A stretch of DNA of 64,000 bases from positions 301 to 64,300 of the forward strand of contig CAMVRN010000006.1 of the NCBI GenBank assembly GCA_947169915.1, read 5' to 3'. Below are positions 1 through 64,000 of this stretch, piece by piece. How positions within the stretch are numbered: position 1 is the first letter of the stretch; the number at the start of each line of letters is the position of its first letter. The notes beneath the pieces are model-generated. The model searched no databases. It saw nothing but the letters and a program-made list of their open reading frames with translations, and was not told the DNA's origin. Made by a program: the position numbers and the translations under genes. This DNA comes from an uncultured Candidatus Saccharibacteria bacterium (GTDB lineage: Bacteria > Patescibacteriota > Saccharimonadia > Saccharimonadales > Saccharimonadaceae).

Positions 1-417
1 ATTGCTGGCTCTGTCCGGGATTCTGACCTCAAGAACATTGTTGATTGTTCTGAACTCTGTGGACTTCGCGATAGTTTCTATGCCGCGGATCGTGATGCGT
101 GCAGTCTGAGGAATTGCCTCAAGAAGAGTCTGGATGACGTCATCGGGCTGATGAAGGTCAGCCAAGCGGACCGTGAGATTCTCGAGGAGTTGTGGTCGAT
201 GCTTGAGCGCATCGATAACTCCAGGGTCAAGATTGCTGATGCGATTCGTAGTACGGTCGATAGGATTATAGAAATGCATGAGTCTTTGGAAACTGAGTTT
301 GAAGTCGCCAATGAGGAGATTGCCAGGTTGAATGAATACGCTGCTGCGTTTTATGAATTTGGCGGGAAGGCTCCTGATAAGGACAGTTCTGAAGAACTTG
401 ATGGCGAAGAAGAGTAA
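1..417 (+). CDS. Hypothetical helical/acidic protein, 5'-truncated by the window edge
   Basis: Frame 1 is open from base 1 (IAGSVRDSDLK...) through the track ORF 151..417; a terminator follows. Confidence 0.6.
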   Translation: MAGSVRDSDLKNIVDCSELCGLRDSFYAADRDACSLRNCLKKSLDDVIGLMKVSQADREILEELWSMLERIDNSRVKIADAIRSTVDRIIEMHESLETEFEVANEEIARLNEYAAAFYEFGGKAPDKDSSEELDGEEE

Positions 418-441
418 TAAAGAGTAATAACAACAAAACAA

Positions 442-468
442 GAGCCCCGTTTCCGGGGCTCGTTTTTT
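442..468. terminator. Bidirectional intrinsic terminator between ORF1 and valS
   Basis: GAGCCCCG-tttc-CGGGGCTC stem with an A-rich left flank and a T-run on the right, between convergent genes. Confidence 0.85.
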
Positions 469-480
469 TGTCTTTCGATT

Positions 481-3081
481 TTATTCGATGACTGATAATT
501 CCCCTTTGAGACGTTCGATGAGGGCCTCTTTCTCTTCGATTCCTTTGCGAGTTTCTGCGACGAGATTGGCAGGGGCTTTTTCTACGTAGCGTGGGTTCAT
601 CATACGAGCGTTTAGGGCATCTAATTCCCTACCAACGGAAAGGATGCGTTCGGTGAGCTGTTCTTTGTAGGTTTTAACTATTTCTGCTGGCACGTCGAGA
701 TATACTTCTCGGCCGGAGAGAGCAAGGCGAATACCACGTGGCGTGCCGTCGGTTGGACCAATTTTGTCGGTTCTGGTCATGAACCGGACTAAGTCGGCGT
801 TATCGGCGATAAGTGCATCATCACCATAAAGCAAGCCAACGGAAATGCCTTTAACAGTGTCTTTAAGGCCCGCTAAGACCTTTCTGGCCTCTAGGACGGT
901 TAGCATAAGCCTTTCGAACTGTTCGGCGCTTATTGGGTCAAATTCGAGGCTTTCCGGCCAATTCTGATTGATAATCATGCCGTCTGTCCAGCTAAGGCTT
1001 TGCCAAATCGTTTCTGTAACAAATGGCATGAATGGGTGAGCGATTATAAGAATCTCTTCGAAAGTTTTCTTCAAAAGAGGGATGTTTTTCAAGAGTTTTT
1101 GGCTTTCTAGGAACCAATCGGCGTATTTATCCCAAATGGTGGAATAGACGAGTTCTACGGCTTCGGAGAAGCGGTAATCTTTCATGGCTTTTTCGATGGA
1201 TTCCCTGAGATTGTCAATTTCGCGGCAAATCCAATCTTCACCGAGATTGTTGGTTTCATAAGACCCGTCTTGCTTTTCGCTTTCTTCAACCCAGGAGTCG
1301 ATGAGGCGGGCAATGTTCCATAGTTTATTGCAGAGGTTACGGCCGGCCATGACGGAATCTTCTGAGAAGGCTTGGGCGAGGCCTGCAGAGCGACCGCGGA
1401 GAATGCCGAGACGGAAGGCGTCGGACCCGTATTTGGCGACGAGCTCCATTGGGTTAATGACGTTTCCTTTGGATTTGCTCATCTTTTTGCCGTGGCTATC
1501 TAGAACGAGGCCGTGGAGATAAACTTCTTTGAATGGAACTTCCTTGGTTACGTAAAGTCCCATCATAATCATGCGGGCGACCCAGGCGAAGAGGATATCT
1601 GCGCCAGTCTCCATGACGTTTAGAGGATAGAATGGAGAGCCGTGTTCTTCGGTCCAGTCGGTACAGACTATTGGCCAGTGGGAGCTAGAGAACCAGGTGT
1701 CAAAAGTGTCTTCGTCGCGGATGTATTTAACGCCGCCTACTTCGATTTCTGTAAGGTTGGTGCGAGTGTCGAAAATCCAATCAGGAACGTCGTCGAAGTT
1801 TGTGGAACCGGTTGCGGAAGAGAGGGTTGTTGATTTTTTGAACATCGGGATTGGGATTCCCCATGGAATTTGACGGGAGATGTTCCAGTCTTTTAGACCC
1901 TTAAGATAGTTGATAATGACGGATTTTTTAGAGGCGGGATAGAATTTTATCTCGTTTTTTTCGAGATGTTCGATAGCGACTTTAGCAAGTTTTTCTGTAT
2001 CGACAAACCATTGTTCCTTGAGGGTTGGTTCAATGATGGTTCCGCATTTGTAGCAGTGAGAAACGGCATGGGAGATTTCGTGAACGCCGAGAAGAAGCCC
2101 CTGGTCGGCAAGGTCTTTTAGGACTTTAGCGCGACACTCTTCAGTTGTGAGACCCGCATAGGATTCACCGGCGGTTTCGAGCATGCGCCCATCATCGCCA
2201 ATGACTCGAAGGTTTTCGAGATTATGACGTTTCCCTACTTCAAAGTCATCAAAATCGTGTGCTGGGGTGATTTTGACGGCGCCAGTACCGTATTCTGGGT
2301 CGGCGTGTTCATCGGCGATAACGGGGATTTCTCGGTCGGTTAGAGGGAGTTTTACTTTTGTTCCGATGATGTCTTTATAGCGTTCGTCTTCTGGATTGAC
2401 TGCAACAGCTTGGTCGCCAAAGAGAGTTTCTGGGCGAGTTGTTGATACGACGATATCTTTGCTGTAGCGAATATCCCAGAGATGACCCGGTTCATCAACA
2501 TGTTCGACTTCTATGTCTGCGAACGCGGTTTGGTGTTTTGGACAGTAATTAACGAGCTTTTCGCCACGATAAATCATTCCGTCGTTCCACATTTTTTCGA
2601 AGGTTTTATAGACGCGTGATACGACATTTTCATCTAGCGTAAAGGTTAAATCGTTCCAGGAACAGGATGCGCCAAGTGCGCGGACTTGAAGCTCCATATT
2701 TCCTCTTTGTTCTTGTACGAAATCCCAGACTTTTGCGTATAGTTCGTCTCGCGTATATTCGAAACGAGTGTGTCCTACGGCTTCGAGAGCGCGTTCATAA
2801 ACAACCCAGGTTTCAAAGCCTGCGTGGTCTGCTCCTGGGACGTACCAGGTATTGTTCCCTCTTAAACGATAATAACGGACGAGTGAGTCTTCGATTGCAA
2901 TAGTTAGACCATGACCGATATGGAGGTTGCCGTTGGCATTTGGGGGAGGCATAACGATGGAGTATTCCCCTGTTTTGCCCGCTTCTTGGGTACTTGTCGG
3001 ATTAAAAGCTCCAGAAGACTCCCATGCGTGATATATTTCGGCCTCAAATTTGTCTGGTTCGTAAGAAGAAGTGAATTTCAT
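481..3081 (-). CDS. valS: Valine--tRNA ligase
   Basis: 866 aa; PPPNANGNLHIGH (HIGH) and KMSKS motifs, DHAGFETW, C-terminal coiled-coil arm. Confidence 0.97.
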   Translation of the reverse strand: MKFTSSYEPDKFEAEIYHAWESSGAFNPTSTQEAGKTGEYSIVMPPPNANGNLHIGHGLTIAIEDSLVRYYRLRGNNTWYVPGADHAGFETWVVYERALEAVGHTRFEYTRDELYAKVWDFVQEQRGNMELQVRALGASCSWNDLTFTLDENVVSRVYKTFEKMWNDGMIYRGEKLVNYCPKHQTAFADIEVEHVDEPGHLWDIRYSKDIVVSTTRPETLFGDQAVAVNPEDERYKDIIGTKVKLPLTDREIPVIADEHADPEYGTGAVKITPAHDFDDFEVGKRHNLENLRVIGDDGRMLETAGESYAGLTTEECRAKVLKDLADQGLLLGVHEISHAVSHCYKCGTIIEPTLKEQWFVDTEKLAKVAIEHLEKNEIKFYPASKKSVIINYLKGLKDWNISRQIPWGIPIPMFKKSTTLSSATGSTNFDDVPDWIFDTRTNLTEIEVGGVKYIRDEDTFDTWFSSSHWPIVCTDWTEEHGSPFYPLNVMETGADILFAWVARMIMMGLYVTKEVPFKEVYLHGLVLDSHGKKMSKSKGNVINPMELVAKYGSDAFRLGILRGRSAGLAQAFSEDSVMAGRNLCNKLWNIARLIDSWVEESEKQDGSYETNNLGEDWICREIDNLRESIEKAMKDYRFSEAVELVYSTIWDKYADWFLESQKLLKNIPLLKKTFEEILIIAHPFMPFVTETIWQSLSWTDGMIINQNWPESLEFDPISAEQFERLMLTVLEARKVLAGLKDTVKGISVGLLYGDDALIADNADLVRFMTRTDKIGPTDGTPRGIRLALSGREVYLDVPAEIVKTYKEQLTERILSVGRELDALNARMMNPRYVEKAPANLVAETRKGIEEKEALIERLKGELSVIE

Positions 3082-3110
3082 AAGATTATTATAACACGAT
3101 TAACAGAGGA

Positions 3111-3139
3111 TTGACAAATATACGTTAGTGTGATACAAT
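3111..3139 (+). promoter_or_regulatory. Sigma70-type promoter for the small ORF at 3195
   Basis: TTGACA (3111-3116), 17-bp spacer, TACAAT (3134-3139) with extended -10 TG. Confidence 0.8.
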
Positions 3140-3194
3140 ACATTGGAGCTTCGAAAGAGGCTTGCAATTTTTTAAGAAGGGAGGACAAGTATCA

Positions 3195-3389
3195 ATGAGT
3201 AACTTGTCCAGAAAAAAACATCGTAGTTTCCGTCAACTTGTCGCTGAATGCGCTGCTGCTGGGCTTTCCGTGAAGAGTCCGAAGTTGAAGTACAACGACC
3301 AGCGCCGTGAGGCCTTCTGCGGTTTCAAACCGTGTCAGCTTCAGCCCTCTTTTTCCCGCCCGGTAGGTTTTAACAGAAATAAGAAATGA
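3195..3389 (+). CDS. Small basic hypothetical protein (64 aa, MSNLSRKKHRSF...)
   Basis: SD AAGGGAGG upstream of the ATG at 3195; has its own promoter and terminator. The track start at 3162 (TTG) is probably too early. Confidence 0.6.
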   Translation: MSNLSRKKHRSFRQLVAECAAAGLSVKSPKLKYNDQRREAFCGFKPCQLQPSFSRPVGFNRNKK

Positions 3390-3410
3390 TGTATTGAATT
3401 AATTCCCTTC

Positions 3411-3433
3411 TCCCCGCTTCGGCGGGGATTTTT
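3411..3433 (+). terminator. Intrinsic terminator
   Basis: TCCCCGC-TTCG-GCGGGGA followed by TTTTT (cUUCGg tetraloop). Confidence 0.85.
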
Positions 3434-3585
3434 CATAAGAAATTTTTTGACAAAAAAAAGCTTTCGGTTTATTTTTATTGACAATTGTCAAAAAACATAT
3501 TCCGATTATGGTATTTACTGTTTCGAATTGTTTTCTACACTCGCCCAAAAGCTTTTTCCTAGCAGTTACGCTTTTGGTTATTTTT

Positions 3586-3614
3586 ATTTTAGCGTATGTG
3601 GGATGCTAAGTCAA
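3586..3614 (-). promoter_or_regulatory. Putative sigma70 promoter on the minus strand with no obvious CDS downstream
   Basis: Minus strand TTGACT-17 bp-TAAAAT. Confidence 0.5.
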
Positions 3615-3696
3615 GCGTATGCTAAGCAACAGATGTTTATGAATTCAAATGCATGAGGAAAATGTGGAAAAAGGTTGTGGTTTTCTTTTGACCTAG

Positions 3697-3824
3697 AAAA
3701 GTGGATATACCCTAAACGCCAGCCTGCGGCTGGCGTATGGCCCCAGAATCATAGTAGGGAATTATGAATTTTTCTAGACTTAAAAAGTGGATATACCCCA
3801 AGGCGCTCGCTTCGCTCGCGCCTT
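3697..3824. repeat. Two direct repeats AAAAGTGGATATACCC, each followed by a GC-rich palindrome (REP-like)
   Basis: 16-bp identical repeats at 3697-3712 and 3783-3798; hairpins ACGCCAGC/GCTGGCGT (3716-3736) and AAGGCGC/GCGCCTT (3800-3824). Confidence 0.75.
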
Positions 3825-3856
3825 TGTTCCGATACAATTTGTGGTATTATTAGGTT

Positions 3857-4063
3857 ATGGCTTTCATTAGGAAATTCAAAACTGGTTCAGGAAAGACTGG
3901 AGTACAGGTTTGTTATAAGAGGAATGGTAAGGTTGTCAGGACTGTTCATATCGGAAGTGCGGAAAGTGAACTTGGACTTGAAAAACTTATTAAAAAGGCG
4001 CAGGGAATCATAGATAAAGATGAACGGCCCCTGTTTAACCTCTCTGAGTTTGATAAAAAATAG
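3857..4063 (+). CDS. 68-aa protein resembling the N-terminal domain of IS1634-family transposases; no DDE domain
   Basis: MAFIRKFKTGSGKTGVQV...HIGSAES pattern recalled from IS1634 transposase N-termini; TGgTATTAT 6 nt upstream of the ATG; terminator-like stem after the stop. Confidence 0.6.
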   Translation: MAFIRKFKTGSGKTGVQVCYKRNGKVVRTVHIGSAESELGLEKLIKKAQGIIDKDERPLFNLSEFDKK

Positions 4064-4101
4064 AATCTCTGCTTGACAGAGATTATTTTTTTCCAGATAA
4101 T
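4064..4101 (+). promoter_or_regulatory. Inverted repeat (terminator or operator) overlapping a promoter for the next gene
   Basis: AATCTCTG-cttga-CAGAGATT followed by a T-run; TTGACA (4073-4078), 17 bp, GATAAT (4096-4101). Confidence 0.55.
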
Positions 4102-4150
4102 GCTTACTAGAGGATACTTTTCCTAGTTATTTAGAAAGGTGGTGAGCAGG

Positions 4151-4825
4151 ATGCCGATTTCTTTTTATTCTACTCAAGAAGAACGCGAGGCCGTCGAAAT
4201 CGAAGTTGAGGATACCGTGACCTATCTCATGGAAAAGGAGGGGGAACTTTACCGTAATGCATCGCAGGAAGCCTTGGTTTCGCTTTGTCAGGTGCTGAGT
4301 GACTCGTTGTTCGAAAAGACACAACGGTTTTCTGCACGGTCACCAGTTTTGCAGCTTTTTGAAGCCATTTCAAGGCTTATCAGCTATTTTGACTTGTATT
4401 TTATGGCAGCTGGATTTGTGATGGTTTGTGCTGGCGGGACGAATAATTTACCCTTGATGAAGAGCATTGTTCTTATCTGTATTATGGTCCACGTTGTTGT
4501 ACTTGTCGTTACGCTTGGCCTTATGTTGTCCCAAAATGCGAGAAGACTCAAAATGTTCAATATTATTGCGATGCTTCGTATTCTCAGGGATGAGTACTTG
4601 ATTTCTAGCGAAGATGCACAGTTCACTGATGAGATGGCCTGTCGCGTTATGGCGGCAAGTAGATTTGAAGTTGTAGACGACGATGGGAATAGTACCAATG
4701 GAATGGGAAGCTTGTTCAAAGTTAAAGATGGTAAGCAAGTTGAAGATGACTTCTCTGATGAAGAGCTGCCTGATGACAACGCCGATGAAACTGAAGAAGA
4801 GTCGCATGATGACTCTAGCACCTAA
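4151..4825 (+). CDS. Hypothetical membrane protein with two TM segments and an acidic tail
   Basis: Track ORF 4139..4825; ATG at 4151 follows an SD-like AAAGGTGGTG; hydrophobic stretches and a D/E-rich C-terminus. Confidence 0.7.
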   Translation: MPISFYSTQEEREAVEIEVEDTVTYLMEKEGELYRNASQEALVSLCQVLSDSLFEKTQRFSARSPVLQLFEAISRLISYFDLYFMAAGFVMVCAGGTNNLPLMKSIVLICIMVHVVVLVVTLGLMLSQNARRLKMFNIIAMLRILRDEYLISSEDAQFTDEMACRVMAASRFEVVDDDGNSTNGMGSLFKVKDGKQVEDDFSDEELPDDNADETEEESHDDSST

Positions 4826-4858
4826 AAAATGCCCTCACGGATTTCGTGAGGGTTTTTC
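4826..4858. terminator. Bidirectional terminator
   Basis: AAAAA...CCCTCACG-gattt-CGTGAGGG-TTTTT between convergent genes. Confidence 0.85.
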
Positions 4859-5821
4859 TTAATGTTTGATTTTGCGGATTTTTCGATTAACATTTCTGAG
4901 GACTTTATAGAGACTGTACTTTTTCTTATCAATAACGAGGTCGTAGGTGCCGGTATAGTCGCGTTCGAAACCGCCGAAGGATTTCTTGTATTGGGTAAAA
5001 CCGTACCAAGGGTGATTTTTGTCTTCACTGGTTGTAATGCCCCAGAAATCGTAGTATTTTTTGCCTTCAGCTTTCGCATCGAGAATCATCTGGATAAGGA
5101 TTATGGTGCCGGCCATGAGATTGCGGTGTTCGAAGTCGGTTGCTGCATGCATATAGAAGCGAGTGTCTTCCGAATCGTAGATTAGAGCGGCGGCAATTGG
5201 AGCTTTTTTCTCATTTTCGGTTTCAAGTTCGGCAATATACAGAGTGGCAAATCCAGTTTTGAGCTGGTTTTTCAAATGGGATTCGGTTTGTGGGTTGAAA
5301 TTGTCTTTTTCGCCAAGGGTTTTTAGGAACGTGGTAAGGATTGTGATTTCCTCGGGATTTTGAGACTTTCTTAAGGTGACGCCTTTTTTAGCAGCATTTC
5401 GCCAGTAGCGAACTTTTCTCGATTCCATGCCTTTGAGAATTTCTTCTTCGGTTTTGTCATCAAGTTGGAGAATCCAGGTGTGTGCTGGGTCAATATCTTT
5501 CGATTTTACTAGGCCAATTTTTTTCAGAGTTTCTTCAGGGAAGGGAACTGTCGGTTCGAGACGAATGAAGAAGCAATTTTCCGCGTGGGCACGAGTTTTG
5601 AGAGAATCAAGGGCGCGCTTTAGAGAATTTAGAGCAACTTTTTTGTCTTTTTTGTCCTCTTTTAGGGATGGACCGTAGGGGATATTGAGGTATGGGCCCA
5701 TTTTTGTGTCGTTTTTAACAGCGAGGTAAGAGTAGTCGGATTCGGATTCGAAAAATGTTTTGTGGCCTTCGAGTTCTTCGTAAGCTTGCCATTCTTTAGT
5801 TTGGAGAAAGTGTTTAAACAT
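4859..5821 (-). CDS. FemABX/MurM-family peptidoglycan bridge aminoacyltransferase (GNAT fold)
   Basis: HFLQTKEW start, YDFWGI and GFTQYKKSFGG motifs. Start reassigned to 5821 (MFKHFLQ), 6 nt after TGcTATAAT; the 47-codon upstream extension runs through a terminator. Confidence 0.85.
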   Translation of the reverse strand: MFKHFLQTKEWQAYEELEGHKTFFESESDYSYLAVKNDTKMGPYLNIPYGPSLKEDKKDKKVALNSLKRALDSLKTRAHAENCFFIRLEPTVPFPEETLKKIGLVKSKDIDPAHTWILQLDDKTEEEILKGMESRKVRYWRNAAKKGVTLRKSQNPEEITILTTFLKTLGEKDNFNPQTESHLKNQLKTGFATLYIAELETENEKKAPIAAALIYDSEDTRFYMHAATDFEHRNLMAGTIILIQMILDAKAEGKKYYDFWGITTSEDKNHPWYGFTQYKKSFGGFERDYTGTYDLVIDKKKYSLYKVLRNVNRKIRKIKH

Positions 5822-5846
5822 GAATCCATTATAGCATATAGATAGG

Positions 5847-5874
5847 AAAAGGGCCCCGCTGGATTGCGGAGCCC
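5847..5874 (-). terminator. Intrinsic terminator on the minus strand closing the 5.85-6.43 kb unit
   Basis: Minus strand GGGCTCCGC-aatcca-GCGGGGCCC-TTTT; the stem closes only on this strand (one G-U pair). Confidence 0.7.
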
Positions 5875-6423
5875 CGATTGGGAAAATAGATTTATTTAGG
5901 AGGTAAACACTCGGGTAATGAGGTCTTTGAGAAACATGTTTCTCGGGGATTACCATGAACAAGAGTGAACTAGTCTGGGTTACAGTAGTCGTTTGATATT
6001 GCGTACTTGGACTCTCTGTACCTGATTGGACTTGGGTTTCGGTAAACGATGTCTAGGATAGTTCTGTGTGCGTGCACGTCTTGGTTTGTAGAGGTCGTGG
6101 CCACTTTGACCTGCTAAACTCGAAGGTTCGCAGAGCACAGGTTCGTTCCTTAAAGGGCGTTAATGTGGAGTTGCCAGATTGGGTAAAGTGGGTACCTTGC
6201 ATATTGTCATATACAGAGGTAGTTCGAAGAAAAACATTTTCTTCTATTACTTGTTACAACAAGAGATGCGGTTGCCTGCCTCAAGGACGAATACACGCGG
6301 TTTTTTGCGGTGCTGCCAGAGCTTCGAGGTTAAAACGTGCATTGGCGTCAGTAGCCCAATGGACTTCGCCTCCTTATCTATTCATTAATGAGCTACTTAG
6401 AAATCCTCCTTCCCTAAGTGATA
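5847..6423 (-). ncRNA. Candidate ~575-nt structured non-coding RNA of unknown family
   Basis: Strong promoter at one end and terminator at the other; no minus-strand ORF of 60 aa or more other than the unlikely femX extension; 13-bp long-range 5'/3' pairing and several internal hairpins. Confidence 0.4.
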
Positions 6424-6429
6424 GGGCTG

Positions 6430-6458
6430 ATTTTAGCACAGGGTATTTTAGGTGTCAA
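6430..6458 (-). promoter_or_regulatory. Sigma70 promoter driving the ORF-less minus-strand unit
   Basis: Minus strand TTGACA (6458-6453), 17 bp, TAAAAT (6435-6430) with extended -10 TG. Confidence 0.8.
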
Positions 6459-6464
6459 TAGGGT

Positions 6465-7526
6465 TTAGATGATTTCGGAGCGGGGGGAGATATCTAGAGA
6501 ATATGGGTCGATGGGCTTGACGTCAGACTTGATTTCATAGTAACAGGCCATAGCGACCATGGCAGCATTGTCGCCGGAAAATTTTGGCTCCGGGAAGTGG
6601 ATTTTGAGGGTAGACCCAGCGAAAAAAATGCCCGCTAGGCGTCTTAATTCGGCGTTTGCACTCACTCCGCCTGCAAAGACGAGTGTCTTTACGTCTGGAT
6701 GCTCACGAAGCGCATGTGAGAGTTTTTCGAGCAAAATATCGATGGCGGTTTTTTGGAATGAGGCAGAAAAATCGGAAATTTGTTCCTTTGTGAGTAAGTT
6801 TTTGAGTTCATGGGATGGGAAGCTTATGTCTACTCCGCATTCTTTTTGTACGGCGCGAAGGACAGCGGTTTTTAGACCTGAGAAGGAAAAGTTTAATCCT
6901 TCGACGGTTGGATGCGGGAAGCGATACTTTTCTGAATTGCCAGATTTGGCGGACTGAGCTACAGATGGACCGCCTGGGTATGGAAGACCGAGGATTTTGG
7001 CAACTTTATCGAAGCATTCGCCGACTGCATCATCTAGCGTGGTGCCGATGATTTCGAAATGATTATGCTCGGGCATGTAGATAATCTGGGTATGTCCACC
7101 AGAAATGACAAGAGAAATAAGAGGAAACACAGGTGCTTCGTTTGTATCTAGCCAATTGCTATAGATATGGCTTTTGAGGTGGTGCACGGCGTAGAGGGGT
7201 TTATTTCGAAGAATAGCAAGAGTGCGGGCGGTTAAAGTGCCAATTAAAAGGCTTCCGAGCAGGCCGGGAGTGTGAGTAACGGCGATGTAATCGATTTTGT
7301 CCCAGTCGGACTCGCCATCCTTTAATAGATTCGCGTCTTGAAAAGCCTTGTCGATGACCGGAAGGATGGCTTCGAGATGGGAGCGAGCGGCGACCTCAGG
7401 GATGACTCCGCCATAGCTCTTGAAGATGTCGATTTGAGAGACAACGACATTCGAAAGAAGCTTGCCGTCTTCTAAAATGGAGGCGGCAGTTTCGTCACAA
7501 GATGATTCAATCCCAAGAATAATCAT
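6465..7526 (-). CDS. tsaD: tRNA N6-adenosine threonylcarbamoyltransferase
   Basis: ILGIESSCDET, YGGVIPEVAARSH, HHLKSH, SGGHT, FSFSGLKT, GGVSAN and DNAAM motifs. Confidence 0.96.
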   Translation of the reverse strand: MIILGIESSCDETAASILEDGKLLSNVVVSQIDIFKSYGGVIPEVAARSHLEAILPVIDKAFQDANLLKDGESDWDKIDYIAVTHTPGLLGSLLIGTLTARTLAILRNKPLYAVHHLKSHIYSNWLDTNEAPVFPLISLVISGGHTQIIYMPEHNHFEIIGTTLDDAVGECFDKVAKILGLPYPGGPSVAQSAKSGNSEKYRFPHPTVEGLNFSFSGLKTAVLRAVQKECGVDISFPSHELKNLLTKEQISDFSASFQKTAIDILLEKLSHALREHPDVKTLVFAGGVSANAELRRLAGIFFAGSTLKIHFPEPKFSGDNAAMVAMACYYEIKSDVKPIDPYSLDISPRSEII

Positions 7527-7550
7527 CTCTATATTATAACAGATTTTTAT

Positions 7551-8783
7551 CTATCCCCAAAACTTGAGAGAATTGATTGGGTTTTTGTGAGCGGCTTTTA
7601 ACGCTGGGTAGAGGCCGAAGATGAGGCCGGTGACGAGAGATACGCCGAAAGTTATTGCAACGATTTTAACGGAGATATATGGATTGAATGGGGTAATGAG
7701 ACAAAGGAGGAAGGACAGGCCATAGCCTAAGATTAGGCCGAGGATGCCGCCGAAGATGGAAAGAATGAGAGATTCGAAGAGGAATTGAAGCATGATGTTT
7801 GATGTGGTTGCGCCAATTGCCTTGCGGATGCCAATTTCGTGAGTGCGCTCTGCGACTGCGACAAGCATGATGTTCATGATGCCGATACCGCCGACTACTA
7901 GTGATATTCCTGCAACGACGGTGAGGATGCCAGAAATAATGTTGAATAGGGAGCCTGCTGGATGGGTGATTTCATCGCCAGCGAGGACGGTGAAATTTGT
8001 ATCGCCTGCCTTAGACACTTCGAGAGATTCGCGGATTTGTTTGGAAGTTTCTTTGAGCGTGTCGGTGTTTTCTGTGCGGACATTGATTTGTTGGATTTGG
8101 AGGGAATTGTCGATACTATTTAGGACAGAGGCACAGACAAAGAAGGTGTTGTCGAGGTCGATGTTGTTGAAATTGATAGGGTCGTTTATTTCGTTGAGAA
8201 CGCCGATAATAATGAAGCGCTTACCGAGAAGGGTGATGGTTTTTCCTACTGGTTCGGCAGTGCCAAAGAGAGTCCCAGCGAGTTTTTGACCGATGACTGC
8301 GGTTGGAGTTTCGGCATCTTCACGGAGAAATGCGCCGTTTTTAAGGCTGAGGTTTTGAATCTTGAAGAACTCAGCGTTTGTGCCGACGATAGTGGCGGAC
8401 GGAACTTCGTTGCCGGTTTCGCCTTTGAGGGTGTTTACAGAGACAGCGAGAGGTGCGACTGCGTCGACGCCTTCAACTTCTTCGATTGTTTTAACGTCTT
8501 TTAGGGCAAGATTGGATTTTAAGTATTGGGTTGAGGTTGTGAGTTCGTTTACGATAGAATCGACAGTGGAGAGGGTAGAGGTTGGACGGACGACGATGAG
8601 GTTAGAGCCGATTTGCTCAACTTGTTTGGAAACAAGCGTGGAAATGCTCCCCATGAGAGAGAGAATTAAGATGATGGAGGCAACGCCGATGGAAATGCCG
8701 AGACAGGTAAGGAAGGAGCGCGTGCGATTGCGTTTTATGGAGGTCTTGGCTAGGTCGTAATGTGTTCGTAGTAGTAAGGCCAT
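7551..8783 (-). CDS. MacB/FtsX-family ABC permease
   Basis: RSFLTCLGISIGVAS, GGIGIMNIMLVAVAERTHEIGIRKAIGA and GLIFGLYPA motifs. Confidence 0.9.
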   Translation of the reverse strand: MALLLRTHYDLAKTSIKRNRTRSFLTCLGISIGVASIILILSLMGSISTLVSKQVEQIGSNLIVVRPTSTLSTVDSIVNELTTSTQYLKSNLALKDVKTIEEVEGVDAVAPLAVSVNTLKGETGNEVPSATIVGTNAEFFKIQNLSLKNGAFLREDAETPTAVIGQKLAGTLFGTAEPVGKTITLLGKRFIIIGVLNEINDPINFNNIDLDNTFFVCASVLNSIDNSLQIQQINVRTENTDTLKETSKQIRESLEVSKAGDTNFTVLAGDEITHPAGSLFNIISGILTVVAGISLVVGGIGIMNIMLVAVAERTHEIGIRKAIGATTSNIMLQFLFESLILSIFGGILGLILGYGLSFLLCLITPFNPYISVKIVAITFGVSLVTGLIFGLYPALKAAHKNPINSLKFWG

Positions 8784-9601
8784 TATTTCTTGCTCCTTTT
8801 CTTTGATTTTTTGGCGGACTTTTTGCGGCTCTTGAAGATTTTCTTCGGAGTTTTGCGTTCGACTGGGACTGGAAGGTCGCTATCTTTGACGGTTTTGATG
8901 TCTTTGTCGATAGAACCATCGAGCATGTAGATTACGCGGGTGGCGTAGTGAGTGAGGTTCGGGTTGTGGGTAACCATGATGATAGTGTTGCCTTCGGAGT
9001 GAATGCGTTGGAGTTCTTCCATGACTACTAGAGAGGAGCGAGAATCAAGGTTACCAGTTGGCTCATCGGCTAGGATGATTTCTGGATGCGCAACAATGGC
9101 ACGGGCGATAGCGGCGCGCTGTTGTTGGCCGCCAGAGAGCTGGAATGGAAGATAGTATTCTTTTTCCTTCATATTGAAACGTGCAAGTGCTTCGGAAGCC
9201 TTAATTAGACGGCGGGTTTTGTGGTAGCCGGAATAAACAAGAGGTAGAGCAACGTTTTCAATGATTGAAAGGTTCGGAATTAGGTTGAAATTTTGGAAAA
9301 TGAAGCCAATTTTCTTCGCACGGAGACGTGCTTGACGTCGAGCCGGGATGCGATTGACTGGTTCGTCGTTTAGGAAATAGGTACCAGCAGAGGCGGTATC
9401 TAAAAGACCAATGATGTTTAAAAGGGTGGTCTTACCGCAACCGGATGGGCCCATTATCATGATAAATTCGCCACGTTTGACTTCAAGGTCAAAATTTTTA
9501 AGGGCGTATGATGTGGCGTCACCATAGCCGAAACGTTTGGAAAGACCCTCAAGTTTAATGATGGTCTCATTTATGTTGGGTTTATTATCTTCCTCGCTCA
9601 T
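8783..9601 (-). CDS. ABC ATP-binding subunit (MacB/LolD-like)
   Basis: Walker A GPSGCGKT, signature LSGGQQQR, Walker [13 protein letters not shown]-loop VTH. Confidence 0.93.
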
Positions 9602-9652
9602 TAATAATTATTATAAACAAAAAAACGTGTTTTTAAAGAGGGATTTTGGGAT

Positions 9653-10438
9653 TTATTTGTCTGGATTTGAAAGACGAATGGTTGTTGAAATTGTGGTCGA
9701 TTCGGAAGAGCCTGGCGGATACCAGCAAGTGCGGATATGAAAGTCGTAATATTCGGGCTTTGATGACTCATCAGAGGCGATGCCTGTTACCCAGATGCCT
9801 TGGGCTTTGGTGAGATATTCATAGTAAATGTTGTTAAGGCTGGAATCACTGAGGTCATCGTCGATGTCGTGAAGGTCATTTTTGACAAGATACTGCGTAT
9901 AAAGGAGACGAGGGTAGACGGGAGTTGGCTCGAGGATGGTCTGCATGGTGTTGTAGGCAGTGAGGTAGTTATGAACCATCATCCCACGACCAGTTCCGTT
10001 GAGCGGACTTAGACCGAGATTGATGACATAATCGGTGATAGCTTCGGTTGTGAGGCGTCGATTGTTGACGACGAAGGCTTTGTCTGGGAATGCATCGCTT
10101 TCGTATATTTCGTCGCATGTATAACCGTTATATTTCTCAAAGAAGTCTTCGGGGACTTCGCTGGGTTTATAGGTGTTAGATTTTAAGGCGTTCCAGACAC
10201 GGGTATAAATACTCGTTAAGGTGTTCTTTTCGGAATTATAGGCTTCACGAATGAAACGAAGACCTTCAGCTTGAGCGTCAATTTCATTTCGCGCCATGGA
10301 AATCTCTAGAGCTTTCTGGGCGTCGTATAGGCCGCGGTTCATAATGCCGATAGCACCGATGGCGACAAGACCAAAAATTCCTACGGCGAACATAACTTCG
10401 ATTAAGGTGTCGCCATGCTTGGATTTTGGTAGTTTCAT
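9653..10438 (-). CDS. Type IV pilin-like protein (minor pilin) with a class III signal peptide
   Basis: MKLPKSKHG|DTLIEVMFAVGIFGLVAIGAI: basic leader, Gly at -1, Glu at +5, hydrophobic helix. Confidence 0.8.
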   Translation of the reverse strand: MKLPKSKHGDTLIEVMFAVGIFGLVAIGAIGIMNRGLYDAQKALEISMARNEIDAQAEGLRFIREAYNSEKNTLTSIYTRVWNALKSNTYKPSEVPEDFFEKYNGYTCDEIYESDAFPDKAFVVNNRRLTTEAITDYVINLGLSPLNGTGRGMMVHNYLTAYNTMQTILEPTPVYPRLLYTQYLVKNDLHDIDDDLSDSSLNNIYYEYLTKAQGIWVTGIASDESSKPEYYDFHIRTCWYPPGSSESTTISTTIRLSNPDK

Positions 10439-10517
10439 CCTTTTGATTATAGCATAAACGGGATGCGTTATGAATCCGGAAATTTACAGAGTGGAACATG
10501 TTATAATGTGGAAAGTT

Positions 10518-11753
10518 ATGAGAGATTATGACCTGCCAGAAATTGAAAAATGGTTTGATGGATTTCAGAGTTTCGGCGAGAAGCGGTGTCCGCGGGAGAA
10601 AAAACTTGAGGTGATGCGTGTTCTCATGGATTATTTTGAGCATCCCGAGAGGGCTTGCCCGTGCTTTCATGTAGGTGGTTCAAAAGGTAAGGGAACGATT
10701 TCGATGGGGGTTGCGAAGATTTTGACGGAAGCGGGAAAAAAAATTGGAGTGTATATGTCGCCGCACGTCGTGCATTTTACAGAGAGGATTCGACTGGGCG
10801 ATGGTGCGTTTGAGCCGGAAGTTTATGAACGTGCGTTTGAGGTTCTTAAAGACGGAATAGAGGAAATTTTGAACAAAAAAATACTACAGAGGGAGCAACT
10901 TACGTGGTTCATGCTCGTGACGACTTTTGCGATGCTTGTTTTTAGGGAAGCGAAGGTCGATTTTGCTGTTTATGAGGTTGGGATTGGTGGAAGGCTTGAT
11001 GTTACGAATGTGGTTTTGCCGATTGCGATTGGAATGGGCGAGATTGAGCTAGAACATACGAGAATTCTTGGCGAAACAGTGCGAGAAATTGCGCGCGAGA
11101 AGGCGGGAATTTTTAAAGAAAAGGTGCCGATTTTCTCTGTTCTGCAGGTGAATGAAGCGCGTAGCGAATTTGCGATAAAAGCGAGGGAAATGCATGCGAG
11201 AATAGGGTATATTGATGGGGAGGGAAAAAATTATCTTCAGGTGGATGAGGAAGTTGCTAAGAATATGGCCTTAGTTGCGATACCGAATTTGGAGAAAGAG
11301 GTTATTCAAAGAGGATTAGCGAAACTCGTACTTCCTGGGCGTTATGAAAAAATAGAGGACGTTGTGGGAGTTTCTTATGTGTTGATGGATGGGGCGCATA
11401 CGACGAAGAGTATTGAAGAAGTGATTCAGAAAATGAATGAGGACGGAGTACGGGGGGTGTTGATTTTTGGATGTTCTAAGGGAAAAAGAGTTGAAGAAAT
11501 TGCGAAGAAAATTGTTAGGTCTGGGATTTTTTCGAGGATATTTTTGACGAAACCGGGGGAGGTTAGAAATACGGAGATAGAGAGGGTGGAACGAGCATTT
11601 GAGGAGGTGGGGTTGCGCGTTGAGGGAGATGCGAACTATAAAAAGGTTATACAAAATGCTTTTGAGTTTGCAGGAAAAGAAGGAGAACCAGTGATTGTTC
11701 TCGGTTCGTTTTATCTTGTCGGTGAAGTGAAAAAAATTATTGAGCGCTTTTAA
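10518..11753 (+). CDS. folC: Folylpolyglutamate synthase/dihydrofolate synthase (Mur-ligase fold)
   Basis: HVGGSKGKGT, YMSPH..FTERI, EVGIGGRLDVTNV, PGRYE, DGAHT and GSFYLVG motifs. Start uncertain (10470 in the track; 10518 follows TGtTATAAT). Confidence 0.85.
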   Translation: MRDYDLPEIEKWFDGFQSFGEKRCPREKKLEVMRVLMDYFEHPERACPCFHVGGSKGKGTISMGVAKILTEAGKKIGVYMSPHVVHFTERIRLGDGAFEPEVYERAFEVLKDGIEEILNKKILQREQLTWFMLVTTFAMLVFREAKVDFAVYEVGIGGRLDVTNVVLPIAIGMGEIELEHTRILGETVREIAREKAGIFKEKVPIFSVLQVNEARSEFAIKAREMHARIGYIDGEGKNYLQVDEEVAKNMALVAIPNLEKEVIQRGLAKLVLPGRYEKIEDVVGVSYVLMDGAHTTKSIEEVIQKMNEDGVRGVLIFGCSKGKRVEEIAKKIVRSGIFSRIFLTKPGEVRNTEIERVERAFEEVGLRVEGDANYKKVIQNAFEFAGKEGEPVIVLGSFYLVGEVKKIIERF

Positions 11754-11787
11754 AATAGGGAAAGATATGTTATACTTAGAGGTATGC

Positions 11788-11877
11788 GGAAGTGTGTCCG
11801 AGTGGTTTAAGGAGCACGCTTGGAAAGCGTGTGTACGGGCAACCGTACCGGAGGTTCGAATCCTCTCGCTTCCGCCA
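11788..11877 (+). tRNA. tRNA-Ser(GGA)
   Basis: Acceptor stem GGAAGTG/CGCTTCC, discriminator G plus encoded CCA, anticodon arm CACGC-TTGGAAA-GCGTG, long variable arm, T-loop GTTCGAATC; TGtTATACT promoter upstream. Confidence 0.97.
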
Positions 11878-11892
11878 TAATGTGTTTCTCTG

Positions 11893-11917
11893 AAATCGCC
11901 TACCTTGGCGATTTTTT
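11893..11917 (+). terminator. tRNA terminator
   Basis: AAATCGCC-tacctt-GGCGATTT followed by Ts. Confidence 0.8.
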
Positions 11918-11942
11918 GTACTGTTGGTAGAATAGAAAGGAA

Positions 11943-12158
11943 ATGAGTAATTTTGCGATTTTAATGTTTATCTTTGGGGGATGCGTGTTTTTGATGGGTC
12001 TATATATGTTTACCGGGCACGGGATTGGAGTGTTGACGGGAAGACCGGCGTTTAAGGGATTAAAGAAAGACGAGTGGAGAAATATTGGTAAGTGGACGAT
12101 GGCGGCGAGTGGGCTTATTCTTATCTTGGCTATAGTGGGGCTAATTTTGGATTTTTAA
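11943..12158 (+). CDS. Small membrane protein with two TM segments (possibly DUF3784-like)
   Basis: 71 aa; SD GAAAGGA; two hydrophobic segments joined by a basic loop. Confidence 0.7.
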   Translation: MSNFAILMFIFGGCVFLMGLYMFTGHGIGVLTGRPAFKGLKKDEWRNIGKWTMAASGLILILAIVGLILDF

Positions 12159-12254
12159 GCATTTTATGATATAATATACATGGAGAGTTGGGGGATTTTT
12201 TCTTGGCTCTCACGTTTCTTTTGAACGCACATTAAAAATTTGATAGGAGGGATT

Positions 12255-15200
12255 ATGATGTCTCGTAAAAGTGTGCGCAGGTTTTTTTCCTTATTCTTAG
12301 TACTGGCTATGGTACTGACGATGTTGCCGGTGACTTCTTTGGTTGCACTGGCGACGGAAGGTGATGACACTGTAGGCGGAGACAACTTCGGGCAGAATGA
12401 CACGCTTGATACACTTGGCGGTGAAAATACCAACTTGGGCGAGGGCGATGGAAATGACGAAGAAAATCCGACTGAAGACAATCTGCAATCTGACGATGAA
12501 TCTCAGGAACCTGTAGCTAGAAGGGGTAATGGACTTTTAGGAGACCCTGCGCCTTCTCAAACCTTCGAGGTATCCTTGGTGGTTAAGGTTTATGTTGAAG
12601 GAACTGGAGTTATTGAATCGTATAAGAACGCAATACTTGAAAAAGACTATGACTTGATGGATTACGATGTTCCTAAGAGTTTCACTGACACTTCGGAAGG
12701 CAAGCTTTACACGCTTACTGGATGGGTTCCGGCAACAGTGACTGAGGGTGGAATTTACAGAGCACAGTATTCTGTTTCTAGCGTTACGGTTCCGACAGTA
12801 ACGGCCACTTTTAAGAACTACGACGGGCAGGTATTGTATACTGCCAATGTTGATTCCGGAACGGTGCCGACTTATGCTGGACCTCCAACTGTCAGGCCTA
12901 ATGAAGATACCGCCACGTTTGAGTTTATCGGATGGAGTCCTGCGCTTAGTGAGATCACAACTGATACTGTTTTTACTGCGCAGTACAGAGAAACTCCGAG
13001 ACAGTACACTGTTGCTTGGAAGTATCTTGTGCTTGCTGACGGTGAAGTTTCGACTACGACAACTACGAAGGACTATACGTATGGAAGTAATCTTGAAGTT
13101 TTCGAAGTTCCGAGTCCTTTGTCGACTGCAAACAAAACTTACACCTTTGACAGTTGGAACCCTGAGTTAAGTACTACCGTAACTGATAATGCAACTTATG
13201 AGGCTCAGTATGAAGTTACTTCGGAAGAGCACCAGATTTTATGGTCTTGGAAGGAGCTTGACGATGGCGGAGAAGTTGTCGATGCCAGCAAGGTACAGAA
13301 CTTGGCTTATGGGGCACCTTTGACTGCTCCTGAAGTTACCAGCATGCTTCAAACAAAAACTCAAGTTTGGACATTTACTGGTTGGAATCCTGCTTTGCCT
13401 GAATCTGTATCTGGCGATGCGAACTATAGCGCTCAATATGACATTTCCGAAAGGAAATATTCCGTTATCGTTCATCATAAGTATGCCGATGGCAGTGAAT
13501 ATGCTCCGGACGAGAAATGGATAAATGAGTTCGTATATGACCAGGAATACACTGTAGTTCCGTTTAGCGACCCAAATTACACGGTTATTACCCAGGGCGT
13601 GGCGGATGGAAAGATTTCTGGGGATGTCGAAGTAACATTCGTTTATACCACGAAAGCCTTTAAGATTACTTGGGTTACTACAGAGCAGAAGACCGACACG
13701 GAAATTGAAACTGTGACGACTTCAAAAGAGTATGGTTATGGCGCAAGTCTGAACGGAGAATTCCCGGCAGTTGCAGAAACGCTTTATACTAAGGACTCCA
13801 TCTATTCCTTTGTGAAATGGAACCCGGAAGTAAGTACTACTGTAACTGGTGATGCGACTTATACGGCGGTATATGAAAAAACTGGTCCGAGAAAGTATGA
13901 CATTACTTGGGAATGGTTGGTACCCGATGGCGAAGGTTCTGCTAACGATAATTATAAGAGAATTAGCTTGGAATATGGCGATTCTGTGTCGGAGTACGCA
14001 CCTGAACCTAGTAATTTCACTATTCAAGATACGGCTTATACCTTCACAGGTTGGTCTCCGGAAATGCACGACGTGACTGGTGGCCAGATTTATGTGGCGC
14101 AGTATGATACCTCTTCGGATGAGCCTGAGCCTACTCAGGATTTCTACACGATTATGTGGACGATTACGGTCCAAAAATCTGATACTGAGCTTGAGAGCAG
14201 AACCATCCAGAAGAGATTGGCTTACGGCGCAAGCCTGGAGGGAATGTACCCTGAAGTGGCACAGGTGTTGGTCACGAAGGATTCTGTTTACACCTTTGTT
14301 GGTTGGGACCCTGGAGTTGATAACACCGTCACTGGTGATAAGGCGTATGTAGCGACCTATCAATATGCTGGAATTCGGAATTATCAGATTACATGGGAGG
14401 ATGATAGCGGCAATGTCATAGATACCACGTGGGTGCCTTATGGTACTACTCCGACTCGAGCCAATCCGACTAAACGTGCAACTGCTAAATATACCTATAA
14501 ATTTGCTGGTTGGACGCCTAAGTTGGTTCCAGTTACAGGAAATGCGGTATATACGGCGAAATTTACTGCTACGGCGATTTCGGAAGAACCACAAACTCCC
14601 GTTCGGCGGACGAATGAAACTCCGCAAACGACCGTTGTGGCTGGTGACTCTAGCTATGAGGAACTCTCCATGAAGATGGATCGTAAGTTTAGAGTTTATT
14701 TCGAAGAGCTTGCCGATTCTGATAGTGGGGGCGCGCTTATTGTTGAGTCTGATTGCGTACTAGGAGTTGCATATTATGATATTTATGCATACAAACTAGA
14801 CGAGAAAGACCCGATTGAGCCGACGAGAGTAGAAAACTGCGACGAAATTGCGGTACGTTTTACTGAACTTCTTGGAGAGGACATCGACTATGGTGGATGC
14901 TATTGTGCGTTCATTGTAGGTAGGAATTTGCGAGGAGAGGAAATCGGAAGAACCGTGATTGCTTTCGTGGCGGGACCTGATTCCGAGTTTACAAATCCTG
15001 CAAGAATTCCTGATGACCCGCTTGGAAAGAGAATCACTCTAAGTGAGGATAACACTGTCCAGCTGCATATTAACTTGACTGTGGAGGATGGCGATAAGCC
15101 ACTGATTCCGGACGAATACGTACCGGTACTCCGTTTTGGTTCGAGTAATAGCAATGTTGCGATGGTGACTGGCGATGGCGAGATAACTGCCTTCAGAAAG

Positions 15201-15272
15201 GGAACTTGCATCATCCAGGTATTCGCAAAGAACGGACTTATCCTCAATGAAATTTGGGTTGTCGTAAGATAA
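12255..15272 (+). CDS. Large secreted/surface repeat protein: ~8 InlB B-repeat (Flg_new)-like units, one MucBP-like unit and a C-terminal Big_2 Ig-like domain
   Basis: Signal peptide MMSRKSVRRFFSLFLVLAMVLTMLP; recurring ~70-80-aa units 'Y.I.W...YG...P....YtF.GW.P...VTgda.Y.A.Y'; C-terminal FGSSNSNVAMVTGDGEITAFRKGTCIIQV. Confidence 0.8.
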   Translation: MMSRKSVRRFFSLFLVLAMVLTMLPVTSLVALATEGDDTVGGDNFGQNDTLDTLGGENTNLGEGDGNDEENPTEDNLQSDDESQEPVARRGNGLLGDPAPSQTFEVSLVVKVYVEGTGVIESYKNAILEKDYDLMDYDVPKSFTDTSEGKLYTLTGWVPATVTEGGIYRAQYSVSSVTVPTVTATFKNYDGQVLYTANVDSGTVPTYAGPPTVRPNEDTATFEFIGWSPALSEITTDTVFTAQYRETPRQYTVAWKYLVLADGEVSTTTTTKDYTYGSNLEVFEVPSPLSTANKTYTFDSWNPELSTTVTDNATYEAQYEVTSEEHQILWSWKELDDGGEVVDASKVQNLAYGAPLTAPEVTSMLQTKTQVWTFTGWNPALPESVSGDANYSAQYDISERKYSVIVHHKYADGSEYAPDEKWINEFVYDQEYTVVPFSDPNYTVITQGVADGKISGDVEVTFVYTTKAFKITWVTTEQKTDTEIETVTTSKEYGYGASLNGEFPAVAETLYTKDSIYSFVKWNPEVSTTVTGDATYTAVYEKTGPRKYDITWEWLVPDGEGSANDNYKRISLEYGDSVSEYAPEPSNFTIQDTAYTFTGWSPEMHDVTGGQIYVAQYDTSSDEPEPTQDFYTIMWTITVQKSDTELESRTIQKRLAYGASLEGMYPEVAQVLVTKDSVYTFVGWDPGVDNTVTGDKAYVATYQYAGIRNYQITWEDDSGNVIDTTWVPYGTTPTRANPTKRATAKYTYKFAGWTPKLVPVTGNAVYTAKFTATAISEEPQTPVRRTNETPQTTVVAGDSSYEELSMKMDRKFRVYFEELADSDSGGALIVESDCVLGVAYYDIYAYKLDEKDPIEPTRVENCDEIAVRFTELLGEDIDYGGCYCAFIVGRNLRGEEIGRTVIAFVAGPDSEFTNPARIPDDPLGKRITLSEDNTVQLHINLTVEDGDKPLIPDEYVPVLRFGSSNSNVAMVTGDGEITAFRKGTCIIQVFAKNGLILNEIWVVVR

Positions 15273-15297
15273 CCCGGACCTATCAAATTCCCTAATT

Positions 15298-15325
15298 GGC
15301 CTTGCCACTCGGCGAGGCCTTTTTT
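15298..15325 (+). terminator. Intrinsic terminator
   Basis: GGCCTTGCC-actc-GGCGAGGCC-TTTTTT. Confidence 0.85.
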
Positions 15326-15384
15326 ATGAAAGTGCGAATGATATATATGGTATAATAAGCTTAATTATTAAGGAGTGTTATTTG

Positions 15385-16092
15385 ATGGAAAATAAAGCGG
15401 AGGAAACTCAGCAGGAAAAGAAGCCTGTTTCTGAAGGAAGGAATTATGCTGATATAATGGCGAATCCTCAACAGATTTCGAGTCACGAGCCGGAGCGAGA
15501 GAATAATAAGAATTCATTGATTATTTGCGGACTTTTGGTTTTTTTGGTACTTGTTGGCATAATTTCCTATTTTGCTCTGAGAAGCTCAAATGGCAACAGT
15601 CAGGTAAACGAGCAAGAGCAGAGCAAACAATATACGACTGCAGATAAATGGCTTGAGGAAGATAACGCTACACACGTGAGTTACAGGGAAGGGTTCTTGA
15701 ATATCAGAAGTTGGAAAGTTAAAATTGGACTTCCAGAGAATTTAACGCTTCTTAACGCGGATGTAGTAGATAGCGATGCGGATGTTGAAACTTTTTATGT
15801 AAGAGTAGTTAATAAGAGTTTAGTAGATAAATTGAGCAAGCTATCAGGCGAGGCGATTGGCTCAATTCCCGGAAATTATATTGCGCGAGCAAAGAGAGCA
15901 TCGCTTGACCCATTTGGAACCGGAGATGAGGTTTTGCCAATTTATAAAAATGGCGAGTACAATTACTTTACTTATGAGCCTACTGGATTTTTTATTTCTG
16001 AGTCTCTTTCGGAATATGCCGATGAGATTTCAAATAACTTTAGATCAGCGTCGAGTACTTTCGGGAATTCGGAAGCGTATTTAGATTTCTAG
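15385..16092 (+). CDS. Hypothetical single-pass membrane protein
   Basis: 235-236 aa; SD AAGGAG; one TM segment (LIICGLLVFLVLVGIISYFAL) followed by a polar domain. Confidence 0.75.
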   Translation: MENKAEETQQEKKPVSEGRNYADIMANPQQISSHEPERENNKNSLIICGLLVFLVLVGIISYFALRSSNGNSQVNEQEQSKQYTTADKWLEEDNATHVSYREGFLNIRSWKVKIGLPENLTLLNADVVDSDADVETFYVRVVNKSLVDKLSKLSGEAIGSIPGNYIARAKRASLDPFGTGDEVLPIYKNGEYNYFTYEPTGFFISESLSEYADEISNNFRSASSTFGNSEAYLDF

Positions 16093-16093
16093 C

Positions 16094-16121
16094 AAAAACC
16101 GCCTGTTTTAGGCGGTTTTTT
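16094..16121. terminator. Bidirectional terminator
   Basis: AAAAACCGCCT-gtttt-AGGCGGTTTTT perfect 11-bp inverted repeat. Confidence 0.88.
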
Positions 16122-16131
16122 GATAGTTGGA

Positions 16132-16896
16132 TTAGAGCAACTCTTTGATGGTTTTTCCTAAAGCACGCTTTTCTGCGTCGTCTGCGAGTTTGGAGAACTT
16201 CTCGCGGTTCGTATCGGAGAAGCCAGCAGCCATTGGAAGCATTGCTCCGACTGGAGCGCCCAGGATGGTTGACGCAACGGATGTGGCAACTTTTGTGGCG
16301 GTAGTACCTTCCGAACCGAATATTTCACTTAGATGATTAAAGATACGAATGTCGTAAGATGGAGAATCAACATTCTTTTCGAGGGGGAGTCTGAGGACAA
16401 CTGGGTATGGATAGATGCGCTCAAGTCCGTCTTTGTAATGCATGGTGATTTGTAGACCAACTTCGGCATAGCGACGAAGGTTTTCTTCGCTTCCGCTATT
16501 TAATTCCTCGTATTGGCCGAAGGTTTCGATTTGGTCATAGCGCCACAATTCTTTCTTGTCGGATTTTTTTGTCGTGGAGTTAATGATTTCAAACATGCCA
16601 AGTTCGTCGGCAAAGAGAATTGTATTGGCGCCGATTAGTCCGAAGCTCTTTTTTTGACTCTTGTTTAGTGAGGCGTATTCTTTTTCGTATAGTTCGTTCA
16701 TCTTTTCCATATAGGCAAGATGAAGTTTGGTGGACTCTAAATCGTATTGTTTGGGTTGGAAATATCCGCTTGTATTTTTGCGGCACTTGTTACAGATATA
16801 ATTTCCGTCTTTTAGTTTTGAGCGCGAAAGAGCGCCAACTTCGGTGCCGCAGATTGCACATGTTTGTTTTGAGAATAGATTTCCGAATAGTCCCAT
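16132..16896 (-). CDS. DUF4428-like protein with an N-terminal zinc ribbon
   Basis: Start reassigned to MGLFGNLFSKQTCAICG...KLKDGNYICNKC (two CxxC motifs). Confidence 0.7.
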   Translation of the reverse strand: MGLFGNLFSKQTCAICGTEVGALSRSKLKDGNYICNKCRKNTSGYFQPKQYDLESTKLHLAYMEKMNELYEKEYASLNKSQKKSFGLIGANTILFADELGMFEIINSTTKKSDKKELWRYDQIETFGQYEELNSGSEENLRRYAEVGLQITMHYKDGLERIYPYPVVLRLPLEKNVDSPSYDIRIFNHLSEIFGSEGTTATKVATSVASTILGAPVGAMLPMAAGFSDTNREKFSKLADDAEKRALGKTIKELL

Positions 16897-17058
16897 TTGA
16901 ATTCTTTCTCTTTTTAGTAATATTGATTTTATTATATACGAATGACCCCCTTGTTGTCGAATTATATTTGAATTAACAGGGAAGAAATGGTACAATAGCA
17001 GATAGCTTTTTCAAGTGTACTTTTCTAAAATGGTTCGACGACTAAAGGGGGAAGAACT

Positions 17059-17421
17059 ATGGATACGGACAATGTGGTTTATTGTCGTTGGGATTTGGTT
17101 CGATTCGTAACTGAGGACAAGTTGATAAAAAACAAGGCGTTTAGGACTTTGTCTGTTACCGCAAGTGATGTTCTTGAGCTTAGGATGTATCTAGGAAAGA
17201 CGGACGATGGAAAATTTTATGAGGTAAGAATCTACAAGACGAAACCAGAGCAGGTATATGTTCACGACAAAGGAGATATGATACTGTTCTATACCGAAAA
17301 TGATGAATATGCGACGTTCCAGTTTGAAAATTTCGATGATGCGCTGTTGTTTCTGGATACGATTTCGATACGACATCCGGAATATCGGATAAGGCCCATG
17401 CGGAAATTGCCGAGAGAATAA
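17059..17421 (+). CDS. Hypothetical protein (120 aa)
   Basis: SD AAAGGGGG; TGgTACAAT promoter upstream. Confidence 0.7.
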   Translation: MDTDNVVYCRWDLVRFVTEDKLIKNKAFRTLSVTASDVLELRMYLGKTDDGKFYEVRIYKTKPEQVYVHDKGDMILFYTENDEYATFQFENFDDALLFLDTISIRHPEYRIRPMRKLPRE

Positions 17422-17427
17422 GATGGG

Positions 17428-17532
17428 GTGATAAAAGTATCAACGGAAATCGCAATGGTCCTTTCGGTCCTCTTAATAATCCTTGTCTGCATAACCGTTG
17501 TTTGTTTTATGTTTAAAAAAAATAATCGTTGA
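17428..17532 (+). CDS. Putative 34-aa single-TM micro-protein (25 aa if the ATG at 17455 is used)
   Basis: My translation: VIKVSTEIAMVLSVLLIILVCITVVCFMFKKNNR; below the ORF-track cutoff; fills the gap before a terminator. Confidence 0.45.
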   Translation: MIKVSTEIAMVLSVLLIILVCITVVCFMFKKNNR

Positions 17533-17538
17533 ATCTGT

Positions 17539-17561
17539 ACGCTCCTTCGGGAGCGTTTTTT
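17539..17561 (+). terminator. Intrinsic terminator
   Basis: ACGCTCC-TTCG-GGAGCGT-TTTT. Confidence 0.88.
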
Positions 17562-17626
17562 ATTGTTGTCGATTCTTTTGGGGTTTATTATAATAAAAAT
17601 GTTAATAGTTAATCGTGAGGTAATAT

Positions 17627-18475
17627 ATGAGCGAGACTTTAGAGAGTGTTGGCTCTAATGAGGCTGGGAATCAAGAAAATGAATGGAGTAGCCTAGAGGC
17701 TATGCCAGAAATGGGAGATGCAACCCCCGAACCGGAGAATGAACAATCTTCATCAAGTGAAAAGTTGAAACCTGTAGGTGAATTGACAACGGAAGAAGCC
17801 GGTAAGGAATATATTGATTTATTAGTCGAGCTTAGCGAGAATTTCACAAGTGCTGAGGGTAGGTCTTCGAGAGCTGCATCGCCTCGTCCTGATGGGTCGG
17901 TTTTTGTTTATGGACAGGGGTATAGTGGTCATGAGGACCGTGTCGTTGAACGTATTGAGGGCAAAGATGGGGCTCATATGGATAGAGAATGGACGCTTGG
18001 TTTGGCGGACAACATTATTCATGCCGAGTCGGATTGGCGCGCTGCTGGAGAATCGACGACTATTGAAGAGCAAGAGGAGCAACAAGGTGAATTAGACGCG
18101 AATACCGCAAGAAGACAGGCGAGACTTGAGAGATTTGAAAGGGGATTTGGTGGACGAATGAGGCAGAAATTTTTCCCAGGAAAACATGGAAGACTTCTTG
18201 CAGAGGCGGAAAATGCTGTTAGACGAGAGACCGAGGCTGGCCAAAAAACTAAAGAGGCTGACGAGAAATTGAAGCATGCACTTGAGGCGGCATATTCAGA
18301 TGAGTATGGCTATGGTCATCATAGGATTGATGATGAAAGGAAAGCTGACGAAGTAAATGATGAGTACAACGAAAAATTCTTTGGTGACGAAGAACGTCAG
18401 AGGAAAATTGACCGTGCAGTTGAACTTCGTCGAAGACTTGTCAGTGACGATGTACTAGACGTAGACTATCATTAA
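17627..18475 (+). CDS. Hypothetical charged/coiled-coil protein
   Basis: 282 aa, E/R/K-rich; SD GAGGT. Confidence 0.75.
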   Translation: MSETLESVGSNEAGNQENEWSSLEAMPEMGDATPEPENEQSSSSEKLKPVGELTTEEAGKEYIDLLVELSENFTSAEGRSSRAASPRPDGSVFVYGQGYSGHEDRVVERIEGKDGAHMDREWTLGLADNIIHAESDWRAAGESTTIEEQEEQQGELDANTARRQARLERFERGFGGRMRQKFFPGKHGRLLAEAENAVRRETEAGQKTKEADEKLKHALEAAYSDEYGYGHHRIDDERKADEVNDEYNEKFFGDEERQRKIDRAVELRRRLVSDDVLDVDYH

Positions 18476-18481
18476 CTTTAA

Positions 18482-18503
18482 AACCCGCCTTGAGAGGCGG
18501 GTT
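18482..18503. terminator. Bidirectional terminator
   Basis: AACCCGCCT-tgag-AGGCGGGTT between convergent genes. Confidence 0.75.
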
Positions 18504-18507
18504 CTTC

Positions 18508-19170
18508 TTATTGGAGGAGATATTCCTCGAGAGTAAAGTTGTTGTCCATGATGTAGTGGGCGATTTCTGGATTTCCGATGTAGCGAAGATGCCACGGTTC
18601 ATAATCGTAGCCAGTGACATCTTCTTTTCCTTCTGGGTAGCGAAGGATGAACCCATAATCGGCAATGTGGGAATGAATTTTTGCGAAATCGGTCGTATCT
18701 GCAATCATCTCATCGTTGTCGCGGATTTCGACATTGTCTTTTGTAATGATGAAAATGTCTAATGCGAGTCCGGTGTGATGTTCGGAATAACCGACTGGGG
18801 AAAGATACTTTTCGCAGTATTCCAGACCATAGGTGCTGCCCCAGTAGTCCCAGATTTCTTGTTGTTGTTCGACGCTTCTGTAAGTGCTGTCAAGCTCAAT
18901 CTGGACTTCTTCTTCGTAAAGAAGGCAAGTACGGAGTCCATTGAAAGCAATCAGCGCGTGGGATTCAACAATATTTTCCTCATCGATGATGTTTCTTGTT
19001 GAAATGAGGTCAACGCGGTTCAGCCAGTCGTCAGGAAGTTTGTTTTGTTTGTTTACCAAAATCAAGTACGGGTTTTCGTTGACGTTTGTCACGGGTTTGT
19101 CTTCGGTGTGCGCGCAGGATAAACAGGGGCATAGGAACAAACATAGGAAAAGGGAAAACAACTTTTTCAT
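18508..19170 (-). CDS. D-alanyl-D-alanine carboxypeptidase, VanY/M15B family, exported or lipoprotein
   Basis: YRSVEQQ, SEHHTGLALD (SxHxxGxAxD), GFILRYP and YEPWHLRYIG motifs; signal peptide with Cys residues; SD AAAGGAGG. Confidence 0.9.
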   Translation of the reverse strand: MKKLFSLFLCLFLCPCLSCAHTEDKPVTNVNENPYLILVNKQNKLPDDWLNRVDLISTRNIIDEENIVESHALIAFNGLRTCLLYEEEVQIELDSTYRSVEQQQEIWDYWGSTYGLEYCEKYLSPVGYSEHHTGLALDIFIITKDNVEIRDNDEMIADTTDFAKIHSHIADYGFILRYPEGKEDVTGYDYEPWHLRYIGNPEIAHYIMDNNFTLEEYLLQ

Positions 19171-19313
19171 TTAAAGAACGCCTCCTTTTATGTAGTTGAG
19201 AAGAGGATTATTTTATATATTATAACATATTTCTATTTTTTTGTTAAGGATATAGGTATTTTGTTGATAATGCTTTTGTTTACAAAATGTTGTTTATAAT
19301 AGATAATTTAGTT

Positions 19314-19856
19314 ATGGACACGAATTATATTATTGCTCAGTTTTTTGGAGGTCTTAGCATTGCTTCGAGTATTTGCTCAATGCAATTTAAGAAACGCAGA
19401 ACTATTCTTATAGCACTCTTTTGTCTGAATTTCTTCGCAGCACTTAATATGGTTTTTCTTGGCTCCTTATCTGCGGCTTATATTTCCTTTTTCGCGATTT
19501 TTGAAATGCTTGTTAATTATCTTTTTGAGCGCAAAAAGAAAGATGTTCCGAGGTGGCTAGTAGGTATATATATTATATGTAATGTTGCGCTTGGTTTAAT
19601 TACCTTTGAAAAGCCAATAGATGTTTTGCCAATTCTCGCGGCGATTATATTTTGCTTTACGATTTCGATGAAGAACGAACAAAACATTCGAAAACTAATG
19701 TTTTTGAATCAATGTTTGTGGTTGGTTTTTGACGTGGCTGTTGGCGCGTATCTTCTCGTCGGCTCGAATTTGTTTACGCTTATTTCTACGGCGATTGCTT
19801 ATTATAGGTATGGAAAGAAAACCCGTAAGCGAGTTCAGAAAAAAACTAAAAAATAG
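19314..19856 (+). CDS. Inner-membrane protein, YgjV-like
   Basis: Multi-TM; 'IAQFFG..SMQFKKRRTIL' and 'IRKLMFLNQCLWLVFD' repeats recalled from the YgjV family. Confidence 0.65.
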   Translation: MDTNYIIAQFFGGLSIASSICSMQFKKRRTILIALFCLNFFAALNMVFLGSLSAAYISFFAIFEMLVNYLFERKKKDVPRWLVGIYIICNVALGLITFEKPIDVLPILAAIIFCFTISMKNEQNIRKLMFLNQCLWLVFDVAVGAYLLVGSNLFTLISTAIAYYRYGKKTRKRVQKKTKK

Positions 19857-19933
19857 CATTGTTTCGTCGTTGATTCCATTATGCTTGTGGTATAATGAAG
19901 AAAACTAGCGTGGGCAAATTAAGGAGGTGTCCC

Positions 19934-21556
19934 ATGAAAAAAAATAAAAAGAAGAAACAAACTAAATATATTTTCGTTACTGGAGGTGTTCTTTCTGGTG
20001 TCGGAAAGGGAATCACAGCTGCGAGCATGGGCGCAATCTTAAAAGCTAAAGGATATCATGTCACAATGCAAAAATGTGACCCATATCTTAATGTTGATGC
20101 GGGGCTTCTGAATCCAGTTGAGCATGGTGAGTGTTTTGTGACGGCGGACGGAGTTGAAACTGACCTCGACCTTGGGCATTATGAAAGATTTCTTGATTTT
20201 GAAACTTCGAAATATTCGATTACGCTTTCTGGTGCTATTTTCAAGGAATTAATTGATAAAGAGCGAAGTGGCGGGTTTAAAGGGAAGACGGTACAGCTTG
20301 TCCCGCACTTTACAAACCTTGTGCAAGAAAAGATTGAACGCGCTTCGGCGAATAGCGATATACATATCGTTGAGATTGGTGGAACAATTGGGGATTATGA
20401 AGGGCTGTCGTTTGTTGAGGCGATTCGCTTGTTTGCAAATAAAGTCGGAAGAAAAAATTGCCTTTATGTTTCGGTTGTCTATGTACCTTGGATAAATACG
20501 AGTAAAGAATTTAAGACGAAACCTGCGCAAAATGCATTAAAAGATTTGCGTGGTTTTGGGATTATACCAGATATTGTTTGTACGAGAACCGAGCGTCCAG
20601 CGCCAAAAGAAATTCAAGAAAAGATTGCCGCGTTCGCAGGAATCGATAAGGACGCGGTTGTAAATCTTCCTGACATTAAGTCTGTTTATGACGTTCCGTT
20701 TAATGTTTTGAAATCGGGTGTTCTCAACATCTTGAATGATTTTATTGGCGATGATTCTGAGCCGGATATGAATAGATGGGAAGAGTTTTCTAGACTTCGA
20801 AATCAAGAGTTTAAGAGGACGGTAAGGATTGGATTGGTCGCGAAGTATGTTGGAAATAATGATACGTATATGTGCGTAACAGAGGCTCTTAAAACGGCGG
20901 CGGCGTGGAATAAAGTTAATCTCGATTTAGTTTGGATTAACGCTGAGGAGCTTGAGGATAGCGCTAATAATGAAGCAGGAAAAAAGCTTCAGGCGTGTGA
21001 TGGGATTGTTGTTCCTGGTGGGTTTGGTGCAAGAGGGGTGGAGGGAAAGATAAAAGCGGCAAGCTATGCTTTGGATAAGAATGTACCATACCTTGGTCTT
21101 TGTTTAGGAATGCAAGTTGCTTGTATTGCGGCTGCTAGAAAAGGAGGAGTTAAGACTGCTAATTCGGAGGAATTTGGAGCAACTGAAGAGAAGAAGAATA
21201 ACGTCATATATATAATGGAAGGGCAGAAAGGGAAGGAATCGACTGGCGGAACTATGAGACTTGGGGATTATCCCGCGAAGTTGGTTAAAGGCTCTAGGAC
21301 GGCAAAGATTTATGACGAAACGAACGTTATAGAACGGCATAGGCATAGGTACGAGCTGAACCAAAAGTTTTTGCCTGAGATTGAAAAAGGCGGAATTATG
21401 GTTTCGGGAGTAAGTCCTGATGGAAAGTTGGTAGAGTTTATCGAAGCTCCAAATCATTTGTTCTTCCAGGCAACCCAGGCACACCCAGAGTTCAAATCGA
21501 GACCACTTCATCCACACCCACTGTTCTTGGAATTTATTAAAGCTTGTAAAAAGTAG
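19934..21556 (+). CDS. pyrG: CTP synthase
   Basis: KYIFVTGGVLSGVGKGI, KCDPYLN, GLCLGMQ, ERHRHRYE and QAHPEF motifs; SD AAGGAGG before the ATG at 19934. Confidence 0.97.
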   Translation: MKKNKKKKQTKYIFVTGGVLSGVGKGITAASMGAILKAKGYHVTMQKCDPYLNVDAGLLNPVEHGECFVTADGVETDLDLGHYERFLDFETSKYSITLSGAIFKELIDKERSGGFKGKTVQLVPHFTNLVQEKIERASANSDIHIVEIGGTIGDYEGLSFVEAIRLFANKVGRKNCLYVSVVYVPWINTSKEFKTKPAQNALKDLRGFGIIPDIVCTRTERPAPKEIQEKIAAFAGIDKDAVVNLPDIKSVYDVPFNVLKSGVLNILNDFIGDDSEPDMNRWEEFSRLRNQEFKRTVRIGLVAKYVGNNDTYMCVTEALKTAAAWNKVNLDLVWINAEELEDSANNEAGKKLQACDGIVVPGGFGARGVEGKIKAASYALDKNVPYLGLCLGMQVACIAAARKGGVKTANSEEFGATEEKKNNVIYIMEGQKGKESTGGTMRLGDYPAKLVKGSRTAKIYDETNVIERHRHRYELNQKFLPEIEKGGIMVSGVSPDGKLVEFIEAPNHLFFQATQAHPEFKSRPLHPHPLFLEFIKACKK

Positions 21557-21563
21557 GAGGCAA

Positions 21564-23465
21564 ATGGACGATTCTTTGAGCTGGGAAGATTTAATGGCGG
21601 GAGGGGGAAGTGATTGGGCACCGGAAGGCGGATGGCCTGATTTTACTGAGGAAATTGAAGAGTATAACGAAGCAAAAGAGGAAGAACGAAGGAAGCAAGA
21701 AGAAGAGCGGGCGAGAGAGGAAGAACGTAAAACTGATGAATTAGAGCAGAGAGACAGAGCGAATTTTGAAGAGAGAATGGAATTTGAAAAGAAATATTAT
21801 GGAACTGAGCGTGTTATAAAAACTCCTGAGGCGGAAGAGGAGGCATTCCAAATCTATAGACAACTTGGTGGCAACCAAGGTAATGCTGTTCGCGGATTGA
21901 TGCGCGCGACATCTGAGGAAATAAAAAGTATACGGGTAGGTGTCGATACAATACAAAAAGTTTTTGATGGGTTGCCAGAGGAGGTGCAGACAGACAGGAG
22001 ATTACGTACAAGTGGGTATTATGCTGATATTGCAGTTGAATATGTTTCAGAATTTGATAGTCGAGTAATGACGCCAGAAATGAATGCTGAACTCGCACGA
22101 ACACTTAGAGATGCATCGGAGACGGGTGACCATAGAAAATATAGAGCGGTAAGAGATGCAATTGATGTTTGTTCGGTGAGCAAAGATGGGGAAATGATGG
22201 GCGATTTTTATGATTTGACCGTGAAATATGTTGGTACGCCTGGAGATGATATTCCTGGAAGCAAGTATCAGAAGAAGACAGACTTGTTGGCGAAATATGC
22301 TACATCTCACGGGATTGACAGGAAAAGGGCGGAAGCTTTTGAGGCGATAGTTTTTCCGATGGTGGATGCAGGAGATTCGGAAGTGGCATGCCTAATGGAA
22401 GCGGGAAACTCTTGGGCAACTACGGATGGTGAATTTGGAATATCTGATTTTACGATTCATGCGCTAGTTTCTGAAGTTAACCCGCGAAATGTGAGAGACT
22501 TAATGCATGCTTATCGCGAAATTCCAACAAGCGATTTTGGAAAATATGAGATGAACAGGAAGGACGCGTTGGCACTTCAGGATGTTTTATGGGTAGGACG
22601 AGATTTTATTCATGATGAAAGACCTGGAATACACGAATTATTGGAGGCGATGGTTCAGTTTTACGATTCGAAGGATAACGAGGAAGCGCATGCGCAGGCT
22701 AGAGAAAGACTTGCGAGTATCGTTAGCGATAGATTAGAACCAGAGAACAAATATATATATACTGGTTTTGATGGAAAACTGTGTTTTGAGGTTGAAAACT
22801 ACGATAGATTGTTAACGACTAAGCACAGAGCAGGGATGGGAAAAGAAGTTGATTACAATGGGATGAAGGCAATTGATGTCTTGAGACGTCTTGAGAAGAA
22901 TACGAGACAGGAGTCGCTTGAGAAGCCAAGCTCGGGGGATGAAAGGCTAGATGAACTGATTGAAAGGCTTGAGGTTATCGAGAAGGATGACGGAACCGTT
23001 GTGGTTGATTTTGAGGATGTTGCACAGATGGTAAAACGCGCGAATGAACTATTAATAGAAACGCAAGGAAAAACTGGGCTCAACCCATCAAAGGTGAGAG
23101 CATTATGTTATGTAGAACGGATGGCGACTGAGGCGATGAGAGGGATAAAAGCGAAAGACTATCAAGAGTTAGGATTCGACCCGAGTTTTAAGGAGATAAT
23201 TCGATTTAATGAGCTTACGTCTAGTGGCGAGAAATATAGCGATATAGAGTTCGAAGACTTTTGGAATAAAGTGGTATCGGATTTCAGTAGAAGCTGGATA
23301 GACAACCCGGAGGAGGGCTATCATGTGCTTGTTACGCGCGTTATGGAGCGAACTGGAAGGTTAGCGAAGCAGTATGTCGAGGAAGGAAAACCGCGTCATA
23401 TGATTGATTCACTTTGGTCAGGAAATTTGACTCATGAACTGATGGGAATGAGGGATAAGCGATGA
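21564..23465 (+). CDS. Large acidic hypothetical protein
   Basis: 633-aa ORF with SD AGGAGG; no family recognised. Confidence 0.8.
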   Translation: MDDSLSWEDLMAGGGSDWAPEGGWPDFTEEIEEYNEAKEEERRKQEEERAREEERKTDELEQRDRANFEERMEFEKKYYGTERVIKTPEAEEEAFQIYRQLGGNQGNAVRGLMRATSEEIKSIRVGVDTIQKVFDGLPEEVQTDRRLRTSGYYADIAVEYVSEFDSRVMTPEMNAELARTLRDASETGDHRKYRAVRDAIDVCSVSKDGEMMGDFYDLTVKYVGTPGDDIPGSKYQKKTDLLAKYATSHGIDRKRAEAFEAIVFPMVDAGDSEVACLMEAGNSWATTDGEFGISDFTIHALVSEVNPRNVRDLMHAYREIPTSDFGKYEMNRKDALALQDVLWVGRDFIHDERPGIHELLEAMVQFYDSKDNEEAHAQARERLASIVSDRLEPENKYIYTGFDGKLCFEVENYDRLLTTKHRAGMGKEVDYNGMKAIDVLRRLEKNTRQESLEKPSSGDERLDELIERLEVIEKDDGTVVVDFEDVAQMVKRANELLIETQGKTGLNPSKVRALCYVERMATEAMRGIKAKDYQELGFDPSFKEIIRFNELTSSGEKYSDIEFEDFWNKVVSDFSRSWIDNPEEGYHVLVTRVMERTGRLAKQYVEEGKPRHMIDSLWSGNLTHELMGMRDKR

Positions 23466-23528
23466 TTGAAAAACACTTCGGTTTTGTGGTACAATAAAGA
23501 AAAATAACCATAAAGGTTAAGGGCATCT

Positions 23529-23726
23529 ATGGCAACAACTGCAAAAAAGAAATCAACCAAGAAAATCGTAAAGGCTGCACCAAGAAGGGTGAGTAATCGC
23601 GGGATGACAGTTAAAGAATGTATGGCGCAAAGCCAGATTCTCAAACTACATATGACAGTTATTACGATTTTATCGTGCGTCGTATGTGTGCTTGTCGTCG
23701 CACTGGTTCTTGCGCTTAAAGATTAA
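23529..23726 (+). CDS. Small protein with a basic N-terminus and a C-terminal TM helix
   Basis: 65 aa; K-rich start and one hydrophobic helix; TGgTACAAT upstream. Confidence 0.7.
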   Translation: MATTAKKKSTKKIVKAAPRRVSNRGMTVKECMAQSQILKLHMTVITILSCVVCVLVVALVLALKD

Positions 23727-23784
23727 GGTAGCTTATGGAAGGGGGAGTGATTTTTGATGCTTAGTTTATGGTATAATTGTATTA

Positions 23785-25458
23785 ATGCAAGAGATTAGAG
23801 AATTATTAATTAGTTGTATAGAAAAACTTTTTGAGTTAGCGGATTATCCCGTAGAGGTTTCGGAAGCGCCGGAGCTTAACGATATCGACTCAGAGCAAAG
23901 GGCGGATGTTGCGACTAATGTGGCAATGCGTTTGGCTGGGGAACTACATAGAAATCCACGCGAGATTGCCGAAGCAGTTAAGGACGAGTTTTTAAGACTA
24001 GCGGATGAGGGGAAACTACGTGGCGTAAAGGTATGGGTTGCTGGACCTGGATTTATAAATTTTATGCTTTCTAATGAATATTTTGTTGAAGGTATCGGAC
24101 AATTTAGAGATAGATTTAACGAAAATATATCATGTGGTGAATATAACAATAAGGTTGTTGTAACAGAATTTAGCGACCCGAATCCGTTCAAGGTATTACA
24201 TATCGGGCATCTTTATACCTCAATGGTTGGAGAGTCGATTTCGAGACTATTGGAATATGCTGGGGCAAAGGTCTACAGAACTAATTTTGGTGGTGATGTT
24301 GGATTGCATGTTGGGAAAACTCTGTACGTGATGATGAAGAAGGGCTTGAAGGATTTTACCATTGAAGACATAGCAAAGTGTTATGTTGAGGGAACTAGAG
24401 CTTACGAGGAAGACGAAGCTGCAAGGAGGGGGATAGTAGATACGAATAAGGCTGTATATGAGATTGCCGAAAATGATTTGCATGATAGTGCGTTAGCTGA
24501 GGCCTATTGGAAGGGCAGGGCACTTTCGTATGACTATTTCAATGATTTTTATAAGAGAATTGGCGTAAAGTTTGATAAGTACTATCCGGAGTCAACGGTT
24601 GCAAAGCGAGGATTGACAGTTGTTAAGGAAAATATACCGAATGTCTATCAACTTAGTGACGGTGCGATAGTTTTTAAGGGTGAGGATTATAATCTTCACA
24701 CGAGGGTGTTTATAAACAAAGAAGGCTTACCGACGTACGAAGCGAAGGACGTTGGGCTTCTATTCACGAAGAACGAAGATTACAAGTTTGATGAGTCGGT
24801 TGTTATAACTGGGAACGACATTACTGATTATATGAAGGTTGTCTTAAAGAGTGTCGAGCAGTATGCTCCAGAACTAGTTGAGAAGACTACGCACATTACG
24901 CACGGAAATGTAAGGCTTCCAGGAAATGAAAAGATGAGCTCGCGAAAAGGTAATTTTGTGAAAGCCATCGATGTGCTTGATTCGGTCCAGGAGATGACTG
25001 ATAACGAAATGATTGCGCTGGGAGCGATTCGATATGCGTTTCTGAAATATAAAATCGGTAACAATATAGTCTTTGACGCGAAAGAATCGGTTTCGCTTAC
25101 GGGAAACAGCGGTCCTTATCTTCAGTACTCAGCAGTTAGAGCTAAGAAGATTCTTGCAGGCGTGAAAAAGTCTGGAGAAGAAGTAAGAGAATTTCAGCTT
25201 GAGCCAGAGGAAATTAAACTGAATAAAAAGTTTATGCAATACAAAGGCGTACTTTCGGATGCGGTGAAGGAAAAAGCTCCTCACCTTGTTTGTAATTATT
25301 TATTTGAGTTAGCGCAGGAATTTTCAAGATTCTACGAGAATTGTAGAGTAATGGGAGATGAGTTTGAAAACGAAAGGGCAGGAGAAGTAAAAGTGTTCCT
25401 GAATATTATGGAACATGGGCTTGGGATTCTTGGAATTGAAATTCCTGATGAGATGTAG
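23785..25458 (+). CDS. argS: Arginine--tRNA ligase
   Basis: GPGFINF, EFSDPNPFKVLHIGH, KMSSRKG, GNSGPYLQYS and FSRFYENCRV motifs. Confidence 0.96.
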   Translation: MQEIRELLISCIEKLFELADYPVEVSEAPELNDIDSEQRADVATNVAMRLAGELHRNPREIAEAVKDEFLRLADEGKLRGVKVWVAGPGFINFMLSNEYFVEGIGQFRDRFNENISCGEYNNKVVVTEFSDPNPFKVLHIGHLYTSMVGESISRLLEYAGAKVYRTNFGGDVGLHVGKTLYVMMKKGLKDFTIEDIAKCYVEGTRAYEEDEAARRGIVDTNKAVYEIAENDLHDSALAEAYWKGRALSYDYFNDFYKRIGVKFDKYYPESTVAKRGLTVVKENIPNVYQLSDGAIVFKGEDYNLHTRVFINKEGLPTYEAKDVGLLFTKNEDYKFDESVVITGNDITDYMKVVLKSVEQYAPELVEKTTHITHGNVRLPGNEKMSSRKGNFVKAIDVLDSVQEMTDNEMIALGAIRYAFLKYKIGNNIVFDAKESVSLTGNSGPYLQYSAVRAKKILAGVKKSGEEVREFQLEPEEIKLNKKFMQYKGVLSDAVKEKAPHLVCNYLFELAQEFSRFYENCRVMGDEFENERAGEVKVFLNIMEHGLGILGIEIPDEM

Positions 25459-25463
25459 ATAGA

Positions 25464-26687
25464 ATGGACGGTGCTGAACAAAAAAAGAAGAAGTGGAACT
25501 TGAAGAAGATTCTTGGGATTGTCGTTGTTCTAACGGCTATTATTGGTGGAGTGATTTGGTTTAATAATAAAAATAATATGGATTCGGAAGGAGTTGATTT
25601 GGAAGAGTTTGCGACAAAGTTTTTAAAGCTCGAGAACCGAGGGAAGAACATGATTTATAGCCCGCTCTCGATAAAATACGCGCTCTCGATTCTTCGAGAT
25701 GGTGCTTCGGGAAAAACTAAAGACGAAATCGAAACAGCATTAAACGATGATACATTGATGACTTATCAGAATGTTCAAGATAAATTGTCACTTGCGAATG
25801 CTTTGTTTATAAGAAACAATTCCGGGAATTATGTGAGTGAAGCTTTTGCTAACATTGTTAAAGAGAAATATAGTGGGGAAGTAATCTATGACGATTTTTC
25901 CGGCACAAGGGTGCTCGATGATTGGATTGATGAAAAAACCTTTGGACTCATCAAAAACCTTAACGTCGAGATAACAGAAAACACCGAGATGATTATTTCT
26001 AATGCTCTAGCGATCCAAATGGACTGGCTATATGATTTTAACGGAGAGACTTATTCAGAAGACTTTTATTTAGCCGATGGCTCTACGATAAAGGCGTCAA
26101 CGATGCACTATTTGCGTACGTTTAGCGATTCGGTTGGATATTATGATGACAAGAAGGTTACAATTGTAACTCTAGGATTAGAGAGGCAGGCCGATGGTAC
26201 TAACTTGGAATTTGTTGCAGTGATGCCGAAGAAGCAATCTCTAAAGGAATTTGCGGAGACAGAAAGTGCGAATGGAATAATAAAGAGACTTGATAAGGTG
26301 GAATATGCAAGCAACACCGAGAACGGTCTGGATTTAGCGATTCCGAAGTTTGGATTTGATTATGAGCTCGAATTTAAGAATGATTTGGAAAGTATGGGCA
26401 TCAAGCAAGCTTTTTATCCTGATAGTGCAGATTTTTCTAGGATGACAGCTGGTGGACAAAATAGATTGTATGTTTCTGATGCTAAACACAAAGCGAACAT
26501 AGAGTTTTCCGAGGAAGGGATTAAGGCCGGAGCTGCGACGGCGTTTTCGATGGATGTTAAGGGTGCTTTTTCTGGTAATGCGCCTATCGAGATTAAGGTT
26601 GACCGTCCGTTCATGTTTATCGTTTATGATAAACAAACCAAGGAAATCTGGTTTGTAGGAACGATGTATGAACCGGATAAAGCGTAA
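25464..26687 (+). CDS. Serpin-family protein with an N-terminal TM anchor
   Basis: NMIYSPLSI, IISNALAIQMDW, LAIPKF, HKANIEFSEEGIKAGAAT hinge and serpin signature IKVDRPFMFIVYD. Confidence 0.92.
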   Translation: MDGAEQKKKKWNLKKILGIVVVLTAIIGGVIWFNNKNNMDSEGVDLEEFATKFLKLENRGKNMIYSPLSIKYALSILRDGASGKTKDEIETALNDDTLMTYQNVQDKLSLANALFIRNNSGNYVSEAFANIVKEKYSGEVIYDDFSGTRVLDDWIDEKTFGLIKNLNVEITENTEMIISNALAIQMDWLYDFNGETYSEDFYLADGSTIKASTMHYLRTFSDSVGYYDDKKVTIVTLGLERQADGTNLEFVAVMPKKQSLKEFAETESANGIIKRLDKVEYASNTENGLDLAIPKFGFDYELEFKNDLESMGIKQAFYPDSADFSRMTAGGQNRLYVSDAKHKANIEFSEEGIKAGAATAFSMDVKGAFSGNAPIEIKVDRPFMFIVYDKQTKEIWFVGTMYEPDKA

Positions 26688-26704
26688 TAATGTATAATAT
26701 ATAT

Positions 26705-27241
26705 ATGAGCAAAAAAGCGAAATTATTATGGGTGGATTTGGAAATGACCGGGCTAGAACCGGAGAAAGACCGAATTCTCGAGGTGGCGGTGATTGCGACT
26801 GGCTGGGATTTAGAGCCAATTGCGAAGTATGAGGGAATTGTAAAAGTTGATGACAAATTGATTGAAGAAAGAATGGTGGGAGAATTTTGGGAGAAGAATA
26901 AAGAATCACATGATTCGCTAGTTTCCCAGAATAAAAATGGAAAAACCGTAGAAGAAATTCAAAAGGAAGTATTAGATTTTATTAAGGAATACTTTGGTGA
27001 TGAAGTAATTCTGGCGGGGAATTCAATTCATCAGGATAGAAAATTTATCGATAGGGAGATGCCTAAAGTTTCCGAAAAGCTGCATTACCGAATGCTTGAT
27101 GTAAGTGCTTGGAAGATTTATTTTGAGGGGGCGTTAGGAAAAAAATTCGCAAAGCCAGATTTGCACCGTGCGATGTCGGATATTAATGGTTCAATTGAGG
27201 AATTAAAATATTATCTAGGATTTATAAAAAATGGACGTTAG
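26705..27241 (+). CDS. orn: Oligoribonuclease (DEDDh)
   Basis: LLWVDLEMTGL, LAGNSIHQDRKF, HYRMLDVS and HRAMSDI motifs. Confidence 0.93.
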   Translation: MSKKAKLLWVDLEMTGLEPEKDRILEVAVIATGWDLEPIAKYEGIVKVDDKLIEERMVGEFWEKNKESHDSLVSQNKNGKTVEEIQKEVLDFIKEYFGDEVILAGNSIHQDRKFIDREMPKVSEKLHYRMLDVSAWKIYFEGALGKKFAKPDLHRAMSDINGSIEELKYYLGFIKNGR

Positions 27242-27545
27242 TAAGATTTCTGGGCTTGGGGAATTTGTCAGAATTGACGAGAAAATAGACGAAAACGATG
27301 CTAGAGAAGTCTATAAAATTTCCAGTGATGGAAAGGCTTTTCTGGTGGTAAATAAGCATACGATTGAAGTGAGAAGCGATTCTAGGCTTAAAAGCTTGCT
27401 AATCGAAAAATACGAGAGTGTGATGGAGAGTCGTTATTTTGGACGAGGCGGAATTGAGATAGTGACGGAGGGGAAGCAGATGAATGAGCAAGAAATAGAG
27501 GATTTGATTCGATTATCTTATAACCTGACAAAAACTGAAGAATAA
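27231..27545 (+). CDS. MmcQ/YjbR-like protein
   Basis: 104 aa; 'LIEKYESVM...EIEDLIRLSYNL' pattern recalled from YjbR. Confidence 0.6.
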   Translation: MDVSKISGLGEFVRIDEKIDENDAREVYKISSDGKAFLVVNKHTIEVRSDSRLKSLLIEKYESVMESRYFGRGGIEIVTEGKQMNEQEIEDLIRLSYNLTKTEE

Positions 27546-27569
27546 AAAATGCCCCTGAAGGGGCATTTT
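27546..27569. terminator. Bidirectional terminator
   Basis: AAAATGCCCC-tgaa-GGGGCATTTT. Confidence 0.85.
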
Positions 27570-27570
27570 C

Positions 27571-28092
27571 TTATTTCTTGTTCTTTTTGAGGAGGTCGCG
27601 GATTTCTTTGAGAAGTGCAGTTTGTTCGTCTTCGGTTTCTTTAGCTTCCTCTTCTTTCTTGTCCTCGTTCTTTTTGGCAAGGCGCTCTGCACGTTCGCGC
27701 ATCTTATTGAGAGAGCGAACCATTAAGAAGATGACGAAACCGATAATAAGGAAGTTTACGACTGCTTGAATGAAGTTGCCGTAGTTAATTGTTGCTGGTT
27801 CAACACCTGGGATGTATGCGGGAATTGTGACTTTAAGCGCGCTAAAGTCAAAGCCTCCGATTAGCATGGAAACGACTGGCATGACGACGTCGTTTACGAG
27901 AGAGGTAACGATGGCAGTAAATGCACCACCGATGATAATACCGACGGCTAAATCCATGACTGAACCGCGGTTGATGAATTCTTTGAATTCTTTAAGCACT
28001 TTAGGCTCCTTTTTCTTTAATTTATTATTAAAATCGGCTTGTTTTTCACCGACTTCTTTAAGTTTAGACTTCGCATCCTCTAATTTACTCAT
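27571..28092 (-). CDS. mscL: Large-conductance mechanosensitive channel
   Basis: EFKEFINRGSVMDLAVGIIIGGAFTAIVTSLVNDVVMP, INYGNFI and LLKEIRDLL motifs; start reassigned to MSKLED. Confidence 0.95.
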   Translation of the reverse strand: MSKLEDAKSKLKEVGEKQADFNNKLKKKEPKVLKEFKEFINRGSVMDLAVGIIIGGAFTAIVTSLVNDVVMPVVSMLIGGFDFSALKVTIPAYIPGVEPATINYGNFIQAVVNFLIIGFVIFLMVRSLNKMRERAERLAKKNEDKKEEEAKETEDEQTALLKEIRDLLKKNKK

Positions 28093-28115
28093 GAGGTAAT
28101 TATAACACAAAAAGA

Positions 28116-28724
28116 TTAATCGGCTTCAGAGAATGTGTGAAGTGTATCACTGAGGTGAGCGAGCGACTTATAGGACGAGTCTAGGAATTCGTAAACTTTG
28201 CCGTTTTCTGGGACTTTCTTAGCGGCGGCTTGTTCGAGGATAAGGAAGAACTCAATTTGATAGTAAAACTCTGAGGCGAAGCGTCGGTCGAGAATGCCGT
28301 TTAGACGAGCTTTTTCGAGCGATGCGTTGAGCTCTTCAATGAGTTTTGCGTCGCTGTCGGAAGGACTGTTTGCTGGCTTTGTTTCATATTCGGATTCTAG
28401 GAGTGATTCTGAAGATGATTTTGCATTCGCGAGAAGAGTCGAGAGAGAGGCGGCGGATGAACGAAGGGAAGAGGATTTTATATCATCCATGTATTCGGAA
28501 ACTGTTTCTTCGAGTGCGGTTGCACGTTGATAGATGTTATTGAGCTCGTCGGCGGCAGTTGGTTCTGGAGATGAAGACATGGTTATCATGAGAATGATAG
28601 AAATAAGGAAGACAGCACCGAGTATAATGGCGATGATTTTAGTCTTTTTGTCGAAGAATCCGCCAGCTTTTTGTGATGGTTGAACCTTGGCAGAAATCTG
28701 ATTAAGATAATCTAAATCGTTCAT
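28116..28724 (-). CDS. Hypothetical single-pass membrane protein with a helical domain
   Basis: 202 aa with one TM segment; TGaTACACT 6 nt before the ATG. Confidence 0.75.
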   Translation of the reverse strand: MNDLDYLNQISAKVQPSQKAGGFFDKKTKIIAIILGAVFLISIILMITMSSSPEPTAADELNNIYQRATALEETVSEYMDDIKSSSLRSSAASLSTLLANAKSSSESLLESEYETKPANSPSDSDAKLIEELNASLEKARLNGILDRRFASEFYYQIEFFLILEQAAAKKVPENGKVYEFLDSSYKSLAHLSDTLHTFSEAD

Positions 28725-28762
28725 GTTTTAAGTGTATCATAAAAAAATGATATACTGAAGAT

Positions 28763-30391
28763 ATGAATGACGCGAAGGAGGAAATTAAATCTCGACTTCC
28801 GATTGAGGATGTGATTTCTCAGTATGTCGAGCTTAAAAGGGCGGGCAGGACGCTGAAAGGTCGGTCTCCGTGGGGTGTTGATAAGACTCCTTCGTTTATG
28901 GTGAGTCCGGAAAAGGGGATATGGCACGATTTCTCTGCAAACAAAGGCGGAGATATTTTTACCTTTATTATGGAGGTTGAGGGGATTAGTTTTAAGGAAG
29001 CGCTTGAAAAGTTGGCAGCGCAGGCGGGGGTCGATATTTCTCGTTATGCAGGTAGTGATGCACAAATTACGCGAAAGAAGGCGAGGGCGCGAGAAGCGTT
29101 GGAATTAGCAACCAAGTATTATCAATTTTGTTTGTCTAAAAGTAAAACCGTGTCTGAGTACGTTTTTTATAAGCGGAACATGAATCGCGCAACGGTTAAG
29201 GAATTCAGGATTGGATACTCGCCAAAGAATGGGAGAGCCCTAAAAGATTTTCTGATGGGGAGAGGTTTTTCTGAGCGCGAGCTAAGCGATGCGGGTCTTC
29301 TTAATAGATTCAATGGTGATATGTTTAGAGGGAGGATGATGGTGCCGTTTATTGACACCACGGGTAATGTAATTGGTTATACGGCACGCGTATTAGATAA
29401 GAGTGAACCAAAATATTTGAACACACAAGATACGATTTTATTCAATAAGAGTCGATTTATTTTTGGACTTGCGCAGGCAAAGGAATCGATTCGAAAAAAT
29501 GGATTTGTAGTGATTGTCGAAGGGAACATGGATGTCATTTCTAGCCATCAAGCTGGAGTAAAAGAGGCGGTGGCGACAAGTGGAACGGCAATGACCGAGC
29601 AACATTTGAAAACCCTCTCAAGACTTACGAGCGATATTCGATTGGCGTATGACGGAGATGGTGCAGGGGTGAGAGCGGCGGAAAGGGCAATTATGATGGC
29701 CGGTGATTTGGGGTTGAATATGACAGTTATTTCTGATTATCAGGGGGCAAAAGACCCAGATGAATTAATTCAGAGAGGTCCAGAATTATGGCAAAAGGCT
29801 GTAGAAGACAGAAAACCGGCGGTTGAGTGGTTACTTGATAAATACGAAGAAAAACTCGATTTAGCTACGGCTTTTGGGAAGCGTGAATATTCTGATGTGG
29901 CACTGAAAATGCTTGAATATGTGAAAGATAAAATTGAACGAGCTCACTATGAAGAAATTGTTGCCAGAAGACTAGGCGTTTCTCGTGAGGATTTGCGCGG
30001 AAAGGAAGATGACCTAGCGCAGAAATTGAGAGATAAGCCGAAAAGACGATTGAAGAAAGCGAAGACGGAGGGGAAGAGCGACGCTCTTATGGCGTTAGAA
30101 GATAACTTGCTATCGATAATGATTTATGGAGGCATAGAAGGGCCGAGTGAGATTGAGATACCTGAGGACGAGACTAAGCTTTCGGAACTTGAGTTGGTTT
30201 TCGATAGTAGATATAAGAACTATAGCCAGAAGGACCTCGCGCAGGAAGCAAAGATTCTGTATGCTCGAATTAAGAAGGAAATAAACAAGACTGAGATTCA
30301 GAGGTTAATGGACAAGCTCAATGATGAAGGCCTCGATGATGAGGGGAGGAAAGAGATTTTAAGGAGAATTACTGAGCTCCAAAAAACTTGA
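28763..30391 (+). CDS. dnaG: DNA primase
   Basis: KTPSF..WHDF N-terminus, KYLNT, TOPRIM VEGNMDVI and LAYDGDGAG motifs. Confidence 0.96.
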   Translation: MNDAKEEIKSRLPIEDVISQYVELKRAGRTLKGRSPWGVDKTPSFMVSPEKGIWHDFSANKGGDIFTFIMEVEGISFKEALEKLAAQAGVDISRYAGSDAQITRKKARAREALELATKYYQFCLSKSKTVSEYVFYKRNMNRATVKEFRIGYSPKNGRALKDFLMGRGFSERELSDAGLLNRFNGDMFRGRMMVPFIDTTGNVIGYTARVLDKSEPKYLNTQDTILFNKSRFIFGLAQAKESIRKNGFVVIVEGNMDVISSHQAGVKEAVATSGTAMTEQHLKTLSRLTSDIRLAYDGDGAGVRAAERAIMMAGDLGLNMTVISDYQGAKDPDELIQRGPELWQKAVEDRKPAVEWLLDKYEEKLDLATAFGKREYSDVALKMLEYVKDKIERAHYEEIVARRLGVSREDLRGKEDDLAQKLRDKPKRRLKKAKTEGKSDALMALEDNLLSIMIYGGIEGPSEIEIPEDETKLSELELVFDSRYKNYSQKDLAQEAKILYARIKKEINKTEIQRLMDKLNDEGLDDEGRKEILRRITELQKT

Positions 30392-30423
30392 TTTTTTCTT
30401 AAGTAGCGTCTATAATTCACGTA

Positions 30424-31380
30424 ATGGATCAGGATAAAGAAGACTTAGTCCTCGAGCCGATGGAGCCCGACGCACTCGATCTAGCGGACGAGGAGGAACT
30501 TTCTGACGAAGACCTTGAGATAACGGTTGATAATGTTGATGCATTTGCGGATGATTCCGTAAGGCTTTATTTACGTGAAATTGGCAAAATTCCACTTCTA
30601 ACCACAGAAGAAGAAGCTGAGCTTGCAAAGAAAGTTGTTGAGGGCGACAAAAAAGCCAAAGACAAAATGGTTGAGGCTAACATGCGCCTCGTCGTTTCGA
30701 TTGCGAAGAGATACTCAGGTCGCGGACTTGATTTTTTGGATTTAATTCAAGAAGGAAATACGGGATTACTTCGTGCAGTTGAAAAGTTTGACCCGGAAAA
30801 AGGATTTAAGTTCTCTACTTATGCTACTTGGTGGATTCGCCAGGCGATTACGCGTGCGATTGCTGACCAGGCAAGAACGATTCGTATTCCTGTACATATG
30901 GTAGAAACTATCAATAAGGTTCTGCGAACAACTAGAAAATTAACGACTGATTTAAATCGCGAGCCGACCATCGAGGAAATTGCAAAAGAACTCGACATGG
31001 AAATTGACAAGGTTGAGTACGTGATGAGAATTAAACAGGATATAGCATCGCTTGATGCAAGTGTTGGGCGTGATGGCGATGACGAGGATTCTGTGCTAGG
31101 AGACTTTGTTGAAGACGAGGAGCGCATTTCTCCAGAAGATTCGGCTGCGAATCAAATCTTGAAGGAGCAACTCGCATCTATCATCTCTACTCTTTCTGAT
31201 AGGGAACAGAAGATTATCAAGATGCGTTTTGGAATCGGTGGGGAAAGGCCTCATACTTTGGAGGAAGTTGGTTACGAGTTTTCCGTTACTAGGGAAAGGA
31301 TTCGTCAAATCGAAGCGAAGGCTTTGTCAAAACTTCGTAAACATAAAGACACAAAAAAGTTACACGAATATTTAAGGTAG
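30424..31380 (+). CDS. rpoD: Primary sigma70 factor, short form without region 1.1
   Basis: [39 protein letters not shown] and TRERIRQIE motifs. Confidence 0.96.
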
Positions 31381-31389
31381 GAGGTAAAA

Positions 31390-31788
31390 ATGAAAAAAGT
31401 TCTTACGCGTTTGGCTGCGATACTTATGTCAGTTTCAATGGTTTTTGCGGTACCGGCAATAGTATATGCGGAAGAGGGGGGTGGCACCGGGACTGGTGGT
31501 GGTAGCTCAAGCGAGTGCGTGAAGACTGCTATGTTTGGTGCTGGTGGGGAGTATTGTGATGGCGTTTGGGGAGTTTTAGCGATTGCGTTGAATGTTATGT
31601 TAGTGGTTGCTGGTGCGGGTGGTATTATTGGGATTATCGTATCTGGTATTCAATACGCGACGGCGTCTGGTGAACCTGGCCAGATTATGAAGGCGAAAAA
31701 ACGCATATACGAGATTGTGATTGGAATTGTTGCACTCGGCTTGATGTGGGTATTCTTACAGTGGCTCATTCCTGGTGGGGTCCTGTAG
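31390..31788 (+). CDS. TrbC/VirB2-like (CPR-type) pilin
   Basis: Signal peptide, Gly-rich linker, two TM segments with 'IIVSGIQYATASGEPGQIMKAKKRI..IVIG'. Confidence 0.7.
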   Translation: MKKVLTRLAAILMSVSMVFAVPAIVYAEEGGGTGTGGGSSSECVKTAMFGAGGEYCDGVWGVLAIALNVMLVVAGAGGIIGIIVSGIQYATASGEPGQIMKAKKRIYEIVIGIVALGLMWVFLQWLIPGGVL

Positions 31789-31807
31789 AAAATAGGCGAG
31801 ACTTCTT

Positions 31808-32725
31808 ATGAAAAGAATCATAATAGTTTATAGCCCGCGTTCGGCTAGATTTTCTGAAGTTCGACGGAAGGTAATTGAGAAATCTCGTGAGCTTAAGGGT
31901 TGGATGGTTTTGAAATTCGAAGTTGAAGAAGCACCGCTTAGAGAGAATTCGAAAAGACTTGCAAAGATAATAAAGAAGGATGACTTGATTTTGTCGGCGG
32001 GAGGTGATGGAACTGCGGCGATGTCGATGAATGCAATTATCGAGTCTGGGAGAATTGCGACGCTTGGCGTGATGCCCTTCGGGAATTTTAATGATTATGT
32101 TGAGACGCTTGGCAAGATGACGTTTGATAGAATCATTCGGAAATTCGAGGAAGGGAAATATAAGGAGTTTTATCCGCTTGATGCGATAGTCGATGGCGAG
32201 CATTTGATGTATTCAGGCGCGTATTTTACGATTGGGATGATGGCGGAAGCAACGTGGCTATTTAAGGAAAATAAGGTAAGAAGAAAACTGGTTAAGGCGA
32301 GAAACAGATTGTTCTTTTCTGCAAGAAAACTGTTTGGATGGTATGTGCGAAACAAAAGAAGAAAAGATTTTTTGCCAAGTGATATGTACGTGAATGATGT
32401 CCAGGTCGAAAAGAATACGACCGACTACATTGCGATTAACGGAAAGAGTGTTGCGAGTGTCGTACCGTGTATAGGATGGTGGAGGGATCCAGAAGTATTC
32501 TGGAGCGGGACGATGAGGAATAGAAGTTTAATGAGGATGTTTGGGAAGTTTTTGAAATCACAGGAAGGGAAACTTCCGGGAAATGAATCGAAGAGCGACT
32601 TGATAAGGTTTAAGACAGTGGCGAATGTCTATATGCATGCGGATGGGGAAGGTAAAGAGCTTTCTGGGGTGCTTGAAATAGAAATAAAAAAGGCGAGGAA
32701 TGGTTTGCGGGTAATAGAAGCATAG
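31808..32725 (+). CDS. Diacylglycerol kinase-family protein
   Basis: IIIVYSPRS, SAGGDGT, LGVMPFGNFND and HADGE motifs. Confidence 0.8.
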   Translation: MKRIIIVYSPRSARFSEVRRKVIEKSRELKGWMVLKFEVEEAPLRENSKRLAKIIKKDDLILSAGGDGTAAMSMNAIIESGRIATLGVMPFGNFNDYVETLGKMTFDRIIRKFEEGKYKEFYPLDAIVDGEHLMYSGAYFTIGMMAEATWLFKENKVRRKLVKARNRLFFSARKLFGWYVRNKRRKDFLPSDMYVNDVQVEKNTTDYIAINGKSVASVVPCIGWWRDPEVFWSGTMRNRSLMRMFGKFLKSQEGKLPGNESKSDLIRFKTVANVYMHADGEGKELSGVLEIEIKKARNGLRVIEA

Positions 32726-32760
32726 AGTATAATTAGAGAAAAATAAAGGAGGTTAAAGAC

Positions 32761-33339
32761 ATGGCGAAAGAAGAACGAGACGTGAAAATTCTCGCATTAG
32801 TAGGAATGAGCGGGAGCGGAAAATCTGTCGCCGTGGACCATTTAACGAGTTTAGGATATCCCAAGGTATATTTTGGCGGGATGATTTATAAAGAAATGGA
32901 ACGACGCGGAATTGAGAGAACGCCGGACGGTGAGAGCGAAAAGAAATTCCGAGAGATGATTCGCGAAACAGAGGGTAAGGATTGGGTAGTTAAGCAAGTT
33001 ATAGAAGAGACTAAGAGATTGATTGAAGCGGGGCAGAAACGTATAGTGCTTGATGGAGTATACTCTTGGACGGAGTATGTGACGTTAAAAAAGGAGTTTC
33101 CTGGAGAATTAATCTTCGTTGCAATTGTTGTGCCGAAAAAGTTACGTTATAAACGAGTTGCGGAAAGACCGGAGAGACCGTTTAACCGTAATGAAATTAT
33201 GGAGAGGGATAGGTCAGAGATTGAAAATCTTGAAAAAGGCGGACCAATCGCCATGGCGGATTATTATATTTTGAATGATGGGACAATTGAGGAAGAGAAT
33301 CAGAAAATGGACGAGATTTTGAAGGAAGTGGAGTTCTAA
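32761..33339 (+). CDS. P-loop nucleotide kinase, dephospho-CoA kinase-like
   Basis: ALVGMSGSGKS, VLDGVYS, LRYKRVAER; directly upstream of polA and near mutM, as in polA-mutM-coaE clusters. Confidence 0.65.
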   Translation: MAKEERDVKILALVGMSGSGKSVAVDHLTSLGYPKVYFGGMIYKEMERRGIERTPDGESEKKFREMIRETEGKDWVVKQVIEETKRLIEAGQKRIVLDGVYSWTEYVTLKKEFPGELIFVAIVVPKKLRYKRVAERPERPFNRNEIMERDRSEIENLEKGGPIAMADYYILNDGTIEEENQKMDEILKEVEF

Positions 33340-35745
33340 ATGAAGAGACTAGTCGTTATTGATGGTAAATCTGTATTCTATCGCGGTTATTATGCGATGG
33401 GTGCGCTCAGTACGAGCGCGGGAACGCCAACGGGTGGCGTTTATGGGTTTGCCGCAATTGCGATGGAGTTAGTTAAGAAACTTGAGCCAAATAAAGTGGT
33501 GGTTGCTTGGGATAAGGCAAAGACTTCAACTTCGAAACGAACCGCTATTTATGCGGATTATAAAGCTGGGCGCGTGAAACCGCCGGAAGATTTTTACGCA
33601 CAGATACCACTACTGAGGAAGCTTGTTGATGCGCTTGAGTGGGAATTTTTAGAATACGATGGCTATGAGGCTGATGATATTATAGGAAGTTTAGGGCGTG
33701 CCATTGATGAAGAAGTAGGTTGGGAGATGTACATTATTTCTTCAGACTTGGATATGTTGCAGGTGGTAGACGAGAACGTAAAGATGTATCGGCTTCTCAA
33801 GGGGTTTACCGAACTTGAAGAAATAGACGTTTCTGCGGTTGAGGTAAAGTATGGAATAAAGAAAGAACAATTTCTTGACCTTAAGGCGCTTAAGGGTGAT
33901 TCTTCAGACAATATTCCAGGGGTTCCAGGAATCGGGGAAAAGGGCGCAGTGAAGCTATTGAATCAATACGGGACGCTTGATGGTATTTATGAACATCTTG
34001 ATGAGATTCCGGGTGCAACTGGAGAAAAATTGAGGAACGGACGAGAATCCGCGTATATGAGTTATCAACTTGCGAAGATTGATACAACTGCGCCTGTTGA
34101 ACTTGATAAAATACGGGATTTAGAGATTGATTCTGAACAAATTACTGGTGCGCTTAAAGAGTTGGAGTTTAACAGTTTAATTCGGAAGTTTAATAAATGG
34201 AAAGAGGAGGGGAATATTAAGGAAGCGCAGGGGTCGGATGGCGAATTAAGCGCGGTCGAAAAGCCTGACAAAGTGGGTGGTTCTGACGATGAATTGCCTG
34301 ATGGCGTGATTTTCAGTTTTGACATTAAAGAATTAATGCATCGCGATAAGGATATCGCGAAGAAAATCTTGAATGGGTCGGAGTATTATGATTTGGGGCA
34401 AGGACGATTTTTATTAAACCCTCTTGAAAGAAAGGTTGAAGAGAACAACGGGCTGTTGTTTGTCGACGATTTGGACGAAATGAAACGTGAATATAATCGA
34501 CAGAAGAGGGAATTCAAGAAATATCCAAAACTTCGGAAGGTCTTTAATGAGCTCGATATGCCGCTTGTGCCGGTTCTGTATAAGATTGAAGAAAAGGGAA
34601 TGAAAATTGATGTGAATTATTTTGAGAAACTTCGTGTAGAGTATGAAGGATATGTCGGAAGACTTGCGACGGAAGTTTATATGGCGGCTGGTCAAGAATT
34701 TAATATAAATTCTCCTTTGCAGCTTTCAGAAATACTATTTGAGAAGTTGGGACTTCCTATAAAGGGAATTAAGAAAACTCAGAGAGGCTATTCAACGGGA
34801 GCGAAGGAGCTGGATAAACTTAAAAACCTGCATCCGATTATTCTAAAGCTTATGGAATACCGAGAGGCATCAAAACTTTTGTCAACATATATTTTACCAT
34901 TACCCCAACTAGCAGATAAAAATATGAGAGTGCATACGACATTCACTCAGAATGTGACGGCGACCGGAAGGTTATCTAGTTTAAATCCAAATCTTCAGAA
35001 TATTCCAACGAGGACGGAAGAAGGAAAGAAGATTCGCGGTGGGTTTGTGGTTGATGAAGGCAAGGTTCTTATTTCCGCGGACTATGCGCAATTCGAGCTT
35101 CGTCTTGCGGCGGCTCTATCGGGTGATAAAAAATTAATTGAAGATTTTAATAATGGGGTTGATATTCATACAAAAACTGCTGCGGAAGTATATGGCGTGA
35201 CGATGGATGCGGTAACAAAGGACCAAAGAAGGACGGCCAAAGTAGTTAACTTTGGTATCATTTATGGAATGAGTGCAAAAGGCCTTTCGGACGCGACTGG
35301 TATGTCGATTTTAGAGTCAAAAGAATTTGTCGAGCATTATTTTGAGTTAAGAAAGCCGATTCAGAATAAGTTAAATGAATACTTGGAGCAAGCTAGAACT
35401 CGCGGGTATGTCGAAACTTATTTTGGACGTAGACGTCCAACGCCGGATGTGAAGAGTGCCAATTTCATAGTTCGGACGGGTGCGGAGAGAGCAGCTCAAA
35501 ATATGCCCATCCAAGGAACAGAGGCCGATTTAATGAAGCTCGCAATGATTCGGTTAGATAAGGAACTTCCGAGCGGAGCGGATATGATTATGCAGGTACA
35601 TGATTCAATCATGGTTGAGTGCGATAAGGACAAAGTTGAAGAAGTAAAGAAGATACTGAAGCGTGTGATGGAAGGTGTTGCACCGGAGCTTGAAGTGAAG
35701 TTGGCAGTTGACGTAGAAGAGGGCGCGAGATGGAGCGAAGTTTAG
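33340..35745 (+). CDS. polA: DNA polymerase I (5'-3' exonuclease plus polymerase; 3'-5' exonuclease region shrunken)
   Basis: LVVIDGKS, EADDIIGS, GDSSDNIPGVPGIG, TATGRLSS, ADYAQFELR, AKVVNFGIIYG and QVHDSIMVE motifs. Confidence 0.97.
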   Translation: MKRLVVIDGKSVFYRGYYAMGALSTSAGTPTGGVYGFAAIAMELVKKLEPNKVVVAWDKAKTSTSKRTAIYADYKAGRVKPPEDFYAQIPLLRKLVDALEWEFLEYDGYEADDIIGSLGRAIDEEVGWEMYIISSDLDMLQVVDENVKMYRLLKGFTELEEIDVSAVEVKYGIKKEQFLDLKALKGDSSDNIPGVPGIGEKGAVKLLNQYGTLDGIYEHLDEIPGATGEKLRNGRESAYMSYQLAKIDTTAPVELDKIRDLEIDSEQITGALKELEFNSLIRKFNKWKEEGNIKEAQGSDGELSAVEKPDKVGGSDDELPDGVIFSFDIKELMHRDKDIAKKILNGSEYYDLGQGRFLLNPLERKVEENNGLLFVDDLDEMKREYNRQKREFKKYPKLRKVFNELDMPLVPVLYKIEEKGMKIDVNYFEKLRVEYEGYVGRLATEVYMAAGQEFNINSPLQLSEILFEKLGLPIKGIKKTQRGYSTGAKELDKLKNLHPIILKLMEYREASKLLSTYILPLPQLADKNMRVHTTFTQNVTATGRLSSLNPNLQNIPTRTEEGKKIRGGFVVDEGKVLISADYAQFELRLAAALSGDKKLIEDFNNGVDIHTKTAAEVYGVTMDAVTKDQRRTAKVVNFGIIYGMSAKGLSDATGMSILESKEFVEHYFELRKPIQNKLNEYLEQARTRGYVETYFGRRRPTPDVKSANFIVRTGAERAAQNMPIQGTEADLMKLAMIRLDKELPSGADMIMQVHDSIMVECDKDKVEEVKKILKRVMEGVAPELEVKLAVDVEEGARWSEV

Positions 35746-36707
35746 AGATTTATAAGGTTGAGAAGGGTGAAGTGATTTTTGATATTGACCAGAAAAAAGA
35801 GACCGTTTGGGCAACTCAGGATGAAATTGCAAAATTGTTTGATGTAGATAGGACGGTAGTAGGACGGCACCTTAGAAATATATATAATGACGAGGAGCTA
35901 GATGAAAGTCGAACATGTGCAAAAAATGCACAAGTTCAGGTTGAAGGGACGAGGCAGGTAGTTCGCCAAGTTAAGAAATATAATCTTGATGCGATTATTT
36001 CTGTTGGATATAGAGTTAACTCGAAGAAGGCAACAAAGTTTCGAGTCTGGGCTACTAGTGTGCTTAAAAAGTATGTCGTAGATGGCGTGGCGGTTAATGA
36101 ACGCCGAGTTAAAGAGTTGCCAAGTAAGAAGTTGGAGCAACTTGAGGCGACGCTTTCGGTCGTGCAGAGGTTAATGGTTAAAACGGAGCTTCAGGAAGAG
36201 GAGGCTAAGGGAATACTTGAGGTGATTTCTAGGTATGGCCGTTCGATTGAGACGATAAAAGAGTATGACAGTGGGTTTATTTCGCCAGTTTTCAAGAAGG
36301 CTGGTACGATTCGGAAGCAATTAACAATTGGAGATGTTCGTAATCTTGTCGATAATTTGAGAGAGCAGTTGAATGAGGCAGATAGTTTTGGTGAGTTTGT
36401 CAATGAAGCAACGTTTGAACGCTTTTTAAACGCTCTTTCTACGGATGAAATGGGAAAAGGCGTTGCAGAGAAAGCGACAAGATTGTTATATTTTATTGTT
36501 CATTCGGAACCATTTAAGGAAGGAAATCGGCAAATTGGAGCACTTGTCTTTATTTATTTCTTGACTGTAAATGACTTTCAGCTTTCGGAAAATGGAGAGA
36601 CAAAGATTTCGGATAGGGCGCTTACTGCAATAGTTTTATTGATGGCAGAGAGTGAACTGAGCGAGAAAGAGCTGATTATTGAGTTGGTAGTTAAGCTGCT
36701 CGTTTAG
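35730..36707 (+). CDS. RhuM-like plus Fic/DOC fusion protein with a degenerate Fic motif
   Basis: ETVWATQDEIAKLF, YNLDAIISVGYRVNS, ATKFRVWAT (RhuM); C-terminal EPFKEGNRQIG in place of HPFxDGNKR. Confidence 0.85.
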   Translation: MERSLEIYKVEKGEVIFDIDQKKETVWATQDEIAKLFDVDRTVVGRHLRNIYNDEELDESRTCAKNAQVQVEGTRQVVRQVKKYNLDAIISVGYRVNSKKATKFRVWATSVLKKYVVDGVAVNERRVKELPSKKLEQLEATLSVVQRLMVKTELQEEEAKGILEVISRYGRSIETIKEYDSGFISPVFKKAGTIRKQLTIGDVRNLVDNLREQLNEADSFGEFVNEATFERFLNALSTDEMGKGVAEKATRLLYFIVHSEPFKEGNRQIGALVFIYFLTVNDFQLSENGETKISDRALTAIVLLMAESELSEKELIIELVVKLLV

Positions 36708-36758
36708 GCGAGAAGCACTCTTTTATTTTGCTTAAGATTATTATAAAATGGAAGCATT

Positions 36759-37868
36759 ATGGAGGAAAAACGTTTGAAGAAAAAACAAAAACGTGTAAAA
36801 GTTGTTGATGAGCAGCTTGAAGAAGTTGAGGAAATTCAGCGTGGTGCTGTTTCGGAAGTTGAGGAGGCTCCAAAGAAAAAACTAAAAAACGACACGATGA
36901 CAGAAGAGGAGAAAAAGGAAGAGACTGTAGAGGAAGAAAAGAAGAAGGATAAGGGGAAGGGGAAGGGCTGGATTGCACTAATCATTATTTTAGTTTTGTT
37001 TGCTGGAGGAGCTTTTGTTGCAAAATCGATTTTGTTAAAAACTACTACTGAGAATGAAACTGTAAAAGTAAGTGATGATGCTCGAGGTTTTTCAAATTAT
37101 TTCAAGGAATATTTAGCTGACAGGATTGAAATTGAGAAGATAATTAGCACAGAGTATGATAAGTTGGACAAAAATGAAGCATTAAGTAAACTATCGAGTC
37201 TAAAAGACGGTTTTTCTAAAGTTGCACGTGGTACTTCTGGAAACTACATTAAATCGGTCTATGCCGAAATGGCAACGGTCATGGAAAATGATGCTTCGTT
37301 GTGTCTTACGTTAGTACGCGAGCTTCGCAGTATTTTGAATGACGATGATAAAAAGGCATTCGAGGAAAAAGTTGCGGAGACAAAAGAAGGACTTAGGAGT
37401 GCATTGTATGTCGCGAGAGCTGCATTCAAAGGTGACGTAACTGGGTTAAGCTCTAAGGGTGTTGTCGCCTTTGAAGGTGGTGCGATGGTTGAGGCAGGGG
37501 GTGGAGTGATGAATATATTTGTTGGTGATTTCCAGGATGGAATCGTGGCGGTTTCTTCGGACATGATGGAGGATGCTAAATCAATCGAAGCCGAGAAGTT
37601 GTATGGTTATAATGGAATACGAGTGATTGTGATTGGGGATAGTATGGCGTCAGAACTTGAGAGCGGATGGTTTAAGAATATCAAGTTGGAAATTGGAAGT
37701 CTGGAAGCAAAGATGACCAAAACAAAAGTAAGTTTTGTATTAAAGAGCCTGAGCAACGTTGAAGATGAACTAAAGGGGATGGAGATAAAGGGGTTAGTTG
37801 AAGAGGGCGAGAAGACCATTAATGAACAATTAACGGAAGCGGTGGCAGAAATAAAAGGTAAAAGGTAA
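36759..37868 (+). CDS. Hypothetical single-pass membrane protein
   Basis: 369 aa; K/E-rich N-terminus and TM segment WIALIIILVLFAGGAFV. Confidence 0.78.
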   Translation: MEEKRLKKKQKRVKVVDEQLEEVEEIQRGAVSEVEEAPKKKLKNDTMTEEEKKEETVEEEKKKDKGKGKGWIALIIILVLFAGGAFVAKSILLKTTTENETVKVSDDARGFSNYFKEYLADRIEIEKIISTEYDKLDKNEALSKLSSLKDGFSKVARGTSGNYIKSVYAEMATVMENDASLCLTLVRELRSILNDDDKKAFEEKVAETKEGLRSALYVARAAFKGDVTGLSSKGVVAFEGGAMVEAGGGVMNIFVGDFQDGIVAVSSDMMEDAKSIEAEKLYGYNGIRVIVIGDSMASELESGWFKNIKLEIGSLEAKMTKTKVSFVLKSLSNVEDELKGMEIKGLVEEGEKTINEQLTEAVAEIKGKR

Positions 37869-38728
37869 TGCCAGAGCTTCCCGAAGTCGAAACGATACGC
37901 AGAGGTCTTCAAAAATGCGTCGTTAAAGAAAAGGGTGGCAAAGTAATTAGGGTTGAGATTCTTGAAAAAAAGAGTTTCATTGGAGAGTCTTCTATGATAG
38001 TTGGCGCTAGCATAAGAACGCTTCGCCGACGAGGTAAAGCGCTGATTTTTGATTTTACTAATGGAACAAGTATCATTTGTCATTTGAGAATGACGGGACA
38101 GTTAATATGGACGTCAAGTGAGGAAAGATTTGCGGGCGGACATCCGAACGATAACTTCATTGCAGAACTGCCAAACAAGCAGACGAGAATAGTAATAGGT
38201 TTCGAGAGAGGGACACTATTTTTTAACGACCAGAGAAAATTTGGTTTTATGAGGGCACTAAAGACAGAAGATGTTGAAAACGACTCTTTCATTCGAAGGC
38301 TTGCGAAGGAGCCGTGGGAAATGTCTGGAGAAGAATTGTTTGCAAAATTGCAACGACATAAAGGCGCTCCGGTTAAAAGCGTGATTCTCGATCAATCTAT
38401 TATTGCTGGGCTAGGGAATATTTATGCAGATGAGACCTTGTTCTATGCGAAGATTAATCCGAAGCGAAAAGCGGGTAACGTTTCGAGAGACGAGGCTGAC
38501 GCCTTGATAGAGGGAGCAAGGGTTGTTATGGATAGGAGTTTGGAGGCAGGTGGTTCGACTATTCGGAATTATGTAAAAAGTGATGGAACGAAAGGTGATT
38601 ATCTCGAGCTTTTCGCGAAGGTTTTTAACCGTCAAGGTAAAAAATGTGAAAGATGTGGTGCGATAATTCTGAAGACAAGGGTTGGAGGAAGAGGTACGCA
38701 TTTTTGTCCTGTGTGTCAGAAACAGTGA
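37868..38728 (+). CDS. mutM: Formamidopyrimidine-DNA glycosylase
   Basis: MPELPEVE, RRGKAL, HLRMTG, AGLGNIYADE and zinc finger CERC...CPVCQ. Confidence 0.96.
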   Translation: MPELPEVETIRRGLQKCVVKEKGGKVIRVEILEKKSFIGESSMIVGASIRTLRRRGKALIFDFTNGTSIICHLRMTGQLIWTSSEERFAGGHPNDNFIAELPNKQTRIVIGFERGTLFFNDQRKFGFMRALKTEDVENDSFIRRLAKEPWEMSGEELFAKLQRHKGAPVKSVILDQSIIAGLGNIYADETLFYAKINPKRKAGNVSRDEADALIEGARVVMDRSLEAGGSTIRNYVKSDGTKGDYLELFAKVFNRQGKKCERCGAIILKTRVGGRGTHFCPVCQKQ

Positions 38729-38759
38729 TAAAATAGACTTAGTAAGGAGAGGTGAGGTA

Positions 38760-38867
38760 ATGAATAACAACGATATAGAAGATGAAGAAAAAGATATTGA
38801 GCTTTTGGAAAGCGAAATAAACGACAATACTGATTCTAAAGAAGAGAAGGGTGATTGTGGGGATTAA
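38760..38867 (+). CDS. Putative 35-aa highly acidic micro-protein
   Basis: MNNNDIEDEEKDIELLESEINDNTDSKEEKGDCGD; strong SD AAGGAGAGGTGAGG before the ATG at 38760; overlaps the start of the next gene. Confidence 0.5.
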   Translation: MNNNDIEDEEKDIELLESEINDNTDSKEEKGDCGD

Positions 38868-39486
38868 GCTTTTTACAGGCGATGACAGAATTCGAATTTC
38901 TGAAACGATAAAAAATGTACTGTCGAAAGACTATGAAGTCTTTGAAGGGGAAACGTTACGAGCTACAGATTTACCGGGGATTTTTTTTGGAACGACACTT
39001 TTTAGTAATGATAGAAGAATATTAATTAAGGATTTAGCTCAAAACAAAGAGGCGTTCGAAGATTTTTGTGCGAAATTTTCTGACTATAGTAAGACTGAAG
39101 CGAATGTGATTATTTGGGAAACGAAGTTGGACAAAAGAATGGCTTTGACCAAGAATCTAATTAAATCCGGGATTGAAATTCGCGAATTTAATCAAGCAAA
39201 AGGTGTTGATTCGAGGGCGGTTCTAGGGATTTTTGACTTGGCGCTTAGAGATGGAGGTGCTGCAGTAAAAGAGCTTGAAAAGATTGAAAAAGAACAGGAC
39301 CCGTATATGTTTCTGGGTTTAATGGCGAGTCAGGCTTTGAAAAAGCTAAGCTTTCGCCCGACTGGGAGTAGGGAAAAGAGGGTTTTGAAAGAGATTGCCG
39401 AGGTGGATATGCAAATGAAATCCACGGCTTTTGAACCGTGGATTTTGATAAAAGGCTTATTGCTTAGAATTACTTCTTTGCGGTAA
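38851..39486 (+). CDS. holA: DNA polymerase III delta subunit-like protein (short)
   Basis: IKLFTGDD start, LFSNDRRILIKD, 'IFDLALR' and KEIAEVDMQMKS; convergent with rpsT, a common holA context. Confidence 0.6.
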   Translation: MIVGIKLFTGDDRIRISETIKNVLSKDYEVFEGETLRATDLPGIFFGTTLFSNDRRILIKDLAQNKEAFEDFCAKFSDYSKTEANVIIWETKLDKRMALTKNLIKSGIEIREFNQAKGVDSRAVLGIFDLALRDGGAAVKELEKIEKEQDPYMFLGLMASQALKKLSFRPTGSREKRVLKEIAEVDMQMKSTAFEPWILIKGLLLRITSLR

Positions 39487-39748
39487 CTTTTTTGGTAGTT
39501 TTCTTTTTGCCAAGCTCTTTTGCAATTTTTGCGGCGCGGGATTTACGGCGAGAAGCAGTGTTTTTCTTTAGTAAACCTTTTTTGACGGCTTTGTCATACT
39601 CGCTTTGAAGTTTTTTCATGTTCTCAGCGATTGGTTTAGCTTCAAAAGCTTTGCGGGCAGCTTTGATAGCTTTCTTGATTTCTTGATTTTTTGTAGTGCG
39701 CTTTGTTGCTTGGCGTGCGGCCTTTTTGGCGGACTTAATAATCGGCAT
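39470..39748 (-). CDS. rpsT: 30S ribosomal protein S20
   Basis: MPIIKSAKKAARQ, KAVKKGLLKKNTASRRKSR; promoter TTGAAA-17-TATAAT upstream on the minus strand. Confidence 0.95.
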   Translation of the reverse strand: MPIIKSAKKAARQATKRTTKNQEIKKAIKAARKAFEAKPIAENMKKLQSEYDKAVKKGLLKKNTASRRKSRAAKIAKELGKKKTTKKVTAKK

Positions 39749-39875
39749 TTAAAATAGAATCCTATTAGTTAAATATATTTAATTTCTGTTATTATACCTT
39801 ATTCTGTCTGTTATTTCAAGAGGACGTTTTTCTTTGTCTGAAGATGTTTATGCTATAATGAAGAAAAGGAGAAAA

Positions 39876-41057
39876 ATGAAGATTCACAGTGTCTATATTG
39901 GCGGTTGGTTTCAAAGGACCATGTTGCAATTATCAGAGGTCTATGATTTTTTAAGGGGAACTGAAGGGATTGCAAAGTTGAGTCAGAAGAAGATGGCGGA
40001 TTATCGGGAGGCGCTTGAACTTGAGGATTTGGAATATGGAGTAAGTGGGGAGGAATTCCTATGTTTCAAATCAAAATTTGGAATTAGAGTGAAGATTTTC
40101 GAAGATGGTCTAATTACTTTAAGAAATGAGGACGTGAATTCTGAAACTCTTGTAAAAGACATCGCTAAGGTTCAGGATTATTATGAAAACAGACTTTCTC
40201 CCGCAATAAATTATTTGTTCAGTTTAGGTGCACCGGTACCTAAAGAACTTGCTAACATTGAAAATGTTTATCCGTACTTTATCGTGATGGATAAGGCAAC
40301 AAAAGACGAGATGCATGCTTTGCTAGAGCAGACTGATAGACAGAAGTATTTCGAATTCGACAATACAAACTATGACGTACTCCGTGGCGATAAGTATTAT
40401 TTCATTAATAATAAAGGTAAGAAGATTGACGAGATTGAAAGATATATCGAGGAGCAGATTTTTATTAGAGAGTTCAAGGGCCAGATGCATAGGTATTTGA
40501 ATATCCACAGAATCTTGTGGGATAGAATTGATGAAGTCAAAGCACATAAGATGGTTAAAGGGGAAGAAATTGTGAAGTTTTCAACTAAGCTTGAAGCTTA
40601 CGCAAAGACCATCACCCTCATTGATGGACGTATCAAGCAGATGTCAACTTATCTTCCAACTCGTGAGAAAATTGCAAAGGAAGATAAAGGACTTGCGGAG
40701 TTTTTGCAGATTTCTGGGTATAGGTATGAAACGCTTAGTGATACGCTTCAGTATATTACGTATCTTTGGGAAATGACGAAAAACTATGTCCAATCCGCGC
40801 AGAAACAGTTTGAAGGTATCAAAGCTGATGTGACTAGTAAATCTGTTGCAAGTTTGACCATCGTTACTACGATTTCTGCAGGTGCTGCAATTATCGGTTT
40901 GCTTACTTCGCAAACCCCAACGTTTACTTGGTCTGGGCTGATGTACGCTTGTGCATTGGGCATTTTAGGCTGGACTGCAAGCAGAGTCCTTAGATTCGTA
41001 TCTAATAAACAAAAGTATGATGTGACAGATGTTGAATACGAAAAGAATATTAAGTAG
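39876..41057 (+). CDS. Membrane protein with a CorA-like layout (large soluble domain, two C-terminal TM segments) but no GMN motif
   Basis: SD AAGGAG before MKIHSV; C-terminal 'SKSVASLTIVTTIS...' and two TM segments. Confidence 0.45.
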   Translation: MKIHSVYIGGWFQRTMLQLSEVYDFLRGTEGIAKLSQKKMADYREALELEDLEYGVSGEEFLCFKSKFGIRVKIFEDGLITLRNEDVNSETLVKDIAKVQDYYENRLSPAINYLFSLGAPVPKELANIENVYPYFIVMDKATKDEMHALLEQTDRQKYFEFDNTNYDVLRGDKYYFINNKGKKIDEIERYIEEQIFIREFKGQMHRYLNIHRILWDRIDEVKAHKMVKGEEIVKFSTKLEAYAKTITLIDGRIKQMSTYLPTREKIAKEDKGLAEFLQISGYRYETLSDTLQYITYLWEMTKNYVQSAQKQFEGIKADVTSKSVASLTIVTTISAGAAIIGLLTSQTPTFTWSGLMYACALGILGWTASRVLRFVSNKQKYDVTDVEYEKNIK

Positions 41058-42065
41058 ATGAAACAATATATAGACATAATACGAAATCTGCGAAAGGTGG
41101 CTGGACGCAAGAGGCATTTGGATTGGCTTCTTTTTGGCTCATCCGCCGCATATAACTTGATAGGACTTTTGCCTCCGCTTGCGACGGCGGGTATTATCCG
41201 AATGGTTACCGAAAGCAATTTTGCGGGTATTTGGATTTATGTGGGTATGTATCTCGGACTTTATGCGTTGTATTTCATCTTTATGCGCATAAATAACTAT
41301 ACTTATACGAGAATGGCAGAGTTTTATCATATTACTTTGCAGGAACGCATTTTTAAAAATGTAGAGAAGCACCCGGAAGTACTGGATAAGGCTACGATAG
41401 GACAGACGATGGATACCTTTGCTGATGATATTCGCTGGATGGTGGATGGCGTTAATGTGGCAACTGAAGCTTTTTTGCAAATAATTCGACTTTTAATTAT
41501 TTTTGGGATTTTCTTGATGGAAGATTTGAGAGTTGGATTGATTGCCGTGCTTGTTGACGCGCTTTATTTATTTGTGCTTAATAGAAATGCGAAGGAAGAA
41601 GCAAGAAAATATGCGAGTGCGAGGCGGGCCGAAGATAAAGCAATCAGTGCCTTTTCGGAACTTGTGAGCGTGAAGAGCGCGGTTGCAAAGGTGCAGGCAC
41701 AAGAATTTGGAATTTTGGGTGTCGCGAGTGAGGAAAGGATTGTTGGTACTGAGGATAAGCGTATTGCAGAACAGAAGGAAAGGATGGAAAAAAGTTTTGT
41801 GGGATGGAAGAGGGAATACCGGAAGAAACGCCGAGCGATTGCAAATAGAAATACGGTTTGGGCAGCAATTCCGTTTGTGGGGAAGATTGCTTTGTATGTA
41901 TTGCTTGCGAAAATGGTAATCGATGGAGCGATTGGCCTAGATATGTTGGTCCTTCTTGTTGGTTATTTCGAAATGACGATTACTTGCATGGACAAGCTAA
42001 CGGCGCACCTTCTAGAGTTGTCTAATTATGGCGTACGGGTTGAGCGAATAAGAAAAATATTATAG
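41058..42065 (+). CDS. ABC exporter-type transmembrane domain without an ATPase domain
   Basis: Six-TM ABC_membrane-like pattern (HITLQERIFKNV, IGQTMDTFADDI); no Walker motifs. Confidence 0.65.
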   Translation: MKQYIDIIRNLRKVAGRKRHLDWLLFGSSAAYNLIGLLPPLATAGIIRMVTESNFAGIWIYVGMYLGLYALYFIFMRINNYTYTRMAEFYHITLQERIFKNVEKHPEVLDKATIGQTMDTFADDIRWMVDGVNVATEAFLQIIRLLIIFGIFLMEDLRVGLIAVLVDALYLFVLNRNAKEEARKYASARRAEDKAISAFSELVSVKSAVAKVQAQEFGILGVASEERIVGTEDKRIAEQKERMEKSFVGWKREYRKKRRAIANRNTVWAAIPFVGKIALYVLLAKMVIDGAIGLDMLVLLVGYFEMTITCMDKLTAHLLELSNYGVRVERIRKIL

Positions 42066-42117
42066 GCTGGTTGCGCTAGCAAAATTCTTATGATAAACTT
42101 GATGTGGAATATTGCGC

Positions 42118-44175
42118 ATGGAAAAAGATCAAGATAAACAACCAGAACCAAAAATTGCAAACAACAGCGCGAAGGCTTCGGGCGAGAGTGTTGTTGATAA
42201 GGTTTTTGATAAAATTGAAGATGCTGAGAATATCCTTGTTGCGTTATCAAACGACCCTTCGGTTGACGAGCTTGCTGCGGCAATGGGTCTTTCCATGGTA
42301 CTCGATTCGATTGGAAAACATGCAACGGCTATTTATTCTGGGAAAACGCCAAATATTTTGGAATTCCTAAATCCATCTGAAAGATTTGAAACCAATACCG
42401 ATTCGTTGCAAGATTTTATTATTGCTCTGAATAAAGATAAGGCAGACCATTTACGCTATAAAATCGATGGTGATTTTGTTAAAGTCTATGTAACTCCATA
42501 CAAAACCACAATTAGTGGGGATGACCTTGAGTTTTCGCGTGGTGATTTTAATGTTGACCTTGTAATTTCTTTGAATGTTCCAGCTGCGACGGAACTTGAT
42601 GCAGCACTTCGTGAACATGGTAGGATTATGCATGATGCAACCTCTGTTAACGTTACGAATGGCGTTGCGGGAAAATTTGGTGACCTTGAGTGGGTTGATC
42701 CGAAAGCAAGCTCTATTTCCGAGATGATTGCGCAACTTGCCTTCGAGTTGAATGATAAGATGGATGAAGCAGCGGCGACAGCTCTTCTTACGGGTCTTGT
42801 TTCGGCGACCGATAGGTTCTCAAATCCAGCGACGACTCCTGAGGCAATGGCTTTGGCGGCTAAATTGATGAGTGCAGGCGCAGACCAGCAACTCGTAGTC
42901 CAGAATGTTCAGGGCGAGGTAAAATTCAATGGTGTCTCGAAGCTAAAGGACAGCAATAGATTGGACCTAAATAATGGTTCTGACGATACGGAAACTAGCA
43001 AGAAAAAGGAGCCAGAGGATGACGGCTCGAGTTTGAGTGTTTCTCATGAAGAAACGCAAGATATTCCTGAGGAAAAATCAGCCGAGATTCCTGCTGTTGA
43101 GAAAAGCGAATCCGTAGAAGTTCCAGAACAAGGTGATACGGAGAAATCAGAGGAAATTTCGGAAGAACCAGAGAAAGAAAATGTAGTAGAATCTTTGCCG
43201 GAACAAAAGAATAACAATGATGCAGTTGCATCAGCGATGGCTGAAGCACTTAATCCAATGGGGACCACTGGTGGGGTAGAGACAAATACCGAGGGCGGGG
43301 AAGGCTATGCTGGTGGTTCTGTTGCAGACCAGATTTTGAATGGTATTGAAAAAGGAAGTTCAAATGTCGGTTCGGCTGACTATGGAAAAATGATTGACGA
43401 TGCGCTTAATGAGCCTCTTCCTGGCGAAGGTGGTATTCAGGTTGGCATGAATGGTCCTGCTGGGCCACAGGTTGATACCCAAGATGTAGAAAAGATGGAA
43501 GAACAAGAAGCGCTTAACACGATTCACCAAGCGCAGGCGCAGGCTCAGGCAGAAATGCCGGCTATACCAGCTGGTGAATTACCTAAGATTGTCCCGACTG
43601 GTGGCTCTTTCGGATATGAATCTCCTTCTGAGCAAGGGATGGGGATGGCTGGTATGCAAATGAATCCTGCGATGATGCAGACACCTGGAATGGTGTCTCC
43701 TGATGCTTCTGGAGTACCTGATATGAACTTCCAAAATGGCGGTATGAGCGATGCGGGCGGAATGGGTATAGGAATGAACACTACTGGAATGGGAAATGAA
43801 GGGTTTGTAGGAGCTCCAGAATCGAATCCAATGCCGATGCCTGGACAAGAAATAGCACCACCACCTGTGTTGCCGGCACCTGATTTCGGAACGATGCCTC
43901 CAACTGATGTACCTAATGTTGCGCCAATCGAAAACGTAGTGCCAACTCCAGAACCAGTACCAACTCCAGATGTAACAGTTATGCCAGATATGAATGCGCC
44001 AATTACAGCTATGAATAATGACGCTGTTGGTGGAATTCCGCAGATGCCTAAGGTTGTCAATGGGCAGGACGTAAGTGATTTGCCGTTCGGGCAAAGCATT
44101 ATGGGAAACTTGGCCAATAATGGCGGTGGTGGCGGAGACCCATCAGCGTTTAAGATTCCTGGAATTCATACTTAG
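42118..44175 (+). CDS. Degenerate DHH/NrnA-like domain fused to a long Pro/Met/Gly/Glu-rich low-complexity tail
   Basis: ENILVALSNDPSVD, SSISEMIAQL, ATALLTGLVSATDRFS..TTPEAMALAAKLMSAGAD; the DHH residues are absent. Confidence 0.7.
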   Translation: MEKDQDKQPEPKIANNSAKASGESVVDKVFDKIEDAENILVALSNDPSVDELAAAMGLSMVLDSIGKHATAIYSGKTPNILEFLNPSERFETNTDSLQDFIIALNKDKADHLRYKIDGDFVKVYVTPYKTTISGDDLEFSRGDFNVDLVISLNVPAATELDAALREHGRIMHDATSVNVTNGVAGKFGDLEWVDPKASSISEMIAQLAFELNDKMDEAAATALLTGLVSATDRFSNPATTPEAMALAAKLMSAGADQQLVVQNVQGEVKFNGVSKLKDSNRLDLNNGSDDTETSKKKEPEDDGSSLSVSHEETQDIPEEKSAEIPAVEKSESVEVPEQGDTEKSEEISEEPEKENVVESLPEQKNNNDAVASAMAEALNPMGTTGGVETNTEGGEGYAGGSVADQILNGIEKGSSNVGSADYGKMIDDALNEPLPGEGGIQVGMNGPAGPQVDTQDVEKMEEQEALNTIHQAQAQAQAEMPAIPAGELPKIVPTGGSFGYESPSEQGMGMAGMQMNPAMMQTPGMVSPDASGVPDMNFQNGGMSDAGGMGIGMNTTGMGNEGFVGAPESNPMPMPGQEIAPPPVLPAPDFGTMPPTDVPNVAPIENVVPTPEPVPTPDVTVMPDMNAPITAMNNDAVGGIPQMPKVVNGQDVSDLPFGQSIMGNLANNGGGGGDPSAFKIPGIHT

Positions 44176-44213
44176 TTTTTGACATAGATAGTGGTTTGAT
44201 ATAATTGTCTGTA

Positions 44214-44924
44214 ATGGATGATATTTTGTTAATTGATAAACCAAAAGGAATGAGTTCGTTTGGCGTGGTTGCGAGAGTACGTAGGATTTTGAGCGATAGA
44301 ATAAGAAAAGAGTATGAGAGGCGTGGGGAAACGGTGCCAAAAAGACTGAAGGTTGGACACACGGGAACTTTGGACCCGTTTGCAACTGGGCTTCTTATTG
44401 TTTTAGTGGGGAAAGCAACGAAAAAGAGCAATGAGTTCTTAAAACTTGATAAGGAGTATGAGGCCGAGATAAGACTCGGCAAGGTATCAACGACTGGCGA
44501 CCCGGAAGGAACTATAAAAAAAGTATACGATGGGGAGGCAGTACAAGAAGAGATAGTTAAAAATGTTGTACAAAGTTTTGTGGGCGAAATTGAGCAAACG
44601 GTGCCGGCTTTTTCGGCAGTGAAAGTCAATGGCGAAAGGGCATATCGACTTGCAAGGAAGGGTATAGAAGTGGAGATGCCGACAAGAAGGGTAAAAGTAT
44701 ATAGCATTGAAGTTTTAGAGTATCAATTTCCGCTACTTAAGATTCGAGCGAACGTTTCTTCGGGGACTTATATAAGAACGCTTGGGGAAGATATAGGGAA
44801 GAAATTGGGGACGGGAGCGTATTTGACCGAGCTCAGACGGACTAAAATCGATAAATATAGAGTAGAAGATGCGGTTTCGCTGGACACTTTTAGCAGTTGC
44901 CAATCCGATACCTCTGTGATATAA
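44214..44924 (+). CDS. truB: tRNA pseudouridine(55) synthase
   Basis: LIDKPKGMSSF, KVGHTGTLDPFATGLL, PAFSAVKVNGERAY and SSGTYIRTL motifs. Confidence 0.96.
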   Translation: MDDILLIDKPKGMSSFGVVARVRRILSDRIRKEYERRGETVPKRLKVGHTGTLDPFATGLLIVLVGKATKKSNEFLKLDKEYEAEIRLGKVSTTGDPEGTIKKVYDGEAVQEEIVKNVVQSFVGEIEQTVPAFSAVKVNGERAYRLARKGIEVEMPTRRVKVYSIEVLEYQFPLLKIRANVSSGTYIRTLGEDIGKKLGTGAYLTELRRTKIDKYRVEDAVSLDTFSSCQSDTSVI

Positions 44925-44932
44925 TGTTCCGC

Positions 44933-45199
44933 ATGATTAGTAAAGATAAGAAAGCAGAAGCTATCAAGAAGCTCGCTCGTTCTAAGAATGATGTTGGTTC
45001 TCCTGAAGTGCAGGTTGCTATTCTCACCGAGAGAATTAAAGAGGTAACCGAGCATATTAAGGTAAACAAACATGATTATATGGCTCGTCGTGGACTTATG
45101 CAGATGGTAGGGAAGCGTAAAAAACTTCTCAAGTATCTCGAGAAGAATGACTTTGAGAGCTACAAGAATACTGTCAGCAAGCTTGGTTTACGCAAATAG
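44933..45199 (+). CDS. rpsO: 30S ribosomal protein S15
   Basis: NDVGSPEVQVAILT, HDYMARRGLMQMVGKRKKLLKYL, LGLRK. Confidence 0.96.
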   Translation: MISKDKKAEAIKKLARSKNDVGSPEVQVAILTERIKEVTEHIKVNKHDYMARRGLMQMVGKRKKLLKYLEKNDFESYKNTVSKLGLRK

Positions 45200-45261
45200 T
45201 TTCTCAAATACAACTTTCCCCCGGGCTTTATCGTAAGGATATGGCGCAGAGAAAAGAAAAG

Positions 45262-45292
45262 TCCCCACTCTGAAAACAGAGTGGGGATTTTT
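45262..45292. terminator. Bidirectional terminator
   Basis: TCCCCACTCTG-aaaa-CAGAGTGGGGA perfect 11-bp stem with A- and T-rich flanks. Confidence 0.88.
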
Positions 45293-45305
45293 ATGGAGAT
45301 TAATC

Positions 45306-45917
45306 TTAATCTTTTGCCTGAGCGGCTTTCCTTTTGTATTCTTTGGTGGATTCGGGATGAGCAATCGCATACGCGATGCGCTCAGCTCTTTTTTCCGCTT
45401 TTGTCTTTTTTGGTTTTGACATCAACTTTTTGGTCGTGTCGTGGTCTTTTAATCTGTTCTTATAGAGAAATGCGTCTAAGACGGACTTATTTTTCGTCTC
45501 TAGGAATGCAGACATACCATCTTCGGCGGAATACCACTTGTCGAAAATTACGGTCATTTCTGAGAAGATTAGATTCAATAATTCATTGTACTTCTTTTGA
45601 AGTTCCTCGATGCTGATTTTCTTGTCGCTATACTGACAGTAGCTAAATCCGTATGAACGAGAAATCCATCCTTCAGGGGTGACAGTATCTTTTCCGCGGT
45701 GTTCGATGACGATGTGCACATCATAAACGAACTCCTCAGTCTCTTCTCCGGTTTCGTCTCTCTTCTTGAGTTTCTCGTAATGAGAGCGTCTTGCACGAAA
45801 GACTTCCGTGACAGGGTCTAGAGAAGTACATGGGTTGCCGAAGTATTTCCATTTTGCAATGAACCTTTCTCCGTTTTTGATGAGATAGATACGCTCGGGT
45901 TTCGATTCGATTGGCAT
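45306..45917 (-). CDS. Hypothetical protein inserted between rpsO and pnp
   Basis: SD AAGGAGG before MPIESK; basic C-terminus; no family recognised. Confidence 0.72.
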   Translation of the reverse strand: MPIESKPERIYLIKNGERFIAKWKYFGNPCTSLDPVTEVFRARRSHYEKLKKRDETGEETEEFVYDVHIVIEHRGKDTVTPEGWISRSYGFSYCQYSDKKISIEELQKKYNELLNLIFSEMTVIFDKWYSAEDGMSAFLETKNKSVLDAFLYKNRLKDHDTTKKLMSKPKKTKAEKRAERIAYAIAHPESTKEYKRKAAQAKD

Positions 45918-46038
45918 TTTTAGTGCCCTCCTTGTAAAGTTCTTCTTCCTCAATAAGAGGTCGATACCTTGATTATATCATAAACGGAATAAAAAGTCAA
46001 TTATAGAGGTGTTTTTTAGGCAAAAACGGGGGAATTTG

Positions 46039-46124
46039 TGGTATACTATTGATAGTAATTTAAAGTGGGAAAACGGCAGAGAGGGATGGCGAAACGTTTC
46101 GCGGTCGGTCTCTGATGTTTTCCC
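46039..46124 (+). promoter_or_regulatory. pnp promoter and long 5'-UTR stem-loop
   Basis: TGgTATACT (46039-46047); nested stem GGGAAAAC/GTTTTCCC, CAGAGA/TCTCTG and GCGAAACGTTTCGC palindrome (46067-46124). Confidence 0.7.
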
Positions 46125-46139
46125 GGAAAGGAATCCTTA

Positions 46140-48314
46140 ATGGATATTATTAATCCGAGTGGAAAAAAGACACAGTCGGTAAAAATTGACTGGCTCGGTA
46201 GAGAATTGAGCCTTGAAGTCAACAGAGTTGGGTTTAGGACCACCTCTAGCGTGCTTGTAAAATATGGGGATACGGTTGTCTTGGGTTCAGTTGTGGTAGG
46301 TACTAAACCGGTCGTCCAAGATTTCTTCCCATTATCGATTGATTATGAAGAGAAGTACTATGCTTCTGGAAAGATTTCTAGCTCCAAGTTTATTAAAAGA
46401 GAAGGGAAACCGAGCGATAATGCTGTGCTTGTTGGAAGGTTAATTGACCGTCCAATTCGTCCATTGTTTCCAAAAGGGTACCGCCAAGAGGTACAGGTTG
46501 TTACGACCGTTCTTTCGATGGACCCGAATTTTAGACCAGACATGGTAGCAATGATTGCTGCATCTTCTGCATTAATGAATGCTGGCGTACCATTTGATGG
46601 GCCAGTTGCTGGACTTCGCATCGGGAGAATTAATGGCGAGTTTAAGGCCTTCTTGAATGAAGAGGAAAGAGAGAAATCTGCGCTTGATTTGGTTGTCGCA
46701 TGTAAAGACGGAAAGGTTGTAATGGTTGAAGCTGGGGCAAGAGAAGTTCCAGAGGAAATGATTATTGAGGCCATGCACTGGGCGGTCGAAAATGTTCAGC
46801 CGGTGTTGGATTTGCAACGCGAGCTTCAAAAAATCGTCGATGCGCCTGAACAAGAGTATGAACTTGTTCTCCCAGACCCAGAGATTCAAGCAAGAGTTGA
46901 TAAATGGACTGAAGGAAAATTTGGCGAGAAGGTTCGTGGAAACGTGCTTGAGCGCTCTAGAATTCTAGATGAGATGAAGTATGAGATGCATGATGAGTTT
47001 GCTCTTGAATTAGGACAGGGGGAAACCGACAATGAAAAAGTCGAGTGGTACGACGAGAACCTTCGCGACCAATACAATCAAGCGTTCGAACTTGCAGTTC
47101 ATCACGAGGTTCGTAGGTCAATTGTTGAGGAAGGCATTCGTCCTGATGGACGCAAAACAACAGAGGTGCGTCCGCTCTCGAGCCAGGTTGGTATTTTGCC
47201 AAGAACCCATGGTTCTTCGTTGTTTACTCGTGGTGTAACTCAGGCGATGAATATTGTTACTTTAGCTCCGCTTAGTTTTGCGCAGCTCGTTGATACGATG
47301 GAAGTAACAGATGGTAAACGTCGCTATATGCACCACTATAATGCTCCTAGCTATACAGTTGGAGAGGTTGGTCGTTTAGGAAGCCCTGGTCGTCGTGAAA
47401 TTGGACATGGATATCTTGCGGAAAGAGCACTTCTTCCAGTGCTCCCAACTGAAGAGGAATTCCCATATGTAATCCGAAGTGTGACCGAAATTATGTCGCA
47501 GAACGGTTCTACGTCTATGGCGGCAACTTGCTCTAGTTGTCTTGCGTTGATGGATGCTGGTGTGCCGCTAAAGAGGCCAGTCAGTGGTGTCGCAATGGGT
47601 CTCATGGTTGATGTTGAAAAAGGTAAGGAAATTACCGAAAAAGATATCGACAAGGCCTATGTACTTACAGACCTTATGGACGCAGAAGATTTTGCTGGTG
47701 ATATGGATTTTAAAGTTACTGGTACGACTGAAGGCGTGACAGCTCTTCAGATGGACATGAAGGTACATGGTCTTCCGGTAGAAATTCTCGAGAAGGCCAT
47801 TAAGCAATCTCATGAGGGAAGAATGTTTATTTTGAATCACATGCTCTCTGTTCTTCCTGGACCACGCGAAAAGATTTCAGAGTATGCACCAAGAATTGAG
47901 AAATTGATGGTTAATAAGGACAAGATTGGCGCTATCATCGGAAAAGGTGGCGAAACAATCAATAAGATAACTTCTGAGACTGGCGCGATGGTCGATATTG
48001 ATGAATCTGGGCTTGTGACTGTGGCGGGGAACGATTCGAAAGCAATTGAAGCTGCTCTAGAATGGATTAAGAGCCTGGTTGAAGAACCAGAAGTCGGGAA
48101 GATTTATGATGGTACGGTTGTGACTATTAAGGACTTTGGTGCGTTCGTGAATATTATGCCGGGAATCGATGGCATGCTTCACGTTTCCCAAATATCCGAT
48201 AAACGTGTTGAAAACGTATCTGATGTTCTTAAGGTTGGTCAGAAGGTTAGAGTAAAACTAGTCGCGATTGACGATAAAGGAAGATTATCCCTCACGATGA
48301 AACACTTGGATTAA
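46140..48314 (+). CDS. pnp: Polyribonucleotide nucleotidyltransferase (PNPase)
   Basis: FFPLSIDYEEK, RLIDRPIRPLFP, RTHGSSLFTRG, RREIGHG, NGSTSMA and DMDFKV motifs; KH and S1 domains. Confidence 0.98.
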   Translation: MDIINPSGKKTQSVKIDWLGRELSLEVNRVGFRTTSSVLVKYGDTVVLGSVVVGTKPVVQDFFPLSIDYEEKYYASGKISSSKFIKREGKPSDNAVLVGRLIDRPIRPLFPKGYRQEVQVVTTVLSMDPNFRPDMVAMIAASSALMNAGVPFDGPVAGLRIGRINGEFKAFLNEEEREKSALDLVVACKDGKVVMVEAGAREVPEEMIIEAMHWAVENVQPVLDLQRELQKIVDAPEQEYELVLPDPEIQARVDKWTEGKFGEKVRGNVLERSRILDEMKYEMHDEFALELGQGETDNEKVEWYDENLRDQYNQAFELAVHHEVRRSIVEEGIRPDGRKTTEVRPLSSQVGILPRTHGSSLFTRGVTQAMNIVTLAPLSFAQLVDTMEVTDGKRRYMHHYNAPSYTVGEVGRLGSPGRREIGHGYLAERALLPVLPTEEEFPYVIRSVTEIMSQNGSTSMAATCSSCLALMDAGVPLKRPVSGVAMGLMVDVEKGKEITEKDIDKAYVLTDLMDAEDFAGDMDFKVTGTTEGVTALQMDMKVHGLPVEILEKAIKQSHEGRMFILNHMLSVLPGPREKISEYAPRIEKLMVNKDKIGAIIGKGGETINKITSETGAMVDIDESGLVTVAGNDSKAIEAALEWIKSLVEEPEVGKIYDGTVVTIKDFGAFVNIMPGIDGMLHVSQISDKRVENVSDVLKVGQKVRVKLVAIDDKGRLSLTMKHLD

Positions 48315-48319
48315 GTGGA

Positions 48320-48345
48320 AAGGGCACCAGGCGGTGCCCTTTTTT
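48320..48345 (+). terminator. pnp terminator
   Basis: AAGGGCACC-aggc-GGTGCCCTT-TTTT. Confidence 0.88.
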
Positions 48346-48445
48346 GATGATTTAAGATAAGCTTTACTAATTTTATAAAATGTAGTATAATTAGAAGATA
48401 GGTAGTCTAAGCTGCCTTGTATTTTTTCTGAACGGAGGGGATTAA

Positions 48446-48634
48446 ATGGGTATCTTGGGTTGTATTGTCGTTGTTGTTCTACTATTGCTGCTTGTATGCC
48501 TCTTTGGTGGGGACAATGGAATGAGTTATGAGGAGTATCGCCGAATTGAATACCGTAATGAATATCTATGGGAAAGAAAGCATTATAACGACCAACGAAT
48601 TGAAGATATAATGATTGGAATTAAGCACCCGTAA
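48446..48634 (+). CDS. Small membrane or secreted hypothetical protein (62 aa)
   Basis: SD GGAGGGG; hydrophobic N-terminus; followed by terminator GCCGGCA/TGCCGGC plus a T-run (48647-48671). Confidence 0.6.
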   Translation: MGILGCIVVVVLLLLLVCLFGGDNGMSYEEYRRIEYRNEYLWERKHYNDQRIEDIMIGIKHP

Positions 48635-48720
48635 ATACCACCTCTTGCCGGCACGCGTTGCCGGCTTTTTTACTGGTTATGGTATTTGGAGAAAAGTAGA
48701 TTATGTGGTATATTGTTGTT

Positions 48721-51093
48721 ATGGTTACGAAGAAGAAAAGTACAAGTAGAGGTGGGAAAAGCTCTAGTCGTGGAGGAAGTAGGGGAAAAACATCTAGCAA
48801 GAGAAGTACTCGAGAAGTCAGAAAAAAGCAGGAACTTCCGGGAGGATGGGGGCAACAGATTTTGGCATTGATTCTGATTGCAGTCTCTGTCATTCTAGTT
48901 GCTACTTGGTTTTCAGGCGAAAAAAACGAGGCCTATAAGATAGTTTTCTCTGTGATTGGCAACGGAATGTACGTTTTGCCATTCTTATTTAGTTATTTGG
49001 CGGTGAAAATCTTCCGAAGTGAAGATAACCGGTTGCCAGTGATTGTTTGGATAGTTTCTATACTCTTGATTGCATTTGCTGCTGGGGCGAGCGGAGTCTC
49101 GACTTATGGAGAAAAAGGAGCTCATGGCGGAGCTGTCGGCGAGTGGATTAATGAGCTTATACTTCCGATGTTCGGACAAGGCGCAACTGTATTTGTTTAC
49201 GTCGTATTGATTGCGATTTGTCTATTGTTTATTTTGCAAAAGACACCGAGTGCAGTAGTAAAGGGAATGAAACGTTCGCTTAAGGGCAAAGATAAAGCAG
49301 AGCTTCCAATGGATAGCAAGGCGAAAAATGACAATATTACGGATTTGAGCGATGACGATAAAGGAAAGTCCGAGTTTAGAGTTAATAAGGGTGTTGCGGT
49401 CGAAGAGGCTGAGAAAAAGAAAGACGAACCTAAAAAAGGAGGACTCTTCGGATTTGGGAAGAAAAAAGAAGTAGCGAAAGAGCCAATTGCAAAGAACGAG
49501 CCAAAGATTGCAGAAGCCAAGACAGAGAATAAAGGTGCACTTGTTTCGGTTTCTGATTTAGATTGGAAAAAACCAAGTGTTGAGCTTTTAGAGAAAAAGC
49601 AGAGCCCTGCAGATGCTGGGAATATACAGCAGAATGCCTTTATTATTAAATCGACACTTGCTGAGTTTGGCATTGATGTGGAAATGGAAGGAGCGAATAT
49701 TGGCCCAAGAGTTACGCAATATACCATGCGGCCACCTTCTGGAGTGAATCTTTCGAAGATTTTGGCTCGCGATAAGGAATTGGCGCTCAATCTTGCTGTA
49801 GATAAAATTCGTATCGAAGCTCCAATTCCGGGGACGCGTTCGGTTGGCGTTGAAATTCCAAATCTGAAGTCAGCTAGTGTGATGCTCCGAGGGATAATTG
49901 ATAGCCAAGAGTGGAAGAAGGCAAAAGACCCACTCACATTTGCAGTAGGTAAGGATATTTCTGGTAAGGCAGTGGTCGCTAATCTTGCTAAGATGCCGCA
50001 CCTCTTAATCGCAGGTACTACTGGTTCTGGTAAGTCCGTAATGACTAATACACTTATTTCTTCGCTTCTTTATCGTAATTCGCCAAGCGATTTAAAGTTG
50101 ATTATCGTAGATCCGAAGCAAGTCGAGATGGCGCTATACGACGGAATTCCTCATCTTTTGACGCCGATTATTACTTCTACGGAAAAAGCGCTCTCGGCGC
50201 TCAAATGGGCGGTCAACGAGATGGAAAAGCGATATAGCTTAATGGCTGAGAAAAAAGTTAAGAATATTGCGGATTATAACGCGAAAATTGCCGATGTAGC
50301 TCCTAAGGAGACAAAGGTAGATGATGGGATAGAAGAAGTTGGGGAAAATGAAGAGAAACAAACTGAGGGTAAGATGCCATACATTGTAATAGTTGTAGAT
50401 GAGATGGCAGACCTTATGATGATGGCAGGAAAAGACCTCGAGATGTTAATCGTACGTGTCGCGCAAAAAGGTCGTGCAGCTGGTATACATTTGGTTCTCG
50501 CAACGCAGAGGCCAGAGGTAAAGGTTATTACTGGGCTCATTAAGGCTAACGTTCCGGGTAGGATTGCGTTTGCTGTAGGGAGTCAAATCGATTCTAGGAT
50601 TATGCTTGACCAAGGAGGTGCAGAAAAATTGCTTGGTAAAGGTGATATGTTAATGCTCACTACTGAGATGATGGGTAAGCCAAAACGAATTCAGGGCGCA
50701 TGGGCGTATGAAGACGAAAAAGGAAATGGTGACGTTAAGAACCTAACCGATTATTTGAGAAAACAGAGACCACCTGAATATAATCCAGATGTGGTTGCGC
50801 AACCCGTTCAGATTAAAGGTATGGGGCCGAGCGACGGTGGAGCCTTTGGCGATCTTGGAAGAAAATACGACCCGAACGACCCTGTCGTAAGAAGAGCAGT
50901 TGAAATTTCGCTTTCTAAAGGTAAGTTCTCGACGGCTATGTTGCAGACATATCTTGGAAAAGGGCATGGTTTTGTGTCTGGTCTTGCAATTTGGTTTGAG
51001 GAGATTGGTGTGATTGGTCCGCAAAATGGCAACAAGCCACGCGACATGCTTATTAAATCGATGGAAGAGTTCGACGCGCTTGTAAATGTTTAA
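48721..51093 (+). CDS. ftsK: DNA translocase FtsK/SpoIIIE
   Basis: N-terminal TM segments; GPRVTQY, MPHLLIAGTTGSGKS, IVIVVDEMADLM, LATQRP and GAEKLLGKGDML motifs; C-terminal gamma domain. Confidence 0.96.
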   Translation: MVTKKKSTSRGGKSSSRGGSRGKTSSKRSTREVRKKQELPGGWGQQILALILIAVSVILVATWFSGEKNEAYKIVFSVIGNGMYVLPFLFSYLAVKIFRSEDNRLPVIVWIVSILLIAFAAGASGVSTYGEKGAHGGAVGEWINELILPMFGQGATVFVYVVLIAICLLFILQKTPSAVVKGMKRSLKGKDKAELPMDSKAKNDNITDLSDDDKGKSEFRVNKGVAVEEAEKKKDEPKKGGLFGFGKKKEVAKEPIAKNEPKIAEAKTENKGALVSVSDLDWKKPSVELLEKKQSPADAGNIQQNAFIIKSTLAEFGIDVEMEGANIGPRVTQYTMRPPSGVNLSKILARDKELALNLAVDKIRIEAPIPGTRSVGVEIPNLKSASVMLRGIIDSQEWKKAKDPLTFAVGKDISGKAVVANLAKMPHLLIAGTTGSGKSVMTNTLISSLLYRNSPSDLKLIIVDPKQVEMALYDGIPHLLTPIITSTEKALSALKWAVNEMEKRYSLMAEKKVKNIADYNAKIADVAPKETKVDDGIEEVGENEEKQTEGKMPYIVIVVDEMADLMMMAGKDLEMLIVRVAQKGRAAGIHLVLATQRPEVKVITGLIKANVPGRIAFAVGSQIDSRIMLDQGGAEKLLGKGDMLMLTTEMMGKPKRIQGAWAYEDEKGNGDVKNLTDYLRKQRPPEYNPDVVAQPVQIKGMGPSDGGAFGDLGRKYDPNDPVVRRAVEISLSKGKFSTAMLQTYLGKGHGFVSGLAIWFEEIGVIGPQNGNKPRDMLIKSMEEFDALVNV

Positions 51094-51144
51094 CCTCAAT
51101 TGTATTGCGGTTTATAGGTAATTGGTGTATAATACTCCTTAATA

Positions 51145-51190
51145 TTAACTCAGGGAATGGATTAAGTCGCATTCCCGTTAACCAAAGGAG
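51145..51190 (+). promoter_or_regulatory. Putative rpsF 5'-leader stem-loop
   Basis: TTAAC-tca-GGGAATG...CATTCCC-GTTAA nested stem ending 3 nt before SD AAAGGAG; TATAAT at 51128-51133. Confidence 0.5.
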
Positions 51191-51198
51191 AACAAATC

Positions 51199-51558
51199 GT
51201 GAAACAATACGAACTTACTTTCTTGATTCATCCCGATTTAGAGATGAATGTCGAGAGTGTTGTCAGTAAAGTTAAAGAGCTGATTGACGCTAATGGCGGT
51301 AAGGTCACGAAAGAGACCAATGAGGGTAAGAAAAAACTTGCCTATACCATTAAGGGTCAAGATTTTGCTGTTTATTACTACTTTGAAATCGATTTGCCGG
51401 CAGATGCGCCTGCTAAGATTTCTAATGTATTGAACATTACTGATGAAGTGTTGCGCTATTTGCTCGTTGCTACGGATGAACGTAAAGCAAAATTCGAAGC
51501 GAAAAGGGCAGAGCGTCGTGCAGAAGAAGCACAAGAAGAAAAAACTGAGGAGGAATAA
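51199..51558 (+). CDS. rpsF: 30S ribosomal protein S6
   Basis: KQYELTFLIHPDL, GKKKLAYTIK, VLRYLLV; GTG start. Confidence 0.95.
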   Translation: MKQYELTFLIHPDLEMNVESVVSKVKELIDANGGKVTKETNEGKKKLAYTIKGQDFAVYYYFEIDLPADAPAKISNVLNITDEVLRYLLVATDERKAKFEAKRAERRAEEAQEEKTEEE

Positions 51559-51563
51559 TTATT

Positions 51564-52025
51564 ATGCGTGGCTTTAGCAAAGCTATTATCACAGGTAACT
51601 TAACAAGAGATCCAGAATTAAGGACTACGCCGAATGGTGCAAGTGTTTGTTCGTTTTCAGTTGCGGTCAACAGAGTTTTCAAAGACTCTAGCGGCACACA
51701 ACAAGAATCTGTTTCGTTTATTGACTGTTCCGCGTGGGGCAAGCTAGGCGAAATGATTGGACAATATGCGAAAAAAGGCGCTGGCGTTTTAGTTTCTGGA
51801 CGTCTTGACCAAAGAAGTTGGGAAGACAAATCTGGACAAAAGCGAAGTCGTGTCGAGATTGTAGTAGAAGATTTTAACTTTACTGGCCCCGCAAATAATG
51901 AAGGGGGAAGCCGTGGCGGAAGCTATGGCGATTCTGGTTCTAAAGGTGGCAATATTCAAGGTGAGCCTGAGGACGATATCAGCAATGGGAACGAAGAGAT
52001 TGACCTTTCGGAAATCCCATTCTAA
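51564..52025 (+). CDS. ssb: Single-stranded DNA-binding protein
   Basis: GNLTRDPELR, FSVAVNR, acidic tail ending EIPF. Confidence 0.97.
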   Translation: MRGFSKAIITGNLTRDPELRTTPNGASVCSFSVAVNRVFKDSSGTQQESVSFIDCSAWGKLGEMIGQYAKKGAGVLVSGRLDQRSWEDKSGQKRSRVEIVVEDFNFTGPANNEGGSRGGSYGDSGSKGGNIQGEPEDDISNGNEEIDLSEIPF

Positions 52026-52082
52026 TAAATAATTTATTCAGGTATTTAGGGGGATAATAATACTTTTAAGAAAGAGGATAAT

Positions 52083-52280
52083 ATGAGAAGAGTCAAAGTT
52101 GACCCAAATATCTATTTTGACTATAAAGATGTCAAAACCTTGCAAAAATTTCTCGACCCTTATGGTAGGATTGAGGCTGGTGCAAGAACTGGTTTGACGG
52201 CAAAACAACAACGCCAACTCGCTGTTGCTGTTAAGAGGGCACGTCATCTAGCTTTGCTTCCTTTTGTAAGCGCTAACTAA
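52083..52280 (+). CDS. rpsR: 30S ribosomal protein S18 (no zinc cysteines)
   Basis: [38 protein letters not shown]. Confidence 0.95.
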
Positions 52281-52295
52281 ATAAGGGTAAATGTC

Positions 52296-52856
52296 ATGTA
52301 TGGACCTACTGATTTAAAGAAAAACGTGCTTATCACACTCGATGGACAGCCATATAAGGTTGTTGAATATTCACAGAAGGTCATGGGCCGTGGCGGTTCA
52401 ATCGTTAATGTTAAGGTTAAAAACCTAATTACAGGCGCTCTTCTTCCTAAGACTTTCAAAGGTCAGGAGAAGATTGAACCTGCTGAAGTTACAACTCGCA
52501 AAGTCCAGTATCTTTATAAGGATGACGAGAAGTTTTACTTCATGGACCCAGAAACTTTTGAACAATATGAATTACTAGCCGATATGGTCGGAGATGCGAA
52601 GGATTTTATGAAGGATGGCGATGAAATGGAAATCCAATTCTACAATGGAACTCCTATCAATCTTGCGCTTCCGAAGAATCTTTGGCTTGAGGTTACTTAT
52701 ACCGAAACGGCAGTGAAAGGTGACACATCGACTTCAGTTATGAAGGATGCGACGCTCGAAACTGGTGTTGTTGTAAAAGTTCCAGCATTCATTAAAGTCG
52801 GAGATATTGTTTCGATTGACACAGAAACATACGCTTATAGGGAACGTCGAAAATAA
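52296..52856 (+). CDS. efp: Elongation factor P
   Basis: GQPYKVVE, QYLYKD, FMDPETFEQ, AVKGDT, LETG and VPAFIKVGD motifs. Confidence 0.95.
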   Translation: MYGPTDLKKNVLITLDGQPYKVVEYSQKVMGRGGSIVNVKVKNLITGALLPKTFKGQEKIEPAEVTTRKVQYLYKDDEKFYFMDPETFEQYELLADMVGDAKDFMKDGDEMEIQFYNGTPINLALPKNLWLEVTYTETAVKGDTSTSVMKDATLETGVVVKVPAFIKVGDIVSIDTETYAYRERRK

Positions 52857-52866
52857 GTTAATCGCG

Positions 52867-52895
52867 AGATAGCGAGCACTAGTTGCTCGCTATCT
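52867..52895. repeat. Perfect 12-bp inverted repeat (terminator or REP-like)
   Basis: AGATAGCGAGCA-ctagt-TGCTCGCTATCT with no long T-run after it. Confidence 0.7.
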
Positions 52896-52899
52896 TATA

Positions 52900-53466
52900 A
52901 TGGAAATAATTATGGTGGTATCAAGAGCAGAACATAAGATTGAAAATGCCGCAGAGGCATTTCGTTTTGATTTTAGAGATAAAGCGGTTCTTGATATTGG
53001 TTCTAGTACAGGTGGATTTACGGAATTCGCGTGCTTGCATGGAGCTAGGAAAGTTGTTGCCGTGGAAAAGGGGACAAATCAAATGAAAGCTCCACTTAGG
53101 TTCGATTCAAAAGTCGAACTTCACGAAAAAACAGATATTTTTGAGTTTAGGACGGATGAGAAAATCGATGTTATTCTTGCGGACGTTTCTTTTATAAGTT
53201 TAAAACCGGTTCTTATCTATGCTAAACAAAAACTTGCAAACAGAAAGACTGAATTTCTGGTCATGTTAAAGCCTCAGTTTGAAGCAAGACCAGAACAATT
53301 ATTCAGGGGGATAGTTAAGAACGAGAAGATAAGACGCGAAATAATTCGTGATTTTGAAGGATGGCTAGGTAAAAATGGTTTTATTATTAAAGGAAAACGC
53401 GACAATATTCTGTCGGGAAAGAACGGCAACTTAGAGCGATTTTATTATATGTCCCTTGCAAAATAA
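52900..53466 (+). CDS. tlyA: TlyA/FtsJ-like rRNA methyltransferase lacking the N-terminal S4 domain
   Basis: VSRAEHK, VLDIGSSTGGFT, DVSFISL, LKPQFEA and GKNGNLE motifs. Confidence 0.85.
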   Translation: MEIIMVVSRAEHKIENAAEAFRFDFRDKAVLDIGSSTGGFTEFACLHGARKVVAVEKGTNQMKAPLRFDSKVELHEKTDIFEFRTDEKIDVILADVSFISLKPVLIYAKQKLANRKTEFLVMLKPQFEARPEQLFRGIVKNEKIRREIIRDFEGWLGKNGFIIKGKRDNILSGKNGNLERFYYMSLAK

Positions 53467-53493
53467 AAAGCATGAGCATATAATATATAATAT

Positions 53494-54540
53494 ATGAAAC
53501 TATTACAAGGAGTGGGCGATTTCTTCGCGATGGATATCGGTACGACGTCTATTCGTATTGTTCAGTTGGGCGGAGACCAGCAACATGGTTGGAGTTTGCA
53601 GAAATATGCATATGTTCCTGTTGATGAAAAAACATTGCAGGATTCTTCTGAACTAGGGAAGAGGAAGTTCCAAGAAATTGTCATGAACGCTATTACGCAG
53701 GCGCAGATTCATACTAAGAATATTGCAGTCGGAATGCCTGCGGGTAAAACATTTACCGCCGTCGTTGAAGTTGACAATCAAGATCCAAAGGATTTAGCAA
53801 AGACAGTCAAATACCAACTTGACCAGTATATCCCTATGGCTGTTGAGGAAGCGAAGGCTGATTTTGTGGTGCTCGGTATATCTCCGAACGACCCTGCAAA
53901 GGCTGAGGTTTTGGTTTCTTCTACTGCGATAGATTATGCCGAGTCTACACTTGAGCTAATTGAAGGTATGGGTCTTAACGTGATTGCCATGGAGCCAGAA
54001 CCGCTAGCAATGGCGCGTGCACTGATGCCACCAGGGGTGGTAGATGCAAGGATGATTGTTGACCTTGGTGAACGTTCTACGGACCTTGTTGTTGTGTTTC
54101 ACGGAGCACCAAGACTTGTTCGCTCGATTCCAGGCGGTTTCGATTCGTTAGTCAAGACTGTTGCTAGTGCGCTTTCGGTACGTGAAGACCAAGCGCGTCA
54201 GTTTATCCTCAAATTCGGTCTAGCTCAGGATAAAATTGAAGGTCAGGTGTTTAAGGCTTTGGACTCTACGCTTGAAGCATTTGCTTCAGAGCTTACGAAA
54301 TCTGTTCTATTCTTCCAAGGGAAGTATTCGAATGTTAAGGTTGGCGGGATTGTTCTTTCCGGTTTTGCAGAAATCATTCCGTTTATTGCGGAATATATCG
54401 AGGCGAAGACTGATGTTCCTACGATGCAGGGAAATCCTTGGCAAATGGTAAGGGTTTCGCCAGAGCAACAGAATGCTTTGGTAAACGTTGCTAGCGAATT
54501 TTCAGTTGCTATTGGTTTGGCTGAAAGGAGTAATGAGTAA
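53494..54540 (+). CDS. pilM: Type IV pilus assembly protein PilM
   Basis: AMDIGTTSIRIV, QYIPMAVEEA, VDLGERST and IVLSGG-like actin-fold motifs; first gene of the pil cluster. Confidence 0.9.
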   Translation: MKLLQGVGDFFAMDIGTTSIRIVQLGGDQQHGWSLQKYAYVPVDEKTLQDSSELGKRKFQEIVMNAITQAQIHTKNIAVGMPAGKTFTAVVEVDNQDPKDLAKTVKYQLDQYIPMAVEEAKADFVVLGISPNDPAKAEVLVSSTAIDYAESTLELIEGMGLNVIAMEPEPLAMARALMPPGVVDARMIVDLGERSTDLVVVFHGAPRLVRSIPGGFDSLVKTVASALSVREDQARQFILKFGLAQDKIEGQVFKALDSTLEAFASELTKSVLFFQGKYSNVKVGGIVLSGFAEIIPFIAEYIEAKTDVPTMQGNPWQMVRVSPEQQNALVNVASEFSVAIGLAERSNE

Positions 54541-55706
54541 TGTTTGAGGTTAACCTTGTTCCTGATGTAAAAGCCGAGATGATTGCCGCGCAAAAGAAGC
54601 GCAATGTTGTATTTTTTGCTGCTGCAACAGTTTCCGCAATTGCTGCGGGCATCGTTTTGCTTCTTTTGACAATTAAAGTTGGTCAAGACGCAAAGATAGG
54701 TGGACAAGATAAGCAATTATCTTTAATGTCAACAACTTTGACTAAGTATGATGGGCTTGAGGATTTGTTAACTGTCCAAAAGCAGCTTTCTGACTTGCAA
54801 ACACTCAACCAAAACAAGACAATGCTTTCGCGCGTCTTTACGGTTTTGCATTCGATTGTCCAAACTGAGAATGGAGATGAAATTGATATTTCGTCGATCG
54901 ACGTAAACATGGAAACGTCGGAGCTCAGTTTTGACGGACAAGCAAACGCTGGACCCGATACGGATGGAATTGACTATCGCGTTCTTGAATCGTTTACCAA
55001 AGGAATCAATTTAATGAAGTATGATTATGGGCGTTATGTCGATAGATATGGTGCTGAGATTCCTACGATGTGTATCTTTGAATCTGACGCTCGTGGTGTT
55101 CCATTTACGGATGACAATGGCAATGTTTATGCGATTTGGGCAAAGAACGTCGATGGTTGTGACCCATCGGAGGGAAATAATGCGGATGTTGCTCAACAGG
55201 GCGCTAATGGAACAACGAATTTAGAAAATACTATAGCCGCCACAACTGAGGCTACGACATCGCAACAAATTCAGGACGTAAACATTAGCGGTGGGTGTGA
55301 TGACCCAAATCTAGTATGTATTTATAGAACTCCGCTCTATAGTGATTGGTATAAGATGGGCCAAATAACTGTTGAAGGCGAGATTAAGGGTATCGAGCAC
55401 TTTGCAAGTGAGTGTATAACATATTCTGGCGTAGAAGAGAATAACACCGTTCACTGGAGCAGTACTAATAGGTGTGATATGGCTCCAGACGGTATTGAAA
55501 TTTCTAACTCTACTAATGGTCGCGATACGGGTGGGGAACTAGTACTGATGTTTAGTGGCATTCTTCATATGAATCCAGAAGTGTTTAGTTTTAACAATAA
55601 GCACATGATTACGATTACTCCGTCTGGTAGACAAAACGTAACGGATTCGTTTATTCAGGTTGGTGATATGTTTGCGGAAAAAGCTAAAGCAATTGATACG
55701 AGGTAA
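54540..55706 (+). CDS. PilN-like protein with a Cys-rich extension
   Basis: EVNLVPD PilM-binding motif, one TM segment, coiled coil; directly after pilM. Confidence 0.75.
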   Translation: MFEVNLVPDVKAEMIAAQKKRNVVFFAAATVSAIAAGIVLLLLTIKVGQDAKIGGQDKQLSLMSTTLTKYDGLEDLLTVQKQLSDLQTLNQNKTMLSRVFTVLHSIVQTENGDEIDISSIDVNMETSELSFDGQANAGPDTDGIDYRVLESFTKGINLMKYDYGRYVDRYGAEIPTMCIFESDARGVPFTDDNGNVYAIWAKNVDGCDPSEGNNADVAQQGANGTTNLENTIAATTEATTSQQIQDVNISGGCDDPNLVCIYRTPLYSDWYKMGQITVEGEIKGIEHFASECITYSGVEENNTVHWSSTNRCDMAPDGIEISNSTNGRDTGGELVLMFSGILHMNPEVFSFNNKHMITITPSGRQNVTDSFIQVGDMFAEKAKAIDTR

Positions 55707-55713
55707 AATAAAA

Positions 55714-56619
55714 ATGGCAAAAGATAAGGCAATTGGCAAAAGACTAAAAATCAGTAAGGCGCAAAAGAATATGTTTGCGGCTGTTGCTGGAGCTGCGTTT
55801 ATCCTTGGTATTTCGTTGGTGTTTAGCGTTTATTTCCTAAGATATATCAAGTTTAATTCAAAGGTCATTTCTGAGAAAGATAAGGCCATTACTGGATATA
55901 GCAATACTATTAGGGATATTGGTGTGTGCAAAGCACCAAGTGGTAAGGTGTACAATAATACTGAGCTTGAGCGTTGCAATCCGAATGAAATTGATTTAAG
56001 CACAATTTCAGGAACTCTTCGTTACGATATTATTATGAATACATCGCAGAGCCAAGAGCTTGAGAGCGTCGGTCGTAACGGGCTTTCGATTTGTTATGAT
56101 ACCTCGACAAACAAAAAGTTAAGTACCGACTGGATGCTCGAAAGATATAGATTAGCGACTACTGATGCGGATAGGGAATACTATCTTGAAATGATTGGTA
56201 TGTGTTCATCGCTTCGCGTTATTCCTGACGCGCTTCCTTCTGCAGCTAATTCGCTTGCGCTTGGTGCTAGCTTGAACAAAATTTTTAAACTTTCTGATTA
56301 CGAACCGGATGGTATTACGCCGGGACGCGTTCAAGACAGTGTTAATTTCCCAGGTCTTGGCGAAATCGGTGTCAGTCTTGTGATTGAGGGGAGTTCTGCT
56401 GAGGCCATGACTGTACTTACGAACCTTGAGAAGTCTATTCGTGAGATAAATGTTAATACTGCCCATATCGAAATGAAATCTTCGGATAGCCTTAAAGTCG
56501 AGGCGGCGGCGACTGCATATTATACTAAAGCAGCGTCTTTAACTGAGTCATACGAGACTGTAAAAGGGAATGGAAAGATAACCAGAGATTCTGGAGATGC
56601 AACAGGAGGTACTAAATAA
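55714..56619 (+). CDS. PilO-like protein
   Basis: One TM segment, coiled coil, 'VLTNLEKSIREINV' PilO-type C-terminus; position after the PilN-like gene. Confidence 0.65.
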   Translation: MAKDKAIGKRLKISKAQKNMFAAVAGAAFILGISLVFSVYFLRYIKFNSKVISEKDKAITGYSNTIRDIGVCKAPSGKVYNNTELERCNPNEIDLSTISGTLRYDIIMNTSQSQELESVGRNGLSICYDTSTNKKLSTDWMLERYRLATTDADREYYLEMIGMCSSLRVIPDALPSAANSLALGASLNKIFKLSDYEPDGITPGRVQDSVNFPGLGEIGVSLVIEGSSAEAMTVLTNLEKSIREINVNTAHIEMKSSDSLKVEAAATAYYTKAASLTESYETVKGNGKITRDSGDATGGTK

Positions 56620-57122
56620 TGAAGACATCTGATTACGTATCTATCGGTTTTGTTGCAATTTTCGTGACAATTCTTGCTTATTTTATTGTCAATTCGCTTC
56701 TTGGTGACCCTAACGAGGCAATGGTGAGATTCAAATATCTCGACAATGTAAATACCAAGACGGTTTCTGTTGATAAAGAAGTTTTTAATGCCGCAGCGGT
56801 GAACCCAACCGTTGAGGTCTATGTAGGTTCTTGCGTTGATTTAAACCAAAACGGTATTTTGGATGATGATGAGAGAATTGCTTGTGGCGAGGACGCACTT
56901 GAAACAAATACTGGCGTGACCGAGAGCCAATATCTCGAGGCAAACCAAGGCTTAAGTAATGCTGAGAACGATGCGATTAACAATGCAGATGGTTTTGCTA
57001 ACGGAACAACAGCTGACCAAAGAGACGCTGTTAATAATGACATCAACAACTACCAACAACAGCAACAACAAAGTAATTCCGCAGAAAATGCGGCGGGCCG
57101 AGAGACTGTATCGGGGAGCTAG
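56619..57122 (+). CDS. Membrane-anchored pilus-cluster protein (PilP position) with an EF-hand-like loop
   Basis: N-terminal TM segment; C-V-DLNQNGILDDDE-RIA-C; N/Q-rich tail. Confidence 0.65.
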   Translation: MKTSDYVSIGFVAIFVTILAYFIVNSLLGDPNEAMVRFKYLDNVNTKTVSVDKEVFNAAAVNPTVEVYVGSCVDLNQNGILDDDERIACGEDALETNTGVTESQYLEANQGLSNAENDAINNADGFANGTTADQRDAVNNDINNYQQQQQQSNSAENAAGRETVSGS

Positions 57123-57125
57123 GGG

Positions 57126-58895
57126 ATGGCGCTCTTAACGAAGGACATCCAAGAACGAGTCGTTTCACTTCTCCAAGATGAGGGACTTGTTGATACCCAA
57201 AAAGTTGCTGAGATTCGCTCAAGCGAAACACTTTCTAAACAACCGATTTTAGCTGCACTTGTTTCTCAAAAACTAACTAATAACGAAACAATCACACATG
57301 CGACGGCACTTGTGATGCGAGTACCGTATGTCAACCTTCGCAATGTAAAGATTGAGCAGGAAATTTTGTTGAATCTACCTCAGGATGTAGCTGAGAGAAG
57401 TATGGCTGTTCCTCTTGCGAGCTCTAACGGTAGACTTACAGTTGCAATGCTTGATGTTACTAACGTTCAGGCTACGGATTATTTAGCAACTCTCGTTAAA
57501 AAGCCGATTAGGGCTGTTATGGCTTCTGAGGATGGAATCCGCGCTGTTTTGATGCAATATCGAAACGATTTTTCGAGTGTTCAGAAAGCGGCAAAAAACT
57601 CTCAGGAAGAGCAAGCACAGAGAACGGCGCGTAATAGTAATGTTAAGACCATTACACAGGATTCGCCGATTTCAAAAGCTTTGACGACGATTCTTGATTA
57701 CGCAGCAAAATCTAAAGCATCCGATATTCACATTGAACCATTAGAGAATTCACTAGTGATTCGGTGTAGGATTGATGGTGTTTTGAGGCAAGTGATGGAG
57801 CTCCCAAAGGCGATTGAACCAGCGCTCGTTTCGCGCATTAAGATTCTTTCGAACTTGAAGATTGATGAACATCGTATCCCGCAAGACGGTCAGTTTACAG
57901 TGGCTGTGGATGACAAAGAGATTGACCTTCGTATTGCTATTTCGCCGGTTGTTTGGGGCGAGCAAGTGGTTATCCGTCTTTTGGACAAAACTGGTACGGC
58001 CATGGAAGTTGAGAAGATGGGTATGACTGGACGTGCACTAAGAGCGGTATTAAGTGGCATCGAGAAACCAAACGGTATGATTCTAACGTCTGGCCCTACG
58101 GGTTCTGGTAAGTCTACAACTCTCTATGCTTTGATTAAGAAAATTAAGTCTGAAGCGATTAATATCGTTACGCTTGAAGACCCAGTTGAATACAAGATGG
58201 ACGGAGTGAACCAGATTCAAGTAAATGTGGATGCTGGACTTACGTTTGCATCTGGGCTAAGGTCTATTTTGCGTCAGGACCCTGATGTGGTAATGGTAGG
58301 TGAGATTCGCGACTCCGAGACGGCGAACCTTGCAGTTCAGGCTGCGCTTACGGGTCACTTGGTGTTTTCGACACTGCACACGAACTCGGCTGCGGGTATT
58401 TTGCCTCGTCTTCTTGATATGGGCATTGAGCCGTTCTTGATTGCTTCTACTCTCAATACTGTTATTGGTCAGAGGTTGGTTCGTAGGATTTCTGAAAAGA
58501 AGGAAGTGTATCAGTCAAGTGATTTGGAAACAAAAGAAGTAAATGAAGTACTTGGAAAAGTCTTGCCGAAGAGTCAGCAAGAGGTTCCGAGCTTATCCGA
58601 AGAATTAGGCTATCCTGGGTTGCCAGTTTATAATCCGCGTGGCTACATGCTTTCTAAGGGCGTTGAGACTAGGGAAGCGCCTGGTGGATACGTTGGGCGT
58701 GCTGGTCTGTATGAAGCGATTGAGGTTGATGAAGATATTCAAAAGTTGATTGTGGCGCGTGCTACTGCAGGTGATATTATGAAGGTTGCAAAGGCAAAGG
58801 GTGTTATTACGATGCGACAGGACGGTATGTTAAAGGCATTAAGTGGTATTACCACGATAAAGGAAGTAAATCGCGTTGCGTCTGATATTGCGTAA
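57126..58895 (+). CDS. pilB: Type IV pilus extension ATPase (PilB/GspE)
   Basis: ASDIHIEP, RIPQDG, TSGPTGSGKSTT, TLEDPVEY, LRQDPDVVMVGEIRD and TGHLVFSTLHTN motifs. Confidence 0.93.
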   Translation: MALLTKDIQERVVSLLQDEGLVDTQKVAEIRSSETLSKQPILAALVSQKLTNNETITHATALVMRVPYVNLRNVKIEQEILLNLPQDVAERSMAVPLASSNGRLTVAMLDVTNVQATDYLATLVKKPIRAVMASEDGIRAVLMQYRNDFSSVQKAAKNSQEEQAQRTARNSNVKTITQDSPISKALTTILDYAAKSKASDIHIEPLENSLVIRCRIDGVLRQVMELPKAIEPALVSRIKILSNLKIDEHRIPQDGQFTVAVDDKEIDLRIAISPVVWGEQVVIRLLDKTGTAMEVEKMGMTGRALRAVLSGIEKPNGMILTSGPTGSGKSTTLYALIKKIKSEAINIVTLEDPVEYKMDGVNQIQVNVDAGLTFASGLRSILRQDPDVVMVGEIRDSETANLAVQAALTGHLVFSTLHTNSAAGILPRLLDMGIEPFLIASTLNTVIGQRLVRRISEKKEVYQSSDLETKEVNEVLGKVLPKSQQEVPSLSEELGYPGLPVYNPRGYMLSKGVETREAPGGYVGRAGLYEAIEVDEDIQKLIVARATAGDIMKVAKAKGVITMRQDGMLKALSGITTIKEVNRVASDIA

Positions 58896-58955
58896 CGGGA
58901 AAGAGCGAGCAAAAATAACAACAAAATTAAAATACTTATGGTATAATTAACGTAT

Positions 58956-60026
58956 ATGGAAAATAGTGGGCCCAGGATTGAAGTTTTACTTGAAGAATGT
59001 ATTCGAAAGAATGCTTCAGATTTACATATTCAGGTTGGTTTGCAACCAATTTTAAGGATTGATGGCAAGCTTATCGCTATCATGAATCAGCCGGTTTTGA
59101 CTCCAGACATGGTTAAGCAGCTTATTTTTGCAACGCTTGATGAAGCACAACAAAAAATCTTAATGAAGGATAAAGAGTTTGATTATTCTTTTGCTTTTGG
59201 TGAGTTGGGCAGGTTTCGTGCTAATGCGTTCCATGAAAAAGGGAATTTGGCATGTGCATTTAGGTTGATTCCGAATAAGATTCAGACGATTGGGGAACTT
59301 GGACTTCCTGGGGTTGTTGAAAGCTTTGCGGACTATCCGCGAGGACTTGTTTTGGTTACTGGCCCTACAGGTTCCGGTAAGTCTACGACGCTCGCTGCGA
59401 TTGTTGATAAGATTAACCGTGAAAAAGCAGTACATATTTTGACGATTGAAGACCCAATCGAGTTTACGCATAAGTCACAGAGGTCGGTAGTTGTACAAAG
59501 GGAGGTACACTACGATACGTTTTCTTTCTCGGCGGCACTTAGGTCTGCGCTCCGCGAGGACCCAGACGTGGTGCTTCTTGGCGAGATGCGCGATTTGGAA
59601 ACAATTTCTTCAGCGATTACGATTGCGGAAACAGGTCACCTTGTTCTTGCAACGTTACATACCAACTCAGCTGCTCAGTCGGTTGACCGTATGATTGACG
59701 TGTTCCCGGCGCACCAACAGCCACAAGTAAGAAGTCAGCTTTCAAATATTTTGATGGCGATTTGTGCACAAAGGCTTGTCCCAGCAATTGGTGGTGGCCG
59801 TGTTGCTGCTGCTGAGATTATGGTGGCAAATTCTGCGATTAGGTCGCTCATTCGTGATGGTAAAACGCACCAGATTGACTCGATGATTCAGACGGGTGCA
59901 AGTGCAGGTATGCAGACTATGGATGCAACTCTTGCGAAGCTCGTTAAGGGTGGTAACGTGTCTTACAATGATGCTCGCGATTATGCTGTTGACGTAGAAA
60001 ACTTTGATAGGTTGGCTAGAGGTTAA
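58956..60026 (+). CDS. pilT: Type IV pilus retraction ATPase
   Basis: ASDLHI, VTGPTGSGKSTT, TIEDPIE, ALREDPDVVLLGEMRD, AETGHLVLATLHT and GMQTMD motifs. Confidence 0.96.
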   Translation: MENSGPRIEVLLEECIRKNASDLHIQVGLQPILRIDGKLIAIMNQPVLTPDMVKQLIFATLDEAQQKILMKDKEFDYSFAFGELGRFRANAFHEKGNLACAFRLIPNKIQTIGELGLPGVVESFADYPRGLVLVTGPTGSGKSTTLAAIVDKINREKAVHILTIEDPIEFTHKSQRSVVVQREVHYDTFSFSAALRSALREDPDVVLLGEMRDLETISSAITIAETGHLVLATLHTNSAAQSVDRMIDVFPAHQQPQVRSQLSNILMAICAQRLVPAIGGGRVAAAEIMVANSAIRSLIRDGKTHQIDSMIQTGASAGMQTMDATLAKLVKGGNVSYNDARDYAVDVENFDRLARG

Positions 60027-60028
60027 GG

Positions 60029-61234
60029 ATGAAGAGATTTACTTACAAAGCCACCGAAAAGGCAACAAGAAAGACTGTTTCTGGCACGCTTCAGGCTGAG
60101 AGCGAGAAGGAAGCAGGAAAACTTCTCATTGAACAAGGATTTATTCCGGATAAAATTGAGGAGGAGGACAAGAAAGGCCTTCTCAATAAGTATAAGAATA
60201 AAGTCGGAACAAAAGATAGGATTATCTTTACGAGGCAGTTTGCGACACTTATTGGCGCCGGTCTTCCTATGTCTCGAAGCTTGAAGACGGCTGCTGAACA
60301 GTCTACTTCTAAGGCGATGCGTGCGGTTATTGAAGATGTTACGGCGAGCGTAGAAGCAGGTAAATCTCTTTCTGACGCATTTTCTCAGCACCCAGACGTT
60401 TTTAACGACGTCTATCTTTCGCTTGTGGCTGCTGGTGAAATGTCTGGTACTCTCGATACGGCACTTGCAAGGCTTGCTGCACAGGACGAAAAAGACTCGA
60501 GCATGATTTCTAAGATTCGCGGGGCTATGGTTTATCCGGGCATTATTTTCTTGGTCATTATCGCTGTTCTCGCTTTCATGTTGGTGGCGGTTGTTCCTGA
60601 GGTTAGAAAGCTATATGCAGATATGGATAAGACACTTCCTGGAATCACGCAAGCTCTTGTCCAAATATCAGATTTCTTCTCGAATCAATGGTGGGTAGTG
60701 TTGATATTCTTGATTCTTACCATCTACGGATTGAGAGTTTTCCGTAAAACGGATTCAGGGAAACGATTCTTTGCTTTGTTTAAATTAAATGTTCCAGTGT
60801 TCAAATCTTTGTTTCAGAGGCTTTATATGAACCGTTTTTGTAGAACGATGGAAATGCTTCTCGGAACAGGCGTATCAATGCTTGACGCGATTAAAATTTC
60901 TTCTAGGGCTACTTCGAATTACTATATGGAAGAGCAATTTAATTCTGCTGGCGAGAAGGTAAAGGCTGGTCGTCCGCTTTCTGAAAGTGTTCAAGAATTG
61001 GATTATATTTTGCCGCTCGTTCCACAGATGATAAACATTGGTGAACAATCTGGTAAAATTGATGAAATGATTGGTAAAGCTGCCGAAGTTTACGAGAACG
61101 AGCTTGATGAAAAAATCGCAAACATCTCTACGATGATTGAGCCTTTCTTGATGGTAATTATGGCCGGTCTTATCGGTATTGTTATCGCAGGTACACTTCT
61201 TCCAATCTACTCGCTTGTTTCCTCGATTTCTTAA
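60029..61234 (+). CDS. pilC: Type IV pilus platform protein (PilC/GspF)
   Basis: FTRQFATLIGAG, AGEMSGTLD, IRGAMVYP, IGEQSGKIDEM and MIEPFL motifs. Confidence 0.93.
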   Translation: MKRFTYKATEKATRKTVSGTLQAESEKEAGKLLIEQGFIPDKIEEEDKKGLLNKYKNKVGTKDRIIFTRQFATLIGAGLPMSRSLKTAAEQSTSKAMRAVIEDVTASVEAGKSLSDAFSQHPDVFNDVYLSLVAAGEMSGTLDTALARLAAQDEKDSSMISKIRGAMVYPGIIFLVIIAVLAFMLVAVVPEVRKLYADMDKTLPGITQALVQISDFFSNQWWVVLIFLILTIYGLRVFRKTDSGKRFFALFKLNVPVFKSLFQRLYMNRFCRTMEMLLGTGVSMLDAIKISSRATSNYYMEEQFNSAGEKVKAGRPLSESVQELDYILPLVPQMINIGEQSGKIDEMIGKAAEVYENELDEKIANISTMIEPFLMVIMAGLIGIVIAGTLLPIYSLVSSIS

Positions 61235-61267
61235 TTATAGACACTCTTAGATGGTATAATGATAGAC

Positions 61268-62077
61268 ATGAAATTTATGTTTATTGTGTTTGGATGTTTG
61301 ATTGGGGCTGCGTTTGGTAGTTTTGCTTGCTGCCAAGCGTGGCGTATTCGATTGCGCGAGGAACAGAGGAAAGACCCGGGGAAAAGGTCTGTTTGTTTGT
61401 CTTGCGGGAAAAAATTGAAATGGTATGACAATATTCCAATCTTGAGTTGGATTATGCTGAAAGGAAAGTGCAGGAAATGCGGAAAACCGATTGGAAAAGC
61501 CGAGATATTTGCGGAATTATTTGGATGTGTAAGCTTTGGGGCAATTGTATGGAGTTTTTTGAAGGATATAAGTTTTGATGGAAGACTATTTGAGGCGATT
61601 TCTGAGGTAAATATTCCGGAAATGATTACTATACTTGCGGCGATGGTTGGACTGATGATAGTAGCCGTTTATGATGGGAAATGGGGAGAAATGCCAGTTT
61701 CCATACTGCTTTTTGCGATTATTATGGGTGGTATTTATGCGATGATTGGTTTGATTCAAAAAGGTTTTTCTCTGGAAAATATAATACAGGTTCTTGGTGC
61801 TGTTGGAATACTTGCTGGGATATACTATTTACTATACTTCTTTTCGAAAGAAAAACTGGTGGGGGGAGGGGATTGGATTCTTTGCGTTTGTCTAGGACTT
61901 TTGTTGTCAAATTGGCGTCTAGCCCTGATTGAGCTCTTTTTGTCGAATTTTATAGGGGCAGTAGTGATGCTCCCGATGAGACAGAAGAAAATAGCCTTTG
62001 GGCCATTTCTGGTTGTGGCGTTTGTGATAACTTTTGTGTTCAGAGATTATTTAGTTAGCGCTCTAATGATTGGCTAG
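61268..62077 (+). CDS. pilD: Prepilin peptidase/N-methyltransferase (A24)
   Basis: GAAFGSF, SVCLSC...KCRKC zinc cysteines, catalytic Asp motifs VYD and GGGD, AFGPFL. Confidence 0.9.
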   Translation: MKFMFIVFGCLIGAAFGSFACCQAWRIRLREEQRKDPGKRSVCLSCGKKLKWYDNIPILSWIMLKGKCRKCGKPIGKAEIFAELFGCVSFGAIVWSFLKDISFDGRLFEAISEVNIPEMITILAAMVGLMIVAVYDGKWGEMPVSILLFAIIMGGIYAMIGLIQKGFSLENIIQVLGAVGILAGIYYLLYFFSKEKLVGGGDWILCVCLGLLLSNWRLALIELFLSNFIGAVVMLPMRQKKIAFGPFLVVAFVITFVFRDYLVSALMIG

Positions 62078-63012
62078 CTTGTTTCGCTGTGATATTTTTC
62101 ATGGATTTCACGTAGGTGCGGGTCGGTAACGTGGGTGTATATTTGTGTAGTGCTAATGTTGGCGTGTCCAAGCATAGCCTGAACCGAGCGGAGGTCTGCG
62201 CCATTCATAAGTAGGTCGGTAGCAAAAGAATGCCTAAGAGTGTGAGGTGTAACATGTTTGGTGATGCCAGCGAGTTTAGTGTATTTTTCGATGATACGTT
62301 GAACTGAGCGTGGCGTGAGGCGGCGATAGTTACCGGATGTATCGACCGAATTGAGATTGCGAGAGTTGTTTAGAAAGAGAGCAGGAAGAGAATCATTGCG
62401 GACGGCCAGATAGTCTTTAGTAGCGCTAGCAGCGGATTCGCTAATGAACACGGGGCGGTCTTTCTTTCCTTTACCTCTGACGATAAATTCGCGACGTTCA
62501 AGATTAATGGAATCGCGATTGAGGTTGATTAATTCGGAAACGCGGAGCCCTCCAGAGAAGAGTAGTTCAATTATAGCTCGGTCGCGGAGACCTGATTCGG
62601 TATCTGTTGGAATTACGGATAGCAAATCCTCAACTTCGTCGTAATGAAGAAAGGTGACTTGTTTTTTGACGGCGCGAGGTAAATCTACAAGAGAAGGGTC
62701 GAGGGTTTTAATGCCTCGGCGAGTGAGATATTTAAGAAATCCACGGAGTGCTATGAGATGATAGGCTTGAGTTAGGGCAGAAAGGTTTTCATTTCGGACA
62801 TCGTTTGTATAGCGATTGAGACGAAGACGATACTTACGGAGAAGTTCGGAATCAATTTCTGAGGGTTTTATATCGTCTGATTCGAGGATTTCGGTGCAGA
62901 TTTCGTAAAAACGATAGAGGTAGAGCCGATAGTTTTCAATTGTTTTCTTTGAGCGGCCACGTTCGACTTCTAGATGTTCGAGAAAGTCATCTATTAGCTC
63001 ATTGATATTCAT
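62074..63012 (-). CDS. XerC/XerD-type tyrosine recombinase
   Basis: RDRAIIELLFSGGLRVSEL, GKGKKDR, TPHTLRHSFAT, MLGHANISTTQIYTH; XerC versus XerD not resolvable by eye. Confidence 0.93.
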   Translation of the reverse strand: MNINELIDDFLEHLEVERGRSKKTIENYRLYLYRFYEICTEILESDDIKPSEIDSELLRKYRLRLNRYTNDVRNENLSALTQAYHLIALRGFLKYLTRRGIKTLDPSLVDLPRAVKKQVTFLHYDEVEDLLSVIPTDTESGLRDRAIIELLFSGGLRVSELINLNRDSINLERREFIVRGKGKKDRPVFISESAASATKDYLAVRNDSLPALFLNNSRNLNSVDTSGNYRRLTPRSVQRIIEKYTKLAGITKHVTPHTLRHSFATDLLMNGADLRSVQAMLGHANISTTQIYTHVTDPHLREIHEKYHSETS

Positions 63013-63060
63013 GTAGATATTATAGCACTTTGTGGTATAATGAGCGGAAAGGAGAAAAAT

Positions 63061-63576
63061 ATGGGAAAAGAAAAAGATTTAATCCAGAGAAGCCTAGTTG
63101 TTTGCAAACCTGATGCGGTGCAACGAGGTCTTGTCGGTGAAATCTTGCAAAGGTTTGAGCGTGTTGGTCTTAAGATTGTTGGTATGAAGATGGTCATGCC
63201 AAGTGAAGATCACTACCGTGCACACTATGAAGATATAGGACAGATGATTACTCGTCGCGGAGAGCAAGCGTTTCACTATAACGTTGCTTATATGATGACT
63301 GGTCCAGTTATCGCTATGGTGCTTGAGGGGGTAGAATGCGTCCCTCTAGTTCGTAAGATTGTAGGTCCAACAGAGCCAAAAAGCGCAGAGATGGGCACGA
63401 TTCGTGGTGACTATTCTCACATGAGCTTTGGTTACTCTGATGCTAAGGGAATTGGTGTCCCTAACCTTATCCATGCTTCTGGTAGCCTAGAAGAGGCTAA
63501 GAAAGAGATTAAGCTCTGGTTTGATGAAGACGAACTATACGATTACAGTGATTTGAACGAAAAATACACTCGTTAG
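63061..63576 (+). CDS. ndk: Nucleoside diphosphate kinase
   Basis: KPDAVQRGLVGEI, GTIRGDY and NLIHAS (catalytic His) motifs; SD AAAGGAG. Confidence 0.95.
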   Translation: MGKEKDLIQRSLVVCKPDAVQRGLVGEILQRFERVGLKIVGMKMVMPSEDHYRAHYEDIGQMITRRGEQAFHYNVAYMMTGPVIAMVLEGVECVPLVRKIVGPTEPKSAEMGTIRGDYSHMSFGYSDAKGIGVPNLIHASGSLEEAKKEIKLWFDEDELYDYSDLNEKYTR

Positions 63577-63590
63577 TAATAACGGGGGAA

Positions 63591-63617
63591 AAAGTGCGCT
63601 TCTTGGCGTACTTTTTT
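63591..63617 (+). terminator. ndk terminator
   Basis: AAAGTGCGC-ttcttg-GCGTACTTT-TTT. Confidence 0.75.
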
Positions 63618-63677
63618 GTGGTTTTTGGGATGGTCTGCGAGGAATTGTTTTACAGAGAAAAACAGGTTACCATAAGC

Positions 63678-63706
63678 TTGACAAAAAAGGCTTTCTGTGC
63701 TATAAT
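63678..63706 (+). promoter_or_regulatory. Perfect consensus sigma70 promoter
   Basis: TTGACA-17 bp-TATAAT with extended -10 TG. Confidence 0.85.
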
Positions 63707-63842
63707 GAATGTGTTCATATTTGAGCGATTTAACAGATATGGAAGGTCGTTAAAATCGAATCGTCCCAGACACAAACGCTTTGTCTGGGTATCTAATTAA
63801 TAATCGGCGATAGCACTAGATTTTTTAAAGGAGGGGAAGAAT

Positions 63843-64000
63843 ATGAGTGAGAATCGCCCAAGAAGAAGGCTTCGGCCAATGAACCCGACCCCATCTGACG
63901 GTGGGAGCAATCTGCGGAGGAATCCGTATGTAACGCATGAAGAAGATGAATTTAGGGAGGATTGTTCACCCGTAGAGGAAAGAATCCCTGAATCCACGTC
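63843..64000 (+). CDS. Hypothetical protein, 3'-truncated by the window edge (MSENRPRRRLRP...)
   Basis: SD AAGGAGGGG before the ATG at 63843; open to the end of the window. Confidence 0.6.
   Translation, partial: MSENRPRRRLRPMNPTPSDGGSNLRRNPYVTHEEDEFREDCSPVEERIPEST

Follow-up and report, generated by a model that had tools for sequence, protein, structure and literature searches.

A new family of large structured non-coding RNA from ruminant-gut Saccharibacteria

The classes of large (>400 nt) bacterial non-coding RNA are, to our knowledge, few (OLE, ROOL, GOLLD, HEARO, and raiA), and most lack an established function. Linkage to the genes oapA, oapB, and oapC is a hallmark of OLE, and we know of no OLE counterpart of the 5′ head with SD-like motifs described below. 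Smaller elements also invite comparison: the HIV-1 dimerisation initiation site presents a palindrome, GCGCGC or GUGCAC, in a hairpin loop; phage lambda bar sequences are two- and three-codon minigenes; and the STAB-SD that Agaisse and Lereclus reportedly described in 1996, GAAAGGAGG, is said to be a 5′ stabiliser of the Bacillus thuringiensis cryIIIA mRNA. OLE, ROOL, and GOLLD were shown in 2025 to be RNA-only homo-oligomers, ROOL and GOLLD forming RNA-only nanocages that self-assemble via kissing loops; the OLE L9.3 loop switches among GGCC, GAUC, and AGCU, which was taken as support for a symmetric kissing loop (Kretsch et al. 2025, PMC12286853).

Here we describe a new family of large structured non-coding RNA. 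Its founding member lies on the minus strand of the tsaD-femX gap of a ruminant-gut Saccharibacteria genome, within the 64-kb stretch of DNA that we analysed as a whole (the window), and has tsaD, an FtsX/MacB permease, and femX as its neighbours. We put at roughly 0.8 the probability that the locus is an independent gene encoding a stable and highly expressed structured non-coding RNA of ~575 nt, found in ruminant-gut Saccharibacteria of one genus. Such a gene resembles OLE (RF01071) in its size (~600 nt), ornate multi-helix fold, high expression, and independence as a gene, but the two match neither in sequence nor by covariance model, and the host here belongs to the Patescibacteria whereas that of OLE belongs to the Bacillota. 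With ROOL (first obtained from rumen samples) and GOLLD it shares the character of a large orphan RNA that changes fast in sequence while conserving its helices; it differs from them in having no Rfam match and in lying near neither tRNAs nor prophage genes.

On the minus strand, the promoter (6430-6458) has 11 of 12 consensus matches plus a TG extension: −35 TTGACA at 6458-6453, a 17-nt spacer, TG at 6438-6437, and −10 TAAAAT at 6435-6430, together an extended −10 reading TGcTAAAAT (6438-6430). This layout is kept in 7/7 homologues (TTGACA or TTGCAC, 17 nt, TGnTAAAAT or a near variant). The intrinsic terminator (5850-5875), a 10-bp stem with 8 G-C pairs and the loop AAUCCA followed by a T run, is kept in the homologues with compensatory changes. 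Sites resembling promoters or terminators are no more numerous here than expected by chance; the pair bounding the RNA is conserved in all seven homologues, and the RNA it encloses appears in metatranscriptomes. From these two sites we infer an RNA of ~575 nt (5847-6423, minus strand), with its 5′ end at ~6423 in a conserved UAUCA, 6-7 nt past the −10, and its 3′ end in the terminator T run.

The sequence-only reading had proposed a discrete transcript, and this is what rumen or gut RNA runs from two separate studies (X3 and X9) contain: assembled contigs, unstranded and without mapped ends, that are confined to 5903-6413 at a word depth of ~250, with a depth of 0 for tsaD and femX. The X3 contigs cover 5920-6413 (depth 250 and 212), stopping ~55-70 nt short of the terminator, and the X9 contigs cover 5903-6053 and 6142-6292; DNA runs, unlike the RNA runs, cover the flanks. 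The RNA is separately transcribed, very abundant, and discrete, with a strand and ends that we infer as above. As to strand, G-U pairs in helices P1 (in G008 and G247) and B9 (in G247 and G162) would read as A-C mismatches on the plus strand, which points to the minus strand as that of the RNA.

The family is narrow. Seven homologues were found, each in the gap between tsaD and femX, immediately before femX and in its orientation, and 8 of 369 genomes in a single genus carry the RNA. A covariance model built from sequence alone on the 5′ 86 nt (R1) recovered no homologue from 150 genomes of 95 sister genera and no member from 25 other femX loci with filters off; in 150 genomes of the genus it recovered the known members plus two chance-level matches, one of which, in G195, was rejected because its SD and ATG belong to an unrelated ORF of 70 aa with a chance MGY start. 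An exact-pattern scan of the genome collection with a first junction-motif pattern returned nothing, a second pattern returned four genomes already known and otherwise chance matches in Solibacteraceae, Oribacterium, and Azospira, and all nine JGI metagenome matches to the junction motif (20-22 nt) were attributed to chance. Other tsaD-femX inserts (L013, L015, L017, L019, L026, and L031) were rejected as homologues after BLASTN, nhmmer, and R1 found nothing; by eye, 10-14-mers can be seen that these inserts have in common with the RNA. At the site, close relatives without the RNA carry a spacer of 42 nt or an insert of 520 nt that is unrelated to it, and so patchy a distribution argues that the RNA is dispensable. 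Identity between members is 73-93% in the 5′ head, and the body is mostly unalignable and was aligned in blocks only; family statistics come from n = 8 sequences, three of them close (G247, G157, and G341), and so have low power. With eight members known to date, the family is small and evolves fast, and the window's RNA is its founding member.

The minimum free energy (MFE) fold, at −154.1 kcal/mol, compares with −136.7 ± 6.5 kcal/mol for shuffles (z = −2.66; 1/100 shuffles equally good), and in the RNAalifold consensus 16 pairs have changed on both sides. The end-to-end helix of the sequence-only reading, P1, is present and contained in the MFE fold of the window's copy: AAUAGAU (6382-6376)-A-AGGAGG (6374-6369), the second SD-like motif, pairs with CCUCCU (5903-5898)-AAAUAA-AUCUAUU (5891-5885), so that strands at 6369-6382 and 5885-5903 (minus strand) close ~465 nt. 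P1 covaries in 8/8 sequences (cognate strands −13.2 vs permuted −10.9 kcal/mol; 5/20000 permutations), both sides of its outer part having changed between genomes. The SD-like and anti-SD motifs that the same reading had pointed out, AGGAGG and CCUCCU, are there, but they are not free: UAGGAGG pairs with CUCCUA near the 3′ end, within P1.

P-LR is a second long-range helix that covaries; its strands are CUCGAAG (6322-6328; ACUUGGCG in relatives) and CUUCGAG (6119-6125; CGCCAAGU in relatives), both on the minus strand, with UUAGCG/CGCUAA in G160. Its cognate strands score −13.2 vs −9.75 kcal/mol for permuted ones (37/20000 permutations, or 216/20000 without the window's sequence), and RNAalifold predicts it too. 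The permutation test was not significant for P0, P-a, P-x, and P-y. The last (6148-6286, minus strand), in which CCUUGAGG (6286-6279) pairs with CCUUUAAGG (6156-6148) in 6/7 sequences, encloses a lineage-specific insert without counterpart in the homologues. The hairpins listed by the sequence-only reading all exist, but CAUUGG/CCAAUG and the three within this insert (6198-6263) fall in segments that are wholly different in homologues; strain variants are concentrated in the hairpin at 6226-6244. The palindromic hairpin of that list, B9, does covary, as do P1 and P-LR.

B9 (5929-5944, minus strand) is a 16-nt perfect palindrome, GAGAAA-CAUG-UUUCUC, that forms a 6-bp hairpin near the 3′ end with a self-complementary 4-nt loop. 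It is paired in 56/56 cells (100%), seven of its eight pairs have changed on both sides, and its score was reached by 0/500 shuffles; an alternative from RNAalifold, in which the 5′ half of B9 would pair with the junction motif, was rejected, being impossible in the window's sequence and in conflict with B9, which is fully supported. A simple hairpin is another reading of a perfect palindrome. The B9 loops read GAUC, GAUC, GGCC, GGCC, GGUC, AAUU, and CAUG, and are complementary in 14/14 cells (loop position 13-16 is GC in five, AU in one, and CG in one; 14-15 is AU in four, GC in two, and GU in one). Within one chain, neighbouring loop bases are unable to pair, so that their covarying while staying palindromic, the signature of a symmetric kissing loop, suggests symmetric kissing contacts between chains; in both B9 and OLE L9.3, the central tetranucleotide switches among palindromes.

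A hairpin AGGUC/GACCU (6092-6112, minus strand) holds the 8-nt palindrome GUGGCCAC (6104-6097) in its loop. Its positional counterparts are GGUGG/CCGCC, GGUGG/CCACC, or GGUAG/CUACC, and the loop palindrome of this GGUGG hairpin is GCGCGC in three genomes and UAGCGCUA or GUGGCCAC elsewhere, one position holding different palindromes as in the HIV-1 dimerisation initiation site; this RNA differs in being bacterial and chromosomal, with a dimer predicted from sequence. Two further stretches, UGUCGCGACA (the window's counterpart of which was picked by eye) and AGG-NN-CCU, vary yet stay palindromic. Palindromes of at least 8 nt are enriched over dinucleotide shuffles in 4/8 members (P ≤ 0.007), and are not enriched in the window's own sequence (4 vs 1.8, P = 0.11). 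The RNA is probably self-associating; as distinct from ROOL and GOLLD, its oligomer is predicted from palindromic loops alone.

The 5′ head is the most conserved part of the RNA, with P0 displaying an SD-like motif, followed by the second SD and a frame of 2-3 codons. P0, the 5′-terminal hairpin (6396-6418, minus strand), pairs CUUAGGGA with UUUCUAAG around the SD-like loop AGGAGGA (GAAAGGAGG(G) in homologues) and forms in 8/8 sequences (−4.3 to −9.5 kcal/mol). Its stem in the window's copy is unlike the relatives' UUGAGAA/UUCUCGG, yet pairs; the permutation test is not significant (1842/20000) because the strands are mostly conserved. The loop motif is GAAAGGAGG in 5/8 members, GGAAGGAGG in the window's copy, and GAAAGGGGG in two, and no start codon follows it in the members. 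As in STAB-SD, an SD-like GAAAGGAGG lies near the 5′ end without a properly spaced start codon (the nine bases are identical in homologues; the window's copy reads GGAAGGAGGA), but here the motif sits in the loop of a 5′-terminal hairpin of a non-coding RNA, and a stabilising role is putative. AGGAGG is the genome's SD for operon-internal genes and occurs only four times on the minus strand of the window, twice inside the RNA. Complementarity of the head to the anti-SD would be expected on general grounds; the 16S gene is absent from the assemblies of this genome and five relatives.

The mini-frame (6348-6359, minus strand), UUG GGC UAC UGA, lies 9 nt after GGAGG and overlaps the most conserved stretch of the RNA, GAAGUCCAUUGGGCUAC. 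It is found in 8/8 members, starting with UUG in seven and GUG in one (G160), 6-9 nt after GGAGG, and reaching an in-frame stop after two codons in G364 and three in the rest. With SD, start, and stop conserved it has the make-up of a minigene, its translation being putative: like lambda bar it consists of an SD, a start, one or two sense codons, and a stop, but it is embedded and partly paired in a large conserved fold. A genome scan for other heads with an SD and mini-ORF gave one candidate, on contig 4, unlike a clean RNA gene. Part of the conservation of the mini-frame may be explained by a tentative helix, P-a (6350-6397, minus strand), in which AGUAGCUCA (6397-6389) would pair with UGGGCUACU (6358-6350); P-a has 8-9 bp in 6/8 sequences, is absent in G162 and G364, and reads GUUG/CAAC in place of GUAG/CUAC in G341 (permutation test not significant, 1498/20000). 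Since it encloses the 5′ strand of P1, P-a is tentatively either a pseudoknot with P1 or an alternative to it.

These features make room for an explanation that can coexist with the main one, namely that the core of the RNA is a translated minigene (the second SD plus UUG GGC UAC UGA) whose fold gates ribosomes, P1 hiding the SD and P-a the start, and which would act through ribosome engagement (peptidyl-tRNA drop-off, ribosome loading, or a sensing switch, for example) and not as an RNA-only particle. The universal spacing of SD, start, and stop speaks for it, as do the retention of the frame in the two members where P-a does not form and the crossing of P1 by P-a, which would allow a switch. 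Conversely, no other stretch of the RNA is as conserved, so that start and stop would be kept without translation; the only informative change at codon 3, UAC to AAC in G341, is compensated in P-a, a constraint at the RNA level; and the peptide is not conserved (MGY, MGH, MGN, or MF). We regard a translated core as unlikely, although it is the alternative that survives best.

Much less probable is a femX leader or attenuator, long and acting in cis, with a regulated terminator. In 8/8 genomes the RNA does lie immediately before femX and in its orientation. However, i) beyond a strong terminator, femX has a promoter and a leaderless start of its own (5819-5836, minus strand: TGcTATAAT at 5836-5828, 6 nt, then ATG at 5821-5819), which lie outside the RNA and mark its downstream limit, leaderless starts being the general pattern in the window; ii) the same arrangement is found in relatives with and without the RNA, including those with 42-90 nt between tsaD and femX; iii) the RNA contigs end before femX; and iv) the closely similar RNAs of G247 and G157 precede femX genes whose types are only ~45% identical.

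Equally improbable is a small-protein gene that has decayed or evolves fast, or an RNA of dual function whose peptide exceeds the mini-frame in length. The G247, G162, and G157 members have open frames of 100-128 codons, which would suit such a gene, and so would the unrelated inserts at the same site (L013, L017, and L031), which hold 70-136-codon frames behind an SD. The frames are, however, at most 69 codons in the window's copy and 44 in G008; no ORF is common to the eight sequences on either strand; homologous segments fall in different reading frames, with similarity in all three frames that tracks nucleotide identity; and Pfam found nothing at the locus. Compensatory base-pair changes would be unexpected in a pseudogene, and the possibility that the homologues hold an intact protein gene is not borne out, there being no intact or shared ORF on either strand. 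As first described, the unit lacks a substantial ORF: the longest ATG ORF inside the RNA on the minus strand is 49 aa (6053-6202), the longest minus-strand stop-to-stop frame, leaving aside the upstream extension of the femX frame, is 66 aa, and a 131-aa antisense ORF is unique to the window's genome. The transcript is probably non-coding.

Rfam 15 found only one tRNA (11788) in the window at the gathering threshold, four chance-level matches to unrelated families in the region 5700-6600 (900 nt) at E ≤ 10 with lax filters, and nothing inside the RNA at seven homologue loci at E ≤ 1, so that neither the RNA nor its homologues match a family. RNase P RNA (C10:15323-15682, 219.5 bits) and tmRNA (C10:18799-19155, 77.4 bits) are both on contig 10, in keeping with the original view that the RNA is neither. 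A very divergent catalogued RNA (RNase P, tmRNA, SRP, 6S, OLE, ROOL, GOLLD, raiA, or T-box) is the least credible explanation, for despite a size equal to that of OLE and ROOL, SRP RNA and 6S RNA being undetectable in the genome, and a resemblance of GGAGGAAGUCCAUUGGGCU to what we take to be an RNase P motif, GAGGAAAGUCCGGGCU, and of GGUGGACC presumably to the T-box core, no Rfam model matches, RNase P and tmRNA are encoded elsewhere, and an essential RNA would not be confined to 8/369 genomes. Ffh and FtsY are also absent from the genome, so that no SRP RNA is expected there, and the identity of the RNA as the missing SRP RNA was rejected on that ground and for its rarity. A CsrB/RsmZ-type sponge was likewise rejected (CsrA, PF02599, is absent from the genome, and GGA motifs are few), as was a trans-acting antisense RNA: short-word BLAST against the whole genome gave chance-level matches only, and the best antisense match to the junction motif is inside a protein-coding gene.

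We return to the preferred reading, a stand-alone gene for a structured non-coding RNA. The original inference of an unannotated structured RNA is supported: there is a promoter, a terminator, and a discrete transcript (its strand and ends deduced as above), homologues conserve no ORF, and helices covary. We suggest that the RNA is most likely a folded particle that binds copies of itself, through symmetric kissing contacts between chains via the B9 and GGUGG-hairpin loops as in the OLE dimer, and that its conserved 5′ head would meet a conserved partner, most plausibly the 30S subunit. In order, that head would offer the 5′-terminal hairpin displaying GAAAGGAGG, the second SD, and the UUG start; the first SD, lacking a start codon, may stabilise the RNA in the manner of STAB-SD. 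Far more tentatively, and we think it doubtful in its full form, this could be a large quaternary assembly made of RNA only, the first in the Candidate Phyla Radiation: a dimer or higher oligomer held by 2-4 symmetric contacts of the kissing or duplex type (at the loops of B9 and the GGUGG hairpin, at UGUCGCGACA, and at AGG-NN-CCU), with a ribosome-binding head (the STAB-SD-like loop and a masked 3-codon minigene) coupling the particle to 30S subunits.

The RNA adds to the large non-coding RNAs a new, compact, highly expressed one from a very different lineage, the episymbiotic Saccharibacteria, in whose 0.77-Mb genomes each retained non-coding kilobase is costly. Its palindromic-loop signature, as in OLE, ROOL, and GOLLD, makes self-assembly a hypothesis testable with an in-vitro transcript, and its head joins a large fold with ribosome-binding signals. 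If the assembly is real, so abundant a particle could serve to store ribosomal subunits, or to keep them silent, in cells that are ultra-small and have few ribosomes.

The RNA is encoded on the minus strand (6423-5847) between tsaD upstream (6465-7526; Pfam TsaD match, 2.9e-84) and the FemAB-family gene femX downstream (4859-5821; Pfam match, 2.8e-24). The sequence-only reading had placed here a near-consensus promoter and, some 575 nt on, a terminator, and both are found where it put them: TTGACA, a 17-nt spacer and a TG-extended TAAAAT at 6458-6430, and a 10-bp G+C-rich terminator at 5875-5850. It had also called the unit free of open reading frames; apart from an extension of the femX frame, no minus-strand frame between tsaD and femX exceeds 66 codons from stop to stop, nor does genetic code 25 open a longer one. 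The gene is single-copy in a search of the whole 770-kb genome. We put at about 0.8 the probability that the locus is a genuine gene for an abundant, structured noncoding RNA transcribed on its own, belonging to a family that has no match in Rfam 15 and was not found in the literature searched.

Gut metagenomes, among them those of sheep and goat, contain the locus, and so do two metatranscriptomes from two studies. Contigs assembled from these RNA runs carry neither strand nor true ends: those of X3 (rRNA-depleted) cover 5920-6266 and 6237-6413 at word depths of 250 and 212, against zero on tsaD and femX, and leave the final 55-70 nt before the terminator uncovered, while those of X9 span 5903-6053 and 6142-6292. 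All are confined to the RNA and show discrete, strong transcription; DNA run X1 covers the flanks over the whole stretch, and DNA run X2 only parts of them. The X3 coverage breaks off short of the terminator at a perfect palindrome, a feature at which de Bruijn assemblies commonly end. The promoter and terminator indicate the minus strand as the RNA strand, an assignment supported by the G-U pairs of conserved helices, as the opposite strand would have A-C mismatches there. Strain differences among the runs cluster in one non-conserved hairpin (6222-6234; hairpin 6226-6244), with 6023 and 6092 as further sites; those in the hairpin (6222 G>T, 6228 A>G, an A inserted after 6229 and 6234 A>T in X1; 6225 C>T in X9) are not compensatory. 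The X3 contig also folds back on itself over 28 nt at 6237-6264, probably through misassembly at that hairpin.

A BLASTN search with the window RNA of all 369 genomes of the genus returned partial matches in G247, G162, G008 and G157, and searching again with the G247 copy as query added G341, G160 and G364. All eight copies sit between tsaD and femX, are 420-707 nt long, share one promoter layout and each have a terminator; the named homologue records are ruminant-gut "Candidatus Saccharibacteria" MAGs (sheep jejunum and ileum, buffalo rumen). R1, a sequence-only covariance model built on the 5′-most 86 nt, detected no copies in other genera of the family (150 genomes, 95 genera), and no additional convincing copy in 150 genomes of the genus. 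One locus, L101 (G195:C8), gave an R1 match no better than chance (E = 0.0045 for one genome, with 150 searched) and does not adjoin tsaD or femX; at ~1515-1750 on its plus strand it has a 70-aa ORF starting MGYLEEM, with an SD-to-start region, GGAGGAAUUCCAAUGGGAUAU, that resembles the junction motif of the RNA, GGAGGAAGUCCAUUGGGCUAC.

Could the RNA instead be a leader of femX, or a message in its own right? The first we reject, since femX, in the relatives compared, retains a promoter and leaderless start of its own whether the RNA is present or absent, and RNA-contig depth on femX is zero. As to the second, the RNA is non-coding: no intact protein ORF is common to the eight copies on either strand, their frames differing in position, frame and length; peptide similarities among copies arise in all three frames and track nucleotide identity; and the 131-codon antisense frame of the window has no counterpart in the homologues (the longest in G008 is 42 codons). 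Leaderless operon-first genes in the window show TGnTATAAT, then 6-8 nt, then ATG (5819-5836, 7527-7545, 9602-9620 and 3082-3100, plus many plus-strand genes); femX and tsaD belong here, as do the ORFs at 8783-9601, 9653-10438, 481-3081 and 62074-63012 and a number of genes on the plus strand.

The sole Rfam 15 match in the whole window is one tRNA; the 900-nt region around the RNA gave no meaningful match at E<=10, and no family matched within the RNA in the seven homologue loci. An SRP RNA is rejected: the genome has no Ffh, FtsY or SRP RNA match, and the RNA is far too rare for an SRP role. In the window's own genome (96% complete) neither SRP RNA model, small or large, had a match, nor did PF02978 (Ffh M domain) or PF00448 (SRP54-type GTPase domain), and the lack of a PF00448 match means neither Ffh nor FtsY. 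The SRP RNA model matched none of 26 genomes (this one and 25 relatives; 11 genera of the order), and PF00448 exceeded the cut-off in only one of 21, on a short contig of a MAG 76% complete and 3% contaminated; in 14 control genomes SRP RNA was found in 12 and both domains in all 14. It looks as if SRP has been lost lineage-wide, or has diverged extremely, in these Saccharibacteria. RNase P RNA and tmRNA are both encoded on contig 10, so those identities are rejected too, and the earlier statement that the RNA matches none of the hallmarks of these three that can be checked by eye agrees with the Rfam result. A CsrA sponge is dismissed because the genome has no CsrA. No antisense target in the RNA's own genome rose above chance. 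OLE, ROOL and GOLLD, the large ornate RNAs, would be nearest in working mode, but the window RNA belongs to none of them.

The minimum free energy of the 594-nt stretch is -154.1 kcal/mol; its dinucleotide shuffles give -136.7 +/- 6.5 (z = -2.66). Good alignment is limited to the first ~85 nt (73-93% identity); the body was aligned blockwise and the fold assessed helix by helix, long-range helices being tested by the duplex energy of cognate strands against strands swapped between sequences, in windows set from landmarks and not from complementarity. Covariation is found in three elements. Specifically, i) P1, the end-to-end helix of the sequence-only reading (6382-6369/5903-5885), is already in the minimum-energy fold and pairs better cognate than swapped (-13.2 vs -10.9 kcal/mol; 5/20000 permutations reach the cognate value), its inner part being UAGGAG/CUCCUA and its outer part changing between genomes on both strands (window AAUAGAU/AUCUAUU; G162 AUAGUUAGG/CCUAACUAU; G157 CUGAA/UUCAG; G364 UGAAUAGGAG/CUCCUAUUCA); ii) P-LR, a second long-range helix (6328-6322/6125-6119), reads ACUUGGCG/CGCCAAGU in the majority of copies, with UUAGCG/CGCUAA in G160 and CUCGAAG/CUUCGAG in the window (37/20000 permutations; 216/20000 leaving out the window copy); and iii) B9, the 3′ palindromic hairpin (5944-5929), has 56 of 56 cells paired and both-sided changes at 7 of 8 pairs, a score reached by none of 500 shuffles, with slid controls 45-59% paired. 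The GGUGG hairpin (6112-6092) varies as GGUGG/CCGCC, GGUGG/CCACC, GGUAG/CUACC and, in the window, AGGUC/GACCU. P0, the 5′-terminal hairpin (6418-6396), the tentative P-a (6397-6389/6358-6350; GUAGUCC/GGGCUAC, GUUG/CAAC in G341), P-x, and P-y (6286-6279/6156-6148) form in most copies, yet fail the permutation test; since P-a encloses the 5′ strand of P1, the two together would make a pseudoknot or a switch. The helices listed earlier are all in place, but three hairpins at 6198-6263 fall in a lineage-specific insert within P-y, where strain variants cluster.

The inferred 5′ end, UAUCA, leads directly into P0, whose loop shows GAAAGGAGG(G) in relatives and AGGAGGA in the window copy. This motif presumably complements the usual 16S 3′ end (no 16S gene is assembled in this MAG or in those of five relatives), and it matches the STAB-SD stabiliser of cryIIIA mRNA; it has no start codon after it. 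Some 30 nt downstream, all eight copies have a second GGAGG, then UUG (GUG in G160) at 6-9 nt and an in-frame stop 2-3 codons later (UUG GGC UAC UGA at 6359-6348, minus strand, in the window). The second SD is half hidden in P1, the putative start codon lies inside P-a, and the sole informative codon change of the mini-frame is compensated at the RNA level. Two of the four AGGAGG on the window's minus strand are within the RNA, and in this genome the motif serves operon-internal genes, operon-first genes being leaderless. Ribosome engagement at the head would be plausible, if rather unlikely. The window has 27 AGGAGG on the plus strand to the four on the minus, base composition predicting 26.9 and 3.5; composition is strongly strand-asymmetric, and the plus strand holds most long ORFs.

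Several elements are self-complementary. The 4-nt loops of B9 (GAUC, GAUC, GGCC, GGCC, GGUC, AAUU, CAUG) remain so throughout although both loop positions vary; the GGUGG-hairpin loop is GCGCGC in three genomes, otherwise UAGCGCUA or GUGGCCAC; a third stretch reads UGUCGCGACA, AGUCGCGACU or (G)ACCGCGG(CC), and a fourth AGGAUCCU, AGGUACCU, GGUACC or GGCGCC. Enrichment of palindromes of at least 8 nt relative to dinucleotide shuffles is seen in four members (P<=0.007; 9 vs 2.25 in G247), but not in the window copy (4 vs 1.8). The OLE dimer has a symmetric intermolecular kissing loop, backed by a loop tetranucleotide switching GGCC/GAUC/AGCU and, as part of the argument, by adjacent loop bases unable to pair within one chain (Kretsch et al., PMC12286853). 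Loop palindromes switch in the same pattern here; because they stay self-complementary as in OLE, the window RNA is proposed from its sequence to bind copies of itself, for which we would give slightly less than even odds.

Elsewhere in the genus, the tsaD-femX spacer is only 42-90 nt in G024, G032 and G073, and at L013, L015, L017, L019, L026 and L031 (G019, G035, G075, G081, G082 and G067) the site holds unrelated 0.5-1.3-kb inserts with no detectable homology to the window RNA, several with their own promoter and terminator and some with 70-160-codon frames after an SD. In L011 (G008:C12) the spacer is 1.1 kb, and downstream of the RNA homologue it has two further minus-strand units of ~130-190 nt (~530-720 and 780-960), each having an extended -10 promoter of consensus sequence as well as a G+C-rich terminator, and neither an Rfam match inside. 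Two very different femX types lie downstream of homologous RNAs (window 4859-5821; L042, L045, L069, L090, L094, L095): identity to the window FemX is 72-75% in G247, G341 and G019 and 41-45% in G157, G160, G162, G008 and G364. G247 and G157 have similar RNAs and different femX types, which suggests that paralogues were exchanged, or recombination took place, where the RNA and femX meet. The genome has three FemAB-family matches in all, the window femX and two elsewhere, one of them (C5:46104-47057) 30% identical.

On the TsaD tree the RNA-bearing genomes cluster, with three changes (as low in 23/500 shuffles), and nested within the cluster is G019, whose insert is unrelated. The tsaD-femX site is a hotspot at which small transcription units are gained and replaced, and this hypervariability, with the clustering and the nested G019, means that the RNA is lineage-restricted and that its loss or replacement has happened several times.
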